Assembly (NCBI GenBank): GCA_001819395.1
Contig: MHMQ01000032.1
Coordinates: 20,150 to 84,149 of the forward strand
Length of the DNA stretch: 64,000 bases
DNA from: Candidatus Niyogibacteria bacterium RIFCSPLOWO2_01_FULL_45_48
GTDB lineage: Bacteria > Patescibacteriota > Minisyncoccia > HO2-45-28
Reading direction: 5' to 3'
Of this stretch, positions 1 to 64,000 are shown piece by piece. Within the stretch, counting starts at the first letter, position 1. Each line of letters begins with the position of its first letter. The translations under genes were made by a program, and so were the position numbers. The notes below the pieces were generated by a model. The model saw nothing but the letters and a program-made list of their open reading frames with translations, was not told the DNA's origin and did not search any database.

Positions 1-444
1 GGCCCCGACAAAAAGGATTTTAGGCGGGGCAGGGCGGCGGCCGTAAACATCGTGCCGTCATCCACGGGCGCTGCGGATGCCGTCATAAAAGCGGCTCCAT
101 TTATGAAAGGAAAGTTTGACGGAATTGCCATGCGCGTGCCTGTAATTTCCGGCTCATTGATTGATTTTACTTTTGTTGCGTCTCGCGAAACTTCGGTTGA
201 TGAAATAAACGATATTTTCAGGAAGGCAGCAAGAGCTCCAGAATGGAAAGGGATTTTACGAGTATGCGAGGAGCCGATAGTGTCATCTGATATTTTAGGA
301 GAGGAATACGGCTCAATAGTTGATCTGGCCTTCACTCGTGTTGTGGGTGGTGATCTCGTGAAAATTCTTTCATGGTATGACAATGAATGGGGATATGGCG
401 CCATGCTTTTGAAGCACGTTGAGAGTTTGAAGGATTATCTATGA
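1..444 (+). CDS. gap: glyceraldehyde-3-phosphate dehydrogenase, C-terminal part (5' end lies outside window)
   Basis: Frame open from nt 1; NIVPSSTGAA and SWYDNEWGY GAPDH signatures; stop overlaps next start (ATGA at 441-444). Confidence 0.85.
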   Translation, partial: GPDKKDFRRGRAAAVNIVPSSTGAADAVIKAAPFMKGKFDGIAMRVPVISGSLIDFTFVASRETSVDEINDIFRKAARAPEWKGILRVCEEPIVSSDILGEEYGSIVDLAFTRVVGGDLVKILSWYDNEWGYGAMLLKHVESLKDYL

Positions 445-887
445 AAGTCCATCTCGCGGCTGATCACGCCGGTTTTGAGCTTAAAGAAAAAATTAAGCAA
501 TTTTTGGGCGGGCTTGGGTACGAAGTTCAAGACCACGGCGCTTTTGAATATGACGAAAAAGACGATTATCCGGATTTAATAAGACCGGCTGCCGAAGCGG
601 TGGCCAAAGACCATGAAAGTCGCGGAATAATTTTAGGCGGTTCGGGTCAGGGTGAGGCAATGGTTGCGAACCGTTACAAAGGCGTAAGGGCTGCTGTGTA
701 TTATGACGGACCGGAGGAGATAATTAAACTTTCGCGTGAGCACAATGACGCCAATGTTTTGTCGTTGGGGGCAAGGTTTGTGTCTGGACAAACGGCTTTG
801 GATATGGTAAAATTATGGCTGGATACGGAATTTTCAGGCGAAGAGCGCCATAAAAGGCGCATTCAGAAAATAGACGGAGGTGAATGA
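441..887 (+). CDS. rpiB: ribose-5-phosphate isomerase B
   Basis: 148 aa, RpiB/LacAB-like sequence (MKVHLAADHAGFELK...GSGQGEAMVANR); ends with TGA. Confidence 0.8.
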   Translation: MKVHLAADHAGFELKEKIKQFLGGLGYEVQDHGAFEYDEKDDYPDLIRPAAEAVAKDHESRGIILGGSGQGEAMVANRYKGVRAAVYYDGPEEIIKLSREHNDANVLSLGARFVSGQTALDMVKLWLDTEFSGEERHKRRIQKIDGGE

Positions 888-1084
888 TGGACCTGCTGAT
901 AGACGTTTTGTTTGAACTTAGCGGGTTGCTTGAAACATTTTACTTTATTTTTGCGATAGCGGCTGCTTGGGCCGGAGTGGTTCTTTTGGGTAAAATAGTA
1001 AAAAAATGGAGGTAAGAAATATAAGAATGGCCTCGCGAATTCGCGGGGTTTTTTGTTTTGGGTTAATGGATTTATACTTAAAAA

Positions 1085-1735
1085 ATGAAGGCAAAACTGG
1101 TTCCGGCGGCAAATGAGGCGTCATTTGAAGAAGTCGTTAAAAAAGTACGGCTGATTGAGGAGTTGGCCAAAGAGTTTGATCTGGACGAAATGCAAATTGA
1201 CGTTTCGGACGGCACTTTTACGCCGACGACGGTTTGGCATGAGCCGAAAGATTTGGTTGGATTTGAAACCAAATTAAAACTGGATTTTCATCTGATGATT
1301 AGTGATATGGATACGCGCGTGGGCGATTGGCTGATTGAGCCTGTTCGCAAAATAACTTTTCACTTGGAGGCGGCGCATGACCCAGCGCTCGTTTTGGAAA
1401 AAATTAAAGAATCAGGCAGGGAAGCGGGGATTGCGTTCAATCCCGAAACGCCGGTTGAGTCGCTTGAGCCGTTTTTTGGCAAAGTAAATTCTTTTTTGAT
1501 TTTGGGAGTAAATCCGGGCGCTTCAGGGCAGGGAATGTTGCCCGAAACCGCAGAAAAAATACGCGCATTAAGAAATGCGTGCAAGGGGTGTATAATAGGA
1601 ATTGACGGCGGAGTGACTCTGGAAAACGCCCGCGAACTTACCGAAGCCGGAGCGGATTATATTGTCGCCGCTTCAGCGATTTTCAGAGCCGAAGACATAA
1701 AAAAAGCGATAAAAGATTTAATAAAAATTTTATGA
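1085..1735 (+). CDS. rpe: ribulose-phosphate 3-epimerase
   Basis: 216 aa; DVSDGTF...FHLMI...GVNPG...IDGG motifs typical of RPE TIM barrel. Confidence 0.75.
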   Translation: MKAKLVPAANEASFEEVVKKVRLIEELAKEFDLDEMQIDVSDGTFTPTTVWHEPKDLVGFETKLKLDFHLMISDMDTRVGDWLIEPVRKITFHLEAAHDPALVLEKIKESGREAGIAFNPETPVESLEPFFGKVNSFLILGVNPGASGQGMLPETAEKIRALRNACKGCIIGIDGGVTLENARELTEAGADYIVAASAIFRAEDIKKAIKDLIKIL

Positions 1736-2283
1736 AGAAAAAAGATTGGTGGTTCATTCTTACTGCTGGGCTTGTTATGGGAGTGATAAGGTCCATAATC
1801 TCTTATAAATATCTGGACGCTGACTATTTGGTCTTAAGCTTTGCTGGGGTTTTTATAGTAACGACGCCAATGTTTTTGCTTCTTGTTAAGTTATATCGTC
1901 TGTTTAAAGGTGAAGACCGGAATTTGCAAAATCAGGCGGAAATTTCAGTAGATAAAAAAGTATATTGGTCTCAATTTGGTAGGTTAACGGGATGGTCTTT
2001 TTTAGCTGCCGTTTCGGGTATTGTGTCTACGTTTTTGTTTTTATATTCCGCTTCCTTAGGATTTGGCGGATTGCTATTCCTCGCTTCTTTGATGTGGTTT
2101 TTGGGCATATTGTTTGTGATTTGGATGGCGTCTTCGTTTTTTATTTACCTCTCGTATAAGAATAGCCGCGACATAAACGACATAAAAAGGGGCGTCAGAT
2201 CTTTTAAATATGTTCTGTTGATACTGACGACTGTATTGCTTACAGTGGATTTGTATGTTGCTGTGCGTTGTTGTACGGGGTAG
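1732..2283 (+). CDS. hypothetical integral membrane protein
   Basis: 183 aa, several hydrophobic helices; start overlaps rpe stop (ATGA). Confidence 0.45.
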   Translation: MKKKDWWFILTAGLVMGVIRSIISYKYLDADYLVLSFAGVFIVTTPMFLLLVKLYRLFKGEDRNLQNQAEISVDKKVYWSQFGRLTGWSFLAAVSGIVSTFLFLYSASLGFGGLLFLASLMWFLGILFVIWMASSFFIYLSYKNSRDINDIKRGVRSFKYVLLILTTVLLTVDLYVAVRCCTG

Positions 2284-2307
2284 GTAAAATTAAATTTTTA
2301 GACAAAC

Positions 2308-3195
2308 ATGGCACACTTGCATGATGAGAAGATTAAAGAGTTAGAGAAGAAGGCGAATGAGATTCGCCAGACTTTGATTGAATCGTTAATTGAGGCGGGG
2401 TCGGGGCACTCGGCAGGGCCTTTGGGCATGGCTGATATTTTCACTTTGCTTTATTTTCATGTTTTGGAGCACGACCCGAAAAAACCGGATTGGCCGGAGC
2501 GCGACCGTTTGGTGCTTTCAAACGGCCACATTTGTCCCGTTCAATACGCGACAATGGCCCATGCAGGATATTTTTCAATCAAAGAAACCAAAACGCTTCG
2601 TAAATTAGGCACAAGGCTGCAGGGGCATCCTCATCGCACTTCGCTTCCGGGACTTGAGACGACCTCTGGCCCTTTGGGTTCCGGCCTTTCGCAGGCCGTC
2701 GGAATGGCGATTGCTTTAAGAATGGATGGCAAGAAAAACATCGTGTACTGTCTGATGTCTGACGGCGAGCACGACGCGGGGCAGACATGGGAGGCGGCAA
2801 TGCTTGCCGGCCGTGAAAAATTGTGGAATCTGGTTGCGATAATGGACAGGAACAACATCCAAATTGACGGTAACACAGAAGATATAATGCCGCTTGAACC
2901 TCTTCGCGCCAAATACGAAGCGTTCGGCTGGCATGTAATTGATGTAGGAGGGCATGACTTTCAAGAATTGAACTCGGCGATTGATGAGGCCAAGGCGGTT
3001 TTTGAAAAACCCACAATGATTATCGCGCACACCATTCCGGGCAAGGGCGTAGAATATATGGAGCGAGATTTTCGCTGGCACGGCGTTCCGCCGGGCAAGG
3101 GGCCCGAGGATAAATTCCCGCGCGACAAACAGGGCGCGGAGGCCATTAAAGAATTGCGCACATTATGGGGCAGAATAAAAAGCGAACATGAGTAA
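2308..3195 (+). CDS. transketolase, N-terminal (TPP-binding) subunit of a split enzyme
   Basis: 295 aa; GHSAGPLGMADI, LSNGH, GPLGSGLSQAVGMA, DGEHDAGQTWEA transketolase N-half signatures. Confidence 0.9.
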   Translation: MAHLHDEKIKELEKKANEIRQTLIESLIEAGSGHSAGPLGMADIFTLLYFHVLEHDPKKPDWPERDRLVLSNGHICPVQYATMAHAGYFSIKETKTLRKLGTRLQGHPHRTSLPGLETTSGPLGSGLSQAVGMAIALRMDGKKNIVYCLMSDGEHDAGQTWEAAMLAGREKLWNLVAIMDRNNIQIDGNTEDIMPLEPLRAKYEAFGWHVIDVGGHDFQELNSAIDEAKAVFEKPTMIIAHTIPGKGVEYMERDFRWHGVPPGKGPEDKFPRDKQGAEAIKELRTLWGRIKSEHE

Positions 3196-3197
3196 TT
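3170..3197. repeat. 28-bp direct repeat (copy 1) = 3' end of transketolase N-subunit gene
   Basis: GCAGAATAAAAAGCGAACATGAGTAATT; 27/28 identical copy at 4837-4864; partial copies at 3855-3871 and 3935-3948. Confidence 0.85.
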
Positions 3198-3200
3198 AAA

Positions 3201-3863
3201 ATGAATAATATAAACATGGGAACAAAAACAAAGATTTTTGCATTTAGTGCAATATTGACAATATCCTTAATATATCTGTTCAGTGGCTTATTTCGTTTAG
3301 GCGGGTATCTAAGCTATACATATTTGGGCGTTGACCTGTTTCTGGATAAGTATGGACCCGCTCTGCCCAAGCTAGCTTTCCTGCTTTTATGGATCTTAAT
3401 GGGTGTCGTCTTGTTAGTAATATTAAAGAGATATAAGGTTAAAAACTATGTATTGTCTAAAATCTTTTTGGTTTCTGCGTTTGAATTTTTCATATTTGTG
3501 ATCAATCTTGTGATAAGCAGTGCAGTTGGAGGTGTGCCGGGCATGACAGGAATATTTTCAGCAATGATAATAGTTTGTGCTTTGATGATTTTCTCAAGTC
3601 TGGTAAAAGATTTTGGAAACATGAAAATAGATCAATCAACGCTCGAGGCGCCGGAGATTTTGGCGAGAGATAATAGCGAGAAAAAAATCAGAAACCATAT
3701 CGTCAATCTCGTCATTATAATTTCGACTATGTTCATCGCTTGGGCTATTTTGAACTATTTCGTCTCCAGCGCGTATATACAATATTCTCTTTTTAGATTT
3801 AAAAGTCCTTATTATATTAACCCCTCCAGCTCTTTACGCCACCCAACTATTTGGGAAAAATAA
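3201..3863 (+). CDS. hypothetical integral membrane protein
   Basis: 220 aa, AT-rich, multiple TM helices; sits between the two transketolase subunit genes. Confidence 0.45.
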   Translation: MNNINMGTKTKIFAFSAILTISLIYLFSGLFRLGGYLSYTYLGVDLFLDKYGPALPKLAFLLLWILMGVVLLVILKRYKVKNYVLSKIFLVSAFEFFIFVINLVISSAVGGVPGMTGIFSAMIIVCALMIFSSLVKDFGNMKIDQSTLEAPEILARDNSEKKIRNHIVNLVIIISTMFIAWAILNYFVSSAYIQYSLFRFKSPYYINPSSSLRHPTIWEK

Positions 3864-3941
3864 AAAGCGAACACCAATGATTTTTATAAATTATAAATAT
3901 TGTGAAATCACGCACCGAACTTGTTCTGGTGCGAGGCGAAC

Positions 3942-4820
3942 ATGAGTAAATATTTTATAGCCAGCATTTTGATCGTTATCATTTTTGCTGTTGCCGGCGT
4001 TTACTTTCTGATAAAAGAAACCGACGTACTTGAAAATAAGGCTGGTCAAAACTTGGAACGAAATCCGGCGGAATCCGTTATAAATCCGAAAGATTATATT
4101 TTGGAGAGTTATCCCTTAAGTCAGTCGCCGATTTACGACAGTCTTGAGAAAAATTGTTTTGACCGGCATATAGCGAGCGCCAAAGACATCCGTCTCGTTA
4201 AAGATCAAAACATTTTGGTGCCGAGCTTGTTGCGTCTTGTTTATCAAAGTGAAAATCAAAAGCCCGGGTGCCTGGAATACGTTGTTTCAGTTTTTTCCGT
4301 GCCTACGGGTGGGGAATACCTGTATTTTCAGGCTTCCCTTAATCCTGATGCTAACGTAAAGTACGCAGGTCCTTTTGGAATATACGCACTGGACTTGTCC
4401 GACTTGTCATTAAAAAAATTGTCCGTATCAAAATTTGTTTTCAACTTAGACGAGTACTTGCCTATTTCGGAAGGCACTTATCAGATTTTGGCTGGGGGGA
4501 ATCAGTTGGTGGACTGGGATTCGGGAGGTGTGTATCTTATAAACTTGGAAACAGATACCAGAAGCAGTATTTATAAAACAAAAGATGGTCAATGGCTTGT
4601 TTCAAGAATAATATTTGGCATGGGGCCATATTTTGGCCACGGTGTAAGGGTTGTAAACGACGAAATTATTGTTGGGGTATATGATAAAACCAAAACAGAA
4701 GATGGCTATCCAATCAAAATAGATCAGTACGGTAATATTTTTGCAGAGTCAGCTTCCGGAGCAGTTCTACGCGAATTTAAACCCAAGTTTATAGAAAACA
4801 TAACTTTGTATGTAAAATGA
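3942..4820 (+). CDS. hypothetical protein with N-terminal TM anchor
   Basis: ATG at 3942 preceded by GAGG; one N-terminal TM helix then soluble domain; no recognisable motif. An alternative TTG start lies at 3921. Confidence 0.45.
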   Translation: MSKYFIASILIVIIFAVAGVYFLIKETDVLENKAGQNLERNPAESVINPKDYILESYPLSQSPIYDSLEKNCFDRHIASAKDIRLVKDQNILVPSLLRLVYQSENQKPGCLEYVVSVFSVPTGGEYLYFQASLNPDANVKYAGPFGIYALDLSDLSLKKLSVSKFVFNLDEYLPISEGTYQILAGGNQLVDWDSGGVYLINLETDTRSSIYKTKDGQWLVSRIIFGMGPYFGHGVRVVNDEIIVGVYDKTKTEDGYPIKIDQYGNIFAESASGAVLREFKPKFIENITLYVK

Positions 4821-4836
4821 TTAAAAATATTATAGA

Positions 4837-4864
4837 GCAGAATAAAAAGCGAGCATGAGTAATT
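4837..4864. repeat. 28-bp direct repeat (copy 2), encodes orphan ...SRIKSEHE* tail
   Basis: GCAGAATAAAAAGCGAGCATGAGTAATT just after the stop of the 3942-4820 gene. Confidence 0.85.
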
Positions 4865-4883
4865 CGGCTGTTGCGTTAAATGT

Positions 4884-4893
4884 GGGGGGGGGG
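4884..4893. repeat. homopolymeric G10 tract in the promoter region of the surface-protein gene
   Basis: tgtGGGGGGGGGGttatc, 48 nt upstream of ATG 4941; preceded by TTGCGT (possible -35) so the tract would sit in the -35/-10 spacer. Confidence 0.85.
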
Positions 4894-4940
4894 TTATCAT
4901 TTAAACATTATTAGTTATCAATATTATAAATAATAAATAT

Positions 4941-7061
4941 ATGAAAATGAGGGTATTTGCAGCGGTCGTTACAATTATTATATTTTTAGGCGTTTTCGGC
5001 GCTCCGAAAGCTCACGCGGCATTAACCGAAGCCCAGATCCAGGCGATTTTGGGCCTTCTGCAATCGTTTGGCGCTGACCAGAGCGTTATAAATAACGTCA
5101 ACTCGTCGCTTCGTGGCGGGGTAGCGGTTGCGCCTTCAGGAACCGTACAAATCGCGCTTTTCACCGAGAATCTGGGTTGGGGGTCCACGCATCCCGAAGT
5201 TTCAAAACTGCAGCAGTTTTTAAAGGAGCGTGGATATTTTACCGGAGAAGTGACCGGAAGCTTTTTTGGCGCGACAGCGCAGGCAGTCAAAACATTCCAG
5301 TCTAAATACCAAATTGAGCAGAGCGGCTATTTCGGCCCGCAAACCCGCGCGGTTGCCAATAATATTTTACAAGGCGGGCAGACCCAGCCTTCCATCACCG
5401 TCCTTTCGCCGAATGGGGGAGAGGTGTGGGAAATTGGTTCTACAAACAGAATTGAATGGAAAAATTCGAATCTCCCCAGTGGCTCGGATCCGATAAACAT
5501 ACAATTGGTAAATGAACAAGGGGTTCTTATTACGACAATTGCTCAAGGTGTAGCAACGGGGGGTGTTTCCACAGGAGTGGGCGGGGGGGCGTATATGTGG
5601 ACTATTCCAAGTTCAATGAGCTCGGGCACTTATCGTATTAGAGTTATTTGCACCAAAGAACTTGCAGACTGTTTTTCTGGAAGCCTTCCTGTTAGCGATA
5701 CAAGCGACGCGCCGTTCAGTATTGTGGCACCCACAACGACGACCCTGCCTTCCGCCGGCTCTCTTTCTGTTTCGCTTGATTCCGCGACAAGTTTTGGATT
5801 TAGGAATGTGCTTATCGGATCAACCGGTGTTAGCCTTGCCAGCCTTAGATTCACTGCGGTCGGCGAAGATATCGATGTCAAACAGATAGCGCTTCAACTT
5901 TCGGACACCGCCCTTAACACTCCGGACGACCTTTTAAATCGAGAAATTCAACTCTACGACGGGAACGCTGTTTTGATCGGCCGGGCGGTTTTTACAACCG
6001 GCGATTACGCGATATCGACAAACATAATTAATTTCAGGGTGCCCGGAGGAGGATCCAAAGTCATGTTTATCAAGGGCGATATTGCCGCCAATGCGACTAT
6101 CGGCGACACGCTGAAAGTTGATTACGACGGCAATAATGCCGGTCTTGGAGGAAATTATGGTGTTGGTTGGACATCAGGCAATACCATTATTCCAACAGGT
6201 TCTGACACCGCTTCAGCCGGAGTTAAAATTATAAGTCCAACATCGGCAACCCAGCCCTCAATCACCGTTCTTTCGCCGAATGGCGGAATCGCCCAACTGT
6301 CCGGAGGCGCGTTTGATATTAAGTATAGAACTTCGGGTGTTTCGCGAATTGGTTTGGTTTTGATTAAAAATGGCGTGACGGTTTCTAGTGTTGGTATGTT
6401 CGACCAACTTGCCGACGGCGAGCACAGCGTGGCTTTCCTTGTGGGCCCACACAACGAACAAACTATCGGAACAGGAAGCGGATACAAAGTTAAGATTTAT
6501 AATTGGGATAACGCGAGTACTGTTGATGAGAGCGATGCTTTGTTTAGTATCGTGAAGCCGTCCCTGACCGCAAGCCTTGATGCGGGTTCTCCTGCTGGTT
6601 CTATTCTGGCGGGGACCTCCCGCGTTTCTTTAATGAGGGTTAAATTGTCGGCGGGGGATAGTGACGTGAAAATCAACGGCGTAACTATTCAAGACAACGG
6701 CGCAGGCGGCAGAATATCAAATTTAGAACTAACGACACCGACGCAACAAGATGCCGAAACTCACTTGGCCAATGGCGTTGCCATGGGCGGCGGCAGATAT
6801 CAGTTTTCGGCTCCCATCACGATTCCGGCAAACGGCAGTAAATTGCTGGACATTAGAGTCAATGTTTCGCCAACAGCATCGGGAGGCGTGTGGCTGACGT
6901 TTGAAAGTGTTCTTCATGGTTATGGCAACAGTTTGGTTGTCAGCGGTTTGGGATTTCAGGGCTCAATTCTCAACATAACCGGAACGTCGTCAATTGTTCC
7001 CAATGCCAGAAACTTTGCGAATATTTTTCAGTGGTGGCCTTTGACGATGGCTCCTCGCTAG
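4941..7061 (+). CDS. secreted Ser/Thr/Gly-rich surface protein with peptidoglycan-binding (PG_binding_1-like) domain and internal repeats
   Basis: Signal peptide MKMRVFAAVVTIIIFLGVFGAPKAHA; PG-binding-like stretch HPEVSKLQQFLKERGYFTGEVTGSFFGATAQAVKTFQ; repeated QPSITVLSPNGGE modules at approx nt 5390 and 6250. Confidence 0.65.
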   Translation: MKMRVFAAVVTIIIFLGVFGAPKAHAALTEAQIQAILGLLQSFGADQSVINNVNSSLRGGVAVAPSGTVQIALFTENLGWGSTHPEVSKLQQFLKERGYFTGEVTGSFFGATAQAVKTFQSKYQIEQSGYFGPQTRAVANNILQGGQTQPSITVLSPNGGEVWEIGSTNRIEWKNSNLPSGSDPINIQLVNEQGVLITTIAQGVATGGVSTGVGGGAYMWTIPSSMSSGTYRIRVICTKELADCFSGSLPVSDTSDAPFSIVAPTTTTLPSAGSLSVSLDSATSFGFRNVLIGSTGVSLASLRFTAVGEDIDVKQIALQLSDTALNTPDDLLNREIQLYDGNAVLIGRAVFTTGDYAISTNIINFRVPGGGSKVMFIKGDIAANATIGDTLKVDYDGNNAGLGGNYGVGWTSGNTIIPTGSDTASAGVKIISPTSATQPSITVLSPNGGIAQLSGGAFDIKYRTSGVSRIGLVLIKNGVTVSSVGMFDQLADGEHSVAFLVGPHNEQTIGTGSGYKVKIYNWDNASTVDESDALFSIVKPSLTASLDAGSPAGSILAGTSRVSLMRVKLSAGDSDVKINGVTIQDNGAGGRISNLELTTPTQQDAETHLANGVAMGGGRYQFSAPITIPANGSKLLDIRVNVSPTASGGVWLTFESVLHGYGNSLVVSGLGFQGSILNITGTSSIVPNARNFANIFQWWPLTMAPR

Positions 7062-7077
7062 ATTTTGTTTAACTAAA

Positions 7078-8103
7078 GTGTCGGTTAACCCCAAATCAAA
7101 ATTAGTTAAAGAAGTTTTGGACTTAAAAAAAGTCGGGCAGGCGCCGACGAGGAACGGGTATGGGGAAGGATTGGTGGAGGCGGGCAGGAAAGACAAAAAT
7201 GTGGTGGTGCTTTGCGCTGACCTGACCGAATCCACGCGTTCGGAAGCGTTTGCCAAAGAATTTCCGGAGAGATTCGTTCAAATGGGTGTGGCCGAGCAAA
7301 ATATGGCTTCGGTTGCGTCCGGCATGGCCGCGGTCGGCAAAATTCCTTTCATTTCTTCTTACGCCATGTTTAGCCCGGGGAGGAACTGGGAGCAGATAAG
7401 AACGACGATTTGCTATAACGAACGGCATGTGATTATCGGAGGCGCGCATGCGGGGGTTTCGGTGGGTCCTGACGGCGCGACGCATCAGGCAATTGAAGAT
7501 ATTGCCATAACCCGCGTTTTGCCGAATATGACCGTGATTGTGCCTTGCGATGCGGTTGAGGCCAAAAAAGCGACTGTGGCCTCGGTGGGGCTGAAAGGCG
7601 CTGTGTATCTTCGCTTTGCCCGCGAAAAAACGCCGGTATTCACAACCGACAAAACTCCGTTTAAGGTTGGACGTGCTGAAATACTTTGGGATTCAAGCGG
7701 TAGTCCCTCGCTTCGCTCGGGACGATCACGGCTTGACGTAGCCGTGATCGCTTGTGGGCCGTTGGTTCATAACGCGCTTTTGGCCGCGGCAGATTTAGAA
7801 AAGAAAGGGATCAAGGTCCGCGTTATCAATAACCACACCATAAAGCCGATGGACGAGAAAACTATTTTGAAAGCCGCAAAAGATGCGGGCGCATTAGTAA
7901 CGGTTGAGGAGCATCAGATAAACGGGGGAATGGGCTCGGCCGTGGCCGAAATAATCACACGAAATTATCCCGTGCCGATTGAATTTGTCGGAGTCAAAAA
8001 CCGCTTCGGCGAGTCAGGAGAGCCAACCGAACTTATTGAACATTTCGGTATGTCGTCAAAGCACATAATTGAAGCGGCGCGTAGGGCGATAAAGAGAAAG
8101 TAA
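7078..8103 (+). CDS. transketolase, C-terminal (pyrimidine-binding/C-domain) subunit
   Basis: GTG start; GYGEGLVEAG, FVQMGVAEQNM, GATHQAIEDIA motifs of transketolase C-half. Confidence 0.9.
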   Translation: MSVNPKSKLVKEVLDLKKVGQAPTRNGYGEGLVEAGRKDKNVVVLCADLTESTRSEAFAKEFPERFVQMGVAEQNMASVASGMAAVGKIPFISSYAMFSPGRNWEQIRTTICYNERHVIIGGAHAGVSVGPDGATHQAIEDIAITRVLPNMTVIVPCDAVEAKKATVASVGLKGAVYLRFAREKTPVFTTDKTPFKVGRAEILWDSSGSPSLRSGRSRLDVAVIACGPLVHNALLAAADLEKKGIKVRVINNHTIKPMDEKTILKAAKDAGALVTVEEHQINGGMGSAVAEIITRNYPVPIEFVGVKNRFGESGEPTELIEHFGMSSKHIIEAARRAIKRK

Positions 8104-8201
8104 GAAATCAACTATAAATGTAAACCCTACGTCGCAAGCTCCTCAGGGTCCTCAAAAAATATAGTCGCTACAGCTCCTTATTTTTTGGGAAATAAAAAAA
8201 A

Positions 8202-8229
8202 CCGCCGCGGGAAGCGTTTCCCCGCGGCG
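8202..8229 (-). terminator. rho-independent terminator for the minus-strand gene ending at 8272
   Basis: CGCCGCGGG / CCCGCGGCG 9-bp GC stem preceded on + strand by an A-run (T-run on minus strand). Confidence 0.55.
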
Positions 8230-8271
8230 AGCGTTCTAAACGTCCCACTCAGACGTCTTTCGTGGCCAGTT

Positions 8272-8529
8272 TCATAATGTGAGTAGCAGAACAGCCGACG
8301 TCAGAATTGCGCCGATGGCCATCCCCCAGAACTGCCCCCATTCTTTCTGTTTCCAGCCAAGTTGGGCAAAAGTCAGCTGGATGTAAATTCCAAGGATAAG
8401 CATCGGGACTGACAATCCCGACACGTTCCTCGTTCTGATGACCGTTTCCAGTTGCAGAGCCCAAGCCAGCACGTTTACCACGCCGGCTGTCCACACTCTT
8501 GTTTCCAAGCTGAATATTTTTCTGAGCAC
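8272..8529 (-). CDS. SemiSWEET / PQ-loop (MtN3-like) small sugar transporter
   Basis: 85 aa, three TM helices, ALQLETVIRTRNVSGLS PQ-loop-like motif; size typical of bacterial SemiSWEETs. Confidence 0.5.
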   Translation of the reverse strand: MLRKIFSLETRVWTAGVVNVLAWALQLETVIRTRNVSGLSVPMLILGIYIQLTFAQLGWKQKEWGQFWGMAIGAILTSAVLLLTL

Positions 8530-8623
8530 GGCGCTGTCTCCTTGCGTGGTCTCCCGTGGTTTTTGTCAAAAAACTTCCCGCCAAAATTTTCAAATCTATA
8601 AAATTGTTTTAAAAACTTTGGTG

Positions 8624-8662
8624 GGGCCCCGACGCTTCGCCTAAGCGAAGGTCGGGGCATGA
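8624..8662. repeat. GC-rich palindromic hairpin GCCCCGACGCTTCGC-ctaa-GCGAAGGTCGGGGC (terminator-like)
   Basis: Near-perfect ~15-bp stem with CTAA loop, directly downstream (minus strand) of the 8669-8884 gene; core GCCCCGAC...GTCGGGGC recurs inside the 136-bp elements at 33879-34686. Confidence 0.6.
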
Positions 8663-8668
8663 TGCGAC

Positions 8669-8884
8669 TTACTTGTTGGAGGACCGGCTCATCGCCTGGT
8701 CCAGCAGGAAGGCAAAGCCCGCCTCCAACACGAAGATCAGTCCGCCGATCACGAGGGCGTTCTTCGTTTTGGCGAAGAACTCGACGGTGAGGCCGAAGGG
8801 CGGGGCGTTCAGCGTCAGCGTGTAGAACGCCGACCCGAACATGATGAGACCGCAAATCAACAGCGTAAATCCGATGTGTTTCAT
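8669..8884 (-). CDS. small hydrophobic membrane protein, hypothetical (GC-rich island)
   Basis: 71 aa, two TM helices; local GC clearly above surrounding genes. Confidence 0.35.
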   Translation of the reverse strand: MKHIGFTLLICGLIMFGSAFYTLTLNAPPFGLTVEFFAKTKNALVIGGLIFVLEAGFAFLLDQAMSRSSNK

Positions 8885-8992
8885 GTTCGTCTCCTTATCG
8901 TGTGTGCGAGTTTTGATCTCAATGGAACAATCCTTAAATTACTTTTTAATTATACCAAAAAATAGGCCGTTTGTCAATAGCTGAAGAAAAAT

Positions 8993-9014
8993 GCCTGCCT
9001 GCCGGCAGGCGGGG
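8993..9014. terminator. palindrome GCCTGCCTGCCGGCAGGCGGGG, bidirectional terminator-like (copy 1 of 2)
   Basis: Near-perfect palindrome immediately downstream of minus-strand pfkB gene (ends 9030), followed by T-run on minus strand; same palindrome at 15701-15722. Confidence 0.55.
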
Positions 9015-9029
9015 CTAAAATGGTCGTTT

Positions 9030-10022
9030 TTAAAGTCTTTTTGGTTTGTAGTCAGTGGGGGCTTCAGCTAAATATTTTTCTAGTTGTTTTCTGGTCAAGA
9101 GCCCTTTTTGCGCGCCTATTTGTTGGACGACTGACATTGAGTTGACCGGCCCCCACATGAGGGCGGTCGGAATGTCAAAACCGAGTGCCATGGCCGCGGT
9201 AAAAGTGGAAGAAAAAGAATCTCCGGCGCCGGTGCGTTCAAAGGGCGGTTTGGGGTCGGGATACATCGGCATATACCAGCATTCTTTGCCGTCGTGGGCG
9301 TAGGCGCCGTTCGGACCGTCGGTAATGACCGCAATTTTCGGGCCGAGCTCATGAATGCCCGAAAGTAATTTTTTAACGTCGCGCTCGCTTGTTTTTAAAA
9401 TTCGTTTGGCTTCGCCGACATTACAGAAAAAAAGTTCTGAAACAGAATAAATGTCGGCCAGCTGTTCCGAGCCCAGCTTTATCTGAAAAGTGCCGGGCTG
9501 GAATGCGAGTTTGGTTTCCGGATGGTTTTTGAGCCATTTGGCGATTTCGTGGTGGTAGGGAAGAGAGTTTTCCGCTAAAGACGAAAGATAGAGCCAGCGC
9601 GGGGCCGGAATATCCGGAAACTTATAATCGTATTCCTGGTGCTTTATTAAAATAGTCCGTTCTTCTTCATACCATAAAACATAATGATAGTTTGTTTCCT
9701 TGTCTTTATGGGTTTTGACGAATTCGGAGTTTACTTTTTCTTTTTTGAGTGTTTCCAGACATTCTTTGCCGTTTAGATCGTCGCCCATGTTTGAAACAAG
9801 ACCAGAAGCAAGGCCCAGGCGCGAGGCCGATACAGCGGCATTCGGGCTGTTGCCTACAGCCCGCACTACCTCCACGAATTCATAAGGCACCTTCTCGCCG
9901 AAGCTGAAACAGAGCTTGCAGTGCTCGCGGTTAATGTCGCAATTGACCGAGGCGTCTTTTATTCTGATAAAAGCATCTGTCGTAATGTCGCCCAAAGCGA
10001 CGAAATCCAGAGTTTTTTTCAT
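9030..10022 (-). CDS. PfkB-family carbohydrate/nucleoside kinase (ribokinase-like)
   Basis: 330 aa; C-terminal TGAGDSF...motif of ribokinase/PfkB family; GNSPNAAV N-terminal sugar-binding region. Confidence 0.75.
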   Translation of the reverse strand: MKKTLDFVALGDITTDAFIRIKDASVNCDINREHCKLCFSFGEKVPYEFVEVVRAVGNSPNAAVSASRLGLASGLVSNMGDDLNGKECLETLKKEKVNSEFVKTHKDKETNYHYVLWYEEERTILIKHQEYDYKFPDIPAPRWLYLSSLAENSLPYHHEIAKWLKNHPETKLAFQPGTFQIKLGSEQLADIYSVSELFFCNVGEAKRILKTSERDVKKLLSGIHELGPKIAVITDGPNGAYAHDGKECWYMPMYPDPKPPFERTGAGDSFSSTFTAAMALGFDIPTALMWGPVNSMSVVQQIGAQKGLLTRKQLEKYLAEAPTDYKPKRL

Positions 10023-10067
10023 AGGATTATTATAGCATCTGCCGAAGAATGTGTTAAAATGTGAATA

Positions 10068-10937
10068 ATGAAAATTCTTAAAGAGTATTTAGCGGAGGCT
10101 GGGAACGACGGCTTGGCCATAGGCCATTTCAACATTTCAAACCTTGTGCAGTTAAAAGGCATTTTATCAGCGGTAAAAAAGACGGGTGTTCCGGTAATGA
10201 TCGGGACGTCCGAGGGCGAGGCGGACTTTATCGGTTTTAAAATGGCCAGGGCCATGGTTGATGCGGTACGTGAGGAAACGGGGCTTCCGATATTTTTAAA
10301 CGCTGACCATTTTCACAGCTTTGAAAAAGTCAAAGAGGCGATTGACGCCGGATACGATTCTGTTTTGATTGACCTGTCGCGCGAGAATTATAAAAAAAAT
10401 CTGGAAGAAACCAAAAGGGTTGTTGAATACGCCCATAGCGTTAACCCAGCAATAAGCGTTGAAGGAGAGCTTGGTTATTTGGTGACCGAATCGTCAAAAG
10501 TGTACAAAGAGTCGTTTGAAATTCCTTCAGAATCGCTGACCAAGCCCGAAGAAGCCTTGAAATATGTAAACGAGACCGGTGTGGACAGATTCGCGCCAGC
10601 AGTCGGAAATTTGCACGGGATTGCGGCGAATGAACCGAAACTGGACTTCGAACTTATTAAAAAAATTCGGGCGGTTTTGCCTTCGGAAGTTGCGATGGTT
10701 TTACACGGAGGTTCTGGGATACCCGACGACCAGATGCGCGAGGCGGTCAAACTCGGTTTTAATAATATACATATTTCAACCGAAATCCGCGTGGCCTATG
10801 TTGACGCTCTTCGCAAAATGCTCGCCGCCGCCCCCGAAGAAACCACGCCCTATAAAATTTACAAACCAGTCATTGAGGCAGTTGCCTCCAAAACCGCCGA
10901 AAAACTGGAACTTTTCGGAAGTGTTAACAAAATTTAA
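10068..10937 (+). CDS. fba: class II fructose-bisphosphate aldolase
   Basis: 289 aa; LAIGHFN, DHFHSF, LHGGSG zinc-aldolase signatures. Confidence 0.85.
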   Translation: MKILKEYLAEAGNDGLAIGHFNISNLVQLKGILSAVKKTGVPVMIGTSEGEADFIGFKMARAMVDAVREETGLPIFLNADHFHSFEKVKEAIDAGYDSVLIDLSRENYKKNLEETKRVVEYAHSVNPAISVEGELGYLVTESSKVYKESFEIPSESLTKPEEALKYVNETGVDRFAPAVGNLHGIAANEPKLDFELIKKIRAVLPSEVAMVLHGGSGIPDDQMREAVKLGFNNIHISTEIRVAYVDALRKMLAAAPEETTPYKIYKPVIEAVASKTAEKLELFGSVNKI

Positions 10938-10948
10938 TATTAAGAATT

Positions 10949-11926
10949 ATGGAGAAAATATTTGTAACAAGGGCGGTTCCGGAGGCCGGAATAAATAAGT
11001 TAAAAGAAAAGGGATACGAGGTTGTCGTAAGTCCCAAAGACGGGGTTTTGGCGAAAGACGAATTGATCTCGGCGCTTAAGGCCGATAAATATGATGCAGT
11101 TTTATGTTTGTTGACAGATAAAATTGACGGAGATGTGCTGGACGCGGCAGGAAAGCAGACCAAAATTTTCGCAAATTACGCGGTTGGTTTTGATAACATT
11201 GACTTGAAAGCGGCCGAAGAGCGGGGAGTGATGATTACGAATACGCCGGGAGTTCTCACAAACACCGTTGCCGAACACACATTTGCTTTGATGCTTGCGA
11301 TATCGCATCGGATAGTTGAGGCGGATAAATTCACAAGGGCCGGTAAATATGACGGTTGGGCGCCGATGATGCTTTTGGGAAATGATTTGTCGGGCAAAAC
11401 AATCGGCGTTGTCGGCTTAGGGCGTATCGGTTCTCGCGTCGCGCATCACGCCTTCAACGGGTTTGACGCGAAAGTAATTTATAACGACATAAAAAGAAAT
11501 GAGGACTTTGAAAAAGAATTTGACGCTGTCTATAAAGAAAAACTGGAGGACCTGCTAAAAGAGGCCGACTATGTTTCAATACATGTTCCTCTTCTGGATT
11601 CAACGAGGCACTTAATAAATGCCGAGAGGTTGTCGCAAATGAAGCCGACAGCGTATTTGGTCAACACTTCCCGAGGCCCGATTGTGGACGAAAACGCTTT
11701 ATATGAAGCGTTGAAAAATAAAATTATAAAAGGAGCGGCAATTGATGTATTTGAAGAAGAGCCGAAGTTTGTTCCGGGCTTGGCCGAGTTGGATAATATC
11801 ATTTTAACCCCGCATATTGCATCAGCCACCGAGGAAACACGCAACGCCATGGCCGAACTTGCGGCCGAAAACGTAATTTCGGCTCTTGAGGGCCAAATCC
11901 CGCCCAATCTTGTCAAAAAGCAGTAA
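10949..11926 (+). CDS. D-isomer-specific 2-hydroxyacid dehydrogenase (glycerate/hydroxypyruvate reductase-like)
   Basis: 325 aa; NAD-binding VGLGRIGSRVA, catalytic HIASAT near C-terminus. Confidence 0.8.
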   Translation: MEKIFVTRAVPEAGINKLKEKGYEVVVSPKDGVLAKDELISALKADKYDAVLCLLTDKIDGDVLDAAGKQTKIFANYAVGFDNIDLKAAEERGVMITNTPGVLTNTVAEHTFALMLAISHRIVEADKFTRAGKYDGWAPMMLLGNDLSGKTIGVVGLGRIGSRVAHHAFNGFDAKVIYNDIKRNEDFEKEFDAVYKEKLEDLLKEADYVSIHVPLLDSTRHLINAERLSQMKPTAYLVNTSRGPIVDENALYEALKNKIIKGAAIDVFEEEPKFVPGLAELDNIILTPHIASATEETRNAMAELAAENVISALEGQIPPNLVKKQ

Positions 11927-11947
11927 AAGGGCTATGCTCATTTAATC

Positions 11948-12649
11948 ATGCTTACTTTAAAAGCTCGGGCCAGAGCAGTTTTGGGCAAGGGAAATAAAAC
12001 TCTTCGCAAAAAAGAGCTTATTCCGGCCGTGGTGTACGGGGCGGGCGAGCCTTCAAAATCAATCGAATTGAACCTTAAAGATTTTCAAAAGACATGGAAA
12101 GAGGCTGGCGAATCGGGTTTAATCGAGCTCGAAATGGAAAGCGAGAAGAAAAATGTTTTAATTAAAGACGTTCAGCTTGACCCGGTTAAAGATTTACCGA
12201 TTCACGCCGATTTTTATGCCGTTAAAATGGACAGAATGATTGAGGCCGCCGTTCCCATTAAATTTATTGGCGAATCAGTCGCGGTAAAAAATCTGGGGGC
12301 GAACTTGATCAGAGTTATGCATGAACTTGATATTGAAGCTTTGCCCAAAGATCTCCCGCATGAGTTGGAGGTGGATATTTCCGGGCTTGCCAATTTCGAC
12401 GATAGGTTTTTGGTTTCGGATTTGAAGTTGCCGACCGGTGTCAAGGTTTTGGCCGGACCCGAAGAAATAATAGCTTTGATTGAAGAGGTTAAGGTTGCGG
12501 AAGAAGTTCCGGCCGAAGCGCCGAGTCTTGAGGGCATAGAGGTTGTGGACAAGAAAGGCAAGAAGGAGGAAGAAGGCGCAGAATCCGGATCTGCCGAAAC
12601 GGAAGCAAAACCGAAATCCGAAACCGTAGAGAAAAAAACAAAAAAGTAA
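11948..12649 (+). CDS. rplY: ribosomal protein L25 / general stress protein Ctc form
   Basis: 233 aa; L25 beta-barrel core (KELIPAVVYG...) plus acidic/lysine-rich C-terminal extension. Confidence 0.75.
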   Translation: MLTLKARARAVLGKGNKTLRKKELIPAVVYGAGEPSKSIELNLKDFQKTWKEAGESGLIELEMESEKKNVLIKDVQLDPVKDLPIHADFYAVKMDRMIEAAVPIKFIGESVAVKNLGANLIRVMHELDIEALPKDLPHELEVDISGLANFDDRFLVSDLKLPTGVKVLAGPEEIIALIEEVKVAEEVPAEAPSLEGIEVVDKKGKKEEEGAESGSAETEAKPKSETVEKKTKK

Positions 12650-12663
12650 GCTATAATAAACTA

Positions 12664-13983
12664 ATGCTTAAAAACTTTAAGACCGCGCATGTGTTTGCGG
12701 TTTTGGCGCTTGGAATTTTTACAGCCGCCGCAGTGTTTGCCCAGACGGTAAATCCAGCCGATATTGGCGCAAGGCGAACTGAACTTGAGCAAGAACTTGC
12801 AGAACTTGAAAAAGAGGCCGAGGGACTGCGCGGCGTAATTTCCGGAAAACAGCAGGAATCGGCTTCTCTAGAGCGCGATATTTCAATACTTGATGCCCAG
12901 ATAAAAAAGGCCCAGCTTGAAATAAGGGCGCGGGATATATCTATAAGTAATATTACCGCGAGTATAGGAGAAAAGTCGGAAAAGATAGATGAGCTTTTAC
13001 TGAAAGTTGAACGGGAAAAAGACTCTCTCTCCGAGCTTATGCGCCGTCTCGACGAGCTGGATAAGGTTTCTTTGATTGAAACTCTTTTGGGCGGAGACAA
13101 TTTGTCTGAATTTTTCGCGGAACTTGACAGCCTCGAGTCAATCCAGCAATCTGTGCACGGCTCTATATCGCTTATAAAGGAAACTAAATCTTTGACCGAA
13201 GAGGAAATAGACAGTTTGGAATCCCGTAAAGCAGAAGAAACCCAGCTAAGAGGACTGCAGGTTTTGGAGAAGCGCAGGGTTGAAGAGCGGGAAGCCGAAA
13301 GAAAAAATATACTTAAAATTACCAAGGGACAGGAAGCCGAATATCAGAAGGTTTTAACCGCCAAACAAAAAGACGCGGCCACTATAAGGAGCCAGCTTTT
13401 TTTGCTGACCGGCTCTCCCGATATTCCTTTTGAGAAGGCGGTTGAACTCGCGAATAAAGCTTTTCAAAAAACGGGCGTTCGTCCGGCGTTTCTTTTGGGG
13501 GTTATAGCGGAGGAATCCAACCTTGGCGCGAATGTCGGAACAGGAAATTGGCGGGTTGACTTGTCTCATTCAAGGTGCGCTAAACAACGCGACGCGTTTG
13601 TGCAGATTACTTCGGAGCTGGGCCTCAATCCCGATTTGATGCCTGTTTCAAAAAAGGCCTGGTATGGCTACTGCGGAGGGGCGATGGGGCCTGCGCAGTT
13701 TATACCAACGACGTGGCAGTTATATAAAAATCTTGTAGCAAAACATACGGGACATAATCCGCCAAACCCCTGGGAACCCGAAGACGCATTTGTGGCATCA
13801 GCCCTACTTTTAAAAGACAACGGCGCGGCCGAAGGAACCTATACTGCCGAACGCAGGGCGGCCTTGAGATATCTTGCCGGCTCAAACTGGCAAAAATCAT
13901 CCTATGCTTTTTACGGAGATGATGTAATGGCTTTGGCCTCGAAATACCAGGAACAGATGAATATAATTCTTGCGCAAAGGTAG
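12664..13983 (+). CDS. secreted coiled-coil protein with C-terminal lytic-transglycosylase-like (lysozyme-like) domain
   Basis: Signal peptide; ~230 aa heptad-rich coiled coil; C-terminal LLGVIAEESN...GPAQFIPTTW resembles SLT-type catalytic Glu and GLMQ-like motif. Confidence 0.5.
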   Translation: MLKNFKTAHVFAVLALGIFTAAAVFAQTVNPADIGARRTELEQELAELEKEAEGLRGVISGKQQESASLERDISILDAQIKKAQLEIRARDISISNITASIGEKSEKIDELLLKVEREKDSLSELMRRLDELDKVSLIETLLGGDNLSEFFAELDSLESIQQSVHGSISLIKETKSLTEEEIDSLESRKAEETQLRGLQVLEKRRVEEREAERKNILKITKGQEAEYQKVLTAKQKDAATIRSQLFLLTGSPDIPFEKAVELANKAFQKTGVRPAFLLGVIAEESNLGANVGTGNWRVDLSHSRCAKQRDAFVQITSELGLNPDLMPVSKKAWYGYCGGAMGPAQFIPTTWQLYKNLVAKHTGHNPPNPWEPEDAFVASALLLKDNGAAEGTYTAERRAALRYLAGSNWQKSSYAFYGDDVMALASKYQEQMNIILAQR

Positions 13984-14033
13984 GGTTTGTGTTAAGTTTT
14001 GGGCGGTTGGACTTTGAGAGAGGAGGATTTGGT

Positions 14034-14780
14034 TTGAAAAGAGTGGTAATTATCACCGGCGCTTCGGGAGGAATAGGTCGAGCGGTTTCGAATTTATTTC
14101 AGTCAAGATGCGACATAATGAATACGGCGATAATTTGGGTTGACCGCCCTTTGGCAAGTCCCGTGGGCCTGGCTTGTAATCACAAATTTGTTCCTCTTGA
14201 TGTGACAGATAAATTTTCTTTTGCTCAAGGAATAAAAAATGTTTTGTCGTGGTATGTTAATCGTGGTCTCGTGTTGATAAATGCCGCGGGTGTTTTGCCC
14301 CCGCCCTCTCCTTTTGTAAAAACGAGCGAAGAAACAATAGAAAAAATACTCGCTGTTAATCTTCGTGGGACGATGAATTGCTGTAAGGCCGTTTTGCCGA
14401 TTATGCGCGAGCAAGGATACGGAAGAATCGTAAACGTTTCTTCAACCGCGGCGCAGAGCGGAGATCCGGGGAATACGGCTTACGCTGTATCCAAAGCCGC
14501 GGTGGAAAAACTGACAAAACAGCTTGCGATTGAAGCTCCTTTTAACAAAGACGGCGAGCCGTTTGACATAACCGTAAACGCAGTCGCGCCCGGAATCGTG
14601 GATACTCCGATGACCGCCGGCCTTTCTGAAAAAGCACTTGAGAAATATTTTGAACGCTCTCCCTTAAAAAGAAAAATAAAGCCGGAAGAAGTGGCCGAAG
14701 CCGTATACTTTTTGGCTACAGTTTCAGCCGCGATCAACGGCATTATTCTGCCGGTAGACGGCGGATACCTCGCGAGCTAA
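14034..14780 (+). CDS. short-chain dehydrogenase/reductase (SDR) family oxidoreductase
   Basis: TTG at 14034 7 nt after GGAGG; TGASGGIGRAV Rossmann motif, NAAG, YAVSKAAVEKLT catalytic Tyr-x3-Lys. Confidence 0.8.
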   Translation: MKRVVIITGASGGIGRAVSNLFQSRCDIMNTAIIWVDRPLASPVGLACNHKFVPLDVTDKFSFAQGIKNVLSWYVNRGLVLINAAGVLPPPSPFVKTSEETIEKILAVNLRGTMNCCKAVLPIMREQGYGRIVNVSSTAAQSGDPGNTAYAVSKAAVEKLTKQLAIEAPFNKDGEPFDITVNAVAPGIVDTPMTAGLSEKALEKYFERSPLKRKIKPEEVAEAVYFLATVSAAINGIILPVDGGYLAS

Positions 14781-14787
14781 CTTTTAA

Positions 14788-14822
14788 AATGTCGAACCTT
14801 CCAGGTTCGACATTTGTTTTGA
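14788..14822 (+). terminator. rho-independent terminator after SDR gene
   Basis: AATGTCGAACC-ttcca-GGTTCGACATT 11-bp stem followed by TGTTTTGAGTTTTTATTTTTTT. Confidence 0.7.
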
Positions 14823-15091
14823 GTTTTTATTTTTTTCTAAATGGTGCTGATTTAAAGCGATAGCAGATTTTTAGCACCTTTTTATTTTTTGACCAGTTGT
14901 TAAATTCGTCCATATGGTAAAAAATGACAACTTTTAGAAACATAGTCCAAAATCTATTCTCAAATTCTCAAGAATATTGGAATAGATTTAATTAAGCGCA
15001 AGCAAGGGTTTAAATGACTTGACAACAATGTTTTCCAGGCTTAATATTGGCGAGAGTAAGTTCTTTAAAAAGAGAGGGGGGGTAGGGCGCG

Positions 15092-15562
15092 ATGGCTGCC
15101 ATAAACGAAATTCTTTTTAGATATAACCGCTGCACACAGGAAGTCAAAGAAGCCGTAAATGTTTTATACACACAACTCGAAGGCTTGCAAAAATTGAGAA
15201 GGGAAATGAGGGGCTGTTTGGAAGGGTTGTGGGGAGCGTTGATGTGCGCTGTTGTCATGGCTTTTGTGGTCATACCGTTGATGTCAGGTTTTTTGCCAGC
15301 ACTTTTAGTTTTCGGAAAAAACTGGTTTTTTGTCGCGAGCTTCGTTTTGTGGTTTTTTGCGGTTTCTTTTATAAATTATATGACCGGATGGCGCATTTCT
15401 AAGCCGTATTTTGATGCGAAACGTCTGGAGTTGAAGAAAACCTTTTCGGGGTATGTAAACGAAAAAGACATTTTGGCTCTGCGATTTGTGTACGAATTTG
15501 ATCCTGATTTGGTAAGGTTGGCGGATCTTGAGTGGTTAGTTGCAAAACTGCGGGTTGATTAA
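15092..15562 (+). CDS. hypothetical membrane protein
   Basis: 156 aa, two to three TM helices, no motif. Confidence 0.35.
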   Translation: MAAINEILFRYNRCTQEVKEAVNVLYTQLEGLQKLRREMRGCLEGLWGALMCAVVMAFVVIPLMSGFLPALLVFGKNWFFVASFVLWFFAVSFINYMTGWRISKPYFDAKRLELKKTFSGYVNEKDILALRFVYEFDPDLVRLADLEWLVAKLRVD

Positions 15563-15700
15563 AATATTATCAAAACACAACTCGGATACACCGTATCCGA
15601 GTTTTTTATTTTTCCTGTTTTTGGAATGCTTTAACCACAGGATCCATGTCTCCGGACAAAATTCGCTCAATATTGTGCCACTTTTTGCCGATACGATGGT

Positions 15701-15722
15701 CCCTGCCTGCCGGCAGGCAGGG
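15701..15722. terminator. perfect palindrome CCCTGCCTGCCGGCAGGCAGGG (copy 2), bidirectional terminator-like
   Basis: 22-bp perfect palindrome between convergent genes (15562 end of + gene, 15733 end of prfA). Confidence 0.55.
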
Positions 15723-15732
15723 GTGATGTTAT

Positions 15733-16461
15733 CTATTTTTCAAAAGCCTTTATTATTGGGTCAAGGTTCCCTCCGAGTACTTTTTCAATATTATGGAATT
15801 TTTTACCTATTCTATGATCAGTAATCCTATCATCGGGAAAATTGTAAGTGCGGATTTTTTCGGAGCGGTCTTGCGTTCCGATCTGTTCTCTTCGCTGTTC
15901 TGTGGCGGAACCAGCTATTTTTTTCTCTTCCAGTTCAATGAGTTTTGAACGCAAAATATCCATTGCCCGTTCGCGGTTTGCCTGTTGTGAACGCTGGTCT
16001 TGCGAAAGCACCATCAATCCCGAGGATTTATGGACGACACGGACAGCCGTCTCCAATTTGTTGACGTTTTGCCCTCCGGGCCCGCTGGATCGGGTAAAAG
16101 AGATCTCAATATCCTGGGGTTTTATTTCAAAAGCTTCTATCGGATAAATTGGTAAAACCACCACAGACGCGGTGGAAGTATGGATTCGTCCCGATTTTTC
16201 CGTTGCGGGAATCCTCTGGACTCTATGTACCCCGGCTTCCTGTTTTAATTTTTCGTAAGCTTCCTGGTTTACTATTTCCATCACGAACTCTTTATATCCG
16301 CCCAGGTCGCTTGCCGACGAGCTTACAAAAACAGTTTTCCAGCCCTGCTTCTGGGAGTATTTTGTGTACATGTTCGCGAGCAGAGACGCAAATAAAGAAG
16401 CCTCCTGGCCTCCGGCGCCGGCTCTTATTTCCAGAATTATTGACTTTGGCGCCGAACTCAT
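15733..16461 (-). CDS. prfA: peptide chain release factor 1, lacking the N-terminal domain 1
   Basis: 242 aa; codon-recognition tripeptide PAT (RIPATEKSGRIHTS), GGQ motif (SGPGGQNVNK); begins at the position equivalent to E. coli RF1 residue ~110; in-frame TAA directly upstream of the ATG. Confidence 0.8.
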   Translation of the reverse strand: MSSAPKSIILEIRAGAGGQEASLFASLLANMYTKYSQKQGWKTVFVSSSASDLGGYKEFVMEIVNQEAYEKLKQEAGVHRVQRIPATEKSGRIHTSTASVVVLPIYPIEAFEIKPQDIEISFTRSSGPGGQNVNKLETAVRVVHKSSGLMVLSQDQRSQQANRERAMDILRSKLIELEEKKIAGSATEQRREQIGTQDRSEKIRTYNFPDDRITDHRIGKKFHNIEKVLGGNLDPIIKAFEK

Positions 16462-16694
16462 TTACCTTTTTTTACCGCACTCTTTGTTTTTGTCGCCCGT
16501 TCTCTTTTGGCTCTGAACTTCTCAACGCGTCCTGCGGTGTCAATTAGCTTTTCCTGTCCGGTAAAAAACGGGTGGCAATTGGCGCAGATTTCCACCTCTA
16601 TTTTTTCTTTGGCCGAGCCGATCTTATAAGTTTTTCCGCAGGCGCATTTTATAGTCGCTTGGGGATAATATGCCGGATGTGTATCTTTTTTCAT
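16458..16694 (-). CDS. rpmE: ribosomal protein L31
   Basis: 78 aa; CxxC...CxxCHPF zinc ribbon, DTAGRVEKF; TGA stop overlaps prfA start (ATGA). Confidence 0.9.
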   Translation of the reverse strand: MKKDTHPAYYPQATIKCACGKTYKIGSAKEKIEVEICANCHPFFTGQEKLIDTAGRVEKFRAKRERATKTKSAVKKGK

Positions 16695-16758
16695 GGTTTA
16701 AAGTTTAGCATAAAACTCGGACTTGCGCAATTGCTGGCAATGCCTTAAAATACCACCT

Positions 16759-17535
16759 ATGCCTGAAACCGAACTTAAAGAGCTTTCAGCGCCAATAAAC
16801 GTTGACCCCGAAATAGAAGAAATGTTCCGGGCCGGTTTGCATTTGGGCTATTCCAGGACCCGCCGGCATCCCAAAATGAAGCCGTATATATTTGGGTTGC
16901 GCAACAACATAGAAGTTTTTGACTTGGAAAAAGTTCGGGAAAAATTGCGTGAGGCCGAGGAGTTTTTGAAACAACTGGCATCCGAGCGCGGGATAATACT
17001 TATAGTCGGCTCAAAGCCGTCTGCCGCGCCACTTGTGGAAAAAGCCGGAGAAGAGCTGGGTATGCCGTATTCGGTTAGGCGGTGGCCGGGCGGATTTTTG
17101 ACCAATTTTGCCTCTCTTAAAAAGCGCGTTGAGCACCTTGAGGATTTAAAAGAAAAAAAATCATCGGGAGAACTTGCCAAATACACAAAGAAAGAACAGC
17201 TGGTTTTAGGAGACGAGATCATAAGACTTGAACGCAAATTCTATGGTTTGACGTCCCTTAAAAAATTGCCGGACGTGATGCTGATTATAGATCCGGGAGA
17301 AGAAAAAACCGCAACGACGGAAGCGCGCAAAATAGGTCTTAAAACTGTGGGAATCATGAATCTGGACTGCGACCCCGGTTTCGTGTCCTATCCAATTCCG
17401 GCCAATGACTCGGCCCATTCCAGCATTAAGTATGTTTTGGACCGTCTTGTCGCCGCATATAAATCCGGAGCCCAAATCGCCCCGGAACTAGCGGAAAAAA
17501 AAGAAAGCGAGACAAAAAAAGAAAAAGATGCCTGA
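16759..17535 (+). CDS. rpsB: ribosomal protein S2
   Basis: FRAGLHLGY...HPKMKPYIFGLRNNIEVFDLEKV S2 signature; ATG at 16759 chosen over upstream in-frame start. Confidence 0.85.
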   Translation: MPETELKELSAPINVDPEIEEMFRAGLHLGYSRTRRHPKMKPYIFGLRNNIEVFDLEKVREKLREAEEFLKQLASERGIILIVGSKPSAAPLVEKAGEELGMPYSVRRWPGGFLTNFASLKKRVEHLEDLKEKKSSGELAKYTKKEQLVLGDEIIRLERKFYGLTSLKKLPDVMLIIDPGEEKTATTEARKIGLKTVGIMNLDCDPGFVSYPIPANDSAHSSIKYVLDRLVAAYKSGAQIAPELAEKKESETKKEKDA

Positions 17536-17977
17536 TCTGGAGACCATAAAAAAACTTCGTTCAATTTGCGGGGCCTCAATGACTGACTGCAAAAGAGCTC
17601 TTGTGGAAGCCGGGGACGATCTCGGTAAAGCTCTTGAAATATTAAAAGAGCGCGGAGCTGAAATTGCCGAAAAAAAGGCATCCAGGGAAACCAAAGCCGG
17701 GGTCGTGGACGTCTACCTTCATTCCGATCGCAAGCTTGGCGCGATAGTCGAATTGAGAACTGAAACCGACTTTGTGGCGCGTACGGACGAATTTAAGGCG
17801 CTTGCGCACGATCTGGCAATGCAGATAGCGGCAGAGGGAGCGGAAAATACCGAAGAATTGTTGGTCCAGCCGTTTATAAAAGACCAATCAAAAACCGTAG
17901 GGGACTGTATCAAGGAGGCCACCGCTAAATTCGGGGAAAAAATAGAAGTGGCGAAGTTTTACAGAATAAACTTATAA
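17528..17977 (+). CDS. tsf: elongation factor Ts (short form)
   Basis: 149 aa; N-terminal UBA-like IKKLRSICGASMTDCKRALVEAGDDLGKALEILKERG; follows rpsB as in the conserved rpsB-tsf pair. Confidence 0.8.
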   Translation: MPDLETIKKLRSICGASMTDCKRALVEAGDDLGKALEILKERGAEIAEKKASRETKAGVVDVYLHSDRKLGAIVELRTETDFVARTDEFKALAHDLAMQIAAEGAENTEELLVQPFIKDQSKTVGDCIKEATAKFGEKIEVAKFYRINL

Positions 17978-17984
17978 TTAAATT

Positions 17985-18443
17985 ATGTTTACTTTTATTT
18001 TTTTCGCATCCCTCGCGGCCTTAAGCGCTGTTGGCGCTCTTTTGTTGGTCGGGTGGCAGATTTTGTCTTTGCGGTCTTTGTCCGAAAACGAACAAAAATC
18101 CAAAGCGGATGTCCTCCCGCCGTTTTTTGACTTTGTGCGCGAGGACGTTGTCCGGCCTTTTGAGGAGTTTGTGGCAGGCACTGTCAGGCCGGCCATGTTT
18201 AAAATCGGAGAAAAATTCTTACGCCGATTCAGGCTATTGGTTTTAAGGGCTGAAGCTCTTTTGCACCGCCTTTCCGACTACTTTCACGGAAAACGAATTG
18301 CTATTAAAAATGGCAACGGCGCATCTTCCCAATCCGGAAACGGCGGAAGTAAAAACTCCGAGTTTTGGGGCGAGATGCGTGAATTTAAAAACGGCCCGCA
18401 GAACAACCCCGATAACAATAAAACAAAAGATTCTGAAAAATAA
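17985..18443 (+). CDS. hypothetical protein with N-terminal TM helix
   Basis: 152 aa, low-complexity C-terminus. Confidence 0.3.
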   Translation: MFTFIFFASLAALSAVGALLLVGWQILSLRSLSENEQKSKADVLPPFFDFVREDVVRPFEEFVAGTVRPAMFKIGEKFLRRFRLLVLRAEALLHRLSDYFHGKRIAIKNGNGASSQSGNGGSKNSEFWGEMREFKNGPQNNPDNNKTKDSEK

Positions 18444-18447
18444 AAAA

Positions 18448-18522
18448 GCCGCCCTAGCTCAACGGCAGAGCAACGGTTTTGTAAACCGTAGGTTCCGAGT
18501 TCGAATCTCGGGGGCGGCTCCA
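18448..18522 (+). tRNA. tRNA-Thr (anticodon TGT), CCA encoded
   Basis: Acceptor GCCGCCC/GGGCGGC, D-stem GCTC/GAGC, anticodon stem ACGGT/ACCGT with loop TTTGTAA, T-loop TTCGAAT, 3' TCCA. Confidence 0.85.
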
Positions 18523-18532
18523 GAATCAAAAT

Positions 18533-18564
18533 AACCCCGTTCCGATGTCGGAACGGGGTTTTAA
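18533..18564. terminator. bidirectional rho-independent terminator
   Basis: AACCCCGTTCCGA-tg-TCGGAACGGGGTT 13-bp stem; T-runs on both strands; lies between tRNA-Thr and the convergent minus gene. Confidence 0.7.
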
Positions 18565-18998
18565 TGTGGAAAATCCGGCTGAACAATCGATTCGAAACAT
18601 CCTCGCGGGCCGAAAATCCAGATTGCGGCATAGTCATCTTCTATGCCGTATTCTTGTCCCCAGCGCGTTGCTATTGTGTAAGCTTCAATTTCAGCGACGT
18701 TGCGGCACTCATATTTTCTTTTGTTGTAATCTTGGAGAAAATGGACTAGTTCGTGAAGCATCGTTCTTTGGTCCTTTAAATCTTTTGGGTTAAAATCTTT
18801 CGGTAAGTATAAAGTGTTTTTGTCGTAGCTTGCCCTGACTTCTTTGTGTATAGTTGAACCTATTACGCCGTATACGATTATTTTCATCGCCTCAGCGGTT
18901 CTATACTCAATTTTTGGCAGTTCGGACTTATCCTTTGGCAGATTGAAGTCTGTGCGCATACCCAACCAGACAAGCAATGACAGAATCAGTGCTTCCAT
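18561..18998 (-). CDS. small secreted protein with HExxH motif (putative Zn-peptidase-like)
   Basis: 145 aa; signal peptide MEALILSLLVWLG; TMLHELVHFLQD. Confidence 0.35.
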   Translation of the reverse strand: MEALILSLLVWLGMRTDFNLPKDKSELPKIEYRTAEAMKIIVYGVIGSTIHKEVRASYDKNTLYLPKDFNPKDLKDQRTMLHELVHFLQDYNKRKYECRNVAEIEAYTIATRWGQEYGIEDDYAAIWIFGPRGCFESIVQPDFPH

Positions 18999-19034
18999 GG
19001 CGCCCTCCGTTTTTTTATTTTTGTCGGAGCGTTT

Positions 19035-19571
19035 TTACTTAACCGGCTGGAAAGTAAGGACACTGAAAATAAGAGCCGTGCTTAAGGTCATTAAAACGAG
19101 CTCACCCGCAATAAAACACCAGGCGATTTTTTTTGATTTCATGAACTTATCTTTTTCTTCCCAGCCCGCATCTTCTTTATATTCGGTTTTTCTAAAAGCG
19201 TTTACGCAGCTTACTGCCTCAATCCCGCCCAATATAGCATAACCAAAAGCCAGGATAAACAACATTAGCGGCAAGTAAGGCCAGAGCAAACTCGGTTTTA
19301 TAAACATTGACGCGACTATGGCCATGGAAGAAATGGCGATATGGGCGGAGCCGGTGTTTACGGCGTATTTGGTTTTTCCAACAGCCCACGCGAAGACACA
19401 GAGCGAAACGCCGATAATAATAAACGTAAATCCCAGCATCCATTCGTTTGAGATCGGGCCTAGCGCGTTTTCGAAATAAGTCCTGTTTTTCCTGACCCAG
19501 TCAAAAACAAAATAGAATGAGACCGGCATATAAACAGTTACAAGCGCGCCGACAACGAGCATCTTAAGCAC
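19035..19571 (-). CDS. hypothetical polytopic membrane protein
   Basis: 178 aa, 5-6 predicted TM helices. Confidence 0.4.
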   Translation of the reverse strand: MLKMLVVGALVTVYMPVSFYFVFDWVRKNRTYFENALGPISNEWMLGFTFIIIGVSLCVFAWAVGKTKYAVNTGSAHIAISSMAIVASMFIKPSLLWPYLPLMLFILAFGYAILGGIEAVSCVNAFRKTEYKEDAGWEEKDKFMKSKKIAWCFIAGELVLMTLSTALIFSVLTFQPVK

Positions 19572-19650
19572 GTTTTCTCCTTTGGAAAACAGCTTCTACT
19601 GTCAATATTAATCCTGGCGTGTCCTGGGCGCAATGGGTTAGAATTGTATT

Positions 19651-20883
19651 ATGAACAAGAGAGTCGCTGTCATAGTTGGCGGCGGGTTTGGCGGGGTAAG
19701 GGCGGCCTTGGACCTGTCGCGTCACAAGCATGATTTAAAAGTGGTTTTGGTTGACAAAAACGGATACCATTCGTATCCGGCCGACTACTATAAGCTTCTT
19801 TCGCCTTCGTCCGATCATAAAGAGCATTTCGGGCCAGCCAAATTCCGCCTGATGTTTTCAAGCGTTTCAATTCCTCTTCCTGAAATTTTTGAGGGCATTG
19901 AAAGCGTGGAAATTTTGACGGACGAAGCCGTGGGCTTCGATGTTCGCGCGAGCCTAGTCAAATTGGCCTCCGGCGGAGAAATAAAATACGACTGGCTTAT
20001 TCTTGCTCCGGGGTCGGTGACGAATTTTTACGGCGTGCCCGGCCTTAAGTCGCGTGCTTTGGAATTTAAAACAACGTCAGACTCACTGAATCTCCGCAAC
20101 GCGGTTGACGAGGTTTTTGAGCGAAAAGGAAAACGAGAGCCTATAAACATAGTTGTTGGCGGGGGAGGATTTACCGGATGCGAAGTGGCTTCGGAGCTTG
20201 TGGGGTATGCAGACAGTCTTTCGCGCATTCACGGCCATCCCAGAGACAGCGTTTATGTTTCAATAATAGAAGCTTCGCCGGTCTTGCTCGGGCCTTTAAG
20301 CGATTGGGCCAAGCGCAAGACGGAGGCGAGGTTAAAAAAACTTGGCGTTAAAATTTTTCTTTCCGACCCGATTATTGATGTTATGGATGGAGCATTGCGG
20401 CTAAAAAGCGGAAAAGAAATCCGGTTTGATGTTTTGGTTTGGGCCGCCGGAGTCAAAGCAAATTTTTTGGGCGAAAAAATTGAGGGAGCGGAGCTGGCCA
20501 AAGGATCGTGCTTAATGGTTGACGAATATTTAAGAGTCGGAAACCATGAAAATATTTTTGCCGTAGGCGATATCGCTTTTTGCGAAGGGTTTGATAAAAA
20601 GCCGATGCCGATGACCAGTCAGACCGCAGTATCGCAGGGGCAGTACGTCGCTTACTCAATCAAAAGACAGCTTCACGGCCGGAAAATTTTCAAATATCAT
20701 CCGAGGGAATCAAAATTTATCATGCCTCTCGGCGGTAAATACGCCATAACCGACTTGGGGTTCGTTAAAATTTCCGGATTTTTAGCGTGGTATCTTAAAC
20801 GTTTCGTGGCCCTGAAATATTTTTTAAGCATTTTACCCGCCACGAAAGCGTTTAAAGTTTGGTGGAGAGGGGCGAGGTTTTGA
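19651..20883 (+). CDS. ndh: type II NADH dehydrogenase (NDH-2) / FAD-dependent pyridine nucleotide-disulfide oxidoreductase
   Basis: 410 aa; two dinucleotide-binding motifs VAVIVGGGFGGV and IVVGGGGFTGCE; C-terminal amphipathic membrane anchor. Confidence 0.75.
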   Translation: MNKRVAVIVGGGFGGVRAALDLSRHKHDLKVVLVDKNGYHSYPADYYKLLSPSSDHKEHFGPAKFRLMFSSVSIPLPEIFEGIESVEILTDEAVGFDVRASLVKLASGGEIKYDWLILAPGSVTNFYGVPGLKSRALEFKTTSDSLNLRNAVDEVFERKGKREPINIVVGGGGFTGCEVASELVGYADSLSRIHGHPRDSVYVSIIEASPVLLGPLSDWAKRKTEARLKKLGVKIFLSDPIIDVMDGALRLKSGKEIRFDVLVWAAGVKANFLGEKIEGAELAKGSCLMVDEYLRVGNHENIFAVGDIAFCEGFDKKPMPMTSQTAVSQGQYVAYSIKRQLHGRKIFKYHPRESKFIMPLGGKYAITDLGFVKISGFLAWYLKRFVALKYFLSILPATKAFKVWWRGARF

Positions 20884-20916
20884 TTTTGATTGCTTGGCGT
20901 GGTAATTTTAGCGCGT

Positions 20917-21651
20917 ATGGCCGAGCTTTTGGAGATAAAAAATTTAAGTTCGTCGGTTGACGGTAAAAATGTTTTAAACGGGGTTGATTTAGAGGTTGGC
21001 GGGGGAGAGGCGCATGTGATTATGGGTCCGAACGGTTCCGGGAAAAGCACATTGGCTTTGTGCGTTATGGGGCATCCGGCTCACAAAATTAAAAATGGTG
21101 ATATTTTTTTTGCCGGTCAAAAATTAAACAATTTAAAAACAGACGAACGAGCGCGTCTCGGTATTTTTCTTGGATTTCAAAACCCTCTTGCGCTTGAGGG
21201 GGTGAGTTTTTTTTCTTTAATGCAAGCGGCAAAAAATTCACAGGATGTTTTCGGTTTGAGAGACGAAATTGCGCAAAAATTTTCAAATCTGGGTCTTTCC
21301 GACGATTTTATAATGCGTCCGGTTAATGACGGCGCCTCGGGAGGAGAGCGAAAAAAACTTGAATTGGCCCAATCGCAAATGCTTTTGCCAAAGCTCGCCA
21401 TTTTTGACGAAATTGACACCGGTTTGGACGTTGACGCATTAAAAAAAATAGGAGAAGAAATTAGTGAGTTTAAAAATAACGGAACGGCCGTGGTTTTGAT
21501 AACACACTATCAAAGAATTTTAAAATATGTTAGACCGAACAAGGTTCATATAATGATGGACGGTAAAATTGTTAAAAGCGGCAACGCGGATTTAGCCGAG
21601 CGTATAGGCAAATCCGGCTATTCATACTTAAAATGTCCCATTCAAAACTAA
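20917..21651 (+). CDS. sufC: Fe-S cluster assembly ATPase SufC
   Basis: Walker [13 protein letters not shown] signature SGGERKK, Walker [12 protein letters not shown]; ATG at 20917. Confidence 0.9.
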
Positions 21652-23027
21652 ATTTTAAATACAAATACGGGTTTTTTGATAAAGAAAAGCCGGTGAGCGC
21701 TTTTCAGGCGGGGCTTTCTGAAAATGTTGTGCGGGAACTCTCGGGGATAAAAAGTGAAGACGGGTGGATGCGCGATTTTCGCCTTCGCGCGCTTAAAATT
21801 TTTGAGAGCAAAAAAATGCCCGAATGGGGAGCGGATTTGTCCGGCATTGATTTTAACAATGTCATATATTTTGTTCGCCCTGCCGAACGTCAAGGGATAA
21901 GCTGGGACGAAGTGCCCCCATACATCAAAAACACCTTTGAAAAATTGGGAATACCCGAAGCCGAAAGAAAATATTTGGCCGGAGTTTCGGCGCAATACGA
22001 TTCAGAGGTGGTATATCACAATATGAAAGGCGACTGGGAAAAGAAGGGCGTTATTTTTTGCGACACCGATACCGCGTATAAAAAATATCCCGAAATTTTT
22101 AAAAAATATTTTGGCTCAATCATTCCGCCAGCGGACAACAAGCTCTCGGCTCTTAATTCAGCGGTTTGGTCGGGCGGAAGTTTTGTTTATGTTCCCGCGG
22201 GCGTAAAAGTTGACGTTCCTTTGCAGGCCTATTTCAGAATAAATGCCAAGAATATGGGTCAGTTTGAGCGGACTTTGATAATTGCCGAAGAGGGTTCGTC
22301 GGTTCACTATATTGAAGGATGCACCGCGCCCAATTATTCAACCGCCTCGCTCCATTCCGCGGTCGTGGAAATAATCGCCAAAAAAGGTTCAAATGTGCGC
22401 TACACGACAGTACAAAACTGGTCCAAAAATGTTTATAATCTCGTGACCAAACGCGCGTTTGTGGAAGAAGAAGCGAATGTTGAATGGATCGACGGCAACA
22501 TTGGTTCTTGCGTGACGATGAAGTACCCCGGTGTTATTTTAAGGGGTAGAAAAGCGCGCGGTTCGGTTTTATCTTTGGCATACGCCGGGGAAGGCCAGCA
22601 TCAGGACGCCGGAGCTAAAGCCATTCATTTAGCGCCCGAAACTTCAAGCCGGATAATATCAAAATCGGTGGCATCCCTCGGGGGCAGAACAAGTTATCGT
22701 GGAATGGTCAAAATAATTAAAGGAGCCAAAAACTCCAAAAGCAAAGTTGTCTGCGACGCCCTTTTACTTGACGCAAAATCCCGTTCCGATACTTACCCGA
22801 CGATGGACATAAAGGAGCCGTCATCCGCCGTTGAACACGAGGCATCCGTTTCAAAAATAGGGGAGGATAAAATTTTTTATCTCGGCTCTCGGGGAATTAA
22901 AGAGTCGGACGCGACCGGCCTTCTGGTTTCAGGATTTTTAAGCGACCTGACCCGCGAGTTGCCGATGGAGTATGCGGCTGAACTTAACCATTTATTAAAG
23001 TTAGAGATGGAAGGAAGCGTAGGATGA
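21633..23027 (+). CDS. sufB: Fe-S cluster assembly scaffold SufB
   Basis: 464 aa, SufB beta-helix region; follows sufC with 19-nt overlap. Confidence 0.9.
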
Positions 23028-23028
23028 T

Positions 23029-23622
23029 ATGGAAATAATTGATTTAAATTCGGATATTGAAAAGAAAATAAGTTTGGTTCAAAACGAAGAAAAGTTTTTT
23101 GTCTGGCTTCTGGGGAGTGGGGGAAATTTTGACGGAAATTTTGTTTTTGATCTGGATGCCGAAGCGAGGTTGACGAACATTTTTTTATTTTCAGCAAATG
23201 ACGCCGATGATTTCAGGGTCAACATTTCGGTAAGACACCTCGGAGAAAATTCTTTTTCAAACACTTTTATTTATGGACTTGGGTGCGGCGCAGCCAAGTC
23301 CTCTGTTCTTGCCAAGGCGCGAATTGATAAAGGGGCAAAACATTCAAGCGCGTGGATTGAGGGCAGAGCGCTTTTGTTCGGCGATTCACAATGCCGTATT
23401 GACCCCCTGCTTGAGGTTGAAACATCGGAGGTTGAGCGCGCGGGACACGCGGCCGCGGTGTCCAAGGTTTCGGACGAAGAACTTTTTTATATGGCTTCCC
23501 GCGGTGTCGCGAAACTTGAGGCCGAAAAGTTAAAAAGCGAAGGATTTTTGTTCTCACCTCTTTTAAAATCGGGAGTTGGTTTTAAAGAAGCGCGCGAGAT
23601 TGTAAAATCGCTTATAATATAA
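23029..23622 (+). CDS. sufD: SufD-like protein (short, beta-helix core only)
   Basis: 197 aa; FYMASRGV (cf. SufB/D FYLxSRG); position after sufB. Confidence 0.65.
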   Translation: MEIIDLNSDIEKKISLVQNEEKFFVWLLGSGGNFDGNFVFDLDAEARLTNIFLFSANDADDFRVNISVRHLGENSFSNTFIYGLGCGAAKSSVLAKARIDKGAKHSSAWIEGRALLFGDSQCRIDPLLEVETSEVERAGHAAAVSKVSDEELFYMASRGVAKLEAEKLKSEGFLFSPLLKSGVGFKEAREIVKSLII

Positions 23623-23627
23623 ATAAA

Positions 23628-24836
23628 ATGCCGCTCAATTCCGAAAAAGTTAAAAAAGACTTTCCGATACTAAAACGCGGAATTATTTATTTTGATAACG
23701 CCGCGACAACACAAAAGCCGCGAGTTTTGGCGGAAAGACTGGCTGAAAGATACGCAAAATCGCATGCCAATGTTCATCGCGGAGCTTATAAAATGGCCGA
23801 AGAAACTACCGAAGCGTTTGAAAACGCCCGCCAAAAAATCGCCGATTTTTTGAGCGCCGAAAGTTCCAAAGAGATTATTTTTACCAGAAATGCTACCGAG
23901 GCAATTAATCTTGTTGCTTATTCTTTCGGCAGGAAACTGAAAAGAGGCGACAGGATTTTAACTTGCGTTTCGGAACATCACTCAAATTTTGTCCCGTGGC
24001 TTCGCGTTGCCAAAGAGCGCGGTTTGAAGCTTGATGTTGTTGAACTGACGGCGAATCATAATTTTAATTTTGCCGATTTTAGGAAAAAATTAAACAAAAA
24101 AACAAAGTTGGTCGCAGTAGCGCATATTTCCAATGTTTCCGGATATATTTATCCGGTTGAACGTATTACGCGCGAGGCTCATAGAGTCGGCGCTTTGGTT
24201 TTGATTGATGGCGCGCAATCAGTCGGGCACATGCCGGTTAACGTCAAAAAAATCGGGTGCGATTTTTTTGCTTTCTCGGGCCACAAAATGCTTGGTCCCT
24301 CCGGTATAGGCGCACTTTGGGGAAGGGAGGAGATTCTGAAGAATATGGAGCCGTTTATGTCGGGTGGCGAGATGATTCGCGAAGTAACGCTTAAAAACGT
24401 GACATGGAACGATTTGCCGTGGAGGTTTGAGGCCGGAACTCCGAATATAGAAGGAGCGATTTTGTGGGGAGAGGCGATTGATTACTTAAAAAAAATCGGT
24501 ATGAAAAATATTGAGGCGTATGAGCGCGAGCTTTTGAAACATGCGCTTTTAAAAATGAAAAAACTGCCGTTTATCGATTTAATGAAAATGTTAGACCTAG
24601 GAGGTCGCACGGGGATAATTTCCTTTAATATCAAAGGCGTTCATCCTCATGACGCTTCAACCATGCTTGACCAATATGGAATCTGCGTTCGCGCGGGCAC
24701 CCACTGCGCCCAGCCGTTTATGAATCATTTGGGAGTGCCGTCAACACTGCGCGCGAGTTTTTATCTTTACAACACCAAGCGTGAAATTGACTACTTTATC
24801 CGCGCGCTTAAAGAAATTCATAAAAAATTTATCTAA
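23628..24836 (+). CDS. sufS: cysteine desulfurase SufS (class V aminotransferase)
   Basis: 402 aa; PLP-lysine region FFAFSGHKMLGPSG, active-site Cys loop GTHCAQP. Confidence 0.9.
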   Translation: MPLNSEKVKKDFPILKRGIIYFDNAATTQKPRVLAERLAERYAKSHANVHRGAYKMAEETTEAFENARQKIADFLSAESSKEIIFTRNATEAINLVAYSFGRKLKRGDRILTCVSEHHSNFVPWLRVAKERGLKLDVVELTANHNFNFADFRKKLNKKTKLVAVAHISNVSGYIYPVERITREAHRVGALVLIDGAQSVGHMPVNVKKIGCDFFAFSGHKMLGPSGIGALWGREEILKNMEPFMSGGEMIREVTLKNVTWNDLPWRFEAGTPNIEGAILWGEAIDYLKKIGMKNIEAYERELLKHALLKMKKLPFIDLMKMLDLGGRTGIISFNIKGVHPHDASTMLDQYGICVRAGTHCAQPFMNHLGVPSTLRASFYLYNTKREIDYFIRALKEIHKKFI

Positions 24837-24862
24837 AAATCTGTTCTAATATTCTTGAGAAT

Positions 24863-25279
24863 TTGAGAATGAATGATATATATCAGGAGTTGATAATGGA
24901 GCATGCGAGAAATCCGAGAAATGTCGGAGTTATTCGAGGTGCCAAGAAAATTTTGGCTAAAAATCCTTTTTGCGGAGACGAAGCGGAGATTTATTTAAAA
25001 ATTAAAAACAACAAGGTCATTGACATAAAATATCAGATTCAGGGGTGTATTTTATCTCGCGCTTCGCTCTCAATTTTTTCGGAATATATTAAGGGAAAGT
25101 CTACAAGCGCGGTCTCAAAAATCAAAGACGAAGATATTTTCAAAATGATCGGCGGCACCCCCTCACCCTCCCGCCAAAAGTGCGTTTTATTTGGATGCGA
25201 AGCAATTCATGCTAATTTAGATACATGGCCGAAGAAAAACCCATCGACAAGACTCATGACAAGAAGATCGCAAAAATAG
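24863..25279 (+). CDS. sufU: SufU/IscU-like Fe-S scaffold (NifU N-terminal domain)
   Basis: NPFCGD, QIQGCILSRAS, FGCEAIH cysteine triad; 3' tail overlaps ferredoxin gene. Confidence 0.7.
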   Translation: MRMNDIYQELIMEHARNPRNVGVIRGAKKILAKNPFCGDEAEIYLKIKNNKVIDIKYQIQGCILSRASLSIFSEYIKGKSTSAVSKIKDEDIFKMIGGTPSPSRQKCVLFGCEAIHANLDTWPKKNPSTRLMTRRSQK

Positions 25280-25479
25280 AGATTGACCGCGAGCTTTGCA
25301 CGGGAGCCGCGAGCTGCGTTGCCATAGCGCCCGGGGTTTTCGCGTTAGATAAAGAAAATAAGGCCTTTGTTGTTGATAAAGACGCGGCAGACCCGGAAAC
25401 CATACTTAATGCCGCAAAATCCTGTCCGACCAAAGCCATTGTTTTGTTTGATGAAGATGGAAAACAAATTTTTCCTTAG
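25225..25479 (+). CDS. small 4Fe-4S ferredoxin
   Basis: 84 aa; CTGAASCVAIAP...CPTKAI pattern of single-cluster ferredoxins; follows the suf genes. Confidence 0.65.
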   Translation: MAEEKPIDKTHDKKIAKIEIDRELCTGAASCVAIAPGVFALDKENKAFVVDKDAADPETILNAAKSCPTKAIVLFDEDGKQIFP

Positions 25480-25559
25480 TTTTTTATTGATCTTGACTAA
25501 GCCGAAAAACAATACAAGTATTTAAACAGATTCGGCTTATAGAAAAACCGGAGGCAGGG

Positions 25560-26501
25560 ATGGAAGTCGCGGTTGGTTTTGCCTTAAATCCCGAACTTGT
25601 CGTTGAATACGACAGCAAACAGGGACCGCCCAACGCCAAATTGAAAATTTTGTCCACCGCCGTTCAGACAGCCGGTTCATCGGCCAATGTCGCTACTGCT
25701 CTTCATAAACTCGGCAGGCAGCCACATCTTTTTGGCTTGGTTGGCGCGTACGGCGAATATGTTGAGGATATTTTGCTTAAACATGTTTCGCAATCTTTGG
25801 ATTTTGAATGGACGCCGATTCCCGCGCTTAATCGCACGGGTTTTGCCTTACTGCGTGTTGATCGCGCTAATCCCTCCGAAAAAGTAATTGGACGGAGAGG
25901 CGAGGTTCTTAAAAATAAAACGGAAGAAGGGCGTTGTTTGATTCGCAGTTGTGGTATTCATGATTCTGTCATCCGCGTTGCTACCGGAGTCAGCATTTCC
26001 GAAGTTCCTTTGGCTCTTGCGCTATTTGAGCGGGGCCAAACTATTCTTACGCCAAACGCCGAACTTTTAAATCATCTCGAGGAGTTCCACCGCTTGCTGG
26101 CTCGCACATCTATTCTGGTTTGGAATGAAAACGAAGCTGACCAGTATCTTAGATCGCAAGGCATAAAGAAAACCAGACGTTTTAATATTCACTTCATTGG
26201 TCTCAGAGCTATTATAACGACAATGGGAAGCAGGGGCGGAAAAATTCAGGTTGATGGATGGGCCGAGCGTTTGTTCTCGACTCAAAGGCCGACTGGACGC
26301 ATCTTGAGCACTCAAGGGGCGGGCGACTGGTTTTTGGCCGGATTTATAACGGCCATGCTCGAATCAGGGGAGAGGCTTTCTTCTTTAGCCAATCCGCCGG
26401 AGAGTTTGATGGACTGGTGCGTGTTTGGAGCCAAGGTTGCCGCAAAAAAGCTTTCGTTTTTAGGGTCTGGACAAGGTCCATCGCGAGGAGACATAGAGTA
26501 G
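25560..26501 (+). CDS. PfkB-family carbohydrate kinase (second copy)
   Basis: 313 aa; C-terminal GAGDWFLAGF (PfkB GAGD motif). Confidence 0.6.
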   Translation: MEVAVGFALNPELVVEYDSKQGPPNAKLKILSTAVQTAGSSANVATALHKLGRQPHLFGLVGAYGEYVEDILLKHVSQSLDFEWTPIPALNRTGFALLRVDRANPSEKVIGRRGEVLKNKTEEGRCLIRSCGIHDSVIRVATGVSISEVPLALALFERGQTILTPNAELLNHLEEFHRLLARTSILVWNENEADQYLRSQGIKKTRRFNIHFIGLRAIITTMGSRGGKIQVDGWAERLFSTQRPTGRILSTQGAGDWFLAGFITAMLESGERLSSLANPPESLMDWCVFGAKVAAKKLSFLGSGQGPSRGDIE

Positions 26502-26525
26502 CGCATTTATTTTTAATAAAATAAA

Positions 26526-26547
26526 GCCTCCCAAAAGGGAGGTTTTT
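26526..26547 (+). terminator. rho-independent terminator
   Basis: GCCTCCC-aaaa-GGGAGG followed by TTTTT. Confidence 0.65.
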
Positions 26548-26549
26548 GG

Positions 26550-26578
26550 TTGCCATCTTAAAAATTAAGATTTATCAT
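26550..26578 (+). promoter_or_regulatory. sigma-70-like promoter for sod
   Basis: TTGCCA - 17 nt - TATCAT, 8 nt before ATG 26587 (near-leaderless). Confidence 0.45.
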
Positions 26579-26586
26579 ATTTAAAT

Positions 26587-27213
26587 ATGAAACACGAATT
26601 GCTAAAATTGCCATACGATTATTCGGCGCTTGAGCCATATATTGATTCCAGAACGATGGAGATTCATCACTCCAAGCATCATCAGGCGTATGTTGACAAA
26701 TTAAACGCGGCGCTTGAAGCCCACCTTGATTTGCAGGAAAAATCGGTTGAGGACTTGCTGAAAGATTTAAACTCCGTTCCGGAAGATATTCGAACGGCGG
26801 TTCGCAACCACGGCGGAGGGCATTACAACCACTCTATTTTTTGGACATCAATGGATTCGCCGACAAAGGTTGCTGTGACGGGCGGAAGCCGGGAGCCCGC
26901 AGGCGCGATTGGCGACGCAATAGACAAAGAATTCGGCAGATTTTCTGACTTCAAAGAAAAGTTCGCAGCGGTCGCGGTTGGCGTTTTCGGAAGCGGTTGG
27001 GCGTGGCTTGTGAAAGATAATTTGGGCAAGCTTATAATTATATCAACTCCAAATCAGGATAGCCCCGTGTCGCAAGGCCTTGCGCCGCTTCTTGGCATTG
27101 ATGTCTGGGAGCACGCTTATTATTTGAAATATCAAAATCGCAGGGCGGAGTATGTTGAAAATTGGTGGAATGTTGTGAATTGGGAGGAGGTTGGAAGGAG
27201 GTTTGTGGTATAG
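26587..27213 (+). CDS. sod: Fe/Mn superoxide dismutase
   Basis: 208 aa; [25 protein letters not shown] signatures. Confidence 0.9.
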
Positions 27214-27214
27214 T

Positions 27215-27238
27215 TTGCAAGAATAACAATTCACTTTC
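27215..27238. repeat. left arm of perfect 24-bp inverted repeat TTGCAAGAATAACAATTCACTTTC
   Basis: Exact reverse complement at 27394-27417; arms separated by 155 bp. Confidence 0.9.
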
Positions 27239-27393
27239 TTATGACGGCGCTTCGAATCTTAAAAATTATGGTCGTTTTGTTCGCGAAAAATTAGCGCGAT
27301 ACCCCGTTTGCCCTCTTGCTTCGCAAAAAGTTTTCCGACCGCGATTTTTCGCTCCAAAACTCCCTAATTTTAAAATATTCTCCGCGAGTCAAC

Positions 27394-27417
27394 GAAAGTG
27401 AATTGTTATTCTTGCAA
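27394..27417. repeat. right arm of 24-bp inverted repeat GAAAGTGAATTGTTATTCTTGCAA
   Basis: See 27215-27238. Confidence 0.9.
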
Positions 27418-27423
27418 TAAAAT

Positions 27424-27645
27424 ATGGAATCACGCATAAAAGAAATTTTGGATAAAGAAGTGAGGCCAATGCTCGCGATGCATCTGGGCGATTTGGAGTT
27501 TATGGGATTTGAAAACGGCGTTGTGAAGTTAAGAATGAAAGGCAACTGCCAAGGGTGTCCGTTGAGCATCGTCACACTTAAAGCGGGCATTGAGCGAATT
27601 TTAAAATCCAAAATTCCGGAGGTTCAAAGCGTGGAGGAAGCATAA
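27424..27645 (+). CDS. NifU-like C-terminal domain protein (Nfu-type Fe-S carrier)
   Basis: 73 aa; GNCQGCPLS CxxC motif. Confidence 0.75.
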   Translation: MESRIKEILDKEVRPMLAMHLGDLEFMGFENGVVKLRMKGNCQGCPLSIVTLKAGIERILKSKIPEVQSVEEA

Positions 27646-27698
27646 AAAACAAAAACCCGTCGCTTTGCGGCGGCGGGTTTGAAAATTCTCGCTAAAAA

Positions 27699-28424
27699 CT
27701 ATTCTTCTCGTCCCATTCCCTTGAAAATTGCTTCGTAGTCCGGCTCCTGTCGGGCTTTCGCGATCGGGGCGTATTTTTCTTTCCAGTATCCCACGCGGTT
27801 CCAGAAATTCTGGGACATCAGGAACTCGCGGTGGGATTTGTACATATCCGGAGGAAGATCGGGAATTTTGAACCAGCCGGATCCCGATATCTCTTTTCTA
27901 TAAGATTTTCGCGGTACTCCCTCCGCGCAGGTGAAGCACAAGAAGTATACGGTGTCAACCTCTTTGTCTATTTTAACCCTTCCGAAAACATCCCTCACAA
28001 CTTTTCCATCATCGTTTCTTAAGGGGTACTTTCTCACGAAACGGAAACGCTCGAGAACTTCTATTTCTTCTTTCTTTATTCCCGATTCGTCATGCGCCTC
28101 AACACCGGCTTTGTCCAGAAGCATGGCGTTCCTCATTTCTTCGCTGAGGCCGAGCCAAATTCTCATCGAGTCGCCGTCCAAGTTTCCCAGGTTCGCCAGC
28201 TCTTTTTTCAGCCCGGAGCCCTGATAAATTAAACGCGTTCGTCCCTTTTTTTGATCGTCGCGAAGTTTGGTTACCAGGTCTCTTATGGTTGTTCTGCCCT
28301 GCGTAAATCCCCATCCGCTTTGTTTGCCGCCGTATGAGTTGTTTTTCACCAGCAATATTTCTTCAAATGAGGGTTTAAACAGGATAACCCCGGCAGTTAT
28401 GTGTTCAAGCAGTATCTCCACCAT
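27699..28424 (-). CDS. hypothetical protein, possible Nudix-like fold with degenerate Nudix box
   Basis: ATG at 28424 with GGAGG 7 nt upstream; AGVILF...ILLVKN...GGKQSGWGFTQG resembles start of Nudix fold but REx2EE glutamates are absent. Confidence 0.35.
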   Translation of the reverse strand: MVEILLEHITAGVILFKPSFEEILLVKNNSYGGKQSGWGFTQGRTTIRDLVTKLRDDQKKGRTRLIYQGSGLKKELANLGNLDGDSMRIWLGLSEEMRNAMLLDKAGVEAHDESGIKKEEIEVLERFRFVRKYPLRNDDGKVVRDVFGRVKIDKEVDTVYFLCFTCAEGVPRKSYRKEISGSGWFKIPDLPPDMYKSHREFLMSQNFWNRVGYWKEKYAPIAKARQEPDYEAIFKGMGREE

Positions 28425-28515
28425 TCTGTTCCTCCGGTTCGGGTTTGTTGACAAGAATCTATTTTCGTCTATAATTATATATATAAACGAATAAAAAGTC
28501 AAGCTTTTTGAACGT

Positions 28516-29778
28516 ATGGAGAATTTAACAAAAACCCAGCTGATATTGCTCGTTTTGTTGGTGAGTTTTATGACCTCGCTTGTGACCGGCATTGTCAGCG
28601 TCGCTCTTGTTAACCAGGCGCCTGCTCCGGTCACGCAGACAATCAACCGGGTTATTGAGAAGGTAACAACGGGCAAAATTGAAGAGCCTGGTGGCGGAGG
28701 CGCGTTGATTATTACCTCCGAAGATCTTATAACCAAACTGGTGGCCGACACCCTGCCTGCGGTTGTGAGCGTCATCGCCTCCAAGGACGTTCCGGTAATC
28801 GAGCAATATTTCATAAACCCTTTTGAAAATGACGATCTTTTTCGCCAATTTTTGGGCGATTCTTTGCCGCAGATTTTGATACCGCAGTATCGCCAAAAAG
28901 GAACCGAAAAAAAACAGGTTTCGGCCGGCACGGGATTTTTTGTTTCCGAAGACGGCTATTTGATAACCAATCGGCATGTTGTTGAAGACAATACCGCCGA
29001 ATACACGGTTTTGATGAACGATGGCCGAAAAATGAAGGCTGAGGTTTTGGCGCGAGACCAAGCGCAGGATATTGCTGTTTTAAAAGTTGAGGGTAGCGGG
29101 TTTAATTTTATTCCGCTTGGCGACTCGGAAAAATTAAGAGCGGGGCAGACGGTCGTGGCCATAGGCAACGCCTTGGGCGAGTTTCAAAATACCGTTTCGG
29201 TCGGAGTTATAGCCGGGCTTTCAAGGACAATCGTCGCTTCAGGGGCGGCTTCGGGTCCAGAAATTTTACAGGAAGTCATTCAGACCGATGCGGCGATAAA
29301 TCCGGGAAATTCCGGAGGGCCGCTTCTGGATTTGGCCGGACGGGCCATAGGCATTAATACCGCGGTCGCCGCGGACGCCCAAAGCATAGGATTTGCTTTG
29401 CCGATAAATTTCATAAAAAAAGCGGTGTCGGATGTGCGCGAGTTCGGTAAAATAAGTTATGCTTACCTCGGCGTTCGCTACGTTACGATTACGCCCCAGG
29501 TTAAAGAAGACAGAAAGCTGCCGGTTGATTATGGCGCGCTGTTGGCGGCCGCGGAAGGTCAGGCGGCGGTGATAAACGGCTCTCCCGCCCAAAAAGCGGG
29601 GCTTCGCGAAGGAGATGTGGTGCTTGAGTTTGGCGGAACAAAAGCAGATAAAGAAAACAGTCTGGCTAAGTTAATAAGCCAGAAAAAAGTCGGCGAGAAG
29701 GTTTCGCTGAAGGTTTTGCGCGACGGCAAAGAAATAATTATTGAAGTCGAACTTGCCGAAAGACCAACAAACTTATAA
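28516..29778 (+). CDS. htrA: HtrA/DegP-family serine protease with PDZ domain
   Basis: Catalytic triad context TNRHVVED, DIAVLKV, GNSGGPLLD; C-terminal PDZ. Confidence 0.9.
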   Translation: MENLTKTQLILLVLLVSFMTSLVTGIVSVALVNQAPAPVTQTINRVIEKVTTGKIEEPGGGGALIITSEDLITKLVADTLPAVVSVIASKDVPVIEQYFINPFENDDLFRQFLGDSLPQILIPQYRQKGTEKKQVSAGTGFFVSEDGYLITNRHVVEDNTAEYTVLMNDGRKMKAEVLARDQAQDIAVLKVEGSGFNFIPLGDSEKLRAGQTVVAIGNALGEFQNTVSVGVIAGLSRTIVASGAASGPEILQEVIQTDAAINPGNSGGPLLDLAGRAIGINTAVAADAQSIGFALPINFIKKAVSDVREFGKISYAYLGVRYVTITPQVKEDRKLPVDYGALLAAAEGQAAVINGSPAQKAGLREGDVVLEFGGTKADKENSLAKLISQKKVGEKVSLKVLRDGKEIIIEVELAERPTNL

Positions 29779-29801
29779 TCTTAAACCCCAGATTTTAAAT
29801 T

Positions 29802-32480
29802 ATGCCTCCATTTGGAAATTTCACCATTAAGGCGCAGGAAGCGATTCGCCGAGCTCACGAGCTGGCTATTGAGCGCGGTCAGAATCAGGTAGACGCCATG
29901 CATTTGCTCGCGGCCTTGATGCTTCAGGAAGAGGGCATAGTTATTTCTATTTTTGACAAAATGGATATTGACCCGGCCGACATTATGGATACGGTAATGG
30001 ACACTCTGGATTCAAAAACCAAGTCAAACGTTTTGATGCCGTCAAGCCAGATGTTTTTGAGCCAGGAATTCGGCCGTATTCTTGATACCGCTTACCGCAT
30101 AGCCCAGTCGATGAAAGACGAATTTATTTCAACCGAACATTTGTTTATGGCTCTCTTTGATGTTCCGTCCAAGGCCCAGAATGTTTTAGCTTCAAACCAC
30201 ATACAGCGCGAGACGGTAAAACATGCTCTTGACGATTTGCGGGGGTCGGGCCGCGTGACCGACCTTGAGCCCGAAACCAAAATGAAGGTTCTTGAGCGAT
30301 ACGGACGCAACTTGACCAAGCTTGCGCGCGAAGACAAGCTTGATCCGGTTATAGGCCGTGACAACGAAATACGCAGGATAATGCAGATACTTTCGCGCCG
30401 GACCAAAAACAATCCTGTCTTGATAGGAGAAGCGGGGGTGGGCAAAACCGCGGTTGTCGAGGGACTGGCGCGCAAGATTGTTTCCGGCGATATTCCGGAC
30501 GCTCTTAAAGACAAAGAGCTTATTGCTCTTGATCTGGCTTCGTTGGTCGCGGGAACGAAATACAGAGGCGAATTTGAGGAGAGGCTTAAAGCGGTTATGC
30601 GCGAAATAGAAAAAGCAGAGGGCAAAATAATACTTTTTATAGACGAATTACACACTATTGTGGGCGCGGGCGCGGCCGAGGGAGCGATTGACGCTTCAAA
30701 CATGCTTAAACCGGCTTTGGCCAGAGGAGAACTGCATGCCATAGGCGCCACAACCCTTAAAGAGTATCAGCGCCACATTGAAAAAGATTCGGCGTTAACC
30801 CGGCGTTTTCAGCCGGTTTACGTTGAGGAGCCTTCCCAAAAAGATGCGGTGAGTATTCTTCGCGGAATCAAGGAGCGCTACGAAATACACCACGGAGTGC
30901 AGATAACCGACGCCGCGCTTCAGTCCGCGGTTCAACTGTCCAGCCGTTACATAACCGACAGGTTTTTGCCGGATAAAGCGGTTGATTTGGTAGACGAAGC
31001 AGCCTCTGCTTTGCGTCTGGATCTCGACAGCATGCCGGGAGAACTTGAGAAAGCCAGAAACGACGCAACGAGAATGGAAATAGAGAAAGAGGCTCTGAAA
31101 AAAGAGGAGGGAGTTTCGCCAAAAAACAAAATAAAAAAATTACAGCGTGAAATAGACAGCTTGCGTGAAAAAACATCGGGGACGGAGATGAAATGGAAAA
31201 ACGAAAAGGAAACCATCGCCAATATAAGGCAATTCAAAAAAGATTTGGACGCTCTTCGCCAGGAAGCCGAAGCGGCGGAACGAGCGGCCGATTTGTCGAA
31301 AGTTGCCGAAATAAGATATGGCCGGGTTCCGGAGCTTGAGCGCCGGCTTTTGGCGGAAGAGACGCGCTTGCGCAAGCTTCAGTCTTCGCGCAGCATTTTA
31401 AAGCAGAAAGTCGGACCGGAAGATGTGGCCGAGGTTGTCGCCCGCTGGACCGGAATTCCGGTGACTAATTTATTGGAAACAGAGGCAAAAAAGCTTTTAC
31501 GCATGGAGGAAGAACTCGGGCAGAAGGTTGTCGGACAAGAAGAGGCGATTTCCAAAATCGCAAATGCGGTAAGACGCTCGAGGGCCGGAATAGGAGATCC
31601 GTCGCGTCCGATAGGATCGTTTATGTTTCTGGGTCCCACAGGGGTTGGAAAAACGGAACTTGCGCGCAGGCTTGCCGAATTTATGTTTGATGACGAAAAA
31701 GCCATGATCCGCGTTGATATGTCCGAATACATGGAAAAACACGCGGTATCGAAACTTATCGGCTCTCCTCCGGGCTATGTCGGCTACGAAGAAGGGGGAC
31801 AGCTTGCCGAATTGATACGCCACCGGCCTTACGCGGTCGTGCTTTTTGACGAGATAGAAAAGGCCCATCCGGAGGTATTTCACATAATGCTTCAGATTCT
31901 TGATAATGGACGTTTGACCGACGCCAAGGGCCGGCATATTAATTTTAAAAACACGATTGTTATTATGACTTCGAACGTCGGCTCGGAATTCGCGCGCGAG
32001 CTTGGCCGGCTTGGTTTTGAAACATCGGAAGACAGAGACGGAGACGGAAACCGCGAAAAAGGCCTGAAAGACAAAATTATGATGTCGCTTGAGCAAAGAT
32101 TCAGGCCGGAATTTTTAAACCGGCTCGATGAAATAATTATTTTCAACCCATTGGGCCGCGAAGAAATCGCGAAGATCGTTGATATCCAGCTGCGGGAAGT
32201 GCGTGAACGGTTGGCCGACAAAGGGGTGGGTTTTGAGTTAAGCAAAGAAGCAAAAAATTATTTGGCCAGCACGGGCTATGACCCGAATTTTGGCGCGCGT
32301 CCGTTGAGGCGGCTGATCCAGTCCAAAATACTGAATGCCGTTGCCGAGCGCATGATAGCCGGTTCGGTTAAGGCCGGCGACAGATTGGTTATCGATGAAA
32401 AAGGGGGGAACTTGGCAATAGAATCAAAATCGGAAGTCCGTAAAAAGACTTCAAAAAAGGCCAAAAGCGCGGTAAGATAA
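29802..32480 (+). CDS. clpB: chaperone ClpB (two AAA+ modules)
   Basis: 892 aa; N-domain, two Walker A motifs ([20 protein letters not shown]), long middle coiled coil, GYVGY pore loop. Confidence 0.95.
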
Positions 32481-32488
32481 GTTTCGAT

Positions 32489-32572
32489 GCATGGGTGGCG
32501 GAGTGGTCAATCGCACTTGGCTGTAAACCAAGCGCCCTATGGGCTTCGGGGGTTCGAATCCCTCCCCATGCA
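32489..32572 (+). tRNA. tRNA-Tyr (anticodon GTA), long variable arm, CCA not encoded
   Basis: Acceptor GCATGGG/CCCATGC, anticodon stem CTTGG/CCAAG with loop CTGTAAA, variable stem GCCC/GGGC, T-loop TTCGAAT. Confidence 0.8.
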
Positions 32573-32588
32573 CAAATAATTTTAATTT

Positions 32589-32972
32589 ATGAAATTTTAT
32601 ATTGCGGCCCGTTTTGATAAACGAGATGAAGTCAAAGAACTTCATAAAGTTCTTATTGAAACTGGTCACGAAATAGTAGGCGATTGGACGGGACACCAAC
32701 CGATAAAGCCGTATGATAAAAATCAGGACATGGCCAAAGAGTATTCCGTGGATGATATAAACAGCGCAAAAGACGCGGATGTTTTTATAATTTTAAGCGA
32801 TGAGGCCGGCACCGGAATGTATGTTGAGCTTGGCGCGGCAATCGCGTCTAATCTTTTGATCGGCAAGCCAAAAATTTACGCGGTAGGCGAGCACAACTCG
32901 CGTTCAATGTTTTATTTCCATCCCTCGGTGGAGAGATTCTCGAGCGTCGAAGACGTTTTGAGTGTTATTTAA
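32589..32972 (+). CDS. nucleoside 2-deoxyribosyltransferase-like (flavodoxin-like fold) protein
   Basis: 127 aa; MKFYIAARF...N-terminal motif and size match Ndt/DUF4406-type small proteins; tentative. Confidence 0.45.
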   Translation: MKFYIAARFDKRDEVKELHKVLIETGHEIVGDWTGHQPIKPYDKNQDMAKEYSVDDINSAKDADVFIILSDEAGTGMYVELGAAIASNLLIGKPKIYAVGEHNSRSMFYFHPSVERFSSVEDVLSVI

Positions 32973-33027
32973 ATTGACAGAGTAAAAATCCGCTCCGTCT
33001 GCCAGCTGGCGAACGGAACGGATTTGC

Positions 33028-33438
33028 CTACCTTTTTATTTCTCCTAAGAAATATTTTAAAACGATCATCCACAACGCTCCTACAAAAAAATCAAATCCA
33101 ACCGCGCTGAATATACTAATGGCCGGAGACATTCCCAGAATATAAACCGCGATAAACGTCAGGCCCAAAGAAAAAGCTATTCCGTCGGTAGTCGTTGTTC
33201 TGGCCACATAGCCGAGATCCAGAGCTTGGTCGGAAGTTTTTTTATACAGAGACACGACATAAAAAGCTCCGGACAGATACCCCGCTAATTTCAGGTCCGC
33301 GATCTTTGGTTGCATAAAGAAAGACAGCGCGTAGGGTAAAATACCTCCGAATATCATGATAAAAAGAATACGAAACGAATAAGGCACGCGCAAACTAAGA
33401 AAATTTTTTCCCCCTTCTTTTTCGTTTTCTTCGGACAT
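33028..33438 (-). CDS. hypothetical membrane protein
   Basis: 136 aa, 3-4 TM helices. Confidence 0.4.
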   Translation of the reverse strand: MSEENEKEGGKNFLSLRVPYSFRILFIMIFGGILPYALSFFMQPKIADLKLAGYLSGAFYVVSLYKKTSDQALDLGYVARTTTTDGIAFSLGLTFIAVYILGMSPAISIFSAVGFDFFVGALWMIVLKYFLGEIKR

Positions 33439-33559
33439 TTGGCAAGTCTCCAGTTTGGGAAGATCGGGTTCAACGAACTTTAAAATATGTTAGCATTGTT
33501 TTTTGACTTTGTAAAGACAGCTGGCGGGAGCCTAAGAAGTTTGCTATAAATAAAAATGC

Positions 33560-33632
33560 GCCAACGTAGCTCAGTTGGTAGAGCAACTCCATGGTAAGGA
33601 GTAGGTCGCCGGTTCAAATCCGGCCGTTGGCT
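33560..33632 (+). tRNA. tRNA-Thr (anticodon GGT)
   Basis: Acceptor GCCAACG/CGTTGGC, D-stem GCTC/GAGC, anticodon stem ACTCC/GGAGT loop ATGGTAA, T-arm GCCGG-TTCAAAT-CCGGC. Confidence 0.85.
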
Positions 33633-33672
33633 CAAGGTTGATTTTTTTAGAAATTGCGTTAAGATAATCAGT

Positions 33673-33837
33673 ATGCCGCAACCGAATCTATTTAAATTCA
33701 AATGTTCCGTTTGCAAACGCGGAAACTATTACAGCACCAAAAACAAGAAAAAAGTTGAGCGAAAAATAGAGCTCAAAAAGTTTTGTAAGTGGTGCAAAAA
33801 ACATACCTTGCATAAAGAGGCAAAAATCACTGCTTGA
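33673..33837 (+). CDS. rpmG: ribosomal protein L33
   Basis: 54 aa (below ORF-track cutoff): MPQPNLFKFKCSVCKRGNYYSTKNKK...KFCKWCKKHTLHKEAK, the CxxC...CxxC zinc ribbon of L33; TGA stop. Confidence 0.8.
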   Translation: MPQPNLFKFKCSVCKRGNYYSTKNKKKVERKIELKKFCKWCKKHTLHKEAKITA

Positions 33838-33878
33838 TTTTTGATATTATTATATAGTATTTTTTGCGCCATTTGCGC

Positions 33879-34014
33879 GAAAGGGGGTCGGGGAAAAGCG
33901 GAAGGGTTTCCCCGCGGAGGAAAACAGACCCGACGCGCGAAGCGGTCGGGGCGCTAGAAACCGAGGGTTTCTAGGGAGCACGAGCGAATCCCTTGAGGTG
34001 AGCGAGCTGCGACG
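33879..34014. repeat. 136-bp GC-rich structured element, copy 1
   Basis: GAAAGGGGGTCGGGG...CTAGAAACCGAGGGTTTCTAG...GCGAGCTGCGACG; identical to copies 2 and 3 except one substitution (A for C in ACAGACCCGAC). Confidence 0.9.
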
Positions 34015-34074
34015 AAAATGGTGCAGAAAGCACACGGTTCATAAAGAAGTCAAAATAACGGCTTAGATTTTTTT

Positions 34075-34145
34075 GGGGGTATGGTTCAATGGTAGAACAT
34101 TGGTCTCCAAAACCAAAGATCAGGGTTCGATTCCTTGTACCCCCG
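34075..34145 (+). tRNA. tRNA-Trp (anticodon CCA), copy 1
   Basis: Acceptor GGGGGTA/TACCCCC, D-stem GTTC/GAAC, anticodon stem TTGGT/ACCAA with loop CTCCAAA, T-arm CAGGG-TTCGATT-CCTTG (one G-U). Confidence 0.85.
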
Positions 34146-34193
34146 CATTGAAAATTTTGGCATCTTTTGATGCCTAGAATTTCAAATTTGATA

Positions 34194-34212
34194 GGTACAA
34201 GGAATCGAACCC
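34194..34212. repeat. inverted 19-nt copy of the tRNA-Trp T-arm/acceptor 3' end
   Basis: GGTACAAGGAATCGAACCC is the exact reverse complement of GGGTTCGATTCCTTGTACC in the upstream tRNA; second copy at 34530-34548. Confidence 0.85.
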
Positions 34213-34214
34213 AC

Positions 34215-34350
34215 GAAAGGGGGTCGGGGAAAAGCGGAAGGGTTTCCCCGCGGAGGAAAACAGCCCCGACGCGCGAAGCGGTCGGGGCGCTAGAAACCGA
34301 GGGTTTCTAGGGAGCACGAGCGAATCCCTTGAGGTGAGCGAGCTGCGACG
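34215..34350. repeat. 136-bp GC-rich element, copy 2
   Basis: Exact 336-bp period with copy 1. Confidence 0.9.
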
Positions 34351-34410
34351 AAAATGGTGCAGAAAGCACACGGTTCATAAAGAAGTCAAAATAACGGCTT
34401 AGATTTTTTT

Positions 34411-34481
34411 GGGGGTATGGTTCAATGGTAGAACATTGGTCTCCAAAACCAAAGATCAGGGTTCGATTCCTTGTACCCCCG
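34411..34481 (+). tRNA. tRNA-Trp (anticodon CCA), copy 2, identical to copy 1
   Basis: Same sequence 336 bp downstream. Confidence 0.85.
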
Positions 34482-34529
34482 CATTGAAAATTTTGGCATC
34501 TTTTGATGCCTAGAATTTCAAATTTGATA

Positions 34530-34548
34530 GGTACAAGGAATCGAACCC
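34530..34548. repeat. second inverted tRNA-Trp 3' fragment
   Basis: GGTACAAGGAATCGAACCC. Confidence 0.85.
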
Positions 34549-34550
34549 AC

Positions 34551-34686
34551 GAAAGGGGGTCGGGGAAAAGCGGAAGGGTTTCCCCGCGGAGGAAAACAGC
34601 CCCGACGCGCGAAGCGGTCGGGGCGCTAGAAACCGAGGGTTTCTAGGGAGCACGAGCGAATCCCTTGAGGTGAGCGAGCTGCGACG
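34551..34686. repeat. 136-bp GC-rich element, copy 3
   Basis: Identical to copy 2. Confidence 0.9.
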
Positions 34687-34730
34687 GGTTCGATTCCCTC
34701 AGCTCCCGCAAATTTAGACGGGCGATTTCT
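34687..34730 (+). pseudogene. decayed 3' remnant of a third tRNA-Trp copy
   Basis: GGTTCGATTCCCTCAGCTCCCGCA aligns to the tRNA-Trp T-loop/acceptor (GGGTTCGATTCCTTGTACCCCCGCA) with substitutions that break the stems; a further TATACCCCCGC fragment follows. Confidence 0.5.
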
Positions 34731-34805
34731 TATACCCCCGCTTTACACCAACTGTCTAATCCTTTAGTGTTTTAACAGATAGTTTTTTGATTTGAGGAGA
34801 CGAGC

Positions 34806-35468
34806 GTGAACGAAATCACGAAATTCGGGGCGCGTTATTACGGTCCGGGCTATACTTGGAGCGCCTACAGGGAATTGCAAAACGAATATAACAATTTTGC
34901 GCTTAAAGAAACCGGTAAGCCGTGGTGGGAAGAATTCGCAAAGCGTTTGCGTAGAGGCCACAAAGTCTTGGACTTGGGATGCGGCAGCGGTGTTCCGGCG
35001 CGCTTTCTTTCCGGTCACGGCCTTAGAGTGGTAGGCGTGGATGTTTCTGGAGACATGGTCACGCTTGCGCGGAAACAGGATCCGCAAGGAGTTTTCTTTC
35101 GCGCCGAGATGGATGAAATAAGATGGCCCATGTATAGTTTTGGCGGCGTCTGTTCGTTTTTCTCTTTTTTGCATTTGCCGAAGCGAAGGGTCAAAAAACT
35201 GATAAGAGATATTCATGAGTGGCTGCTCCCCGGAGGAGTTTTTGCGGTAACCATTGTTGAAGGCGAGGGCGAAGGATTATGCGAAAACTTTATGGGCAGG
35301 GGTATCCCTATTTATCTTTCTTACTATAAACAACCGGAGTTTTGTGACATGTTGAGGGTGGCGGGCTTTACTGTTAAGGACACGAAGCGCTTGGAGGTAA
35401 AAACAGATAATTTTGATGAAACGGAGCTGTTCTTTTTAGCTAGTAAAACTGGCACGTTGGGCGAGTGA
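34806..35468 (+). CDS. class I SAM-dependent methyltransferase
   Basis: GTG start after GGAGA; VLDLGCGSGVPARFL motif I, LLPGGVFAV motif III. Confidence 0.75.
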   Translation: MNEITKFGARYYGPGYTWSAYRELQNEYNNFALKETGKPWWEEFAKRLRRGHKVLDLGCGSGVPARFLSGHGLRVVGVDVSGDMVTLARKQDPQGVFFRAEMDEIRWPMYSFGGVCSFFSFLHLPKRRVKKLIRDIHEWLLPGGVFAVTIVEGEGEGLCENFMGRGIPIYLSYYKQPEFCDMLRVAGFTVKDTKRLEVKTDNFDETELFFLASKTGTLGE

Positions 35469-35484
35469 GAAAAAAGAGAAAGGT

Positions 35485-35691
35485 GTGAGTAACTTTGAGG
35501 ACATGATCAATCATCCGTCTCTGCAGCGCGAATTTAGCAGGTTTAGGTCTTTGGGTGGTCAAATAAGAATAGATAACAACAAGATTGTTTTATATTCAAT
35601 GATTATTCCTGAAGATATCACGGAATTATTCGCGCAACGCATTCGCCGTCTTGATGTGGAAAACCTTCTTGAGGTTGTTGTGGAAATTTAG
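35485..35691 (+). CDS. hypothetical small protein
   Basis: 68 aa, GTG start, followed by weak hairpin+T-run terminator. Confidence 0.3.
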   Translation: MSNFEDMINHPSLQREFSRFRSLGGQIRIDNNKIVLYSMIIPEDITELFAQRIRRLDVENLLEVVVEI

Positions 35692-35804
35692 GCGCGAAAC
35701 TCGCCCCCTTTTTGTTTGGCCGCACATGCTTTTCAAATATATTGTTTTATGCAAGTATTCTTTTGGCGAGAGGTGCGCCTCTCAATGCCAGAAAGGAGGA
35801 GGGT

Positions 35805-36437
35805 ATGCCCTTCACCGAAGGACTGGAAGCGTTGATTGGAAAAAAAGGCCGTATTACCGATACAGAGTGGTTGGTCTTGATTGAGGCCAGGCGCAAACTC
35901 ATTAAACCGCACCTTGATTCATTTACTCTTCCGATACTTGGGTCATTAAAATGTTTGCGAAACGAACTTAGTTTTAAACACGAGATTGATTGTGATATTT
36001 CCGTATCCGGTGGGGATCAGCGTTTTTCGCTAAAAACTCAAGGGTTTTTCTGGGCCCAACCTTGGTCTGCTGTGGAAAGGATTTCTAATAGCGGATCTTG
36101 TAATTGGCCCGGCTACGTAGCTTGTCCTGACGGAACTATGCATATCTGGGGCCTTACGCGTTCTGGTTTGTGGGTTCTCGTGACCATTGAATTTGTCGGC
36201 GAATCCGGATATAAAGAGCGTGGCTATGAGCGGGCAAAATCTGTAAAAATTTTTGAAGCCGATTTACGCGCGATCATAGAAAAAACGAAAGAAAATCCAA
36301 GACACATGTGGAGTCATCTCGGCGCGGTTATTAAAAGTTTCGCAGAGCGCCGTAAGTGTCTGTATAACCAAGCTCTTGATCTTGCCCGAATGGTCGAAAT
36401 TGAGGAACTGGCTCTTTCAATTGTTTTGGGGAAGTAA
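35805..36437 (+). CDS. hypothetical protein
   Basis: ATG at 35805 preceded by GGAGGAGGG; 210 aa, Cys-containing, no known motif. Upstream in-frame start at 35712 lacks RBS. Confidence 0.4.
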   Translation: MPFTEGLEALIGKKGRITDTEWLVLIEARRKLIKPHLDSFTLPILGSLKCLRNELSFKHEIDCDISVSGGDQRFSLKTQGFFWAQPWSAVERISNSGSCNWPGYVACPDGTMHIWGLTRSGLWVLVTIEFVGESGYKERGYERAKSVKIFEADLRAIIEKTKENPRHMWSHLGAVIKSFAERRKCLYNQALDLARMVEIEELALSIVLGK

Positions 36438-36449
36438 AAAGGTCAATAT

Positions 36450-36477
36450 AAGGCGCAAAACTCGCGCCTTTTTTATT
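36450..36477 (+). terminator. rho-independent terminator
   Basis: AGGCGC-aaaactc-GCGCCT then TTTTTTATTT; a similar hairpin (GGCGCGAAACTCGCC+T-run) at 35692-35720. Confidence 0.65.
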
Positions 36478-36503
36478 TACTTGGGATTTGATATTTTAAA
36501 TTT

Positions 36504-36860
36504 ATGGAGAACAAAAAACATTTTTACACTTGGAAAAATTTTGAATCGGATGTTAAGAAATTAACATCGGCATTAAAGCACAAAAAATTTGACGGCATCT
36601 GGGGGCCGGCGAGGGGAGGGTTGCCTATCGCGGTCTGCCTTTCGCACGCCCTTGATCTGCCGTTTTTAGAAAAATCAAAAAGCGAAAAAACCTTGATTGT
36701 TGACGACATAGCGGACACCGGAAAAACTCTTGAACCGTTTTTTAAAAAAGGCCATACGATTGCCACAATTTTTTACCATCACCAAAGCAGATTTGAACCT
36801 CACATCTGGCTTCGCGAGAAAAAAGACGAATGGATAGTTTTCCCGTGGGAAAAAACATGA
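36504..36860 (+). CDS. small phosphoribosyltransferase-domain protein (purine PRTase-like)
   Basis: 118 aa; PRPP-binding motif LIVDDIADTGKTL. Confidence 0.65.
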   Translation: MENKKHFYTWKNFESDVKKLTSALKHKKFDGIWGPARGGLPIAVCLSHALDLPFLEKSKSEKTLIVDDIADTGKTLEPFFKKGHTIATIFYHHQSRFEPHIWLREKKDEWIVFPWEKT

Positions 36861-36892
36861 ATTAACAACTGGTAAGTTATGCACACTTATAT

Positions 36893-36920
36893 TTGCTGGT
36901 TTTTTTTTAAGGTTTATAAT
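36893..36920 (+). promoter_or_regulatory. sigma-70-like promoter upstream of guaB
   Basis: TTGCTG - 16 nt - TATAAT. Confidence 0.45.
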
Positions 36921-36935
36921 TGTCAGAGGATGTGC

Positions 36936-36960
36936 AAAACCCCGCGAAGCGGGGTTTTAT
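36936..36960 (+). terminator. leader hairpin/terminator 20 nt upstream of guaB start
   Basis: AAACCCCGC-gaa-GCGGGGTTTT followed by AT; lies inside the predicted guaB leader. Confidence 0.5.
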
Positions 36961-36979
36961 CGTGTCCGGCTAAAAATTT

Positions 36980-38401
36980 ATGAAAGAAGGCCTAACTTTT
37001 GATGATGTCTTATTGACCCCGAAAAAGTCTCGGGTTTTTTCACGTAAAGATGTTTCGCTCAAAACTTTATTTTCAAAAAATATAGAATTATCCGCGCCGA
37101 TTGTTTCAGCCAACATGGACACCGTAACCGAATCGCGGATGGCGAGATTCTTGGCCGAATCCGGCGGGATCGGCATAATTCACCGATTTTTATCTATTGA
37201 ACAGGAGGCCGAAGAAGTAAAAAAAGTAAAAAGAGCCGAAAATATAATTATTGACGATCCGTATACTATTTTGCCTCACCAGACGGTTGCCGAAGCGCGC
37301 ATGCTGATGGGCCATGACGGCGTATCCGGACTTTTGGTAACGGACGAAAAAAAGAGACTCGTTGGCATCGTAACCGCGCGCGATCTTTTATTTGAAAAAG
37401 ACGAAAACCGGAAGATGGGCGAAGTTATGACCAAAAAGGTCATAACCGCGCCGGTTAATATTTCTCCATCTCGCGCCAAAGAAATTTTGCATAAGTATAG
37501 AATTGAAAAACTGCCCCTCGTTTCTAAAAACGGCGTTGTTAAGGGCCTCATTACCTCAAAAGATATTTTGAAAAAAAGTCAGAACCCCATCGCTTCAAAA
37601 GACAAAAGAGGCAGGCTTTTGGTGGGGGCTGCGGTCGGCGTAAAAGAGGACGCGCTGGCGCGAACAAAAGCGCTGCTTGATGCCGGAGCTGACGCGATAG
37701 TTATTGATATTGCCCACGGCCATAATATGCGCGCGCTGGAAATGACAAAAACATTAAAGAAAAAATTTAAAGGAATAGAGCTTGTTGCCGGAAATGTTGC
37801 TACTGCCGAAGGCGCAGTTGATTTGATAAAAGCGGGGGCGGACGCGGTAAAGGTGGGGATTGGGCCGGGGGCCGCGTGTACCACAAGAGTTGTCACTGGA
37901 GTCGGTGTGCCACAGCTTACGGCGATCACAGATTGCGTAAAAGCCGTTTCAAAATTTGATATACCGATCATAGCCGACGGCGGAGTAAAAAATTCGGGAG
38001 ATTTTTCTAAGGCGCTGGCCGCAGGCTCTTCGTCCGTCATGATTGGCAGCTTGTTTGCGGGGACTGACGAGGCCCCCGGCGAATATATCATTGAAGATGG
38101 CGTCGCTTATAAACTTTACCGCGGAATGGCGTCTCGTGACGCGGCAGAGGATAAAAACAAATTGGATGGAATCGACCCTTCGACTGCGCTCGGGGCAAGC
38201 GGTTTTTCAAGGAATCCTGAAGGCAAGGCCGGACGGGTTTCATACCGCGGTTCGGCTAAAAATGTAATAGGTGATTTGGTCGGCGGGCTTCGTTCGTCAA
38301 TGAGCTATCTTGGCGCCAAAAACCTTAAAGAATTCAGCAAGAACACCGAATTTATAAAAATCACCCCCGCCTCTTTCAGAGAAGGCCAAGCGAGGAATTA
38401 A
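36980..38401 (+). CDS. guaB: IMP dehydrogenase
   Basis: 473 aa; tandem CBS insert, catalytic loop GIGPGAACTTR, GGV...G phosphate-binding. Confidence 0.9.
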   Translation: MKEGLTFDDVLLTPKKSRVFSRKDVSLKTLFSKNIELSAPIVSANMDTVTESRMARFLAESGGIGIIHRFLSIEQEAEEVKKVKRAENIIIDDPYTILPHQTVAEARMLMGHDGVSGLLVTDEKKRLVGIVTARDLLFEKDENRKMGEVMTKKVITAPVNISPSRAKEILHKYRIEKLPLVSKNGVVKGLITSKDILKKSQNPIASKDKRGRLLVGAAVGVKEDALARTKALLDAGADAIVIDIAHGHNMRALEMTKTLKKKFKGIELVAGNVATAEGAVDLIKAGADAVKVGIGPGAACTTRVVTGVGVPQLTAITDCVKAVSKFDIPIIADGGVKNSGDFSKALAAGSSSVMIGSLFAGTDEAPGEYIIEDGVAYKLYRGMASRDAAEDKNKLDGIDPSTALGASGFSRNPEGKAGRVSYRGSAKNVIGDLVGGLRSSMSYLGAKNLKEFSKNTEFIKITPASFREGQARN

Positions 38402-38527
38402 ATTTTTTGGGGTTGACACCGGCCATTTTTATACGGCTGGTTTTGTTTTTTGTTTGATTTTTTTGGCTGGCGGTTTATATTCTGGATAGGTTATCCGCCC
38501 GTTGAAAACTGAATAAGGAGAAAAAAG

Positions 38528-39856
38528 ATGACCAAAATTTCCGAATGTCTGAAAAAGAAAATTGGAGAAGAACTTTGGGAAACCTTAAAAAGAATTCGTC
38601 ACGAAAACAAAAAGGGGTTTATTAGAACCCCCGAAGCGAAAGCTGTTTTGTCCCGGCTTGTGGAAATTAATCTGAAGCCGAAAGAATTTGAGGACCTGCT
38701 TGGATACAAGTGGGGAAGTGTCAAAAACGCACTTTCTTATCACCAAATCAAGAAACCAGTTCACAAAGCCGAAGTTGCGGCACACGACATTAATTCCCCC
38801 GAATTTAGCGAAAGATTTTTTAAGTTTGTGCGCAGCAAGACGGTTGTGGAAATGTGCGAGGAATTTAATTTGAGTGACGAACAGGTAAGTACGCTTTTGG
38901 CAAATCCGCCTGCGGAACATGGCATATATAAGGATTCCAGCAGGCACACGGCTACCTACTTCTGTATTTTTAAAGGCAAAAATGTCGAGCCGAAAGATAG
39001 GATTTGGAATTATGTTTTGGCTAAAGACGATGGAGCCGCGGTTGATATCGTGTTTCCGAAAGATATTGGTTGGAAAAAAGAAAGGTCCGGAGATTCGTCT
39101 GAGCGCAGATTGGAAAAAATGCGCATTGTGCCCATGGCCGACATTTGGCTTGGCGACCCTCTTCACGACTCAGCGCTTTTGGACGAGAGAATAGCCTGGA
39201 TTGCCAGAGAGCCGCACATTTTTTGGTTTTTTAACGGAGATGCGATTAAACCCCCGACAGCAAAAGAAATTAAAGACGGCGTGCTGGAAAAACTTTATCT
39301 TGAGTTGAGAACAAAACTTGCGCCGATTTCACACAAGTGGCTTTGGGCGCAAGAAGGGTGTTTTGAGACGAAGTTGCATGCGACCAAAGACGCATTTGAT
39401 CCGATTGACGACCTTTGTGATGAGTGGGATGTGCCATATTTCAGAACTCCGGTTTCCGTCGGCCTTCATTGGGCTGGAAATTTATTTAAGTTTTACTGTA
39501 TTCATGGAAAATCGCAGGCTCAGAAAAAGGGTTCAAAAATCAACGCCATCGCGCGCATCCTTGGTGAAGTGGAATTCAACCATTTTTATGTTATGTCTCA
39601 CATCAAGGATTCGATTTCTAGCAAACAAGTGCGTGTTTCCCAAGACGTGTTGAATTTTGATTTGGCGGAAAAAAAACAATATTTATTCATCACACCCTCT
39701 TTTGTGAAGTACGATCGGTCTCGTGATGCGAAGTGGGGATATCCTCTTCCTGCCAGAGGGCAAGCAAGCTGCGCCTTGTATATAGACGGCGATTATCATT
39801 TTTATTCTTCACCAATAGCCACAGGTCTGGTTGCTGTGGGGGAGGACAACATATGA
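38528..39856 (+). CDS. calcineurin-like metallophosphoesterase paralog with degenerate metal-binding motifs (probable pseudoenzyme) plus unknown N-domain
   Basis: 442 aa; aligns motif-for-motif with next gene: VPMADIWLGD / LVPLSDLQWG, FFNGDAIKP / FLNGDILNN, but GNHE replaced by QEGCFE and GHVHE by SHIKD; RBS AAGGAG 8 nt before ATG. Confidence 0.5.
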   Translation: MTKISECLKKKIGEELWETLKRIRHENKKGFIRTPEAKAVLSRLVEINLKPKEFEDLLGYKWGSVKNALSYHQIKKPVHKAEVAAHDINSPEFSERFFKFVRSKTVVEMCEEFNLSDEQVSTLLANPPAEHGIYKDSSRHTATYFCIFKGKNVEPKDRIWNYVLAKDDGAAVDIVFPKDIGWKKERSGDSSERRLEKMRIVPMADIWLGDPLHDSALLDERIAWIAREPHIFWFFNGDAIKPPTAKEIKDGVLEKLYLELRTKLAPISHKWLWAQEGCFETKLHATKDAFDPIDDLCDEWDVPYFRTPVSVGLHWAGNLFKFYCIHGKSQAQKKGSKINAIARILGEVEFNHFYVMSHIKDSISSKQVRVSQDVLNFDLAEKKQYLFITPSFVKYDRSRDAKWGYPLPARGQASCALYIDGDYHFYSSPIATGLVAVGEDNI

Positions 39857-40890
39857 CCTCGCAAAAATTCACCTTACTTGGAAAAAAATTTGAAGAATTA
39901 ATGAAAAGAGGAATTGTTCCCAAAGAATCTTTACTCAAAGAGTCCGGTTTTTCGGAAGAGCAGATTAAAAAAATGCTTGGCCGCGATGTGGAAGGCGGCC
40001 GCATTTTTGAACAAAGGGTTGAAAAGGAAATTTATTACCGCTTAATCAGAGAAACACCGCCGGTAGTTACTCAGGAGCGCGTTTGGCAATACGCCCAGTG
40101 CGCGGATCGCAGAAAGCCGTATTTCTGGTTTCAATTTCCGAATACCGATTGGAAAAAAATAATTTTGGTTCCTCTTTCCGACCTTCAGTGGGGTTCGGAA
40201 GAATGTGACGTCGCCCAACTTAAAGATTATGTCAAATATATCGGGGAGAATGACCATGTTTTCGCGTTTCTCAACGGAGATATCCTGAATAACGCTTTGC
40301 CGGATTCTCCCGGCGGTTCAATTTTTTGGGATGTGGCGAGACCCCGCGAGCAAGTAAGGACCGTGATTGATTTACTGGCCCCAATCGCTCACAAAATTCT
40401 TTGGGCATTGCCCGGTAATCACGAAGAGCGCACAATCAAGAGGGCAGATATAGATCCTTTGTTCTGGATTTGCCAGAAACTTGGCATTCCTTATTCGGAT
40501 CAGCCAATTTTTGCCGATATTCTTTGGCGGAGCCACCGTTTCAATTTCTATTGTTTTCATGGCATCAGCGGTTCCAGAACTATGGGTGGCAAGTTAAACG
40601 CGGCCATGCGTCCGATTGATTGGACCGAGTTCACGATGTTTTACATAATGGGGCATGTTCATGAACCAATGGGCAACCCTGTTACAAGAAGGTGTGTTCT
40701 TAGGGAGTATGACAGCAAGGGGGGTTTGACCGGCTTGCGGGTTGTTGACAGAGATCAGTATGTGATTATATGCGCGGCTTGGCTGAAGTTTTGGGGAGGT
40801 TACGGCGCAAAGATGGGTTTTTCTCCGCAGTCTCAAGGCGGAACCCCGTGCCTTTTGTATAAAAACGGCGATTACGGAATCTCGGAGTAA
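39853..40890 (+). CDS. calcineurin-like metallophosphoesterase (Mre11/SbcD-type motif set) with ~110-aa N-terminal extension
   Basis: ATG 39853 overlaps previous stop (ATGA), GGAGGA 6 nt upstream; motifs SDLQWG, GDILN, GNHEE, FHGISGS, GHVHEP. Confidence 0.6.
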   Translation: MTSQKFTLLGKKFEELMKRGIVPKESLLKESGFSEEQIKKMLGRDVEGGRIFEQRVEKEIYYRLIRETPPVVTQERVWQYAQCADRRKPYFWFQFPNTDWKKIILVPLSDLQWGSEECDVAQLKDYVKYIGENDHVFAFLNGDILNNALPDSPGGSIFWDVARPREQVRTVIDLLAPIAHKILWALPGNHEERTIKRADIDPLFWICQKLGIPYSDQPIFADILWRSHRFNFYCFHGISGSRTMGGKLNAAMRPIDWTEFTMFYIMGHVHEPMGNPVTRRCVLREYDSKGGLTGLRVVDRDQYVIICAAWLKFWGGYGAKMGFSPQSQGGTPCLLYKNGDYGISE

Positions 40891-40921
40891 GTGTTTTGGT
40901 TAATTTTAAGTTAAATTTTAT

Positions 40922-40957
40922 AATCCCCTCGGCAATTTGTCGGGGGATTTTCTTTTT
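40922..40957 (+). terminator. rho-independent terminator after phosphoesterase gene
   Basis: AATCCCC-13 nt loop-GGGGATT followed by TTCTTTTT. Confidence 0.5.
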
Positions 40958-40996
40958 GGAGGATTTTAGTATAATGAACCAAGACACGACGGTTTT

Positions 40997-43135
40997 TTGA
41001 AAACAAACCCTCGGGAGGCAAAACCCATGGTCGGTAGCGAGAAAAACGGAAATCCGGCCGGGGGCGGTTCTTCCGGCGGGATTCCAGAAATTTTGCGGAT
41101 ATTGCCTGCCAGCATAACCAAAACCGTGGTCTTTCCTCACCGGCTTTTCACGAACCTTTCTTACGCCACAAACAACAAGAAAATGGTCTCCGACCTAAAA
41201 CTGGCCGCAGAAGACGGCCATGCGTTTGTTTTGGTCTCGGTAAACGGCAAGGTGACGGAAATAGGAGTTTTGTGCGAAACAAAGAATTTCAGATTTTTCC
41301 CTAAAAACGGAGTGGTGTCTGTTGATATCAAGCCGCTTAAACGCGTTTACTGCACTGAGATTGTGTTTGCTCCCGATCCGGCTGCCGGGTTTACGCGCGT
41401 GAAGTGGAATTACCGAAACGAAATCGCGGTTAGTCCCGAAAGAGGAGAAGAAAAAAGCTTTGTTGATAAGATGATTGCCCTATGTTTTTCTTTCCATGAG
41501 TTTGAGAGTGCCATTGGCGGATCTCTTAGCGAGTCCGAAGGGAAATATTTTGAAAATGCCAATAGGCTTTTGGGAGAGCTGAACGCGGAAAATTTGTCCG
41601 AAACTCTGGATATAATAATGGCCGTTTTACAAAACGTTTATTGGACTTGGGAAGATTTTGACTTCGGAACCCCGGCATTCATCATATTAAAAGAAGAGAA
41701 TGTTGAAACCAGGTTGGATAGGGTTGTAGAATTGCTGGAGATTATTTTCCATCATGTTATGGATTATGGCTTGCTTGGCGACGACGATGTCTGGAGGACC
41801 GGTTCATTGCCGGAAAGGGCGCTCGTAAAATATGACGCGAAAAAACCGGCTGTAGACACGTCTTTGGCCGAGGTAAATATCCGGGAAGAGCTTGCAAAAC
41901 CGAGAAAAACAACAAAACCTCCCATGATCATTTCGGCTGGCGTTCGCCACGGATCAACGACTTTGCTGGACCACAAGAAACCCGACGCTTTTTCCAAAAA
42001 TGTAGTTGAATTTCTTGACCAGCGCGTTGTTGGTCAGGAGAGGGCGAAGATTCATATGGCCAGAGTGTTTTTGCGCATAAAACTTGGACGAACCGATCCG
42101 CGCCGCCCGTTAATAGGCGGAATCTTTTGCGGTCCGACAGGTGTTGGAAAAACAGAATTGGTTAAGGCCGGCGCCGAATTTATGTTCGGAGATTTTAACG
42201 GTTATACTCACATAGGATGCAATACTTTGCAGGAGCATCATGACGTCAAGTGTCTTGATGGCGCGCCGCCAAGCTACGTTGGCTACAACGACGACACAAT
42301 TTTAGCCCAATGGCGCCTTGATAGGCCGCATTTTCTGTGGCACATGAGCCAAAAGCACGGAGTTAAAATTGGCGATACGAAAAAAGTTTTAAGCGAGCTT
42401 TCATCAAAACACCCGCAGTTTACCGAAAAACAAGTAATGACCGCATCTGGATATAGGCCCGAGGATAAGTACTGGTCAATCGTACTTTTGGATGAGATAG
42501 AACGGGCGCACCCGGCTCTTTACTCGTTTTTGCTGCGAATTTTTGATGACGGAACTCTTGCCTTAAAGAACGGCGAATTCACGGATTTGAAGCGGACTGT
42601 GTTTTTTTTGACATCAAATATTCACGGAAAAGAAATTCTTGAAGAAGGGTCCGGAAAAAATATAGGCTTCCATCAGGCCGGAGAAAACTTGTCCGTAGAG
42701 AAAAGATTCGTGAGCCAGACATGGAAAGAGGTTGTTGGCGCTGTTGTGAAGCACTTTTCTTCAAACCCGGCTTTTTTGGGCAGGATCGGAAAAGAAAACC
42801 TGATTGTCTTTTACCCGCTTGGAGCGAAAGAGCTTTTGCAAATTCTTGAAAATATATATTTGCCGGAATTTACAGAATACATGAAAGAAAAAGCAGGAAT
42901 AGACAAATTTTTTATAACGGATAAGGCAAAAAACCTTGTTATTGCGGAAACAAGAGATCCGACAAGCAGAGTTTTGGGCGCAAGAGCACTTAAGAAGGTT
43001 TTTGAGCGTATGGTTGAAATCCCCGTTTTAAATCTTCTGGCGCGAGCCGAAGAGGGAGACGGGCTGAAAGCAGGCGATCGCGTTTTGGTTGACGCAAAGG
43101 ACGGCGCGATGTTCATTTTTAAGGAAGCAGATTAG
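40997..43135 (+). CDS. orphan single-module Clp/Hsp100 D2-type AAA+ ATPase with unknown ~330-aa N-terminal domain
   Basis: C-terminal ~380 aa align with D2 of the clpB in this window: VVGQERAKIHMARVF...[10 protein letters not shown] (Walker A), PSYVGY pore loop, IVLLDEIERAHP (Walker B), FLTSN sensor-1, C-terminal small domain; ~45-aa insertion between pore loop and Walker B; N-terminal half has no recognisable motif. Internal ATG at 41027 preceded by GGGAGG may be the true start; TATAAT at 40970-40975 upstream. Confidence 0.7.
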   Translation: MKTNPREAKPMVGSEKNGNPAGGGSSGGIPEILRILPASITKTVVFPHRLFTNLSYATNNKKMVSDLKLAAEDGHAFVLVSVNGKVTEIGVLCETKNFRFFPKNGVVSVDIKPLKRVYCTEIVFAPDPAAGFTRVKWNYRNEIAVSPERGEEKSFVDKMIALCFSFHEFESAIGGSLSESEGKYFENANRLLGELNAENLSETLDIIMAVLQNVYWTWEDFDFGTPAFIILKEENVETRLDRVVELLEIIFHHVMDYGLLGDDDVWRTGSLPERALVKYDAKKPAVDTSLAEVNIREELAKPRKTTKPPMIISAGVRHGSTTLLDHKKPDAFSKNVVEFLDQRVVGQERAKIHMARVFLRIKLGRTDPRRPLIGGIFCGPTGVGKTELVKAGAEFMFGDFNGYTHIGCNTLQEHHDVKCLDGAPPSYVGYNDDTILAQWRLDRPHFLWHMSQKHGVKIGDTKKVLSELSSKHPQFTEKQVMTASGYRPEDKYWSIVLLDEIERAHPALYSFLLRIFDDGTLALKNGEFTDLKRTVFFLTSNIHGKEILEEGSGKNIGFHQAGENLSVEKRFVSQTWKEVVGAVVKHFSSNPAFLGRIGKENLIVFYPLGAKELLQILENIYLPEFTEYMKEKAGIDKFFITDKAKNLVIAETRDPTSRVLGARALKKVFERMVEIPVLNLLARAEEGDGLKAGDRVLVDAKDGAMFIFKEAD

Positions 43136-43138
43136 CTA

Positions 43139-43168
43139 AACAGGGCTCGTTCGGAGCCCTGTTTTTTG
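43139..43168 (+). terminator. rho-independent terminator after AAA+ gene
   Basis: AACAGGGCTC-gttcg-GAGCCCTGTT then TTTTTTG. Confidence 0.75.
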
Positions 43169-43183
43169 CTAGACTTCGTTTAT

Positions 43184-43816
43184 ATGAATCCGTTGCCGGC
43201 TTATTTGCAACGAACAGGTGTTTTAAAAGCAGGCCCGATTTTAGAGTCGTTTGGAGCGATTGACCGCGCCGATTTTGTTCCGGAAGAACTGAAATCAAGA
43301 GCTTATGCCGACGAGGCTTTGCCGATTGGCGGAGGGCAGACGATATCACAGCCTTACACCGTTGCTTTTATGTTAAATTTGCTTGATCCGAGGCGTGGAG
43401 AAAAAATCATGGATGTTGGAGCGGGTTCCGGCTGGCAGACGGCCCTTTTGGCGCATGTTGTGGGTAATACCGGCAAAGTTTTTGCCATTGAGCGCGTGCC
43501 GGAACTTTGTGAGTTTGGCCGCGTAAATGTTTCTAAATATAATTTTATCGCGAGCGGTGTTGTTGAATGGTTTTGTCAGGACGCGACATCGGGGCTTCCG
43601 GACAAAGCCCCGATGGACAAAATAATAGCGGCGGCTAGCATTGTGGATCTAAAAGTCCCGAAAGCGTGGGAAGAACAACTAAAAGTCGGCGGGAAAATGG
43701 TGGTACCAATAGGAAATTCAATTTGGCTTTTTATCAAACAGCCCGACGGAACATTTCACGAGAAAGAATTTCCTGGTTTTATTTTCGTGCCCTTTATTAA
43801 AAATGACAGAACTTGA
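43184..43816 (+). CDS. pcm: protein-L-isoaspartate O-methyltransferase
   Basis: GQTISQPYTVAFML, MDVGAGSGWQTALLA SAM motif; ATG 43184 preferred because upstream TTG (43166) lies in the terminator T-run. Confidence 0.8.
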   Translation: MNPLPAYLQRTGVLKAGPILESFGAIDRADFVPEELKSRAYADEALPIGGGQTISQPYTVAFMLNLLDPRRGEKIMDVGAGSGWQTALLAHVVGNTGKVFAIERVPELCEFGRVNVSKYNFIASGVVEWFCQDATSGLPDKAPMDKIIAAASIVDLKVPKAWEEQLKVGGKMVVPIGNSIWLFIKQPDGTFHEKEFPGFIFVPFIKNDRT

Positions 43817-44762
43817 TTTAAAAATAAAAAAACTGGCAATACTCACCGGCGCGATTTTGTTTGTTGTTTCCCTTGTCGCGCACTCTATTTTTTCCGTTCC
43901 GTCCGGCTTCGGCAAAAATCGTCTAGTTAATATAAAACAGGGGAGGGGCTTGAGTGAGATTGCGGATAGTTTGGAAAAAGACGGTGTTATAAAATCGCCA
44001 TTTATTTTTAAGGCGCTGACCTTTTTATTTTTGGAACATAAAAACATAAAAGCTGGGGATTATTTTTTTGAAGAGCCGTTGTCTGCTTTTGGGGTTGTAA
44101 AAAGATTAACGCGAGGCGTTTACGGACTTTCTCCAACGAGAGCGACGGTTTTGGAGGGCTGGACGGCTTGGCAAATGGGCGGGTATTTTGAAGAGCTTGG
44201 ATTTTTTTCGCGTGAAAAATGGACAGAATCCGCCGAGGACAAAGAAGGATATCTGTTCCCGGACACATATTTTTTTCTGCCGAATACCGGGGTTAAAAGG
44301 GTAATTGAAATAATGCGGGAAAATTTTAATGCAAAGGTTTCGCCTTTGCTGGCCGATATTGAGAGTGCGGGGCGAAGTTTTGAGGATATTGTTGTGATAG
44401 CTTCCATAATAGAAAAAGAAGCAAGCGATTTTGAAGACGCGAAAATAATTTCCGGAATTTTATGGAAGCGGCTTGATGCCGGAATGGGACTTCAGGTGGA
44501 CGCGGCTTTGACTTACGTCACGGGAAAGTCCTCCATGGAACTTACCGAAAAAGATTTAGCAATTGATTCGCCTTATAACACCTACAAATACCGCGGTCTT
44601 CCGCCGACACCTATAGGAAACCCGGGTTTAGACGCGATTAAGGCCGCCGTATATCCCGAAGAAACTTTGTATTGGTATTATCTGCACGGTCGTGACGGGG
44701 AGCCCAGATACGCCGTTGACTTTGAGGAACATAAAGAAAACAAGCAAAAATATTTGCGTTGA
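43803..44762 (+). CDS. mltG: endolytic murein transglycosylase MltG (YceG-like)
   Basis: N-terminal TM anchor; YceG signatures IASIIEKEA, GLQVDAALTYV, YNTYKYRGLPPTPIGNPG. Confidence 0.85.
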   Translation: MTELDLKIKKLAILTGAILFVVSLVAHSIFSVPSGFGKNRLVNIKQGRGLSEIADSLEKDGVIKSPFIFKALTFLFLEHKNIKAGDYFFEEPLSAFGVVKRLTRGVYGLSPTRATVLEGWTAWQMGGYFEELGFFSREKWTESAEDKEGYLFPDTYFFLPNTGVKRVIEIMRENFNAKVSPLLADIESAGRSFEDIVVIASIIEKEASDFEDAKIISGILWKRLDAGMGLQVDAALTYVTGKSSMELTEKDLAIDSPYNTYKYRGLPPTPIGNPGLDAIKAAVYPEETLYWYYLHGRDGEPRYAVDFEEHKENKQKYLR

Positions 44763-44817
44763 TTTATTTTTGTATACATAGTATCTTTTGAAAAGATTTC
44801 TTTAAAGGAGATACGCC

Positions 44818-45588
44818 ATGCGCTGGCTGAAGGATATGCGCGTCTGGCTTTTTGCCGCGACTTTTTTGACCGTTTCTTTTGCCGGAGCTTCTTTTTCGGG
44901 TCTTATGGATTTTCACAGACCGTTAAGTATTTTTTACGGAATGCCTTTTGCTGTTTCTTTGCTCGTGATTTTGCTTGCGCACGAAATGGGGCACTACGTC
45001 GCGGCCAGAAGATGGGGCGTGGAAGTGGATGGACCGTATTTCATACCCTTTCCGTTTTTTCTCGGCACCTTCGGGGCGTTTATAAGGGTAAAAAGTCCTA
45101 TTCCGAATCGGATTGCTCTTTGTGATATCGGCGCTGCCGGCCCTTGGGCCGGAATGGGAACGGCCGTCGCGATTCTTTTTTTAGTTTATCCGCTTCGTTT
45201 AGAACTTGGGGATTTTGCGGCTAATCAGGTCAGGCTCGCTATTTTGGTTGGTTTCATTGTTACTCTTGTTAATCTTCTTCCGAGCGGTTCGCTTGACGGC
45301 GGTCATTTGGCTTATGCCTTTTTTGGGAATTTGAATCAGCGTATTGTCGGGCTTGTGATGTTTTTCTCCTCTTTGCTTACGATGGTATTTGTGGTCTTTT
45401 TCAATTCCGCGATAAGTCCTCTGGTCTTTTTTATTCTTTATATTGTTGGTGGCGGCACGATACATCCCCCTACCGAAAATGATTTATTGCCGTTAGATTG
45501 GAAGAGAAAGGTTGTGGTTATAATTACCCTTATTATTTACGCAGTTCTTCTTTACGGCTCAACCCTTGTGAGGTTTGGTTCAAAGTAA
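44818..45588 (+). CDS. membrane metalloprotease, site-2 protease (M50)-like
   Basis: Polytopic; intramembrane LAHEMGHYVAARRWG HExxH motif and downstream LDGG. Confidence 0.55.
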   Translation: MRWLKDMRVWLFAATFLTVSFAGASFSGLMDFHRPLSIFYGMPFAVSLLVILLAHEMGHYVAARRWGVEVDGPYFIPFPFFLGTFGAFIRVKSPIPNRIALCDIGAAGPWAGMGTAVAILFLVYPLRLELGDFAANQVRLAILVGFIVTLVNLLPSGSLDGGHLAYAFFGNLNQRIVGLVMFFSSLLTMVFVVFFNSAISPLVFFILYIVGGGTIHPPTENDLLPLDWKRKVVVIITLIIYAVLLYGSTLVRFGSK

Positions 45589-45661
45589 ACAAATTCGCTT
45601 GGAATTTCCAAGCGAATTTTGATTTTTAATGAGGTTTTTGTTATATTTCGTAATATCCAAC

Positions 45662-46768
45662 ATGAAAAGTCAAGTTAAAAAGCCGAAGGTCTTCGTGGCC
45701 ATGTCTGGAGGAGTGGACTCGTCTGTTGCGGCCGCTTTGCTTAAAAAGGGCGGTGAATTCAGTGTGGTCGGATGTTATATGAAATGCTGGTCGGCTTGGG
45801 ATCAGTGCTCGGTTGAGCGCGATGCCGAAGACGCGAGGGCTGTTGCGGAAAAATTAGATATACCCTTTTATATTTTTGATTTTGAGAAAGAGTATCGCGA
45901 GCGAGTTTTTAATTACATGGTTAGAGAATATGCCGCAGGGCGCACGCCTAACCCCGATGTGCTTTGCAACTCGGAAATTAAATTCGGAATTTTTTTGGAG
46001 AAAGCGCTGGCCCTAGGCGCAGATTTTGTGGCAACGGGGCATTATGTGAGAGCCTCCGAAAGCTTTTCAGAACAGAACGCCGTCTCGCTTTGTCAGGCCG
46101 TGGACCAAAATAAAGACCAAAGTTATTTTTTGTGGCGTCTTACGCAAAAACAGCTTAAACATGTTTTGTTTCCGATAGGGGATTATTTAAAACCCGAAGT
46201 TCGCGAAATGGCGCGCGAGTTTGGATTGCCGACTGCGGATAAAAAAGATTCGCAGGGGCTTTGTTTTGTGGGAAAAGTGCCGTTTGACGAATTTTTACGC
46301 GATATTTTACCAAAAAATCCCGGGCCGATTATGACTACTTCCGGAAAGGTGATAGGCGATCATGACGGCCTTTCGTTTTACACTTTGGGTCAGCGCCACG
46401 GCATTAAAATAGGCGGAGGGACGCCCTATTATGTCGCGTCAAAAGAATTTCAGACCAACACTTTGGTTGTGGCCGAAGGAAATAAAGACGAGATACTTTT
46501 TAAAAAAGAAATTGAAGTCTCGGACATAAATTGGATTGGAGGCGCCCAACCAAAATTTCCTTTAAAATGCAAAGCGCGCATCCGTTACCGCCAGCCTCTT
46601 CAAAAATGCGCCGTATTCCCACTTGGACATCGGATGTCCAAGTTAAGGGTTGTGTTTGATGAACCGCAAAAAGCCGCAACCCCGGGCCAGTCGGCTGTAT
46701 TTTACGTGCCCGCCAAAGCTTTAGTGAAGGAGGGTGGAGAACTTCTGGGTGGAGGGGTAATGGTGTAA
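45662..46768 (+). CDS. mnmA: tRNA-specific 2-thiouridylase MnmA
   Basis: PP-loop VAMSGGVDSSV; catalytic Cys context; ATG 45662 (in-frame upstream start at 45629 adds only a hydrophobic leader). Confidence 0.85.
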   Translation: MKSQVKKPKVFVAMSGGVDSSVAAALLKKGGEFSVVGCYMKCWSAWDQCSVERDAEDARAVAEKLDIPFYIFDFEKEYRERVFNYMVREYAAGRTPNPDVLCNSEIKFGIFLEKALALGADFVATGHYVRASESFSEQNAVSLCQAVDQNKDQSYFLWRLTQKQLKHVLFPIGDYLKPEVREMAREFGLPTADKKDSQGLCFVGKVPFDEFLRDILPKNPGPIMTTSGKVIGDHDGLSFYTLGQRHGIKIGGGTPYYVASKEFQTNTLVVAEGNKDEILFKKEIEVSDINWIGGAQPKFPLKCKARIRYRQPLQKCAVFPLGHRMSKLRVVFDEPQKAATPGQSAVFYVPAKALVKEGGELLGGGVMV

Positions 46769-46801
46769 GAGACCAAAAAATTTGTTAAAATAAAATTACA
46801 G

Positions 46802-48532
46802 ATGATTTCTCAAGAAATAAGAGAAAAGTTTTTGGAATTTTTTAAAAAGAAGGGACACGCGGTTGTGCCTTCTTCTTCGCTTATTCCAGACGACCCGTCG
46901 GTGCTTTTTACGACCGCCGGAATGCAGCAATTCAAGCCGTATTACACCGGCGATGCCGATGCCATGCGCGATTTTGGCTCGTTAAACACAGCTTCAATCC
47001 AAAAATGTCTTCGCACATCTGATATTGATGAGGTTGGCGACGAGTCCCACCTGACATTTTTTGAAATGTTGGGGAATTTTTCTTTCGGCGGGTATTTCAA
47101 AAAAGAGGCGATAGAATGGGGCCATGAATTTATAACCAAAGAGATGGGATTGAAAATTGATTATGTTTCTGTTTTTGGGGGCGAGGGAAATATTCCAAAG
47201 GATACGGAGTCAGAAAAAATATGGAAGTCAATTGACCCGAAAATAAAAATAAAATACGCAGGCCGCGCTGATAACTTTTGGGGTCCGACGGGGGAGGAAG
47301 GCCCATGCGGGCCGACAACCGAAATTTATGTAAACGGGCTAGAAATTTGGAACATAGTTTTTAACGAATTTTATTGCAAGAAGGGGGGAAAACTAGAACC
47401 GCTTAAAACTCCTGGCATAGACACCGGAATGGGCCTTGAGCGTTTGGCGATGGTCAGCCAAGAAAAAAGCAATATTTTTGAAACTGATTTGTTTAAACCA
47501 CACATGTCTGTTTTGCCGGAAGAGCTTCCGGAAAGAATCGCGAGAATAATCGGAGATCACTCTAGGGCCTCGGTATTTTTACTTACTGACGGAGTTCGGC
47601 CCTCAAACAAAGAACAGGGTTATGTTCTTCGCCGGCTTATGAGGCGGATGCTTGTTTACGAAAATTTGCATGGAATATCCCGGCACATTTTTGACGAAGT
47701 TCTTTTTGTGATTGCTAAAACTTACGGCGCGGACTATCCTGAACTTTTGAGCAAAAAAGAAGAAATACGCGGAGAATTTTCCGAGGAACGCGAAAGATTT
47801 TCGGCCACGCTTAAAAAGGGTATTCGCGAACTTGAACGGAGGGCCAAAACCGGCTCGATCAACGCCAAAGTCGCATTTGACCTCTACCAGACCTTCGGAA
47901 TTCCGTACGAAATTGTGAAAGAGTTAGGCGGCGAATCGGCAGACAAACTTACTCGCGAAGACTTTGACAAGGAATTTGCTAAGCACCAAGAAATTTCAAA
48001 AGCGGGACAGGAAAAAAAATTCGGAGGGCACGGGTTGATTTTGGATACCGGAGAACTAAAGGCGGGAAGCGAGGAAGAATTAAAGAGGGTTACAAGGCTT
48101 CATACCGCGACCCACCTTTTGCAGGCGGCTTTACGCGAAGTTTTGGGCCCCGAGGTGCGTCAGATGGGCTCGGATATCACGCCCGAACGCACGCGCTTTG
48201 ATTTTTCGTTTAACCGCAAACTGACGCCGGAAGAATTAAAAAAAATATCGGAATTGGTCAACGGCATGATAAAGGCCGATCTAAGTGTTAAAATGAAAGA
48301 GATGGATTACGAAGACGCTGTTAAGTCCGGGGCATTATCTTTTTTTAAGCATAAATACCCCAAAAGAGTGAAGGTTTATAGCGTTGGAGAAGAAGGTGAA
48401 GAGGTTTCCAAAGAATTTTGCGGAGGACCGCACGTTTCCAATACGGGCGAAATAGGGAAACTGTCCATCGTCAAAGAAGAGGCGGTGGCGGCCGGCGTGC
48501 GCCGGATAAGAGCAAAAGTAGAGAACAACTGA
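46802..48532 (+). CDS. alaS: alanyl-tRNA synthetase, short form lacking the C-terminal C-Ala domain
   Basis: 576 aa; class II catalytic core (FTTAGMQQFKPYYTG), editing-domain HxxxH (HTATHLLQAAL) and CGGPHV; ends directly after editing domain. Confidence 0.85.
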   Translation: MISQEIREKFLEFFKKKGHAVVPSSSLIPDDPSVLFTTAGMQQFKPYYTGDADAMRDFGSLNTASIQKCLRTSDIDEVGDESHLTFFEMLGNFSFGGYFKKEAIEWGHEFITKEMGLKIDYVSVFGGEGNIPKDTESEKIWKSIDPKIKIKYAGRADNFWGPTGEEGPCGPTTEIYVNGLEIWNIVFNEFYCKKGGKLEPLKTPGIDTGMGLERLAMVSQEKSNIFETDLFKPHMSVLPEELPERIARIIGDHSRASVFLLTDGVRPSNKEQGYVLRRLMRRMLVYENLHGISRHIFDEVLFVIAKTYGADYPELLSKKEEIRGEFSEERERFSATLKKGIRELERRAKTGSINAKVAFDLYQTFGIPYEIVKELGGESADKLTREDFDKEFAKHQEISKAGQEKKFGGHGLILDTGELKAGSEEELKRVTRLHTATHLLQAALREVLGPEVRQMGSDITPERTRFDFSFNRKLTPEELKKISELVNGMIKADLSVKMKEMDYEDAVKSGALSFFKHKYPKRVKVYSVGEEGEEVSKEFCGGPHVSNTGEIGKLSIVKEEAVAAGVRRIRAKVENN

Positions 48533-49671
48533 TGAAAAGAAAACTTATTTTTGATATAGGAAGCTCGCGGGTTAACGGCGCTTTAGTCGTTTTTAACCGA
48601 AAGAAGGAAGCGAGCATAGAAAGAGTTTTTCAATCCGAAAGCATAATTTTACCGGAAACGGATTTACATAGGCTGTGGAAAAAAATGGCTTTGCTGATTG
48701 ACGGGATGGTTAAAGATTTTAAGGACAGTGCTCTTGCGGTCGATGAGGCCCTGGTCGTGTTTTCGTCGCCGTGGTATTTTTCCGAAATACGTGAAATCAA
48801 AAAGGATTTTGGCGAACCGGTTGCGATTACCGGAGACTTTATAGAAAAACTTTTAACCGAGGATGCCGAAAACTTCAAAAAACACTATACGGATAACTTT
48901 AATCTCGGCGTCGGGGATCTGATGCACGCGAGTTCCCGTATTATGAGCGCAAAACTTAACGATTATCCGATTTTAGAGCCGTTAAAAAATATGCCGGATA
49001 AAAAAACCCAGACAATCTCCGCGTTTGTTTATGCCTCGGCAGTATTCGGCGAAGCGGCCGCCCGTATAAAAATGGCTCTGGAAGACTGCGGTGTAAAATC
49101 CGTCGAGTTTCAGAGTTCGCCATTTGTTTTTTTGAAAGTTTTTTTGAAAGAGGGTTTGGGCGACCTTCTGGTTGTGGATATCGGGGGAGAGATAACAGAT
49201 GTTATAGTAATTAAGGGCGGAAAAATATTTAAAATGGCCTCTTTTGGACGCGGCCTTAATTATGCCGCAAGGCGCCTCGGTCCGTCTTTTAAGGTTGGTC
49301 TGGACGAGGTTATGGCGCTTCTTTCGAATTATATTGAAGGAAAGCTTGAAAAATCATTCCAAGAATCCGTGGCCCAAGCGCTGAAAGACGCTTTAACGGA
49401 GTGGCAGAGCCTGCTGAAAGAAGCCCTGGAAAAACATATTTTTCCGGATCTCGTACCCCAAAAAGTTTTTGTAACCGGACACGGCGGAGGCGTTGCCGAA
49501 TTCAAAAAAGCCCTGAATCTGCCGGATTCGGCAAAATTTACCGAACATGGCCGGCCGTTCGAGATTTTCGAAAGCAAGCCGGCTATATCCCATTTTAAAA
49601 ACGCCTCCTATGTTTTAAACAAACCGCATTTGTCTTTAATAGGGCTTTATTCAACATATGCCATCCAATAA
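48532..49671 (+). CDS. actin-like ATPase-fold protein (FtsA/PilM-like)
   Basis: ATG overlaps alaS stop (TGATG); LIFDIGSSRVNGALV and LVVDIGGEITDVIVI phosphate-binding loops of ASKHA/actin fold. Confidence 0.45.
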   Translation: MKRKLIFDIGSSRVNGALVVFNRKKEASIERVFQSESIILPETDLHRLWKKMALLIDGMVKDFKDSALAVDEALVVFSSPWYFSEIREIKKDFGEPVAITGDFIEKLLTEDAENFKKHYTDNFNLGVGDLMHASSRIMSAKLNDYPILEPLKNMPDKKTQTISAFVYASAVFGEAAARIKMALEDCGVKSVEFQSSPFVFLKVFLKEGLGDLLVVDIGGEITDVIVIKGGKIFKMASFGRGLNYAARRLGPSFKVGLDEVMALLSNYIEGKLEKSFQESVAQALKDALTEWQSLLKEALEKHIFPDLVPQKVFVTGHGGGVAEFKKALNLPDSAKFTEHGRPFEIFESKPAISHFKNASYVLNKPHLSLIGLYSTYAIQ

Positions 49672-50947
49672 CAATTTGGTCAGGGATATCGTGCCGTCGA
49701 GCGGCCACCGTTTAACTATGCGGACGTCACCGAAAAGGGCGGCAACAAAGCCGTTGAAACCCGATTTTGCGCCGCCGAAAAAAGAAAAACAAAGGTCGGA
49801 TTCGATTTCGGGAGCCAAATCCGGCAAAGGGCGCTTGAAATTCATAACTGCGGCCGTGATTTTGTACGCCGCGGCCTTGTTTGCGGTCGGCTTTTTTGCG
49901 AAAGCCGAAGTTAACTTATATCTTAAAAAAGAAATTTTTGACGTGAAAAAAACCGTGTCTGCCGGCGTTTCCAATTCCGAAATTAAAGCCGAGGCGGTTA
50001 TTTTTGATGAACAAAAAAGCGGAACGTCCGTAACCTCCGAAAGAAAAAATTTCAGCGAGCGGGCATCCGGTACTGTTGTTATCTACAATGCTTACAGTTC
50101 GGAGCCGCAGGCTCTGATCGCGAACACCCGGTTTGAATCTGCTGACGGAAAAATTTACCGAATAACAAAACCGCTCATTGTTCCGGGAGCTAAGATAATT
50201 GACGGCAAAATTGAACCGAGTTCCGTTGAAACCGGGGTTTTGGCCGAAGAAGCAGGAGAGGCGTACAACATAAGCCTTTCCGATTTCACAATTCCCGGAT
50301 TCAAAGGCACTCCGAAGTATGATAAATTTTATGCTAGGTCCAAGACTCCGATGTCGGGCGGTTTTGTCGGAGAAGCGAAAGTGATTACTGAAAAAGAGGT
50401 ACAGGCTTTGCGTCAAAAACTTGAAGAGGATCTTCGCGAAGCTCTTTTTGCCAAAATGAATTCTGAACTTCCTGAAGGTTTCTTCATGCCTGACGGGGCT
50501 TATAAATACGAAGCAGAAATTCGGCCTGACGCGCCCAAAATCGGCTCAAAAGCGGACGAACTTGGCTTGACCGTCAGCGGGCGGCTGACAGCCCTTTTTG
50601 TCCGCGAAGACGATGTGAAAAGAAAAATTCTGGAGCCCTACAAGGATGATCCTGATTTTAAAAACATGGATGTCGTCAATTTCGGCTCCATTCAGATTTC
50701 GGCCCAGGACACCGATTTTAAAACGCTTGGTTTGAGGCTGGCTATTAGCGGACGGCCGGAGGCGGTTTGGAACGTGGATATCGGGACGCTGGCGGAAAAA
50801 CTGGCATTGGCTTCAAGTTCGTCCGAACGCGCGAATATTTTCCAGCAGTATCCTCAGATAAGACAGGCCAGTATCGTTTACCGCCCGTTTTGGTGGGCCG
50901 TATTTCCCAAAGAGGCCGACAAGATTATTATTTTTAGCTTATATTGA
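49658..50947 (+). CDS. hypothetical membrane-anchored protein (basic N-terminus, single TM, large extracytoplasmic domain)
   Basis: 429 aa; overlaps previous gene by 14 nt; no motif. Confidence 0.4.
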   Translation: MPSNNNLVRDIVPSSGHRLTMRTSPKRAATKPLKPDFAPPKKEKQRSDSISGAKSGKGRLKFITAAVILYAAALFAVGFFAKAEVNLYLKKEIFDVKKTVSAGVSNSEIKAEAVIFDEQKSGTSVTSERKNFSERASGTVVIYNAYSSEPQALIANTRFESADGKIYRITKPLIVPGAKIIDGKIEPSSVETGVLAEEAGEAYNISLSDFTIPGFKGTPKYDKFYARSKTPMSGGFVGEAKVITEKEVQALRQKLEEDLREALFAKMNSELPEGFFMPDGAYKYEAEIRPDAPKIGSKADELGLTVSGRLTALFVREDDVKRKILEPYKDDPDFKNMDVVNFGSIQISAQDTDFKTLGLRLAISGRPEAVWNVDIGTLAEKLALASSSSERANIFQQYPQIRQASIVYRPFWWAVFPKEADKIIIFSLY

Positions 50948-50949
50948 CC

Positions 50950-50977
50950 GGGGTTGACTTCACAACCCCTTTGATTT
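50950..50977 (+). terminator. rho-independent terminator
   Basis: GGGGTTG-acttca-CAACCCC then TTTGATTT. Confidence 0.6.
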
Positions 50978-50998
50978 AAGATTGTATTTGTATTTTTA

Positions 50999-51220
50999 AT
51001 GTCCGCGGATAAAGAAAATAAGGAAATTAAACTGGGGACGGTTATGGAGGCTTTGCCCGATACTATGTTTCGGGTACAACTTGACGACGGGCCGTTAATG
51101 CTCGCGTATCTGGCCGGAAAAATGCGCCACTTCAGGATAACCGTTTTGGTCGGCGACAGGGTGAAAGTGGAGTTTAGCCCTTATGACCAAGCCCGCGGCC
51201 GTATAATACAAAGGTTATAA
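50999..51220 (+). CDS. infA: translation initiation factor IF-1
   Basis: 73 aa S1-like OB fold; [10 protein letters not shown]...[24 protein letters not shown]. Confidence 0.9.
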
Positions 51221-51225
51221 ACATC

Positions 51226-51339
51226 ATGAAAGTCAGAGCATCCGTCAAACCAATTTGCAAAAAATGCAAAGTTATAAGGCGCAAGGGCAGAGTGCGTATA
51301 ATTTGTTCTAACCCCAAACATAAACAGCGACAAGGGTAG
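51226..51339 (+). CDS. rpmJ: ribosomal protein L36
   Basis: 37 aa (below ORF-track cutoff): [37 protein letters not shown], zinc-ribbon L36. Confidence 0.85.
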
Positions 51340-51383
51340 TTGGTAAGTTTATTAGTTTACTGGTTAATTTAATTAAATTAAAA

Positions 51384-51770
51384 ATGGTACGCATTGCCGG
51401 AGTAAATATACCCGATAAAAAACGTATAGATTTTTCTCTGCCGTATATTTATGGCGTCGGCCGGTCTTTGGCTAAGCGTGTATTAAATGAAGCCAAGGTG
51501 GATGCCAATAAATTGACCAACGCTCTTACGGCCGAAGAGGTAAATCGCATACGCTCGATTTTGGAAGGAAACTATCAGGTCGAAGGCGATCTAAAAAGGC
51601 TCGTCAGTTCAAACATAAAGCGCCTGAGGGATATAAAAAGTTATCGCGGAGTCAGGCACATGAAGGGCCTGCCATCCAAGGGCCAGAGAACCAAAACGAA
51701 TTCCAGAACGAGACGCGGAAATGTGCGCCGAACCACGATCAGCGGAAAGAGAAAAGTTGAGAAGAAATAA
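51384..51770 (+). CDS. rpsM: ribosomal protein S13
   Basis: MVRIAGVNIPDKKRIDFSLPYIYGVG. Confidence 0.9.
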   Translation: MVRIAGVNIPDKKRIDFSLPYIYGVGRSLAKRVLNEAKVDANKLTNALTAEEVNRIRSILEGNYQVEGDLKRLVSSNIKRLRDIKSYRGVRHMKGLPSKGQRTKTNSRTRRGNVRRTTISGKRKVEKK

Positions 51771-51773
51771 AAT

Positions 51774-52208
51774 ATGGGAAAGAAACGAGTTATCAAAAAA
51801 ACAACCGGCGGTGTGGACCACGAGCTTCGGGCTCGGGCTGTCGGACGTTTGCCAAGGAAAAAGCTTGAACGCGGTATTTTAAACATACAGTCAACCTACA
51901 ACAACACGATGATGATGATAGCCGATGATAAAGGCAATGCTATTTTTTGGGCATCCAGCGGTTCGCTCGGTTTTAAAGGCGCAAGGAAGGGAACTCCCTA
52001 TGCCGCCTCCAAAGTTGCCGAGCTTATGGTCGAAAAAGCGAAAATGGCCGGATTGAAAAGCATAACCATTAATGTCAAAGGCGTGGGCGCTGGCCGCGAG
52101 TCCGCGATACGCTCTTTTTTGTCCAGCGACATAACCCTGGATACTATCCGCGACTTGACGCCCGTACCTCATAATGGCCCAAAATCGCCCAAACCACGGC
52201 GGGTTTAA
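51774..52208 (+). CDS. rpsK: ribosomal protein S11
   Basis: 144 aa; ASSGSLGFKGARKGTPYAA. Confidence 0.9.
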   Translation: MGKKRVIKKTTGGVDHELRARAVGRLPRKKLERGILNIQSTYNNTMMMIADDKGNAIFWASSGSLGFKGARKGTPYAASKVAELMVEKAKMAGLKSITINVKGVGAGRESAIRSFLSSDITLDTIRDLTPVPHNGPKSPKPRRV

Positions 52209-52215
52209 TCAAAAT

Positions 52216-52836
52216 ATGCCAAAAATTACTTGTAAAACTTGCAGGCGTCTCGGCTTCTCCGTTTGCGGAAAGGAAAAGTGCGCTTTCAAAAGAAAGCCTT
52301 ATTCGCCGGGCATTCACGGCCGCAAAAAGGGCGGGTTTAAAAGGCGCTCTAATCAGTCTGAATATGGAAACCAGCTTAAAGAAAAGCAAAAGGTTAAATT
52401 TTTATACGGCTTAAGAGAAAAACAATTTAGAAATTTAGTTGCCAAGGCCATCGCGGCCAAGAGCGCCGAAACTTCACGCAGAATAGTGGAACTATTGGAA
52501 ACCAGGCTCGACAACGTCGTTTACCGTCTGGGTTTCGCTTCTTCCCGCAAAGCCGCGCGTCAGATTGTTAACCACGGCCACATTATGGTTAACGGCAAAA
52601 AGACCAACATTCCGTCGCGCGCTCTTAAAATCGGCCAGCAAGTTTCCGTAAGGCCGCAAAGTCTTGGACTTGGAATTTTCCGCGATCTGGATTTGCGTCT
52701 TAAAAAACACCAAGTCCCCTCGTGGCTTAACTTGAAGCAGGATCAGCGTGAAGGACACATAGTTGCCTTCCCGTCGGCGGAGGAAGTTGACACCGGAGCA
52801 AACCTTAACTCGATTATTGAATTTTATTCCCGATAA
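52216..52836 (+). CDS. rpsD: ribosomal protein S4
   Basis: Zinc-finger CKTCRRLG...C; S4 RNA-binding domain; ATG 52216 after rpsK stop. Confidence 0.9.
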   Translation: MPKITCKTCRRLGFSVCGKEKCAFKRKPYSPGIHGRKKGGFKRRSNQSEYGNQLKEKQKVKFLYGLREKQFRNLVAKAIAAKSAETSRRIVELLETRLDNVVYRLGFASSRKAARQIVNHGHIMVNGKKTNIPSRALKIGQQVSVRPQSLGLGIFRDLDLRLKKHQVPSWLNLKQDQREGHIVAFPSAEEVDTGANLNSIIEFYSR

Positions 52837-52893
52837 TGTTATAATTTATTAATTAATTTTCTAAATTAAAAGCCGATTTTTATATATTAAAAC

Positions 52894-53862
52894 ATGGATA
52901 TATCAATTATTTTACCGTCAAAGCCTAGAGTGGTCCTTGAGGAACAGGATAAGGGGGTTTATGAAATTGACGGCCTTTATCCCGGATACGGCCACACCTT
53001 GGGCAACAGCCTGCGCCGGATTCTTTTGTCGTCCTTGCCGGGTGCAGCCGTTACTAGGGCCAAAATAGAAGGCGCCTCTCATGAATTTTCCACTATACCT
53101 GGAGTAAGAGAAGATGTCGTGGCCATACTTCTGAATCTGAAAAAAATGCGTTTTAAGATGCTTACCGATGAACCGCAGATCGTGAAAATAAAAACCAAGG
53201 GTGCCAAGGTTGTTAAGGCCGAAGACGCGGATTTGCCCGGGCAGGTTGAAATAGCCAACCCGGATTTGGTTATAGCCACACTTACCGATAAGAGCTCCGT
53301 TTTTGAAGCCGAGCTGACCGTTGAAAAAGGACTTGGTTATGTTATGAGAGATGTTTTGCAAAAAGAGAAAGCTCAAGTTGGCGAAATGGTTTTGGATGCC
53401 GTTTTCACGCCCATGAGGAGAGTTAATTATGAAGTCGAAAACATGCGCGTAGGAGACCGCACCGACTTCAATCGCTTGCGTCTGACCATTCAGACCGATG
53501 ACACCATAACTCCGCACGACGCCTTGGAGGAGGCTATTAGAATAATGATCAACCAGCTTAAAGCCATCGTCGGATTTCAGGAAGAAGAGGTTGCGGAAAC
53601 GCATCCGGATAAATCCGAGCCGGAGGAGACCGGATCCGCTGATGCCGGAGATCAAAGCGAAGATAAAAACAAAATGCGAATCGAAGACCTTGATCTTTCC
53701 GAACGCATCGTTAAAGCTTTGTCTGAAGCAAGCATACGGACTGTTGGGGGACTGGTGCGCCGGACATCTAAAGACCTTATGGGTTTGGAGGGCATAGGCG
53801 ACAAGGCTATAACCGAGTTAAAACGAGCCGTAGGAAAGCTGGGCCTGACCTTAAAGGATTAA
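52894..53862 (+). CDS. rpoA: DNA-directed RNA polymerase alpha subunit
   Basis: 322 aa; N-terminal dimerisation domain GHTLGNSLRRILLSSLPG, C-terminal alphaCTD helix-hairpin-helix. Confidence 0.9.
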   Translation: MDISIILPSKPRVVLEEQDKGVYEIDGLYPGYGHTLGNSLRRILLSSLPGAAVTRAKIEGASHEFSTIPGVREDVVAILLNLKKMRFKMLTDEPQIVKIKTKGAKVVKAEDADLPGQVEIANPDLVIATLTDKSSVFEAELTVEKGLGYVMRDVLQKEKAQVGEMVLDAVFTPMRRVNYEVENMRVGDRTDFNRLRLTIQTDDTITPHDALEEAIRIMINQLKAIVGFQEEEVAETHPDKSEPEETGSADAGDQSEDKNKMRIEDLDLSERIVKALSEASIRTVGGLVRRTSKDLMGLEGIGDKAITELKRAVGKLGLTLKD

Positions 53863-53878
53863 AAATTATTTTTTTAAA

Positions 53879-54226
53879 ATGCGCCATCGTGTCAAGGGTC
53901 GAAAATTCGGACGTGTAAGAAAAACCCGCAGGGCTTTTTTAAAGTCGGTTTTGCGCTCTTTTGTTGAGCACGGAAAAATCGAAACCACGCTGGCTCGGGC
54001 GAAATCAACAAGGATTTTGGCGGAAAAGCTGGTTACCAAAGCCAAGAAAGGGGGTTTGTCCCGGCGGCGCGAGATAGAAAAAATGCTTGGTCCGAAGCAG
54101 ACGTCAAAAATCTTTGAAGTGTCCTCCTCTTTTAAAGATCGCCGCGGAGGTTACACAAGAATCACCAGGACCCGGCGCAGGAATCACGATCAGGCCGAAA
54201 TGGCCGTCTTGGAATTCGTTAAATAA
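53879..54226 (+). CDS. rplQ: ribosomal protein L17
   Basis: MRHRVKGRKFGR... Confidence 0.9.
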   Translation: MRHRVKGRKFGRVRKTRRAFLKSVLRSFVEHGKIETTLARAKSTRILAEKLVTKAKKGGLSRRREIEKMLGPKQTSKIFEVSSSFKDRRGGYTRITRTRRRNHDQAEMAVLEFVK

Positions 54227-54230
54227 AAAT

Positions 54231-54593
54231 ATGCAGGCCGCAAAAACCAAAGAAAAAATAGTGATAGACTTGAAAGGCATGTCTCTGGGACGCGCCGCTT
54301 CCCGGGCGGCTGTGATTTTGCGCGGAAAAAACAGACCGGATTTCGCTCCCAACCGTTCCTCGGGCACGATAATCGAAATAAAAAACTTGGATCAGCTTAA
54401 AATCGAGGAAAAAAAAGCCGAACAAAAATTTTATAAACACTACAGCGGATATCCGTCCGGCTTGAAAGAGACCAAGCTGGCGGAGCTTTACAAAAAAAAC
54501 CCGAAAGAAGTTTTTGTGCGCGCGGTCAAAGGCATGCTCGCCAAAAACAGACTGCGTAAGGAACTTATAAAGAATATTGTTTTTTCCGTGTAG
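54231..54593 (+). CDS. rplM: ribosomal protein L13
   Basis: Internal ATG at 54231 gives MQAAKTKEKIVIDLKGMSLGRAASRAAVILRGKNRPDFAPN, the L13 N-terminus; upstream part of the ORF-track entry overlaps rplQ. Confidence 0.85.
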   Translation: MQAAKTKEKIVIDLKGMSLGRAASRAAVILRGKNRPDFAPNRSSGTIIEIKNLDQLKIEEKKAEQKFYKHYSGYPSGLKETKLAELYKKNPKEVFVRAVKGMLAKNRLRKELIKNIVFSV

Positions 54594-54605
54594 TATATAA
54601 AAAAC

Positions 54606-55097
54606 ATGGCGGTCAAAAAAATTAAAACAGAAAAAAAAGACAAAAAAACCAAGCGGCAGACAAAAAGTGTTCCGGCTTTTTCGAAACCCAGCCAAACTTC
54701 GGTAAAACCGAAGACTTATATTGAAGCCGTTGGACGAAGAAAAACATCAACCGCGAGGGTCAGAATTTTCTCCGGTGCCGGAGAAATAAAAATCAACGGC
54801 AAAACTTTTCGGGAGTATTTTCCGACGGAAGAAATGCAAAAGATTGTCGCATCTCCCTTTAAAAAAGCGAATCTGGGCGAAAGTTTTTCGGTAAACGCCA
54901 AAGTTTACGGAGGCGGAATACACTCGCAATCAGAGGCCGTAAGGCACGGCATATCAAGAGCTTTGGTGGCCCACGACATCGAACTTAGGAAAAGGCTTAA
55001 AAAATTCGGCTTTTTAAAACGCGATCCCCGCATGAAAGAGCGCCGGAAGTTCGGTCTCAAAAAAGCCCGCAAAGCCCCGCAGTGGGCAAAACGATAA
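54606..55097 (+). CDS. rpsI: ribosomal protein S9 with Lys-rich N-terminal extension
   Basis: C-terminal GGGIHSQSEAVRHGISRAL...RDPRMKERRKFGLKKARKAPQWAKR. Confidence 0.9.
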   Translation: MAVKKIKTEKKDKKTKRQTKSVPAFSKPSQTSVKPKTYIEAVGRRKTSTARVRIFSGAGEIKINGKTFREYFPTEEMQKIVASPFKKANLGESFSVNAKVYGGGIHSQSEAVRHGISRALVAHDIELRKRLKKFGFLKRDPRMKERRKFGLKKARKAPQWAKR

Positions 55098-55170
55098 ACT
55101 GTTTAAAAACGCCCGGGTCTTTCACGACCCCAACTTTAATATAATTTTTAATAATCTCAAAACACAACAT

Positions 55171-55767
55171 ATGGTAAAATTTGAGAATATATTGGAAAAA
55201 TTCGTGTTGTCTCGTGGCCCATCTGCTACCGCGGCTAAGGTTTTATTAGCTTTGGTGGCGCTCGGAACCATTATTATAGTAGGAGCGGTAGCCCCGAATA
55301 TATTTAGCGCCTTTGGAAAATTTAGATATAAAAGTTTTTCTAAGAACCAAACGACCAAGGCCTTTTATAACTTAAAAAGACGAAAGTTGATTGAAACCAT
55401 ACGGGATAAGAATGACGTTGTGATTGTGCGTCTGACCAAAAAGGGGGAAACCAAAATTAGGAAGTTTTCAATCGATGTTTTAAAAATTGTAAAACCCAAA
55501 AAATGGGACAAAAAATGGAGACTGGTTATGTTCGATGTGCCCAACTATTTAAGTAAGGCCCGCAGGGCTTTAAGCGACACTTTCAAGGACTTGGGATTAT
55601 ACCAATTGCAAAAAAGTGTTTGGGTTTATCCGTATCCTTGCGAAGATGAAATACTTTTTGTTGCCCATTTTTTTGGAGTTGAACGATTTATTGAAATTAT
55701 AGAAACAACGGAGTTTGTCAATCCATTGACTGAACAAACTCTTGCAAATTTTTTTAGTATGACCTAA
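55171..55767 (+). CDS. hypothetical protein, N-terminal TM helix + possible winged-helix/PaaX-C-like domain
   Basis: 198 aa; WRLVMFDVPN...ARRALSDTFKDLGLYQLQKSVWVYP loosely resembles PaaX C-terminal domain; tentative. Confidence 0.3.
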   Translation: MVKFENILEKFVLSRGPSATAAKVLLALVALGTIIIVGAVAPNIFSAFGKFRYKSFSKNQTTKAFYNLKRRKLIETIRDKNDVVIVRLTKKGETKIRKFSIDVLKIVKPKKWDKKWRLVMFDVPNYLSKARRALSDTFKDLGLYQLQKSVWVYPYPCEDEILFVAHFFGVERFIEIIETTEFVNPLTEQTLANFFSMT

Positions 55768-55895
55768 ACCACAGGATGAATAACGGCGTCTGTTATGGTC
55801 TTAAAATTAAACATACGGTAAAAAATAAGAATAAGTGGTTGGTACACACCGCCTCTTGACGCAAATTGGTTTTGTGATATAATTGCTTGTAGTGC

Positions 55896-56105
55896 TTGTG
55901 TGAGTTCTTAAACACATTGAGGAGGACAGCGGCGATGTTTGAGGTCAAGGATTATTTTCATGTCGCCAAGGCCAATGAAAGAGTATTCAGAAACATATTG
56001 AGAGACATGAGAGACAATAGAGAAAAAAGAACGATGGGGTATTTGATTCCCGAAAATTTGGAAACGGAAGCGAAGCTCGGAACGTTCTTTCAGAAGTTGA
56101 TATGA
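55896..56105 (+). CDS. hypothetical small protein
   Basis: 69 aa, no motif. Confidence 0.25.
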   Translation: MCEFLNTLRRTAAMFEVKDYFHVAKANERVFRNILRDMRDNREKRTMGYLIPENLETEAKLGTFFQKLI

Positions 56106-56150
56106 ATAAGCACTAGAAGAAAAACGAGGGCACCAAGCCCTCGTTTGTTT

Positions 56151-56597
56151 TTATACTATGTCCGCGATTTTTATTTTTAGTTTGCGGGCTGTTTTACGCT
56201 CCCATCTCGCGCCAATTGAGCTTTTCCACTTCGGCATAAAGTTCAATTTTTTAATGAGACCCGATTTAAAGAGGCGAAGATAAAACCTATTCAGTATATC
56301 GTCTCTTGCGTGATCCCGACTTTCATATCGTTCTTTTTCAATTCGTTCCATTTCTTTTTCAAAGGGCATTTGGTCAAAAACGCTTATTCCGCATTTTTTG
56401 ATACGGCGTATATATTTTCCAAATTCCTTCAAATTGGCCTTTATTGATCCGAGTCCTCCGCTTGAGATTGGTCCACAGACCATTTCAGCCGGCTGTGGCA
56501 TTCTTTGTAGAATCCTAAGGCCGACCTCGGCAAGTTCGTCAAAATCTTTAGCCTTTTTCTTACACAGCCAATCTTTTTTCGTCCAGTATCGGCGCAA
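56151..56597 (-). CDS. hypothetical protein, DUF4406/nucleoside 2-deoxyribosyltransferase-like fold
   Basis: MVCGPISSGGLGSIKANLKEF resembles the G-P-I-(T/S)-G N-terminal motif of DUF4406 proteins. Confidence 0.35.
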   Translation of the reverse strand: MRRYWTKKDWLCKKKAKDFDELAEVGLRILQRMPQPAEMVCGPISSGGLGSIKANLKEFGKYIRRIKKCGISVFDQMPFEKEMERIEKERYESRDHARDDILNRFYLRLFKSGLIKKLNFMPKWKSSIGARWERKTARKLKIKIADIV

Positions 56598-56671
56598 GCC
56601 GTCTCTCCTTGCGTGCTTGTCTTGGTAAAGAATACCTTAACGATCCGGCATTTGCAATATTTTCGTCTTTT

Positions 56672-56698
56672 TTAGCACTCTTGACAGAGGAGTGCTAA
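56672..56698 (+). promoter_or_regulatory. CIRCE operator (HrcA binding site)
   Basis: TTAGCACTC-ttgacagag-GAGTGCTAA perfect 9-bp inverted repeat with 9-nt spacer, 11 nt before hrcA. Confidence 0.9.
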
Positions 56699-56708
56699 AT
56701 TTTATATA

Positions 56709-57389
56709 ATGGGCTTTATGCTGTTAAGCGAGAGAGAAAACACGATACTTGATTTTCTTGTGCGCGATTTTATAAAAACGGCCGAGCCGGTATCTTCTTC
56801 AAAGATACGCGAGGGTTTGCGCCTTAAAGAAAGTCCCGCAACCATACGCAACATCGTGGCCGATTTGGACGAGTCCGGATATTTGGAACAGCCGCATACG
56901 TCCGCCGGACGCGTTCCCACAGACATGGCCTACCGTTATTTTGTGGACAACCTGATGTCCGAAGTGGAATTAAGCCGTCAAATTTCTTTAAGGATGAAAA
57001 GACTGACGCTTGATCGCGAAATAAGCCGTTTTTTGGCCGAAACGCTTAATTTGATGGGTTTTTCCAGTGTTGACGAAGGACATTTTGACGGACACGGACT
57101 TTTTCGCCTGCTCAAAAATCCGGAATTTAAAAAGGAAGAATCGGTTCTTGACGCGGGATATTTTGTTGACCACATAAATGAGCTTGCCAAAATTTACGGA
57201 CGGCAGGCGACCAAAAATACGGAAATTTTTATCGGCAAGGAAAATCCGGCGCGCTGCGCCCGGGAGTTCGGAGTTTTTTACGCGGAATCATACGGCAGGG
57301 GCGTAAAACAAATCACAATTCTTGTGGGCCCGAAAAGAATGAATTATGAACTTGTTTCGGGTTATATTAATTTATTTTTTGATGAATAA
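56709..57389 (+). CDS. hrcA: heat-inducible transcription repressor HrcA (short)
   Basis: N-terminal wHTH EPVSSSKIREGL...HTSAGRVPT; CIRCE immediately upstream; followed by grpE-dnaK-dnaJ. Confidence 0.8.
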   Translation: MGFMLLSERENTILDFLVRDFIKTAEPVSSSKIREGLRLKESPATIRNIVADLDESGYLEQPHTSAGRVPTDMAYRYFVDNLMSEVELSRQISLRMKRLTLDREISRFLAETLNLMGFSSVDEGHFDGHGLFRLLKNPEFKKEESVLDAGYFVDHINELAKIYGRQATKNTEIFIGKENPARCAREFGVFYAESYGRGVKQITILVGPKRMNYELVSGYINLFFDE

Positions 57390-57391
57390 CC

Positions 57392-57940
57392 ATGGAAAAC
57401 GAAAACAAAGATCAAACGGATGATTTAAGCATAGAAGAGGAGGATTTTGGTTCCGAGATCGAATCTAAAATTAAAAAACTGAAAGCGGAGCTTAAAGAGT
57501 GCCGGAAAAAATCAGCCGAATATCTCTCTGGATGGCAAAGAGCCAAGGCCGACCTGATAAACGCCCGAAAGGATGAAGAGAAAAGAAACGAGGCAATGGC
57601 GGTTTATGCCAACGAAAGACTTCTTTTTGACCTGCTGAACGTTTTTGACAGTTTCGACAGAGCGTTATCTGATGGGCGGGTTGCTGATCCGGAGAAGGCG
57701 GGTTTGAGCCAGATCAACGGTCAATTAGCGCAAATCGCGCGTGGATATGGACTGCAGGAGATCAAAGCGCTGGGCCAAAAATTCAATCCTCAAGAACATG
57801 AAGGCGTTATACAAGAGGACGTTTCCGACCCCGAAAAAGATCAGACGGTTTTGGAGGAACTGCAGAAAGGCTATAAAATACATGATAAAGTTTTGCGGCC
57901 GGCCAGGGTTAAAATAGGAAGTTATAAAAAAACAAATTAA
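57392..57940 (+). CDS. grpE: nucleotide exchange factor GrpE
   Basis: Coiled-coil N-terminus; C-terminal GrpE core. Confidence 0.9.
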   Translation: MENENKDQTDDLSIEEEDFGSEIESKIKKLKAELKECRKKSAEYLSGWQRAKADLINARKDEEKRNEAMAVYANERLLFDLLNVFDSFDRALSDGRVADPEKAGLSQINGQLAQIARGYGLQEIKALGQKFNPQEHEGVIQEDVSDPEKDQTVLEELQKGYKIHDKVLRPARVKIGSYKKTN

Positions 57941-57969
57941 AAAATTAAAATCTTAAAACAGAAACAAAT

Positions 57970-59856
57970 ATGTCAAAAATTTTGGGAATAGATTTAGGAA
58001 CAACCAATTCGGCCATGGCCGTGGTGGAGGCGGGTGAGCCGAGGATTATTGAAAATACCGAGGGAAATCGGACAACTCCGTCTATTGCCGCAGTTTCAAA
58101 ATCCGGAGACCGGCTGGTCGGACTTTTGGCCAAGCGACAAGCGGTGACCAATCCCCAAAACACTATTTTTTCGGTTAAGCGTCTTATTGGCCGAAAGTTT
58201 AAAGACAAAGAGGTTCAGCACGACAAAACTCTTTTGCCGTACGAAATACGAGAGTCGGCCAACGGAGGAGTGGAAGTTAAAATTGGGGAGAATTGGCACA
58301 GGCCCGAGGAAATTTCGGCAATGGTTTTGCAAAAACTTAAGGCTGATGCCGAATCCAAGCTGGGGATAAGTATTAAAGAAGCGATTATAACCGTGCCCGC
58401 GTACTTTGACGACTCACAGAGAAAAGCCACCAAGGACGCCGGAGAAATAGCCGGACTGACCGTAAATCGCGTTATCAACGAACCCACCGCTGCGGCTTTG
58501 GCTTACGGTTTCAATAAAAAAAAGGACGAAAAAATCGTCGTTTATGATTTTGGCGGAGGAACATTTGATGTCTCGGTGCTTGAAGTTTCGGCGGATACAA
58601 TTGAGGTTAAAGCCACCGGCGGGGACACTCACTTGGGAGGGGATGACATAGACAACAGACTGATAAAGTTTCTGACCGAAGAATTCAAAAAATCAAGCGG
58701 AGTCGATGTGTCAAAAGACCACTTAGCTCTTCAGCGCCTTAAGGATGCGGCCGAGAAGGCCAAGCACGAACTTTCAAGCTCCGCGCAGACGGATATCAAC
58801 GTTCCTTTTTTAACCGCCGATGCTTCAGGACCTAAGCATTTTGAAATGAAGCTGACAAGGTCCAAACTGGAATCTTTGGTTCAGGATTTTATTGATAAGT
58901 CAATTGAGCTTACTGAAAATACCGTACGTGAGGCAGGGTTTGGGTTGAAAGAAATTAATGAGGTGGTTTTGGTCGGAGGGCAGACGAGAATGCCGGCCAT
59001 AATTGAAGCGGTCAAAAAACTTTTTGGGCGTGAACCGCACAAAAACATCAATCCCGACGAGGTTGTGGCCGTGGGCGCGGCCATTCAGGGCGGTATTCTG
59101 CGGGGTGACGTAAAGGACGTTCTGCTTCTGGATGTGACGCCTCTTTCGCTTGGCATAGAAACTCTTGGCGGGGTTTCTACGAAAGTCATCGAAAAAAATA
59201 CAACCGTTCCTGTTTCGCGCTCGCAGGTTTTTTCAACCGCGGCCGATAACCAGACGCAGGTTGAAATTCATGTCTTGCAGGGCGAGCGCGAAATGGCCCA
59301 AGACAATAAAACATTGGGAAAATTTATTCTGGACGGCATTCCGCCCGCCCCCCGGGGAATGCCCCAAGTTGAGGTTTCGTTTGATATAGACGCCAACGGA
59401 ATTTTGAACGTAAAGGCCAAGGACAAGGCGACGAGCAAGGAACAGTCCATTCGTATAGAAGCGTCTTCCGGCCTTGCCAAAGAGGATGTGGAAAGGATGA
59501 AAAAAGACGCCGAACTTCACGCCTCCGAAGACCGTAAAAAGCGCGAGTTGATTGACGCCAAAAATTCCGCCGACGCCTTAATTTATACGGCAGAAAAGGC
59601 TTTACGCGACGCGGGGGACAAGGTCGTTGAAAGCGACAAAAAAGCGGTAAATGAGGCCCTGGAGAGCCTTAAAAAAGCCAAAGATTCCGCCGGGGAAGTT
59701 TCGGAGATTAAAAAAGCAAGCGAAGACCTTTCGCGTTCTCTTTCCAAAATAGGCGAAGCGTTATATAAACAAACGACTGCCGAAGAGGGCAAAAAAGAGG
59801 AAAGCGCGAAAGAACCGAAAGATGTCGGGCATGAGGATGTTGATGATAAAAAATGA
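57970..59856 (+). CDS. dnaK: chaperone DnaK (Hsp70)
   Basis: [31 protein letters not shown] signatures. Confidence 0.95.
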
Positions 59857-60938
59857 GCGACTATTATACAATTTTGGGCGTAGAGAAAAATGCCTCAAAA
59901 GAGGAAATAAAAAGAGCTTACAGAAAGCTGGCTCATAAGTATCATCCGGACAAAAGCGGCGGATCGGATACGGAATTCAAACGAATAAATGAGGCGTATT
60001 ACGTTTTGGGTGACGACAAGCGAAAAGCCGAGTATGACCGATTCGGAACTTTTTCAGGCGGCCGCGGAGGGTTTGCAGGACAGGGAGATTTCGGCTTTGA
60101 GGAAATGTGGAAAAATTTCGGAGGTTCGGGCGGATTTTCATTCGGCGGAGGGGATTTTACGGATATTTTTGAAAGTCTTTTCGGAGTCGGATTTGAGGGC
60201 TCGGCCCGTCAGTCAAAAAGAGGCCGGGACATTTCAATAGAAATAATGATTCCGTTTTCGGAGGCTGTATTCGGGACAACGCGGAAAATTTTGCTTAATA
60301 AAAGAGCTACTTGCGAAGAATGCAAAGGGAGCGGGGCGACAGGGGCAAGTAAAACAGAAAAATGCGAGACTTGTTCCGGTTCCGGAACGGTTCGTGAATC
60401 AAGACGCTCAATCTTCGGCGTTTTTACGAGCCTTTCCGAATGTCCAAAATGCAAAGGAAGAGGGGAGGTCATAAAAAATCCGTGCAAGGCCTGTAAGGGC
60501 GAAGGCGTTTTGCGCCGCGAAAATGAGGTTGAGATTTCAATACCCGCGGGCATAAATAACGGCGAAATGCTGCGTCTTACCGGAGAAGGAGAGGCAAAAA
60601 GGGGCGGGGCGGCCGGAGATCTGTATGTTAAAATACATGTTGAACCTCATCGGCTTTTTGCCAGAGAAGGACACGACCTGATTTCCGAAATTGAAGTTAG
60701 TCTGACCGATGCGCTTTTAGGCGCCCAAAAACAGATAGAAGCGCTTGACGGAAAAATAAAAATAGAGATTCCGCAAGGCGTTGATTCCGGAGATATGCTT
60801 CGCGTCCGCGGGCGCGGAGTTCCGAAAGAGCGTTCAGGTAGAGGCGATTTGCTTTTTAAAGTCAAAATTAAAAATCCCAAAAAATTATCCAGAAAAGCGC
60901 GTGAGCTAATTGAAGAACTCAAAAAAGAAGGGCTGTAA
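59853..60938 (+). CDS. dnaJ: co-chaperone DnaJ
   Basis: J-domain HPD (YHPDK), G/F-rich linker, four CxxCxGxG zinc-finger repeats. Confidence 0.9.
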
Positions 60939-60945
60939 AAAATAA

Positions 60946-60963
60946 AAAAGCCCCGAAGGGCTT
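60946..60963. terminator. bidirectional terminator
   Basis: AAAGCCC-cgaa-GGGCTTT between convergent dnaJ and minus gene; long A/T runs on both sides. Confidence 0.7.
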
Positions 60964-60973
60964 TGGGTGTGCT

Positions 60974-61555
60974 TTATGGTTTCGGGGGAGAAATGCGCTG
61001 GGGCGCGGACGGGGCGTCGGCTTTTGAAAGACGCCGGGCTTTGTTTCTTGCCTCAATTATGCTCTGATGCCATTCATACAGTTCTTCGTCGTTGGCGACG
61101 ATGATTCGGACGTTGTTGGAAACGCAAGGAGTAAAACATTCAGCTCGCCTTACGCCTATTAAGACTTTCCCGGGCTCAATTTTATCGCTCCATTCCACCT
61201 CAATTTTTCCGTTAAGGTTTACATGCAGGTCTCGGCCGCGCAAACTAAGGACTTTTGTAAAAACAACGACTGATCCGTCCTTTTCGCCATATTTGTAATA
61301 CGCGTTTTTAAAAGGCGAACCGCCGAAGCTCGCAACCAAATCAGAGTAAACTGCAGTTTTTGATACCGACTTTTCGGCGAAATACCCGAATTTAAGCTCG
61401 GGAAGGCCGTAGAAGTTGAAGTAGATAATGGCGGAAACAAAGGCAAGAAAGCCCATAACCATCCAAAACGGCGCACATGGGCAGCAACAGCATTTTGTTT
61501 GATTGTTGTCCGGCGCCGGCTTTGCTTGGGGAATCGGATTTCCGTTTGGCAACAC
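60974..61555 (-). CDS. hypothetical membrane-anchored protein with N-terminal Cys cluster
   Basis: 193 aa; CCCCPCAP then TM helix then soluble beta-rich domain. Confidence 0.4.
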   Translation of the reverse strand: MLPNGNPIPQAKPAPDNNQTKCCCCPCAPFWMVMGFLAFVSAIIYFNFYGLPELKFGYFAEKSVSKTAVYSDLVASFGGSPFKNAYYKYGEKDGSVVVFTKVLSLRGRDLHVNLNGKIEVEWSDKIEPGKVLIGVRRAECFTPCVSNNVRIIVANDEELYEWHQSIIEARNKARRLSKADAPSAPQRISPPKP

Positions 61556-61650
61556 ATGCCTCCTTAATGAAAAAGAAAATCTAAAAACCAGTTTAGTTTT
61601 TTTATTTTATCTTGTCAAGAGGCACTTAAACGGGTACAATATTTAATAAT

Positions 61651-61723
61651 CCGCCCGTAGCTCAGTTGGCAGAGCAGCTCCCTTTTAAGGAGATGGTCGT
61701 AGGTTCGACTCCTACCGGGCGGA
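61651..61723 (+). tRNA. tRNA-Lys (anticodon TTT), C1:G72 first pair
   Basis: Acceptor CCGCCCG/CGGGCGG, D-arm GCTC-AGTTGGCA-GAGC, anticodon loop CTTTTAA, T-arm GTAGG-TTCGACT-CCTAC; strongly resembles bacterial tRNA-Lys(UUU). Confidence 0.75.
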
Positions 61724-61724
61724 C

Positions 61725-61753
61725 TTGACTTTTAATAACATTTTTGATATAAT
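61725..61753 (+). promoter_or_regulatory. near-consensus sigma-70 promoter
   Basis: TTGACT - 17 nt - TATAAT, starting 2 nt after tRNA-Lys. Confidence 0.6.
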
Positions 61754-61810
61754 CTTGAAGTAAGTTTGTTTTTTGTGTTTTCAACCCAAATCAGAGAAAA
61801 AGGAGATATT

Positions 61811-62029
61811 GTGGGCCAGGGCTGGGGAAATTTAAATCCGTTTCCGGACCCGAAGCAAACCGCGGTGGTTATCAAAGGAAGCGCTTCGTTAAACGAAGTT
61901 CGCGAAGCGGCGAAAACGCTGGTCGAAATCCTTGAAGCGCCGAACGAGCAAAGAACACCGGAATGGCATTTGGCGCTACGTCAGAATCTTCAGAGAATTC
62001 GCTCGCTTGCCTCTCAAGCTCTGGGATGA
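61811..62029 (+). CDS. small hypothetical protein (72 aa)
   Basis: GTG 61811 6 nt after AAGGAGA; alternative in-frame TTG 61766 lacks RBS; ends ...RSLASQALG. Confidence 0.4.
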   Translation: MGQGWGNLNPFPDPKQTAVVIKGSASLNEVREAAKTLVEILEAPNEQRTPEWHLALRQNLQRIRSLASQALG

Positions 62030-62048
62030 CCAGTGGCGAGTGTACGTG

Positions 62049-62083
62049 CCGGCCGTTCTCGAGAGGGAACGGCCGGATTTTTT
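62049..62083 (+). terminator. strong rho-independent terminator
   Basis: CCGGCCGTTC-tcgagagg-GAACGGCCGG 10-bp GC stem then ATTTTTT. Confidence 0.8.
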
Positions 62084-62122
62084 AAAAGCCAGATTTGTGT
62101 CATAATTTAATTAAATTAATTA

Positions 62123-63547
62123 ATGAAAAACCCGGAAGGTTTTTATGAAGCCCTAAAACTTTTTAAAGAATCGGCGCGCAAAGTGCCGGCATATAAGTCG
62201 TTTTTAAAAAAGCGCGGTATTAATCCAGAGCGCGTAAGGTCATATCAAGATTTTAAAAAAATCCCCGCGACAGACAAAGATAACTATTTAAAGGCCCATG
62301 GGTTTTTCAAACTTTTTCCCGAAAGCAAAATTCCTGACATGATCTCGGCAAGCTCCGGCTCTTCGGGAAAACCATTTTATTGGCCGAGGGGTATCGAGCA
62401 GGAGGAGGTGGGAGGAAAATTACATGAAAGGATTTTCAGAGATATTTTCGGAGTCAAAAAAAACGAATCCGCGCTTGTGATAGTGTGTTTTTCAATGGGA
62501 ACGTGGATCGCTGGAACTTTCACGATGTCTTCGGCGAGGTGGCTGGCAAAAAACGGCTATAAAATTTCAGTTATTACTCCTTCGATTGAAAAAGAAGACG
62601 CGGTAAATATTTTACGGGATCTGGCGCCTTTGTTTGGGCGCGTTATTTTGGCCGGATATCCGCCGTTTTTACGAGACGTGATTGAAGAAGCAAAAGCCCA
62701 GAAGGTCGGGATTTCAAAACTCAACTTAAATTTGCTTTTTGCCGGAGAAAATTTTTCCGAAAAATACAGGGAAATAATGCATAAAATTTCGGGAGTAAAA
62801 GACAGATTCGGTGGTTCCGCCAGCATTTACGGTACGGCTGATGCCGGGGCCATAGGCCATGAAACTCCGGTAAGCGTTTTTATAAGAAAAACGGCGTCTA
62901 AAAATAAAAAATTCGCGGAGTTGATTGGGTTGAATTCGTTTGTGCCGTCAATCGTGCAGTATGATCCGAAGCAGGTTTTTTTTGAAATGCCGGACGGAGA
63001 AATGCTTTTTACGACTCGTTCCGGTATTCCGCTTATCCGTTATAACATTCATGACACCGGAATGATAATCAGCCATAAAGAGATGGAGATGTTTTTGAAA
63101 AAAGCGGGCATTTTTGATCAGGCGAGTAAACTCGGCTTTGAAAAATGGAAAATGCCTTTTATTTTCCTCGGTTCTAGAAGTGACGTCGCCACGACCTTTT
63201 ATGCTCTGAACATTTACCCCGAAAATATCAAGGCCGGGCTTGAAAATAAGGATGTTTATAAATTTGTCTCCGGAAAATTTATAGCCTACACCCGTCTTTT
63301 CAGGAGCGGACGCGACCAGAAACTGTTTATTGAAGTTGAGTTGGCGCGAGGGGTAGAGCTTTCTCAAAATCTTATAACCAAAATTCGCCAAAGCATTTTT
63401 GATAACCTAACTAAACTGAATATGGAGTACAGGAAACTTCATCGCTCAATCGGCGTAAAGGCACTTCCCGTAATTATTCTTATCCAATTCGGCGATCCCA
63501 AATTTGTGGTTAAAAAGGGCAAGCACAAATGGTCCAAAAAGAGTTAA
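62123..63547 (+). CDS. adenylate-forming enzyme, phenylacetate-CoA ligase (PaaK)/F390-synthetase-like
   Basis: 474 aa; ISASSGSSGKPF P-loop-like AMP-binding motif, YGTADAG, overall PaaK-family layout. Confidence 0.65.
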   Translation: MKNPEGFYEALKLFKESARKVPAYKSFLKKRGINPERVRSYQDFKKIPATDKDNYLKAHGFFKLFPESKIPDMISASSGSSGKPFYWPRGIEQEEVGGKLHERIFRDIFGVKKNESALVIVCFSMGTWIAGTFTMSSARWLAKNGYKISVITPSIEKEDAVNILRDLAPLFGRVILAGYPPFLRDVIEEAKAQKVGISKLNLNLLFAGENFSEKYREIMHKISGVKDRFGGSASIYGTADAGAIGHETPVSVFIRKTASKNKKFAELIGLNSFVPSIVQYDPKQVFFEMPDGEMLFTTRSGIPLIRYNIHDTGMIISHKEMEMFLKKAGIFDQASKLGFEKWKMPFIFLGSRSDVATTFYALNIYPENIKAGLENKDVYKFVSGKFIAYTRLFRSGRDQKLFIEVELARGVELSQNLITKIRQSIFDNLTKLNMEYRKLHRSIGVKALPVIILIQFGDPKFVVKKGKHKWSKKS

Positions 63548-63556
63548 TATAAAAAT

Positions 63557-64000
63557 ATGGACAAGCCTTTCGACTACGCTCAAGACAAGCCGCAATTTTT
63601 TAACAAAAAAAAAGAACTGCCGAGAGGGGCGGATGTTATTGACGCGTTTTCGCGCTCGCTTGAAGAATTGTTTTTTGTCCGCAATCCGCGGTTTAAAAAA
63701 GGAATGCCGGGAGCGGACGAAGCACTAGCCAAGTTTATGAACGAGGATGCAAAAGTAATAAACGGGGTTTATGTTTATTATCCATGGATGGGCAAGACAG
63801 TTTATCTGCCGGAAGAAAAAATTTATTTTGAACTTCGCACCGCGCGCAATAAAAATATTATAAATAAAGAGGAGCAGGATAAATACCGCGGAGTTAAAAT
63901 CGGGATTGCGGGGATGTCGGTGGGTTCAAACGTCGCTTCAACCCTTGCCTTGACGGGCGGGCCAAAGAGCATGCGTCTTGCCGATTTCGACGAAATTGAG
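63557..64000 (+). CDS. E1-like (ThiF/MoeB/HesA-family) adenylyltransferase with ~110-aa N-terminal extension; 3' end outside window
   Basis: Open to window end; KIGIAGMSVGSNVASTLALTGGPKSMRLADFDEIE matches the ThiF Rossmann GxGxxG + DxD motif; not listed in ORF track because it is unterminated. Confidence 0.6.
   Translation, partial: MDKPFDYAQDKPQFFNKKKELPRGADVIDAFSRSLEELFFVRNPRFKKGMPGADEALAKFMNEDAKVINGVYVYYPWMGKTVYLPEEKIYFELRTARNKNIINKEEQDKYRGVKIGIAGMSVGSNVASTLALTGGPKSMRLADFDEIE

Follow-up and report, generated by a model that had tools for sequence, protein, structure and literature searches.

We identified a tandem pair of paralogous metallophosphoesterase (MPE) genes, here called A and B, in a 64,000-nt window of the Candidatus Niyogibacteria bacterium RIFCSPLOWO2_01_FULL_45_48 genome (contig MHMQ01000032.1; all positions below count from the first nucleotide of this window). 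We consider the chances about even that the two genes encode an old, obligate two-subunit enzyme acting on DNA, in which B would be the catalytic subunit and A a non-catalytic, DNA-binding scaffold. Genomes of Patescibacteria (CPR) are small and rich in unannotated genes, and in the literature on MPE proteins of this group we found no description of such a pair.

Organization of the gene pair

Gene A (38528-39856, plus strand, 442 aa) encodes a catalytically degenerate MPE paralog, and gene B (39853-40890, plus strand, 345 aa) encodes an MPE that we presume to be the catalytic subunit; both start with ATG. A preceding sequence-only reading had placed tandem paralogs at exactly these coordinates and had pointed to an ATGA overlap between them, which we find at 39853-39856, where the start codon of B (ATG, 39853-39855) overlaps the stop codon of A (TGA, 39854-39856). 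This coupling junction (39841..39856, plus strand) also includes an internal Shine-Dalgarno motif, GGAGG (39841-39845), within the 3' end of gene A. In the open reading frame listing, a longer, GTG-started frame covering gene B begins at 39733.

Gene A has its own Shine-Dalgarno motif, AAGGAG (38515..38520, plus strand), read from the sequence 7 nt ahead of its ATG. Within the 126-nt gap between guaB and gene A lies a promoter-like site, TTGATT-16-TATATT (38454..38481, plus strand), which matches 9 of 12 consensus positions and is weak evidence, its frequency in shuffled sequences being no lower. A consensus scan also located a terminator-like hairpin with a T-run 36 nt past the stop codon of B (40926..40956, plus strand; 9-bp stem with 6 G-C pairs). 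Together, the promoter-like site and the hairpin would delimit a bicistronic A-B unit. The genes flanking the pair in the window are housekeeping genes (HtrA, ClpB, IMPDH, PCMT, YceG, MnmA and AlaRS).

Family membership and fold

The similarity between A and B is far above chance (BLASTP, 122 bits, E 8e-36, 26% identity over 329 columns, A109-423/B27-341), and the two proteins are paralogs, as the sequence-only reading had proposed. All of the motif pairings it listed were recovered in this alignment and in the family alignments. The structure models of both proteins show the four-layer alpha/beta sandwich fold of MPEs, with DP1, the polymerase B-subunits and Mre11/SbcD as the nearest folds; the model of A is of moderate confidence (pLDDT 76), with low values at aa 328-364. 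When the B-family profile was compared with PDB sequences, DP1 was the only MPE matched (E 1.3e-4).

Neither window protein matches PF00149 at E <= 1, and comparisons of A and B with NCBIfam, PADLOC and PDB sequences returned nothing useful, with no match at all in PADLOC. Among relatives, PF00149 is matched at E <= 0.01 by 66 of 97 B-family proteins (best 1.3e-9) and by 0 of 21 A-family members. Because no direct Pfam match exists for the window proteins, their membership in the superfamily rests on transitive homology and on the fold. PHROGs is the only family database that matches them directly: the PHROG 7339 profile, annotated as 'DNA repair exonuclease', hits B with an E-value of 6.9e-33 (profile positions 25-240 of 263) and A with 1.6e-14. 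At a profile E <= 1e-30, the family comprises at least ~700 clusters at 50% identity; by signature classification, the 150 best profile matches include many short, canonical MPE-only proteins. Some B-type homologs carry LAGLIDADG inteins, one of which sits directly after GNHE. Two family members are annotated as 'transposase' by JGI.

Active-site residues and accessory domains

Protein B begins with a winged-helix/HTH domain (aa 1-66), followed by an MPE domain (aa ~100-341), whose catalytic positions were located from alignments at 40180..40662 (plus strand). It retains seven of the eight canonical MPE residues, namely D110 (40180), D143 (40279), N189-H190 (40417-40422), H236 (40558), H268 (40654) and H270 (40660). 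The exception is the motif I histidine, which, as had been noted from the sequence, is replaced by glutamine (H112Q, 40186); furthermore, N146 (40288) stands where the family has Glu. In a signature classification of 262 family proteins plus window B, 181 B-type sequences have the signature DHDNHHHH and 14 have DQDNHHHH. The Q112 substitution is restricted to a Niyogibacteria-like clade, in which the Q and N/D substitutions at positions 112 and 146 often occur together. The other seven positions are intact in 14 of 14 Q-type sequences, at identities to window B down to ~42%, which argues that B is still an enzyme. B is thus a likely active member of the calcineurin-like MPE superfamily, although, given Q112, N146 and the missing Pfam match, its activity could be reduced. 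Glutamine can ligate metal in MPEs, as in E. coli 5'-nucleotidase.

Protein A has a degenerate MPE domain (aa ~195-428), the corresponding positions of which were aligned to 39140..39607 (plus strand). Four of the eight canonical positions are kept, D205 (39140), D238 (39239), H326 (39503) and H358 (39599), whereas W207 replaces the motif I His (39146), C278-F279 replaces the motif III Asn-His, including the catalytic His (39359-39364), and K360 replaces the motif VI His (39605). In both Mre11 (H85) and DP1 (H451), nuclease activity requires the GNH histidine (PMC4996933). Every A-type has lost the histidines of motifs I and VI as well as the Asn-His of motif III; the histidines of motifs IV and V persist in 16 of 16 paired A-types and in the majority of degenerate signatures within the classified set of 262 proteins plus window B. 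The family alignments bear out a loss of metal and catalytic residues that is selective to the upstream copy. A-types also share strongly conserved motifs of their own (WAQxGCFE, AQKKGSKxNA and VMSHIKD). Judged from its sequence, A counts in the PF00149 superfamily only as a degenerate member.

The N-terminal extensions of the two proteins had been described as distinct and of unknown function. What B lacks is confined to the first ~100 aa of A, which include a helical Myb/SANT-like HTH region (aa ~1-75). The proximal ~80 aa are common to both proteins and form a winged-helix/HTH domain (aa ~91-148 in A), so that the extensions are in part homologous, HTH-type domains. N-terminal domain matches in the family are to HTH, wHTH, Sigma70_r4 and GerE. 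The extra HTH-type domains of A differ between lineages, and one A ortholog carries an Ada Zn-binding domain.

Conservation of the pair across Patescibacteria

Related loci were retrieved with a 15-sequence alignment. In all 18 of the Patescibacteria-type chromosomal loci, A sits directly ahead of B and is read from the same strand. The genes overlap (-4 or -1) in 10 of 16 loci for which the junction was examined and are separated by 2-29 nt in five; the start of B is unclear in the remaining one (L013). This arrangement persists in lineages whose B proteins share no more than 34-45% identity with window B, and the pair is likely to serve a need of these cells. The A clade is monophyletic and its tree mirrors that of B; the A-A and B-B distances correlate with r 0.94, although vertical inheritance by itself would make the distances of any gene pair correlate. 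Purifying selection on A and on B is strong, with dN/dS of ~0.09 (0.08-0.09 for A and 0.085 for B). In addition, one 781-aa single open reading frame in a chromosomal context fuses A to B; a search with this protein as the query recovered only itself, and the fusion, a singleton from one assembly, is weak evidence. The conserved order, overlaps, co-divergence, purifying selection and fusion strengthen the earlier suggestion that a degenerate and a catalytic partner may work together.

Genes for UvrD, RecA, RuvC, PolX or HhH-GPD proteins occur near the pair in some loci; the gene neighbourhood is conserved among close relatives only. UvrD, the one neighbour to recur, was considered as a partner and set aside, since 4 loci are too few; the neighbour clustering was noisy owing to spurious antisense frames in high-GC loci. 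The downstream ClpB-like AAA+ gene (40997-43135) was likewise rejected as a part of the system, because the closest two relatives (L005 and L006) are the only ones to have it behind the pair; L001 has an unrelated gene in that place. No Rad50/SbcC-like or DP2-like gene adjoins the pair in the loci read.

Relatives in phages

The family is common in phages, with members in 28 GenBank phage records and 60 IMG/VR loci. The phage relatives that we checked, in the 60 IMG/VR loci and 5 others, are all single, catalytically intact copies located near portal, terminase, endolysin or methyltransferase genes. In Bacillus phage KLEB27-3, a 484-aa protein encoded upstream was considered as an A-type partner and proved unrelated. 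One member from an archaeal virus aligns over 96% of B, HTH domain included.

Proposed function and alternatives

We propose that A and B descend from an HTH-bearing MPE of the DP1/Mre11 type that was duplicated in tandem long ago. B would have kept the two-metal site and most likely hydrolyses nucleic-acid phosphodiester bonds, as an exo- or endonuclease. A, lacking metal site 1 and the GNH catalytic histidine, would be incapable of hydrolysis by the canonical mechanism; it might still bind a single metal through D238, C278, H326 and H358. It would have been retained as a non-catalytic partner that adds further HTH-type DNA-binding domains and completes a putative A-B dimer, and co-transcription with translational coupling would supply the subunits in equal amounts. 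The HTH-type domains, the Ada domain, the inteins, the repair-gene neighbours and the PHROG 7339 label all hint at a role on DNA.

The foremost alternative, to which we give a clearly smaller though real chance, keeps the same two subunits and changes the substrate: B would act on small molecules, as a phosphodiesterase or pyrophosphatase, and A would regulate it as a subunit, the substrate possibly being a nucleotide, a cyclic or dinucleotide, or a lipid or cell-wall precursor, as for LpxH.

Somewhat less probable again, the paralogs may no longer cooperate, with A an HTH DNA-binding protein (e.g. a regulator) whose dead MPE domain has become a ligand- or protein-binding module, B acting independently, and the linkage reflecting shared transcription. 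The lineage-specific N-terminal domains of A, its private conserved motifs and the single-copy state of all phage homologs examined would fit such a separation, but the adjacency and order in all 18 loci, with frequent 4-nt overlaps, would be hard to keep across 34-45% identity without dependence, and the natural A-B fusion also speaks against it.

A more specific proposal, which we regard as rather unlikely, is that the pair represents in bacteria what the DP1/B-subunit module is in archaea and eukaryotes, with B as a DP1-like 3'-5' exonuclease and A as an inactivated scaffold that would dock onto a replication or repair polymerase or onto another DNA machine of Patescibacteria. If so, reduced genomes would possess an archaeal-type proofreading or end-processing activity, and the conversion of an active MPE into a scaffold would have happened independently in bacteria.

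It is improbable that both copies are impaired here, B by H112Q and E146N, and that the pair is a non-enzymatic scaffold or binding module. Window B does lack the Pfam Metallophos match that 66 of 97 relatives have, and the Q and N/D substitutions tend to co-occur in its clade; however, D110, D143, N189, H190, H236, H268 and H270 are intact throughout the 14 Q-type sequences, the dN/dS of 0.085 is low, and glutamine is a possible metal ligand. Least probable of all is that the pair belongs to a prophage, a mobile element or an anti-phage defence system rather than to the housekeeping complement: the abundance of the family in phages, the match to PHROG 7339 and the two 'transposase' labels point that way, but the window flanks are housekeeping, the other loci are likewise chromosomal, PADLOC gives no match, the phage copies are always single, and the phylogenies of A and B run in parallel, as for vertically inherited genes.

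Should A and B indeed form an asymmetric nuclease of one active and one dead MPE, they would be a clean bacterial case of a homodimer turned into an enzyme-plus-pseudoenzyme heteromer, and would provide the first functional handle on a family in which many phage proteins bear the unsupported label 'DNA repair exonuclease'. Neither window protein is picked up by Pfam, NCBIfam or PADLOC, and defining the family would improve the annotation of CPR and phage genomes.

Comparison with known systems

The phage proteins of PHROG 7339 are true sequence homologs of A and B, but are single copies, and we found no biochemical characterisation of them in the literature. Mycobacteriophage Bxb1 encodes another MPE, gp47, a recombination directionality factor that is required for phage DNA replication; its predicted structure best matches Mre11 and DP1, and it has limited 3'-5' exonuclease activity (PMC11795197). 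Gp47 is nevertheless from a different family, being a member of PHROG 221 rather than 7339, and its hhalign probability with the B profile is about 1% (1.1%).

The nucleases Mre11 and SbcD form homodimers, possess a capping domain and depend on Rad50/SbcC, whose gene usually lies alongside. In contrast, the gene tables of the chromosomal A/B loci contain no SMC-like ATPase, B ends shortly after its MPE domain, without a capping domain, and the presumed A-B dimer would be asymmetric, with one active and one inactive half.

DP1 is the small subunit of archaeal PolD, a 3'-5' proofreading exonuclease with the MPE fold. The PDE domain of the pair resembles DP1 specifically, with a sequence identity of about 16%; however, an OB-fold precedes the PDE domain in DP1, whereas B has a winged-helix/HTH domain and no OB-fold. 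DP1 is archaeal and partnered by DP2, whereas A and B are bacterial, with no DP2-like gene nearby in the loci read, and 0 of 97 family members match the Pfam family of polymerase B-subunits.

Dead paralogs that activate an active enzyme have been described for the trypanosome 'prozyme' pairs of AdoMetDC and DHS (PMC5201418, PMC3663545). The A/B pair resembles them in its duplication, in the catalytic loss in one copy and in the persistence of that copy under purifying selection; the prozyme pairs are eukaryotic and have other folds, and an activation of B by A is putative.

The B-subunits of eukaryotic DNA polymerases alpha, delta and epsilon are inactivated MPE scaffolds. They pair with a polymerase catalytic subunit, whereas A adjoins the gene of an MPE paralog with a near-intact site; moreover, A keeps two metal-site histidines and gains a cysteine, and its accessory domains differ. 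If the two-subunit reading is correct, A and B would parallel, within bacteria, the fate of the DP1 fold in these eukaryotic subunits.

Tandem metallophosphoesterase paralogs

Two metallophosphoesterase (MPE) genes lie in tandem in the window: the upstream gene A (38528-39856, + strand; ATG start, 442 aa) and the downstream gene B (39853-40890, + strand; 345 aa, with the ATG at 39853 as its best-supported start). B is 100% identical to a protein from a RIFCSPLOWO2_01_FULL genome of Candidatus Niyogibacteria (Parcubacteria/Patescibacteria), the group from which the window derives. The stop codon of A overlaps the start codon of B in an ATGA, with a GGAGG inside A, 7 nt 5' of the B start, and an AAGGAG 5' of A. 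A weak promoter-like site (38454-38481, +) and a terminator-like hairpin (about 40926-40946, +), both consensus matches only, would delimit a bicistronic A-B unit.

A and B are significantly similar (BLASTP E 8e-36, 26% identity, spanning A109-423 and B27-341), which upholds the paralogy proposed in the sequence-only reading, and the motif pairings of that reading are identical to those in the BLASTP alignment. The distinct N-terminal extensions that it had described were borne out only in part: the alignment begins at A109/B27, and part of the extension is therefore homologous between the two proteins.

At the active-site positions of the canonical motifs I-VI (DxH, GD, GNH[DE], H, GH and GHxH), B carries D110, Q112, D143, N189, H190, H236, H268 and H270, and A carries D205, W207, D238, C278, F279, H326, H358 and K360. 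The substitutions noticed earlier in A are thus W207 for the motif I His, C278 and F279 for the Asn and the catalytic His of motif III (GNH), and K360 for the latter His of GHxH. Only one of these residues, the motif I His, is missing from B, where it is replaced by Gln as the same reading had noted; the motif III and VI histidines of B are intact. The residues for canonical two-metal hydrolysis are wholly lost in A, and the active site of B is nearly intact. Mre11 (H85) and DP1 (H451), the MPE-fold small subunit of archaeal PolD, both require the GNH histidine to act as nucleases (PMC4996933).

The same positions are lost in all A-type homologs, with varying replacements (GC[FLI]E, GTNE or GPLE in motif III; K, R, G or Q in motif VI). 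All 16 paired A-types retain the histidines of motifs IV and V, as do most degenerate signatures of the wider search. A might retain a single metal, because D238, C278, H326 and H358 occupy what we take to be the metal-2 ligand positions of the textbook MPE scheme, with Cys in place of Asn. In B, Q112 is restricted to a Niyogibacteria-like clade, often together with E146N/D, and the remaining catalytic residues are invariant in such proteins; Gln serves as a metal ligand in E. coli 5'-nucleotidase. We read the Q112 site as probably tuned yet still functional.

Family, domains and fold

Neither A nor B had a match in Pfam, NCBIfam, PADLOC or PDB sequences; the alignment to PF00149 suggested earlier thus yielded no direct Pfam match for either protein. 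Both matched PHROG 7339, a phage family labelled 'DNA repair exonuclease' (B 6.9e-33, A 1.6e-14). Homolog searches returned 107 B-like and 18 A-like clusters, and PF00149 was matched by 66 of 97 B-family members versus 0 of 21 A-family members. When 1.84 billion representative proteins were searched with a profile, 707 clusters matched at E <= 1e-30 and 3028 at E <= 1e-10.

AF2 models B confidently (pLDDT 93), with three helices and a beta-hairpin (winged helix) at the start and the MPE sandwich after them. The model of A (pLDDT 76) ranks its structural neighbours as B does, with lower scores (DP1 13.7, Pol delta B-subunits 12.2-12.4, Mre11 12.0). When the B-family sequence profile was compared with the PDB, DP1 was the sole MPE matched (E 1.3e-4), over a stretch spanning motifs I-III and the family-invariant P164/Q167 region.

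The N-terminal domains gave recurrent weak matches to HTH families (Sigma70_r4, HTH_24, HTH_28 and GerE). On visual inspection, the additional ~100 N-terminal aa in distant A-types (W-x-E/D...GRS...I) look Myb/SANT-like. The A-type N-terminal region is variable and is assembled from modules of DNA-binding type. In P0117, an A-type ortholog of 515 aa, the N-terminus carries an Ada Zn-binding domain (PF02805, E 2.3e-8).

Conservation and evolution of the pair

An A-type gene lies immediately 5' of a full B, on the same strand, in 16/16 non-redundant chromosomal loci, window included, a set gathered by similarity to B, from which genomes with A but without B would escape. The same arrangement is found additionally in loci L023 and L025. 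Across the paired loci, B is 34% to 81% identical to the window B. The genes overlap by 4 nt or 1 nt in 10 of the 16 loci and are 2-29 nt apart in five more; in the last, L013, the junction is ambiguous (B start at -19 or +83). The only non-viral loci without A are the most distant, L019 (27% identical) and L018 (a contig-end fragment). The Gammaproteobacteria, Binatia and Saccharibacteria MAG labels on related loci are probably binning errors.

A neighbour-joining tree groups the A-types in a single clade, which branches internally in the same pattern as the B clade; A-A distances correlate with B-B distances (r = 0.94), A evolving slightly faster, and dN/dS is ~0.09 for each protein against its nearest ortholog, with dS near saturation. 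These comparisons indicate that a single old duplication gave rise to A and B and that selection has since kept them inherited together, rather than A being a decaying pseudogene.

In L023 (GCA_040384425.1, a 276-kb contig), the pair sits in a 15-kb locus among ~20 genes, with a precomputed Pfam match (DUF6744) for only one of them. The contig may belong to a Patescibacteria chromosome that lacks annotation, or to a mobile element or very large phage; if it is viral, no other viral contig carries the A-B pair. In P0125 (781 aa; Logan assembly of ERR3697022, 25.9-kb contig), one ORF comprises an A-type half, a ~35-aa linker and a B-type half. The surroundings are chromosomal: YceG, NTP_transferase and PAP2 lie to one side, and HhH-GPD, iPGM and enolase to the other. 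This fusion is a singleton and may be a sequencing error.

Genomic context and phage relatives

The pair is flanked by housekeeping genes: HtrA-like protease, ClpB, methyltransferase, phosphoribosyltransferase and IMPDH on the 5' side, and a ClpB-D2-like AAA+ protein, PCMT, YceG, M50 protease, MnmA and AlaRS on the 3' side. The AAA+ gene directly 3' of the pair (40997-43135, +; TTG start in the ORF listing, 712 aa) encodes an ATPase module of ClpB-D2 type only (AAA_2 1.8e-27, ClpB_D2-small) and an N-terminal region weakly resembling the Lon substrate-binding domain; a canonical 892-aa ClpB is separately encoded at 29802-32480. It is probably not a component of the A-B system, because L005 and L006, the two closest relatives, are the only other loci where it adjoins the pair. 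Between the methyltransferase and phosphoribosyltransferase genes, an ORF of 241 aa (35712-36437, +; TTG start) has no meaningful Pfam match (best DUF2937, E 0.27). Just 3' of an rpmG-like ORF (33673-33837), a 336-bp unit is repeated in tandem (33878-34686; ~2.4 copies, 99-100% identity) and holds two identical tRNA-Trp(CCA) genes (34075-34146 and 34411-34482); the repeat could be a recent true duplication or an assembly artefact.

All 60 of 60 IMG/VR loci carry one B-type gene and no A-type gene, and the GenBank phage relatives are likewise single copy. Phage copies occur in a large terminase/portal interval, beside portal/prohead genes of a T4-like contig, beside a ClpP-type protease, in a tail-fibre/holin interval and near ParB-methyltransferase genes. 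Those of L024 (7001-8230), L026 (6515-7570) and Bacillus phage KLEB27-3 (L021, 4989-5882) lie in or at the edge of head-packaging modules, in the orders portal - methyltransferase - MPE - DUF932 - prohead protease/gp23, large terminase - hypothetical - MPE - portal, and MPE - ClpP-like protease. A Methanofastidiosa virus protein is alignable over 96% of B, HTH domain included. Four B-type homologs (P0132, P0196, P0217 and P0218) carry intein/LAGLIDADG insertions at no fewer than two (>=2) different sites, in P0132 immediately after the catalytic GNHE (GNHE|CLSEDT...). Inteins prefer conserved sites in DNA-metabolism proteins.

Proposed function

A and B are linked, MPE-fold paralogs with a common HTH domain, frequent translational coupling and purifying selection. 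The earlier interpretation as a degenerate and a catalytic partner was essentially right. We propose that the two proteins would form a complex, a heterodimer or one of higher order, in which B is the catalytic subunit and A provides a scaffold and binds DNA. Its substrate would be a nucleic acid, as suggested by the closeness in structure and profile to DP1, B-subunits and Mre11, by the HTH domains, Ada fusion and inteins, and by occasional repair-gene neighbours (UvrD in 4 loci; RecA/RuvC/PolX in L025; HhH-GPD beside the fusion protein P0125).

A small-molecule substrate is an unlikely but serious alternative. Somewhat less probable is that A, with its own variable N-terminal modules, was neofunctionalised and that A and B have independent functions, tightly linked and co-inherited as they are. 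That both copies are inactive in this genome, B carrying Q112 beside a degenerate A, we consider improbable, the other catalytic residues of B being invariant. A mobile, prophage or defence element, as the phage relatives might suggest, is very improbable, given that the neighbours are housekeeping genes, that PADLOC gave no match and that A and B co-diverge vertically.

Comparison with known systems

The A-B pair belongs to the MPE superfamily and PHROG 7339. It falls outside the DP1/B-subunit family because an OB domain, a visible polymerase partner and a Pfam B-subunit match are all absent, and outside Mre11/SbcD because it has neither a Rad50/SbcC partner nor a capping domain; membership of the Bxb1 gp47 family was also rejected. 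Our literature search for an MPE gene pair found no description, and the lineage-wide pairing of a DP1-like MPE with a pseudo-MPE is so far undescribed. For the complex and substrate that we infer, the nearest systems in possible mode of action are DP1 and the dimeric MPE nucleases of Mre11/SbcD type, and the active/dead asymmetry of B and A is reminiscent of 'prozyme' pairs and of the B-subunits of eukaryotic polymerases.

Follow-up and report, generated by a model that had tools for sequence, protein, structure and literature searches.

Introduction

The AAA+ proteases are commonly presented as a set of fixed families (Lon, ClpXP, ClpAP/CP, HslUV and FtsH), each with its own recognition domains. 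The gene presented here can be compared with several of them. With the LonA proteases its product shares the Lon N-terminal domain, and the gene occupies the same genomic slot as the LonA gene of a related contig (L008). In contrast to LonA, the protein lacks the Lon AAA+ module, the Lon_lid, the coiled-coil helix and the Ser-Lys protease domain. Its ATPase resembles the second module of ClpC, ClpA and ClpB (ClpABC-CTD family, HCLR clade) in the AAA_2 fold and a probable D2-small lid as well as in the Walker A and B motifs, the GYVG-type pore-1 loop, the TSN sensor-1, the Arg finger and the GAR sensor-2; with ClpC and ClpA it also shares a hydrophobic-Gly-Phe loop after sensor-1. Unlike the class I Hsp100 proteins it possesses one AAA+ module and is devoid of Clp_N, D1 and the M-domain, and it differs from ClpABC by a helical insertion of 47–83 aa before Walker B and by GRIGKE in the place of NRID/E.

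HslU (ClpY) is likewise a single-ring unfoldase, and its I domain, which comprises residues 110–243 (PMC4703411), is an extra domain inserted after the pore-1 loop and ahead of Walker B. HslU works with a separate protease and the same is proposed here for the chimera, whose insertion is much shorter (47–83 aa vs about 130) and shows no detectable sequence similarity to that of HslU. ClpX, too, is an HCLR ATPase that forms a single ring, has its recognition domain at the N terminus and carries an IGF loop for ClpP, whereas the chimera has no zinc-binding N domain and its module is of the D2 type with a probable D2-small lid. Skd3 (human CLPB) also joins a single ClpB-NBD2-type ring to a non-Clp N-terminal substrate-binding domain, but this domain consists of ankyrin repeats instead of Lon-N, the insertion before Walker B is lacking, and the protein is eukaryotic and mitochondrial. 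Literature searches did not reveal any earlier report of a Lon-N/Clp-D2 architecture.

Results

Gene and overall architecture

The analysed stretch of DNA, 64 kb in its whole length and referred to below as the window, comes from Candidatus Niyogibacteria. The host is an ultra-small groundwater bacterium of the CPR/Patescibacteria.

The mechanically called open reading frame (40997..43135, + strand) begins with TTG, codes for 712 aa and is present as earlier described. An ATG at 41027 is preceded by a ribosome-binding site, GGGAGG, located 7 nt upstream, and yields a protein of 702 aa, which is the length of the database copies (P0001/P0134). Because of these two features, ATG 41027 is most likely the gene start, and the gene most likely extends over 41027..43135. 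Its product, by homology an AAA+ protein unfoldase with a single ring, is a Lon/Clp chimera of natural origin, in which a LonA-type N-terminal domain of about 250 residues is followed by a disordered linker and one ClpC/ClpB-D2-type module. A known Lon N domain is thus found in a new combination with a Clp-type ring. The features of the gene and its surroundings are as follows.

38528..40890, + strand: pair of metallophosphoesterase-like paralogues (38528..39856 and 39853..40890; ATGA stop/start overlap)
40926..40956, + strand: terminator-like hairpin and T-run, downstream of the phosphoesterase genes and ahead of that of the ATPase (9-pair stem with 6 GC pairs)
41027..43135, + strand: chimeric AAA+ ATPase gene, Lon-N/Clp-D2, 702 aa (ribosome-binding site, length of database copies)
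41084..41416, + strand: Lon N-terminal domain, beta-rich (PUA-like) lobe, aa 20–130 (AF2, fold comparison, LonA N-region alignment)
41435..41767, + strand: Lon N-terminal domain, helical lobe, aa 137–247 (AF2, fold comparison, alignment to true LonA N regions)
41768..41986, + strand: acidic low-confidence linker, aa 248–320 (pLDDT below 50 over much of it; alignments)
41987..42328, + strand: first part of the AAA+ large subdomain, with Walker A GPTGVGKT at 42131–42154 and pore-1 PPSYVGY within 42257–42289 (Pfam, PDB match, alignment)
42329..42469, + strand: family-specific helical insertion of 47 residues, aa 435–481 in the 702-aa numbering (family and ClpC/ClpB alignment, AF2)
42470..42619, + strand: Walker B VLLDEIE (within 42470–42502) to sensor-1 TSN (within 42605–42619) (alignment)
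42647..42694, + strand: flexible loop GSGKNIGFHQAGENLS with the IGF tripeptide at 42662–42670 (alignment with VGF of B. subtilis ClpC, motif table, pLDDT)
42773..42799, + strand: Arg-finger region FLGRIGKEN (family alignment, motif table)
42818..43132, + strand: probable D2-small domain (lid), with sensor-2 GAR within 42974–42988 and a C-terminal beta-hairpin (Pfam homologues, Foldseek)
43166..43816, + strand: PCMT (protein-L-isoaspartate O-methyltransferase), conserved downstream neighbour

The Clp D2-type module and its family

On the chimera, the AAA_2 model (PF07724) scored 96.8 bits (cut-off 27); the match is interrupted by the insertion and falls into two stretches. ClpC and ClpB D2 chains from the PDB aligned with residues 335–437 and 491–706 (712-aa numbering) at E values of 1e-35 to 1e-39, and the best Foldseek matches were ClpC:ClpP complexes and ClpB NBD2 crystal structures (TM 0.81, lid included). 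The C-terminal end of the chimera is probably a D2-small domain; the corresponding model (PF10431) gave 16.7 bits for the window protein vs a cut-off of 21.9, and 24.5–39.6 bits for its homologues. Walker A, Walker B, the pore-1 Tyr, sensor-1 Asn, Arg finger and sensor-2 GAR were invariant or nearly so across the family, whose Arg-finger signature, GRIGKE[NK], replaces the NRID/E of ClpB/C, and the C-terminal residues varied (family and ClpC/ClpB alignment).

Models of the described families scored far under their cut-offs, with 159 bits vs 1232 for ClpB (TIGR03346), 105 vs 993 for ClpA (TIGR02639), 25.5 vs 359 for ClpX and 15.6 vs 362.45 for HslU (TIGR00390), and the ClpV equivalog model behaved likewise. 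Among the Lon models, there was no match of Lon_lid, Lon_C (PF05362) or TIGR00763, and PF00004 reached only E 0.036. Neither AAA_lid_9, the middle coiled-coil domain, nor ankyrin repeats were matched in the chimera.

The sequence-only reading of this DNA had described the open reading frame, its motifs, a D2 module and an insertion, and all of these proved real, with matches far above the chance level. Every motif quoted there (Walker A, the PSYVGY pore loop, LLDEIE, TSN and the D2-small-like C-terminal domain) was located, and the single D2-type AAA+ module was confirmed by AAA_2, the PDB chains and the motif set. The description of this module as unmistakably ClpB-like holds for the D2 type and is not supported for ClpB in particular, as the module is equally similar to ClpC, whose ClpP-loop-type motif it carries in the form of IGF.

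The chimera family is rare, with about 20 relatives, and those with organism labels belong to the CPR/Patescibacteria only. New members were retrieved by searching DNA with a pattern derived from the motif [GA]R[IV]GKE[NK]xxV[FC]. Carriers of the gene include the Niyogibacteria assemblies with OGZ29785.1, OGZ31626.1 and OGZ30588.1, as well as GCA_964412115.1 and JBBTVC01. D2-only relatives, equipped with the insertion, the loop and the GRIGKE motif, occur in other CPR genomes.

The pre-Walker-B insertion

The insertion is located after the helix that follows the pore-1 loop and before the Walker B strand, with AF2 helices at or near it at 428–444, 448–461 and 467–473. The estimate of about 45 extra residues was accurate, as 47 were counted in the family and ClpC/ClpB alignment. 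Noise confined to one lineage had been named as the observation that would speak against the insertion; it was instead found in all of the roughly 20 relatives, with a length of 47–83 aa, and the spacing between the pore loop and Walker B was 65–100 aa in 20 relatives vs about 16 aa in the aligned ClpC/ClpB rows. Judged by the order of motifs, the insertion shares its topological site with the HslU I domain and may correspond to it in space as well. A role as a specificity element, suggested earlier for this segment, is plausible.

The ClpP-type loop

The IGF tripeptide (aa 546–548) aligned with the ClpP-docking VGF/IGF/LGF loop of ClpC, and the ClpB rows of the alignment had no such tripeptide. 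The pLDDT fell below 50 at aa 544–554, which fits the expectation for a flexible docking loop. In 14 of the 15 members whose loop was extracted with a regular expression the tripeptide read [I/V/M/F]-G-[F/I], the remaining one having PGF, and SGIGF was seen in two further family ORFs. These members share no more than 31–57% identity in D2. The D2-only CPR relatives read SGIGF at the loop, and the loop of E. coli ClpX is also SGIGF. By these sequence features the chimera probably delivers substrates to ClpP in trans. The complete reading, a Lon N head on a Clp D2 ring that arose in the Lon slot and docks onto ClpP in trans, is judged to stand at about even probability.

It is possible, if doubtful, that the chimera is a protease-independent unfoldase or disaggregase, like ClpB NBD2 or Skd3/CLPB, in which the Lon N domain binds damaged proteins, the released proteins are refolded or repaired, e.g., by PCMT, and the IGF-type loop is inherited and has another use. 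Skd3 is an autonomous disaggregase with a single D2-type ring and a foreign N-terminal domain, and Skd3 chains were among the structural matches of the chimera. The conserved downstream neighbour, PCMT, is a protein-repair enzyme, adjoining also in L003, L005, L008, L020, L042 and L050. No ClpP turned up in a tblastn search with E. coli queries that covered the window and the related loci, which total about 437 kb; the same search for ClpX and Lon returned only the expected Lon and AAA+ matches. On the side of the ClpP reading, at least one other CPR bacterium, TM7x, has clpP. The ClpB encoded in the window also has LGF at the loop position, so the tripeptide may be an unreliable sign of ClpP docking in this lineage. 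Against the disaggregase, the hydrophobic-Gly-hydrophobic tripeptide is kept between variable flanks in members whose D2 identity is only about 31–38%, which argues for selection on a docking function, and the gene is located where a related contig (L008) has a protease, LonA.

Genomic slot and neighbouring genes

The slot is defined by IMPDH … PCMT–YceG and contains the chimera in the window, L001, L003, L004, L021 and L057. In L008, a true LonA with a divergent N domain of the family type lies between IMPDH and PCMT::YceG, and its upstream neighbour, a protein of 901 aa, shares 44% identity with the one encoded ahead of the chimera P0002.

A partnership with the upstream metallophosphoesterase-like pair is unlikely. 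In such a partnership, a nuclease/phosphatase complex serving DNA repair or anti-phage defence would be remodelled, loaded or regulated by the ATPase. The adjacency from which such a link had been suspected is real: the pair lies directly upstream of the chimera in the window, L003 and L021, and a Pfam-supported metallophosphoesterase is upstream in L004. Both members of the pair matched phrog_7339 ("DNA repair exonuclease"), the first of them having lost GNHE and GHxH, and PADLOC gave a partial DolB (Dodola) match to the AAA core, with the best stretch at profile positions 231–286 of 375. The functional link is weak, however, since the pair is separated from the ATPase gene by the hairpin at 40926..40956, the best terminator-like site of the region, and proteins with no detectable relation to the pair are encoded upstream elsewhere. 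Those of L001, L008 and L057 belong to another family, which neither HMMs nor hhalign connected with the pair, and that of L005 is different again; in L008 and P0002 a true LonA and a chimera are accompanied by the same upstream protein. The D2-only relatives adjoin holA, UvrA or SecG. The region as a whole is uniform in composition and consists of syntenic housekeeping DNA. A full-length DolB with a DolA neighbour, the criterion for Dodola, was not found, and the neighbouring genes had no PADLOC match.

A single phosphoesterase family for all the upstream neighbours was also considered and rejected, as neither BLAST nor hhalign linked the pair, the 714/901/708-aa family and the 944-aa protein. 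A mobile defence island was ruled out by the uniform composition and the conserved housekeeping synteny.

The Lon-type N-terminal domain and the linker

AF2 modelled aa 20–247 with a pLDDT of 70–90. A profile built from three N-region sequences matched 14 proteins among 1.84e9 representatives; 10 of these were checked and comprised four LonA proteins (AAA + Lon_lid + Lon_C), four of the chimera type and two with the N domain only. The chimera therefore has the N-terminal substrate-binding domain that characterizes LonA. This domain is barely visible to single-sequence tools, PF02190 giving E 0.009 on the N half, under the cut-off. The PDB sequence profile search with the N region returned chance-level matches only, and scans of genomes and metagenomes from the three-sequence N alignment did not find relatives.

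Residues 1–330 contained no Clp_N (PF02861), AAA domain or P-loop in Pfam and fold comparison, in agreement with the earlier statement that this region holds no Clp N-domain or D1. The finding named in advance as contradicting that statement, a diverged but complete, cryptic D1 in the N half, was ruled out, as the P-loop is absent and the fold is that of Lon-N. That the protein is an Hsp100-D2 orphan whose N-terminal domain is truly novel, as the sequence-only reading proposed, is very improbable: the sub-threshold PF02190 match and the empty PDB profile search would suit such a view, but the fold comparison, the exhaustive profile search and the LonA alignment identify the known Lon N domain, and the small CPR family of about 20 relatives shows that the protein is no orphan.

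The linker stands where Lon has its coiled-coil helix and contains the motif PRK(x)3-4PP (nt 41888–41926), conserved in the closest relatives. It is the likely fusion junction of the Lon and Clp parts.

Origin of the chimera

The chimera is best read as a Lon whose ATPase–protease body gave way to a Clp D2 ring. We infer that a single-D2 ATPase of CPR type took the place of the Lon ATPase and protease in a CPR ancestor and that the chimera originated in this way in the slot of Lon; for the direction and mechanism of this replacement we rely on the synteny in a handful of contigs. In Zambryskibacteria, the N domain alone is left in the slot. A 333-aa ORF of L002, overlapping the D2-only P0004, looked Lon-N-like by eye and was rejected, as BLASTP and two hhalign runs were unsupportive. 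It is hardly credible that the gene is a decaying, functionless remnant of a rearranged Lon or Clp gene, since, the lone N domain of Zambryskibacteria notwithstanding, the reading frame is intact, all the ATPase motifs persist even where identity drops to 31%, several CPR lineages maintain the architecture, and the frameshifts or motif loss expected in most members were not seen.

Discussion

If the chimera is a Lon-derived unfoldase that docks onto ClpP, its subunits would, by homology, form a hexamer, in which the Lon N domains and the helical insertion may surround the entry face of the ring and jointly select and hold substrates. The Tyr pore loops would then pull the chain through the ring with energy from ATP, and at the exit face the flexible loops with their [I/V/M/F]-G-[F/I] tripeptide would dock the ring onto ClpP, by which the threaded chain would be degraded in trans. 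The job of Lon, either protein quality control or regulated degradation, would thus be performed with Clp hardware. More tentatively, the family may represent an unrecognised, CPR-restricted class of ClpP-activating unfoldases, in which LonA was replaced in situ by a protein that, through a D2 ring with an I-domain-like gate and IGF loops, couples the recognition head of Lon to ClpP in trans.

A natural protein that joins the N domain of Lon to a D2 ring of Clp would demonstrate that the modules of AAA+ proteases are exchangeable in evolution, and this case is made stronger by the HslU-like insertion site, the ClpX/ClpC-like ClpP loop and Lon's genomic place. The chimera would also offer a ready-made test of the share of the Lon N domain in substrate choice, apart from the motor and protease of Lon. 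If the ClpP-activating class is true, a protease acting in cis, Lon, would have been naturally converted into a Clp protease of two components; should the ClpP step prove wrong, the chimera would still be a bacterial counterpart of the single-ring disaggregase Skd3. The finding bears on how protein quality control is organised in the very small genomes of CPR bacteria.

Gene and Domain Composition

The open reading frame 40997..43135 (+), singled out by the sequence-only reading as an orphan single-AAA+ Hsp100-D2 protein, was confirmed (712 aa counted from TTG), as were all the motifs cited for it. Since GGGAGG precedes an ATG at 41027 and the public copies of the protein (P0001/P0134) are 702 aa long, the true gene most likely starts there. 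Residue numbers refer to the 702-aa protein, except for "ORF residues" (712 aa). The genes of the window referred to in the text are:

26587..27213, SOD
28516..29778, HtrA-like protease
29802..32480 (+), ClpB, 892 aa
38528..39856 (+), first phosphoesterase
39853..40890 (+), second phosphoesterase
41027..43135 (+), the chimera
43166..43816, PCMT (protein-L-isoaspartate O-methyltransferase)
43803..44762, YceG, separate from and overlapping the PCMT gene
57970..59856, DnaK

Protein-quality-control genes are plentiful in the window (HtrA-like protease, ClpB, DnaK, PCMT, SOD); almost all long ORFs lie on the + strand and the GC skew is positive throughout.

The N-terminal region had been regarded as a novel domain. 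A weak and unexpected Pfam match to LON_substr_bdg was detected at ORF residues 43-247, and a word-indexed protein search returned only three full-length relatives (P0001-P0003) and P0004, which has the D2 module only. The suggested N-terminal profile search, run exhaustively with three N regions against 1.84 billion cluster representatives, gave 14 matches at E<=1e-3, and 10 of them were then scanned with Pfam and NCBIfam. Four (P0122, P0123, P0124 and P0131) had the chimera architecture with a split AAA_2, the D2-small domain being present in all except P0122, truncated at the C-terminus; two (P0121 and P0125) were stand-alone N-domain proteins of ~330 aa; and four (P0126-P0129), matched over the first ~290 residues, carried the AAA, Lon_lid and Lon_C domains of a true LonA protease. 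P0132 and P0133 (866 and 825 aa), outside the scanned ten, matched over their N-termini. With four true LonA among the matches, the region is a Lon N domain and the claim of novelty was dropped. Because the canonical lon model aligns with P0126-P0129 only from about residue 250, their N domain, judging from these alignments, is of a divergent type common to the chimera family. The Lon homology of the chimera stops at about aa 247, past the helical lobe, and an acidic low-confidence linker, in which the closest relatives share a PRK(x)3-4PP motif, stands in place of the Lon coiled-coil helix. This architecture and homology assignment is held with high confidence.

ATPase Module and Insertion

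AAA_2 matched in two separate stretches (96.8 bits, cut-off 27), ClpB_D2-small matched weakly, and NCBIfam gave partial D2-region matches to ClpB, ClpV, ClpA, ClpK and ClpG, all far under the cut-offs; the curated models did not place the protein in ClpB, ClpA, ClpX, HslU or LonA. PDB chains of ClpC and ClpB aligned with ORF residues 335-437 and 491-706 (E 1e-35 to 1e-39). When eight members of the family were aligned to ten D2 sequences from ClpC/ClpB, the Walker A and Walker B motifs, the pore-1 tyrosine Y417, sensor-1 N531, the arginine finger R586 and the sensor-2 GAR (651-653) were invariant or nearly so, and the family signature GRIGKE[NK] replaced the NRID/E of ClpB and ClpC.

The extra residues noticed between the pore-1 loop and Walker B proved to be conserved, being found in every member: the two elements are 65-100 residues apart in 20 relatives and ~16 residues apart in the ClpC/ClpB rows of the alignment. 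The flanks are conserved in the closest relatives (SQWR-x-D-[KR]-PHFL … GY-x-P-E-x-KY), and between them the length varies, the longer versions resembling a coiled coil. The full-length AF2 model (pLDDT 77.8) showed the insertion as short helices (428-444, 448-461 and 467-473). By the succession of AAA+ elements along the chain it occupies the site of the HslU I domain, residues 110-243 of that protein (PMC4703411), and it is probably positioned around the pore entrance.

Distribution of the Family

The window comes from Candidatus Niyogibacteria. The database cluster members OGZ29785.1, OGZ31626.1 and OGZ30588.1 are labelled "hypothetical protein", and UniRef lists A0A1G2F0I6 as "ATPase AAA-type core domain-containing protein". 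A degenerate DNA pattern built on the GRIGKE motif recovered four true relatives from 185,579 GTDB species genomes, one with the full architecture (a Patescibacteria MAG) and three D2-only (Yanofskybacteria and two MAGs labelled Saccharibacteria), and ten from metagenome contigs, of which eight came from small-cell fractions of groundwater. The family is rare and belongs to CPR/Patescibacteria in all organism-labelled cases, metagenome and Logan contigs being unlabelled. The D2-only relatives from other CPR genomes (404-470 aa) included:

L025, 4913..6325, tripeptide region SGIGF
L011, 4268..5581 (-), SGIGF
L020, 1633..2940 (-), PGF
L002, 1509..2723, FGF (also P0004)

All four carry GRIGKE. 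Some have a longer coiled-coil insertion (pore loop to Walker B 71-100 aa vs 65 in the window protein), and the L002 gene shares 4 nt with an unrelated 333-aa ORF. These proteins may form a separate CPR-specific family of single-ring Clp ATPases.

Genomic Slot and Origin

The order IMPDH, large upstream protein(s), chimera, (PCMT), YceG, M50, MnmA, AlaRS is common to the window and five related loci (L001, L003, L004, L021 and L057), representing conserved housekeeping synteny. At L008, IMPDH and a PCMT::YceG fusion bracket a true LonA of 868 aa whose N domain is of the family type. The 901-aa protein encoded upstream of this LonA shares 44% identity over ~700 aa with the one preceding the chimera P0002. 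The complete Zambryskibacteria genome CP066691.1 has nothing but a 341-aa Lon-N-like protein in the slot. Taken together with the D2-only relatives, this slot evidence from a handful of contigs suggests that the Lon ATPase–protease body was swapped in place for a CPR single-D2 ATPase.

The stand-alone Lon-N-like proteins (L005 8001..9026, in CP066691.1, and L007 4567..5535, 322 aa) have a Lys/Glu-rich tail, occupy the same slot and lack any ATPase or protease domain; upstream of them is a 944/959-aa protein without family match. The L008 fusion (11047..12858, 603 aa; YceG is MltG) lies downstream of the LonA gene.

The phosphoesterase genes are paralogues (26% identity, E 1e-35), and both match the phage family phrog_7339, "DNA repair exonuclease". 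Their stop and start codons overlap as ATGA, an arrangement of translational coupling. As the first lacks GNHE and GHxH and the second retains GDILNN, GNHE and GHVH, a dead/live heterodimer is suggested by the motifs. The pair also occurs in L003 and L021, and L004 has a Pfam-supported phosphoesterase as a single 747-aa protein. The slot at L005 holds yet another protein family, and the following three genes, in every case preceding a Lon or chimera gene, belong to a conserved 700-900-aa family (38-45% identity) for which neither a link to the pair nor a Pfam or PHROG match was detected:

L001, 1102..3246
L008, 3329..6034
L057, 1979..4105

Their GD…G, GNHD and H motifs resemble those of metallophosphoesterases. 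The proposed functional link between the pair and the ATPase is weak, because the region's best terminator-like hairpin separates them, the occupant of the slot changes and the D2-only relatives have other neighbours. The downstream PCMT is a neighbour at least as constant.

ClpP-Type Loop and Proposed Mode of Action

ClpX, ClpA and ClpC dock onto ClpP via a loop bearing a tripeptide of the IGF type, and grafting this loop onto ClpB suffices for ClpP binding (BAP variant); PDB 4d2q, among the PDB chain matches, is a complex of this kind. In the chimera the loop GSGKNIGFHQAGENLS (aa 541-556) follows sensor-1, with pLDDT <50 at 544-554 (AF2). Against the PDB chains, its IGF paired with the VGF of B. 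subtilis ClpC; in the family alignment the ClpC rows have IGF, LGF or FGF at this place, and the ClpB rows have no such motif. Family variants were IGF, IGI, MGF, FGF and VGF, with PGF in one member and SGIGF in the D2-only group. A caveat to reading the tripeptide as a ClpP-type loop comes from the window ClpB (TIGR03346, 1225.6 bits, just below the cut-off of 1232.1), which carries LGF at this position, where ordinary ClpB in the same alignment has none. Judging from this motif, the window ClpB may be a ClpB/ClpC intermediate able to dock ClpP.

With its domain identities, intact ATPase and pore motifs, conserved insertion and conserved loop, the chimera would form a hexameric ring in which the Lon-N domains and the insertion make an entry vestibule selecting substrates and the Tyr loops thread them with ATP, a mode of action likened to that of ClpX/ClpC-type unfoldases and Skd3. 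The IGF-type loops might dock the ring onto ClpP, giving Lon-like quality control with the protease in trans; this step is put forward tentatively, at somewhat less than even chances, and its main rival is a protease-free, Skd3-like unfoldase. Neither the window nor ~437 kb of related loci yielded a ClpP, which says little for genomes of ~1 Mb; TM7x carries clpP, so the protease is present in some CPR bacteria.

No description of a Lon-N/Clp-D2 architecture was found in the literature, the nearest being a paper that compares LonA and ClpB domains structurally (PMC6722904). The chimera is not a new category; it is of interest to AAA+ and CPR specialists.
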